A stretch of DNA of 19,869 bases, taken from the NCBI RefSeq assembly GCF_000368145.1, contig NZ_KB849283.1:688455-708323 (forward strand), in the 5' to 3' direction. Below, one piece after another: positions 1-19,869 of this stretch (within the stretch, counting starts at the first letter, position 1; each line of letters starts with the position of its first letter). Made by a program: the position numbers and the translations under genes. The notes beneath the pieces were generated by a model. The model made no database searches and had not been told where the DNA came from. It saw nothing but the letters and a program-made list of their open reading frames with translations. This DNA comes from Acinetobacter guillouiae CIP 63.46. GTDB taxonomy: Bacteria > Pseudomonadota > Gammaproteobacteria > Pseudomonadales > Moraxellaceae.

Positions 1-17
1 TATACATTATACGAAAT
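1..17 (-). other. dif/pdif-like site A, copy 1 (central region plus XerC-type arm; the XerD side lies outside the window)
   Basis: Minus strand reads ATTTCGTATAA-TGTATA. It is identical to 6269..6285. Confidence 0.6.
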
Positions 18-24
18 GGTATAA

Positions 25-357
25 TTATACCTTTGATAACTCAGGAGTTTTTTGATCTTGAGCTTTCTTTTCTTCTAACTGCAATGGCTTACCGTCACCA
101 GTTGTCTTGTAATAAATATTGCGATCCATGGTTGATTGCTCAATCGGCAAATAAATTTCCCGACCACGATAAGACATGTAAAAATCTTTCATATGATGGT
201 GATCTTCAATTACTTTTACGTTCTGTGAACACGGAACCATTTTTTCTAAACCACGGTCATAACGTTCAGATTCGAAGATCAGGCGCATGTTTAGCCCTTT
301 TTCGTTTGTTGATTGTTCAACATTTATAAGTTTTGCTTTGAAGATTAATTGAGACAT
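25..357 (-). CDS. gV-like ssDNA-binding protein (assigned by position), 110 aa
   Basis: It lies immediately downstream of gII. The ATG at 357 follows a GGTG Shine-Dalgarno that overlaps the gII stop (TAAGGTGAATCTCATG). The ORF-track start at 366 is a GTG. I recognise no sequence similarity to Ff gpV. Confidence 0.6.
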   Translation of the reverse strand: MSQLIFKAKLINVEQSTNEKGLNMRLIFESERYDRGLEKMVPCSQNVKVIEDHHHMKDFYMSYRGREIYLPIEQSTMDRNIYYKTTGDGKPLQLEEKKAQDQKTPELSKV

Positions 358-367
358 GAGATTCACC

Positions 368-733
368 TTAAGATACGAGTTTTAATTGACGTTGATTGAA
401 TGTAGAGACAGGCTCTATAAAGTTTGGCGGTACTTGAGTTTCGAAATTGATTTCTACGAGTTTGATAAACGGTATGACGTTGTTTTTAGAGTCAATATGA
501 AGATTCTGTAAATAAGCTTTTGAATAACCAGCAAGAATCAAATCTGCCATTTGTGCAAAGAACTGGGATTTTCCATATTGTTTTTTCATTGCTTCACAGC
601 CATGAATTTCTAAAGCACAATAAAAGTTAAATAGATTCCTTGCCTTAGTTGTACTAACACGACCTGTAGGCGTAACAGTACCAAAGACATTGCACAGAGT
701 TTTAAAGATAGAATCGTGATCAGTAGTTTTCAT
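368..733 (-). CDS. Nested in-frame gene X analogue (C-terminal 121 aa of gpII)
   Basis: The internal ATG at 733 is preceded by GAGG 8 nt upstream (GAGGGTTCAGCCATG). The Met aligns with the gpX start of Ff (ours EGSAM-KTTDHD, f1 EGDSM-NIYDD). Confidence 0.5.
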   Translation of the reverse strand: MKTTDHDSIFKTLCNVFGTVTPTGRVSTTKARNLFNFYCALEIHGCEAMKKQYGKSQFFAQMADLILAGYSKAYLQNLHIDSKNNVIPFIKLVEINFETQVPPNFIEPVSTFNQRQLKLVS

Positions 734-1609
734 GGCTGAACCCTCAAGGGCTTTGAATATTTCAGAATTTGCTTTGACCCATAGGTCTTTTAAAAAATCA
801 GGATTTTCACGTTGGTGGCGTATAAGTTGAAATAAATTCGTTGGTAAACCGAGTTCTTTTAAAACATATTTCTTGATACCGGTTTCAAAGCGTAACAGCC
901 CTTTTGCCCACGCTTGTAAATCAGGATCAGACATAACTTTGACAACACGTAAAGCACATTTATCATTAGCTTTTGATAACTTGATTTGTTCTTCTAGTTG
1001 ATTCTGAAATTCATTAAATTTGCCGTAAACTTTACGTGCATAGCGTTTTGATCGTTCTGAACCGAAATAAATTGTATTCTTATAAACAATCTCTTTTTGT
1101 GATTTACGGATATGTCTTGAAGACATGTTACGCATAAAATCAAGGGCTTGTGCTACTTGGTTTTCATCTTTTAAACGTGCTGAATATGTTGCATCAAGCT
1201 GTAGAACTTCTGTTTCAGAAATACAAAGCATCGAGTAAAGCGTAGGATGTGATTCAGCAAGATAACCAAGCATTTCCATTGCACCTTCTTCAATCCAGTC
1301 AGAACCATAAACATTGTGACCTTGCAGAATCTTTGCTGGTGAAGCCTTGAGTTCAACATGTGGGTAATAACGACCCTCATGAAAGAATTTAAAAGCCATA
1401 GCTGTATGAGATGTGGGTAATCTTTCCCAACCATGATTTAAAACACGATGTTGAGTTTTACCCTCTTCATCTTTGTAGACATCCCAAGAACCAACTTTTT
1501 TAAGATCAAGATCAAGCATGTCAAAACCTAAAATGCAATGATTACCGTCTTCAGTGATATCAACTAAAGAAGCATCAATAGGAATATGCATTACGATTTT
1601 GTCTAACAT
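368..1609 (-). CDS. Rolling-circle replication initiator, Ff gene II protein homologue, 413 aa
   Basis: The start is taken at Met55 of the 467-aa ORF (MLDKIVMHIPID). It shows colinear similarity to f1/M13 gpII as I remember it: YPHVELKASPAKILQGHNVYG vs YPCVEIKASPAKVLQGHNVFG; LDATYSARL vs IDATFSARA; SDPDLQAWAKGLLRFETGIK vs SNPDLLEFASGLVRFEARIK; VIPFIKLVEINF vs VVPLVRFINVDF. Confidence 0.92.
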   Translation of the reverse strand: MLDKIVMHIPIDASLVDITEDGNHCILGFDMLDLDLKKVGSWDVYKDEEGKTQHRVLNHGWERLPTSHTAMAFKFFHEGRYYPHVELKASPAKILQGHNVYGSDWIEEGAMEMLGYLAESHPTLYSMLCISETEVLQLDATYSARLKDENQVAQALDFMRNMSSRHIRKSQKEIVYKNTIYFGSERSKRYARKVYGKFNEFQNQLEEQIKLSKANDKCALRVVKVMSDPDLQAWAKGLLRFETGIKKYVLKELGLPTNLFQLIRHQRENPDFLKDLWVKANSEIFKALEGSAMKTTDHDSIFKTLCNVFGTVTPTGRVSTTKARNLFNFYCALEIHGCEAMKKQYGKSQFFAQMADLILAGYSKAYLQNLHIDSKNNVIPFIKLVEINFETQVPPNFIEPVSTFNQRQLKLVS

Positions 1610-1726
1610 AGCTAATATCCACATGCATGCAAATATGCATAAAGCGGAACTTAACACAAATATGCAAGTATGCGCAATACATGCATGCAAAAATACATGT
1701 ATGATTTTCCACATGTTGATACTGGT
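1610..1726. promoter_or_regulatory. Divergent promoter/operator region between gII and the regulator gene
   Basis: ACATGCATGCAAA occurs twice (1621..1633 and 1679..1691), each containing the palindrome CATGCATG. AAATATGCA occurs twice more. Confidence 0.5.
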
Positions 1727-1927
1727 ATGAAAAAAATGGTTCAAAGCGTTCGAATAAACGATCAAGAGCAAGAAATGCTCAGAAAGAAAGCAGTTGAATT
1801 AAACAAAATTTTAATTCAAAAAGGACAACAGCCATTAAGAGATAGCGAGCTAATACATATTCTTGTAGAAGAAGGTTTAGAGCTATTGGAAGTTAGTAAC
1901 AGCGGTACAGTGAAAATAATAAAGTAA
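1727..1927 (+). CDS. Small ribbon-helix-helix-type transcriptional regulator (candidate phage repressor), 66 aa
   Basis: MKKMVQSVRINDQEQEMLRKKAVELNK...LRDSELIHILVEEGLELLE fits a beta-strand/helix/helix (Arc/CopG/MobC-like) pattern. It is transcribed divergently from gII, in the position RstR occupies in CTXphi. The start could instead be the ATG at 1736. Confidence 0.6.
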   Translation: MKKMVQSVRINDQEQEMLRKKAVELNKILIQKGQQPLRDSELIHILVEEGLELLEVSNSGTVKIIK

Positions 1928-1934
1928 GAAATAG

Positions 1935-1981
1935 TCCGAAATTCCGGAGTTAAGTCCACACTAGAGATGGTGGACTTTTTC
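1935..1981 (-). other. Putative plus-strand origin: nick-site hairpin plus adjacent inverted repeat. May double as terminator of the regulator gene.
   Basis: Hairpin AGTCCAC-N10-GTGGACT spans 1953..1976 and is followed by T5 on the + strand. The stem has the same sequence as the Ff ori hairpin (GAGTCCAC GTTCTTTAATA GTGGACTC). A near-palindrome TCCGAAATTCCGGA (1935..1948) lies 3' of it on the phage coding strand. Confidence 0.5.
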
Positions 1982-2063
1982 AAGTCTGCCCTTTCACTTA
2001 GCTCTGTCCTTCGCCTCCTCCTCCTCGTACCTCGTCGTCGTCGTTGGCGTCCATCACAGAAAG

Positions 2064-2092
2064 AAGTCGCATAATGCGGATTGATGTTAAAT
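2064..2092 (+). other. dif-like site C (attP arm 2), 7-nt central region
   Basis: AAGTCGCATAA-TGCGGAT-TGATGTTAAAT. The XerD-type arm matches TTATGTTAAAT at 10/11. Confidence 0.6.
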
Positions 2093-2163
2093 GCACTGCA
2101 TTTCTTAAAAAAGAAAATGCCATTTTCTGATCGGGAAAATGACATTTTAATAAGGTGCAATGC

Positions 2164-2198
2164 AAGTAACATAATCACGCAGTTACATTATGCGAAAT
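2164..2198 (-). other. dif-like site B (attP arm 1), 13-nt central region, in its phage-phage context
   Basis: Minus strand reads ATTTCGCATAA-TGTAACTGCGTGA-TTATGTTACTT. The XerD-type arm matches at 9/11. The repeat ends exactly at the outer base of the XerC-type arm. Confidence 0.65.
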
Positions 2199-2405
2199 CA
2201 GTCTCTTAATAAAATAATCATATGACAGATACAAAAGGCTAAAAGCAAATGAGCGTAGATAGTAGGCTCACCATCATTATAAAATATTTTAAATACCCAA
2301 TATGGGTCATAATTTATTGTAATATTTTGCCAGTCCATTTCACTACCTATAAAAAATTTCAAAGACTTAAACAAAAATTTCAGATCGGAAGGAAGATAAT
2401 GCCAA

Positions 2406-2585
2406 TCATTCTTCTAGTTCTTTCTGTTGATGAGATTCAATTTCTTCATTTAAAACTAGCTTATGACAAAACCAACAAAACGTATATTTGGCTTCAATTT
2501 TTTTAAGCACTAGTGATGCAGAATACCCACCATCCTCTCTCAATGCCCAATATATCGAATTAAGTTCGTCTAAGTTAAATTCCAT
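2406..2585 (-). CDS. Hypothetical small phage protein, 59 aa (below the ORF-track cutoff)
   Basis: MEFNLDELNSIYWALREDGGYSASLVLKKIEAKYTFCWFCHKLVLNEEIESHQQKELEE. A GGAG lies 8 nt upstream of the ATG. It is on the same strand as all other phage genes. Confidence 0.4.
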   Translation of the reverse strand: MEFNLDELNSIYWALREDGGYSASLVLKKIEAKYTFCWFCHKLVLNEEIESHQQKELEE

Positions 2586-2800
2586 TGCTATTTCTCCAGT
2601 TCGCGCCTACGGACGCTCTATTTCGACCGTTTTAAGTCATATGGGAGCTTGTGATCAGGAAGAAGAATTTCAATGTTTTAATGGATATTCGTCACTCGTA
2701 GACACTCGTTCATCATTCTCCAGTAAAGAAAAATAAACCAGCAAAAATATAAAGTAATACGAGAAGCAAAAACCATATTCTAAGAAAAAAATTAATCATA

Positions 2801-3988
2801 TCAACTCACTACCTGAGCCTGTAATTGGGGTTGTACATCATTATTCGCTATTTCCACCTGTTTGGGAATATCCGATTGAGAAGCTTGTTGAACAGTGTTC
2901 GTACTATTGCTTTGAGTATTGAATTGAGCATTGTTTTGTACCTGTTGGGGAGATTTTGTATAGTCAAACAGTCGTTCACCGTTTAACCATCTTTTACAAT
3001 CAGCTTGTGAAATACTTGGCATTCTGTTGCCCTGTTGATCAAAGGCGTAGTATTTACCATCATATTTAGAACAACCTGTTAACTTAGGATAATCAACAAC
3101 TTGTATTCTTGCTTGTGGTTTAAAATCATAGGGCTTTGAAGAATCATATGTAACAGCACCATCGTTTGTTATAGAAGCGTTGTTTTTAGACATGTCATTA
3201 AACCACTGTACACATTCAGGCTTTTCGACATTCACACCTTTTCTACAATCTTGTTCAAGAACTAGAGGCTGTTGTGTTGCCGAATTGGCTTGTGTTGGAA
3301 TTTCCTGTTTTATGCTTTGTTCTTGCATTGTTTCTTCTTTTTTATCAGGTTGAGATTTTACCCAAAGCCAACCAGTCGCACCGATCACAAGCACAAGCAT
3401 CCAAATTGCATTGATGATCTTCATCGGAATTTTAATTTTACCGTGAGAATCTTCACCACCATTGGAGCTTTTGTACATACCAAACAGGTTTTTAGGATAA
3501 GTAAACGTACCTGAATCCTCTGCATCTGCCTTGGTCGATTTGGTATTAGGGTTGAGTTGATGATATTTCCACATCCACCAAGTCGCCATTTTCATGCCCA
3601 TTGGTCTGTGTAAATGGTAATGCGTTCCCACCATGTCCAATACGTCAACATTCAGCAATCTAGGGGCTTGTGTGATGTAAATAATATCCAAGAAATCAGC
3701 ATGACGATGGGTTTGTAAAAACTCTACTTCCGGATGGTTTTCGTTTTTAACAGGATGTTTGTACTTTTTTGAGAAATGTGAAATCTTTTGCGCTTCATCA
3801 ATCACAACCAATGAACGTGCTGGATAGTCCTCAAATTTGTCTTTGAGCGGTTGTGCAGTATCTAGACGTAAACCATCAATGTTACTAAAAATGTTCCAAG
3901 GGTCAGTTTCATTGACACGTTTAAATATCTCATTCACTGCCCAAAGGGTTTTTCCTGAGCCTGGAGTCGCTGTAATTAAATAAATCAT
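2801..3988 (-). CDS. Zot-like assembly ATPase (gpI homologue), 395 aa
   Basis: Walker A is MIYLITATPGSGKT and Walker B is LVVIDEAQ. There is a single TM segment (AIWMLVLVIGATGWLWV) followed by a Cys- and Gln-rich periplasmic tail. The gene sits after the gVI-like gene, as in Ff. Confidence 0.9.
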   Translation of the reverse strand: MIYLITATPGSGKTLWAVNEIFKRVNETDPWNIFSNIDGLRLDTAQPLKDKFEDYPARSLVVIDEAQKISHFSKKYKHPVKNENHPEVEFLQTHRHADFLDIIYITQAPRLLNVDVLDMVGTHYHLHRPMGMKMATWWMWKYHQLNPNTKSTKADAEDSGTFTYPKNLFGMYKSSNGGEDSHGKIKIPMKIINAIWMLVLVIGATGWLWVKSQPDKKEETMQEQSIKQEIPTQANSATQQPLVLEQDCRKGVNVEKPECVQWFNDMSKNNASITNDGAVTYDSSKPYDFKPQARIQVVDYPKLTGCSKYDGKYYAFDQQGNRMPSISQADCKRWLNGERLFDYTKSPQQVQNNAQFNTQSNSTNTVQQASQSDIPKQVEIANNDVQPQLQAQVVS

Positions 3989-3997
3989 AGTTTCCCC

Positions 3998-4273
3998 TTA
4001 GGCTTTTGAGAACGACATGCTTGTGCTGGTGATCATGGCACGTGCAATAAATGCTGAAATAACAATAGAAATGCACTGATCTAAACCACTTACACCAACG
4101 AGTGAAGCCAAGTCACCCACGATAAAAAAATCACTCATAAAGCGATTAATCAGGTAGTTAATAACACCTAAAATGATGGTTCCCGAAACAAGCGAAATGC
4201 CAGCACCTTTTAATATACGTTTTAGAAACCCATCACCGAAGCTATCAAGTAATTGTTTGAGTAATTTACCCAT
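3998..4273 (-). CDS. gVI-like minor coat/membrane protein, 91 aa
   Basis: Small hydrophobic protein between the gIII-like gene and gI. Its start overlaps the gIII-like stop by 8 nt. Confidence 0.6.
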   Translation of the reverse strand: MGKLLKQLLDSFGDGFLKRILKGAGISLVSGTIILGVINYLINRFMSDFFIVGDLASLVGVSGLDQCISIVISAFIARAMITSTSMSFSKA

Positions 4274-5579
4274 TTCGAGCAGCTCCTATGACAATGTAAG
4301 CAGCATAAAGATATGAACAAGCAACAAGCGCAGGACGAGCAAGAATAAGCACTTGACACAATGGCGTCATATCAAATGAGAAGTTAACGGATACACCAGA
4401 CAAGCTGATTGTGTGTTGTTCAGGAATTGGACATTGTCGTGATACAGCAAAGCGATCTTTTGAGAATATTGATGTGTCAAATTCATCAGGCTTTTTTATT
4501 TCAATATCATTTGAATCATCTTTATCAGGTTGCTCTTTTGTCCAGTCAAACCAGTCCTCTACCTTTTGCCAAAATGTTCTTTCTTTCTCTCGTTGAGCTT
4601 CTTCTTGTTGTCTTGCTATTTCTTCTCGTTGCCAAGCGACTTGTTCAGACTGACGTTGAGCTTCAGCTTGTTTTGAATCTTCTTTATATTTTTTGTACCA
4701 TTCACATACAGTTACAGCCCATGAGCAGAATTCAGGAAGTGTAAAATCTTCACCAACACTCGGTTTTTCAGGGTCGTAAACGTCAGGTTTTCCGTCTCCA
4801 TCCGTGTCCACATTTGGTTTAGGTTTTGTGCTTCCAGTAGGGTCTGTTTCAGGAATTGGAGGAGCATTATCTAAAGCATCTGCTGTAGATTCGGGAGCTT
4901 GACCACCTGCAGGATTATTAGGGTTATATATGTCAGGTAATACTTGTGGTGCTTCAGGTGAATTATTTACTTCATTACCGATTTGGGTTTCTGAAACAGG
5001 GACTAATTCTGTAGATGGTTGATAATTTGGATTTTTATAATAATCATACGGAGTTGGATAAGATACACCATCTTTACGTGTTATTGTACATTGACCCTTC
5101 ATAGTACTCGGATCAACTTTAGTACAACCTCCGATTGAAGCACCGAGCAAATATCCAGCTTGTTGATTCGTTGCTAAATACAAATTAGCAGCGTCTTGTG
5201 CTGATTTACCAATATTTCCACTTACACCGTAAAGATATTCCCAATTCTCAATTGTATTTTTTACAGGCTTTTTAATTACACCGTTATCAATAACCCAGCC
5301 AACACCTTGGATAATTCCGTAAACAACAGCACCTAAAAGTCCTAAACGAGCCATAGAGGCTACTGTTGAACCTGTTGCGCCTGCTGTGACAGGAACACGA
5401 GCTTTATAAAAAGGGTCATTTGATGCAACGGCTGTTGCACGTTTAGCAGTTACATCTATCACTTTTGCGACAGACTCATAGACAACTTTTTCGACTACCC
5501 ATTTTTCAGCGCCTGCAAATGTTAAAGACGGAGTAAGGCATATTGTTAAGGACAATAAAAACACAAGGAATTTTTTCAT
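4266..5579 (-). CDS. gIII-like adsorption/minor coat protein, 437 aa
   Basis: It has a signal peptide (MKKFLVFLLSLTICLTPSLTFA|GA), a Pro/Gly-rich linker, a charged coiled-coil-like stretch and a C-terminal membrane anchor (ALVACSYLYAAYIVIGA). AAGGA lies upstream of the ATG at 5579, with an alternative ATG at 5585. The 499-aa ORF-track version overlaps gVIII and is an artefactual extension. Confidence 0.75.
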   Translation of the reverse strand: MKKFLVFLLSLTICLTPSLTFAGAEKWVVEKVVYESVAKVIDVTAKRATAVASNDPFYKARVPVTAGATGSTVASMARLGLLGAVVYGIIQGVGWVIDNGVIKKPVKNTIENWEYLYGVSGNIGKSAQDAANLYLATNQQAGYLLGASIGGCTKVDPSTMKGQCTITRKDGVSYPTPYDYYKNPNYQPSTELVPVSETQIGNEVNNSPEAPQVLPDIYNPNNPAGGQAPESTADALDNAPPIPETDPTGSTKPKPNVDTDGDGKPDVYDPEKPSVGEDFTLPEFCSWAVTVCEWYKKYKEDSKQAEAQRQSEQVAWQREEIARQQEEAQREKERTFWQKVEDWFDWTKEQPDKDDSNDIEIKKPDEFDTSIFSKDRFAVSRQCPIPEQHTISLSGVSVNFSFDMTPLCQVLILARPALVACSYLYAAYIVIGAARNG

Positions 5580-5659
5580 TTTCATTTCCTTAGCAATAAA
5601 TAAAAACAGACAGACATAAGAATTAAATAGAAGAATCCGAAAGACATTTTTTGATCTCC

Positions 5660-5686
5660 AATAAAAATGGGGAGCGAACTCCCCAA
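5660..5686 (-). terminator. Intrinsic terminator directly after the major coat gene
   Basis: Minus strand reads GGGGAG-TTCG-CTCCCC followed by ATTTTTATT, 7 nt after the gVIII stop. Ff has a terminator in the same position. Confidence 0.8.
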
Positions 5687-5691
5687 GTTTA

Positions 5692-5931
5692 TTAAGTACG
5701 GTTGAACGCTTGTTTGACGTAGCCCCACACTTGAATTGTTGCGTTTGGAATGATCTTTGCAGCACCGATCAAAGCGATAACAGCAACACCAGTAGCAATT
5801 ACAGCAGTACCCGCAGAAACGTCTGGACCCTCAGCAAATGCACTTGTTGAAGCTACAAATGGAGTAGCAACAATCAGAACTTTTTGAGCTAAGTTAAGAC
5901 CTTTTTTTGGAGTTTGGTTTTGATTTTTCAT
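5692..5931 (-). CDS. Major coat protein (gVIII-like) precursor, 79 aa
   Basis: The signal peptide ends at SAFA|EG. The 46-aa mature part has an acidic N-terminus, a hydrophobic core (VIATGVAVIALIGAA) and a basic C-terminus (KQAFNRT). An AAGGT Shine-Dalgarno is present. Confidence 0.85.
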   Translation of the reverse strand: MKNQNQTPKKGLNLAQKVLIVATPFVASTSAFAEGPDVSAGTAVIATGVAVIALIGAAKIIPNATIQVWGYVKQAFNRT

Positions 5932-5933
5932 GA

Positions 5934-19869: not shown

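Follow-up and report, generated by a model that had tools for sequence, protein, structure and literature searches.

A probable Ff-type plus-strand origin in a filamentous prophage array of Acinetobacter guillouiae

Introduction

Where would replication of the viral strand begin in a temperate filamentous phage of Acinetobacter, and is this site related to the plus-strand origin of the Ff (f1/M13/fd) phages? The question is raised by a stretch of 19,869 nucleotides of Acinetobacter guillouiae CIP 63.46 (contig NZ_KB849283.1, positions 688,455 to 708,323 of the forward strand; the whole stretch is called the window below, and positions are counted from its first letter), in which a sequence-only reading had picked out a hairpin with the stem of the Ff nick hairpin and had proposed it as a candidate plus-strand origin, ori(+).

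In M13 the plus strand is nicked by the initiator gpII between 5780T and 5781A, and Ff gpII joins the nicked 5' end via Tyr197 (PMC5405960). The gpII footprint (5774-5813) lies within domain A of the Ff origin (5769-5819), which is required for initiation and termination alike, domain B being an IHF-dependent enhancer outside the core (PMC5405960). Prophage arrays of the Acinetobacter Af phages are flanked by replication/regulation modules (PMC11209303). The published descriptions of Acinetobacter filamentous phages mention no origin, hairpin or phage attachment site (attP) (PMC11209303, PMC12285184), the record of Acinetobacter phage M02 has no origin annotated, and a literature search with the Ff origin string returned vector sequences only and no comparative origin study.

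Results

The window carries a filamentous prophage array in the Acinetobacter chromosome. The phage genes that are named by Pfam (gpII, Zot/gpI-like and others) all lie on the minus strand, and to the right of 8466 follow ordinary chromosomal genes, including those for a LysR regulator, LrgA/LrgB, an MFS transporter and a tyrosinase. The chromosomal layout is R(1..2198)-U(2199..6268)-R(6269..8466), where R is a 2198-bp module containing a gV-like gene, gene II (gII), a regulator, the putative origin and attP, rather than a whole phage copy. The sequences 1..2198 and 6269..8466 are 100% identical, in agreement with the earlier remark that the candidate origin is present in both repeat copies. 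The genes and the elements of the candidate origin are:

368..1609, minus strand: gene II, rolling-circle initiator of 413 aa (Pfam; 413-aa gene call in the source assembly)
6636..7877, minus strand: gene II, second copy
1727..1927, plus strand: antisense small regulator of 66 aa, divergent from gII (gene call in the source assembly)
7995..8195, plus strand: antisense regulator, second copy
2801..3988, minus strand: Zot/gpI-like ATPase
minus strand: DUF2523 gpVI-like protein, TspB-like adsorption protein and a weak match to the coat protein B family
1952..1977, minus strand (the phage coding strand): predicted nick-site hairpin, left-repeat copy, AAGTCCAC-CATCTCTAGT-GTGGACTT, with an 8-bp stem and a 10-nt loop
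8220..8245, minus strand: predicted nick-site hairpin, right-repeat copy, identical
1935..1948, minus strand: dyad element TCCGGAATTTCGGA (TCCGGAA/TTTCGGA), putative counterpart of the gpII-bound Ff inverted repeat (hairpin E position)
8203..8216, minus strand: dyad element, second copy
1962..1963, minus strand: predicted gpII nick CATCTCT^AGT, between T1963 and A1962 (by homology, +/-1 nt)

A pattern search of the window located AGTCCAC-N10-GTGGACT at 1953..1976, as had been described, and again at 8221..8244. The stem proved to be one base pair longer than described (1952..1977), and the minus-strand loop is the CATCTCTAGT that had been claimed. The near-palindrome pointed out at 1935..1948 is likewise real: it is a dyad of 14 nt with 7-nt arms, no spacer and a single mismatch, located 5 nt 3' of the stem, such that the phage strand reads AAGTCCAC-CATCTCTAGT-GTGGACTT-AAC-TCCGGAATTTCGGA. 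The hairpin is non-coding and lies upstream of gII on the gII coding strand, with 342 nt from its 3' arm to the gII start codon (1609). Folded as single-stranded DNA, the 66-nt segment 1925..1990 that comprises hairpin and dyad has an energy of -9.3 kcal/mol (z = -2.7). Scanning 1..8600 against Rfam (E<=1) produced one chance match, located elsewhere, and thus no known RNA family accounts for the hairpin. A delta-like third repeat (ATTTCGGAC / ATTTCTTAC, 7/9 identical and 10 nt apart, 1924..1932) is a weak candidate whose conservation in the alignment described below (A1) is not clear.

The window gpII matches the Pfam families Phage_CRI (7.4e-45) and G2P_X_C (1.8e-11) and is 34% identical to M13 gpII and 32% identical to IKe gpII. 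Its Tyr195 aligns with the catalytic Tyr197 of M13/f1 inside a conserved block. The protein is Ff-like, as had been stated. We place the gII start at the ATG at 1609; a TTG start at 1771 in the list of open reading frames overlaps the divergent control region.

Comparison with the known origins revealed that the stem AGTCCAC/GTGGACT is identical in the window, M13 and IKe. The M13 origin (NC_003287) reads GAGTCCAC-GTTCTTTAATA-GTGGACTC-TTGTTCCAAACTGGAACA, with the dyad part T-TGTTCCA-AAC-TGGAACA, and the f1 hairpin given in the sequence-only reading matches it accurately. The IKe origin (NC_002014) reads GAGTCCAC-TATGTTTAATA-GTGGACTC-TT-GTTGCA-TTT-TGCAAC, and the IKe record labels the stem-loops 6554-6580 and 6582-6599 as the viral-strand origin. 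As in Ff, the viral-strand loop is pyrimidine-rich and ends in T^A-R-T, the hairpin is followed on its 3' side, after a few bases, by a dyad, and the site lies before gII on the coding strand; the stem, the two-element layout and the position before gII are also shared with IKe. The differences concern the loop, which has 10 nt (CATCTCTAGT) instead of the 11 nt of Ff (GTTCTTTAATA), and the dyad, since TCCGGAATTTCGGA lacks a spacer whereas the M13 dyad is TGTTCCA-AAC-TGGAACA. IKe differs from the window phage in its loop (TATGTTTAATA), in its dyad (GTTGCA-TTT-TGCAAC) and in being non-integrating. An alignment to the Ff, IKe and I2-2 origins had been suggested as a check: M13 and IKe align, but phage I2-2 has no such hairpin, and it was discarded as a comparator, being also absent from the 40 gpII matches listed of 56.

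The mapped M13 nick (5780/5781) is the T^A of CTTT^AATA (positions 381/382 of sequence L001), and its alignment column corresponds to 1963/1962 in the window. Together with the aligned Tyr195, this correspondence leads us to read 1935..1977 as the core plus-strand origin, with a predicted nick position that is uncertain by one base because of the shorter loop. A cognate gpII with its tyrosine, a nick motif in the loop, a dyad 3' of it and a site upstream of gII, by which an Ff-type origin is recognized, are all found at this locus.

The surroundings depart from those of the Ff origin. In Ff the origin is accompanied by the minus-strand origin and the packaging signal in the gene IV-gene II intergenic region, whereas the window origin has an antisense regulator and a dif-like attP as neighbors, because the phage is temperate. 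No match to the IHF consensus WATCAANNNNTTR that would mark an Ff-like domain B was detected within 1800..1935; the GC content 3' of the core (0.27-0.37) is much as in the remaining phage, with no unusually AT-rich block, and the place of domain B is taken by the 3' end of the regulator gene, encoding its C-terminus. As domain B of Ff acts as an enhancer outside the core, its absence is compatible with membership in the family of core origins.

Relatives had to be sought at the protein level, since a megablast of the phage against GenBank phages gave only a 72-nt match to M02, on a dif-like site and not on the origin. A tblastn search with gpII found 56 phage records, with 45% identity for M02 and about 30-39% for the others, a group that includes the Ff group, IKe, Erwinia PEar and inoviruses of Pseudomonas and of saliva/cloaca metagenomes. 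Among the matches listed, the closest gpII relatives are Acinetobacter genomes and M02. The two-part element is present in non-coding DNA upstream of gII in each gpII-match phage retrieved. We then aligned 24 sequences (alignment A1), comprising the window, M13, IKe and 21 other gpII-encoding phages or prophages. M13, IKe, M02, three Pseudomonas-type phages, eight lemur/human saliva inoviruses and ten Acinetobacter prophage contigs have a common anatomy upstream of gII: the loop of the nick hairpin has the form Y-T-Y-T^A/G-R-T, and a dyad begins 0-6 nt downstream of the hairpin. The M02 origin, for example, is GAGTCCAC-GTCTTCTAATG-GTGGACTC followed by the dyad TCCGATATTTCGGA. We also retrieved 13 Acinetobacter loci with gpII, from genome and viral contigs, which fall into identity classes of 78-100%, 55-57% and 45%; the hairpin is present in all 12 with upstream DNA (12/12), with 184-341 nt between it and the point where the gpII match begins.

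In A1, 97.9% of the cells of the 8-bp stem are paired across the 24 sequences, and compensatory double changes occur at 6/8 pairs. This level of pairing and covariation was reached by 0/500 column shuffles, and all slid registers scored lower. Columns free of variation are confined to the two stem pairs next to the loop and to the T-x-T just before the mapped nick of M13. The Pseudomonas phages 42-1, NEU2023 and blackswan219-1 have the hairpin GTCCAC-C(A/T)(T/A)CTCTAATG-GTGGAC, followed by GTCTnA...TnAGAC, and Dulem 60/63 have ATCCAC...GTGGAT. In Dulem 52/57 and D_HF5_61 the stem arms are exchanged, GAGTGGAC-TTCTCTTTAATA-GTCCACTC (GTGGAC...GTCCAC), and Dulem 65 and 62 have unrelated stems, GGCACAC/GTGTGCC and TGTACAC/GTGTACA, with the loops CGCTATCTAATG and ATACTTTAGTA. 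These variant hairpins keep the loop motif CTTT^AATA / TCT^AATG. The arm-swapped or replaced stems are located at:

L014, 3445..3472
L015, 3215..3241
L010, 3595..3619
L005, 1934..1959
L006, 4317..4341

Swapped and alternative stems maintain the pairing and the loop but not the stem sequence, and what matters may therefore be the stem-loop in its extruded or melted form rather than the sequence of the stem as duplex. This suggests that the stem is selected for pairing rather than for duplex sequence, and that gpII-type initiators read the extruded stem-loop by its shape together with the sequence of the loop.

The dyad behaves in a similar manner. A per-sequence search identified a dyad 0-6 nt past the nick hairpin in 24/24 aligned origins; this search replaced a fixed-register dyad structure, which was only 72.9% paired because the symmetry center shifts between clades. 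The arms vary by gpII clade yet remain complementary (TCCG/CGGA, TCCC/GGGA, TGC/GCA, GCTC/GAGC, GTCTCA/TGAGAC and TGTTCCA/TGGAACA), and the Acinetobacter dyads follow gpII identity to the window, with TCCGGAAnnnCGGA at 78% or above, GCTCGAAAATGAGC at 55% and TCCGATATTTCGGA at 45%.

Could the match to the Ff stem be a coincidence, with an inverted repeat arising by chance in AT-rich intergenic sequence? In huge collections the exact pattern of 14 stem bases does occur by chance. A scan of IMG/VR for this pattern gave 82 matches in the loci returned, of which 57 lie in loci without gII and have unrelated loops. The other 25 are in loci with a gII homologue, and here all 25 have a pyrimidine-rich T-Y-T-(A/G)-(A/G)-T loop on the gII strand, with 21 located 348-1200 nt upstream of gII on its strand. 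For the remaining four the gII match is not 0-1200 nt downstream on the same strand, and in two of these contigs gII lies behind the hairpin by more than 6 kb, as a circularly permuted contig would show. Moreover, the pattern did not occur in any of 200 dinucleotide-preserving shuffles of the window, and position, strand, loop motif and downstream dyad all fit the family pattern. Coincidence is effectively refuted by these comparative data, and we give it a negligible probability.

Two of the IMG/VR contigs, L021 (2640..2661 and 4763..4785) and L024 (548..570 and 2642..2663), have a window-type and an M02-type origin together, each variant with its own dif-like pair. These contigs are mixed arrays in which two different filamentous phages occupy one site.

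The hairpin had been described as lying between attP and the antisense regulator, and indeed two inverted dif-like sites are found just upstream of it. The dif-like sites of the array are:

2064..2092, plus strand: dif-like site AAGTCGCATAA-TGCGGA-TTGATGTTAAAT, half of the putative attP (copy at 8332..8360)
2164..2198, minus strand: dif-like site ATTTCGCATAA-TGTAACTGCGTGA-TTATGTTACTT, inverted relative to the first (copy at 8432..8466)
6258..6285, minus strand: third dif-like site ATTTCGTATAA-TGTATA-ATATGTAAATA, located between the gV-like gene and the neighboring gene

The arms match the sequences ACTTCGTATAA, ATTTCGCATAA and TTATGTTAAAT used in A. baumannii XerC/XerD assays (PMC7399989). Folded as single-stranded DNA, the phage strand of 2050..2215 forms an imperfect hairpin of ~130 nt (-30.8 kcal/mol, z = -6.8) in which the XerC-like arms are paired, and this attP-like region has a second copy at 8318..8483. 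The inverted pair occurs in 11/13 related Acinetobacter loci (L017 and L023 gave no match), and in the pair-carrying relatives a dif-like site of the plus-strand type (as at 2064..2092) lies 20-194 nt upstream of the origin. The third site is 88% conserved in M02. At the tip of the attP hairpin, 2114..2148 (minus strand) forms a 14-pair hairpin, AAAATGTCATTTTCC-CGATCAG-AAAATGGCATTTT, followed by CTTTTTT, which could end transcription of the phage operon, signal packaging or act as a minus-strand origin. The segment 1985..2050 between origin and attP is GC-rich (plus strand CCTTCGCCTCCTCCTCCTCGTACCTCGTCGTCGTCGTTGGCG, GC 0.57-0.58, GC skew -0.53) in an otherwise AT-rich phage.

The dense structure of this region raises another possibility, namely that the nick hairpin is a relic or an auxiliary gpII site and that the true plus-strand origin resides elsewhere, for instance in 2050..2215 or 1985..2050. 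The interval 1981..2215 is non-coding and highly structured, and the published accounts of this phage group (PMC11209303, PMC12285184) contain no mapped origins that would speak to the matter. However, a pair of inverted dif-like sites makes up the long hairpin of 2050..2215, for which a role as attP, packaging signal or minus-strand origin is the better explanation. Furthermore, a pattern search detected no other match to the Ff nick motif in the phage sequence, and the nick hairpin with its dyad is the most conserved non-coding feature among phages whose gpII proteins are only 30-35% identical. We therefore regard an origin elsewhere as very improbable.

A further reading takes the hairpin to be, primarily or additionally, an intrinsic terminator of the antisense regulator (1727..1927, plus strand), a role that had also been considered in the sequence-only reading. 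The regulator has no Pfam match. Its TAA is at 1925..1927, and the hairpin thus begins 24 nt past the stop, counted to the 8-bp stem, and not 26 nt past it as reported earlier. On the plus strand the hairpin is followed by GTGGACTTTTTC; the run of five T noted there exists (1976..1980), although its first two T belong to the stem. The hairpin has a stability of about -10.4 kcal/mol as RNA, the nearest relatives (L016, L019, L021 and L023) have 5-7 A before the phage-strand 5' arm, which amount to an antisense T run, and a small antisense ORF ends just beyond the origin, 7-123 nt past the nick hairpin, in 21/21 sequences (the window and 20 relatives). Yet the loop of 10 nt and the three U past the 8-bp stem depart from the 3-8 nt loop and the U tract of at least 5 expected of a terminator. 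The terminator scan did not call the hairpin, calling instead an overlapping alternative at 1969..1990 that lacks a proper U tract, and it is this 1969..1990 hairpin that the minimum-energy RNA fold prefers, with the two energies being near equal (-10.4 vs -10.5 kcal/mol). The T run is also absent from M02, L018, L024b, L027, L028 and the Pseudomonas phages, all of which keep the hairpin, and termination would leave the strand-specific loop motif, the dyad and the identity with the Ff nick site unexplained. The proposed terminator function is in consequence poorly supported, and we consider it unlikely; the hairpin may have a minor accessory role in termination, but termination is not what conserves it.

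Because the antisense ORF is found in all 21 sequences, the order attP - origin - antisense regulator - gII represents a conserved module of temperate gpII-phages. The divergent control region between gII and the regulator (1610..1726) contains many repeated ATGCAT / CATGCATGCAAA motifs, which are probably operators. In L028 (IMGVR_UViG_2065487014_000017) the regulator is nearly identical to that of 1727..1927, with ORFs of equal length and one substitution at otherwise matching ends, whereas the origin is of the M02 type and gpII is 45% identical to the window gpII. This mixture indicates that the regulator and the gII/origin modules recombine independently.

Several observations define the ends of the repeated module. 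The left boundary of R at 6269 (equivalent to window position 1) is the first base of the central region of the third dif-like site, and the junctions 2198/2199 (internal) and 8466/8467 (phage-host) both coincide precisely with the outer edge of the XerC-like arm TTATGCGAAAT. Contig VZOG01000030.1 (assembly GCA_008802215.1) starts at window position 1, in assembly GCA_000414055.1 U (2199..6268) is a separate contig that extends only 39 nt into R per side, and in run DRR015599 the phage is a circular unitig of 6268 nt; these last two data sets agree with the boundaries given here. As the repeat begins at the central region of the third dif-like site, the array is R-U-R, with an RS1-like extra replication module, and not two full phages. 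At the left end of the array we predict that the XerD arm of the host dif, ...ATTTAACATAA, abuts TATACATTATACGAAAT. In L018 (Acinetobacter sp. ANC 4173) positions 5594..5621 are a perfect dif-like site, ATTTCGTATAA-TGTATA-TTATGTTAAAT, which, in phage orientation, is downstream of the origin by ~5 kb, the place expected for a regenerated host dif under the CTX-type model; between the origin and this site lies a second attP-like pair without a recognizable gpII-type hairpin.

Discussion

We conclude that the hairpin and its adjacent dyad very probably constitute the core origin for the plus (viral) strand in a temperate filamentous phage of Acinetobacter. The proposal of an ori(+) is upheld by the gpII family, the loop motif, the dyad, the covariation of the stem, the orientation and the distance to gII, and hairpin and dyad are homologous to domain A of the Ff and IKe origins. 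As judged by sequence comparison, the element is the Acinetobacter counterpart of the well-known Ff-type plus-strand origin, in a phage group whose published descriptions (PMC11209303, PMC12285184) make no mention of origins. For specialists, an Ff-type origin is to be expected once gpII is recognized as Ff-like.

By analogy with Ff, gpII would bind the dyad and flanking DNA on negatively supercoiled duplex, distort or extrude the nick hairpin and cut the phage strand in the loop CATCTCT^AGT (1963/1962), with Tyr195 becoming linked to the 5' end. The free 3'-OH would then prime rolling-circle synthesis toward decreasing window coordinates, and the same origin sequence would act as the signal for termination and circularization. 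What the sequences themselves show is the anatomy of the site with its homology, the covariation, the linkage to gII and the conserved tyrosine, whereas gpII binding, the exact nick position and the use of the two copies are inferred.

The closest parallels in the same host genus are A. baumannii M02/AfM2 and the Af phages (Narancic et al. 2024). The window shares with M02 the module order of inverted dif-like pair, origin, antisense regulator, gII, gV-like gene and dif-like site, and differs from it in gpII (45% identical) and in having a loop and a dyad of another variant.

As an array, the locus looks like CTXphi/RS1 of Vibrio cholerae. CTXphi has two inverted dif-like sites that form a folded attP(+) and undergoes irreversible, XerC-mediated integration, and its virion DNA is made by rolling-circle replication from tandem prophages or from a neighboring RS1 (PMC4246890). 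The inverted dif-like pair of the window, which folds in (+) single-stranded DNA as in the attachment sites of CTX-type IMEX, is a putative attP of this kind, and the sequence layout suggests integration at the XerC side of dif, as for CTXphi. Unlike in CTXphi/RS1, the gV-like gene is also part of the repeated module, whose end is marked by a third dif-like site. By this analogy the phage would integrate irreversibly as folded single-stranded DNA, via the inverted dif-like pair beside the origin. As the two identical origins are in direct orientation and 6268 nt apart, a nick at the right origin (8231/8230) followed by termination at the left one (1963/1962) would set free, without excision, exactly one complete phage genome of 6268 nt, including the junction 2198/2199. 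Taken jointly, two functional origins in a CTXphi/RS1-like array, single-stranded DNA integration, excision-free release and a gpII that reads the extruded stem-loop make up a picture that is possible, if on balance somewhat doubtful.

The analysis provides a plus-strand origin at base level and a predicted nick site for the recently recognized Acinetobacter filamentous phages, whose published descriptions are confined to genes. It also yields a signature by which origins of gpII-family inoviruses may be found, namely a hairpin whose loop reads Y-T-Y-T^R-R-T, located upstream of gII at a distance of about 200-700 nt and with a dyad after it, and the co-variation of the dyad with the gpII clade leads to testable predictions on initiator-origin specificity. 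The covariation of the nick hairpin across the family and the CTXphi/RS1-like organization of the array are the aspects that merit follow-up. These prophages have been linked to biofilm and virulence phenotypes of A. baumannii, and the practical question is whether Acinetobacter prophages of this type produce virions straight from chromosomal arrays, in the manner of CTXphi.
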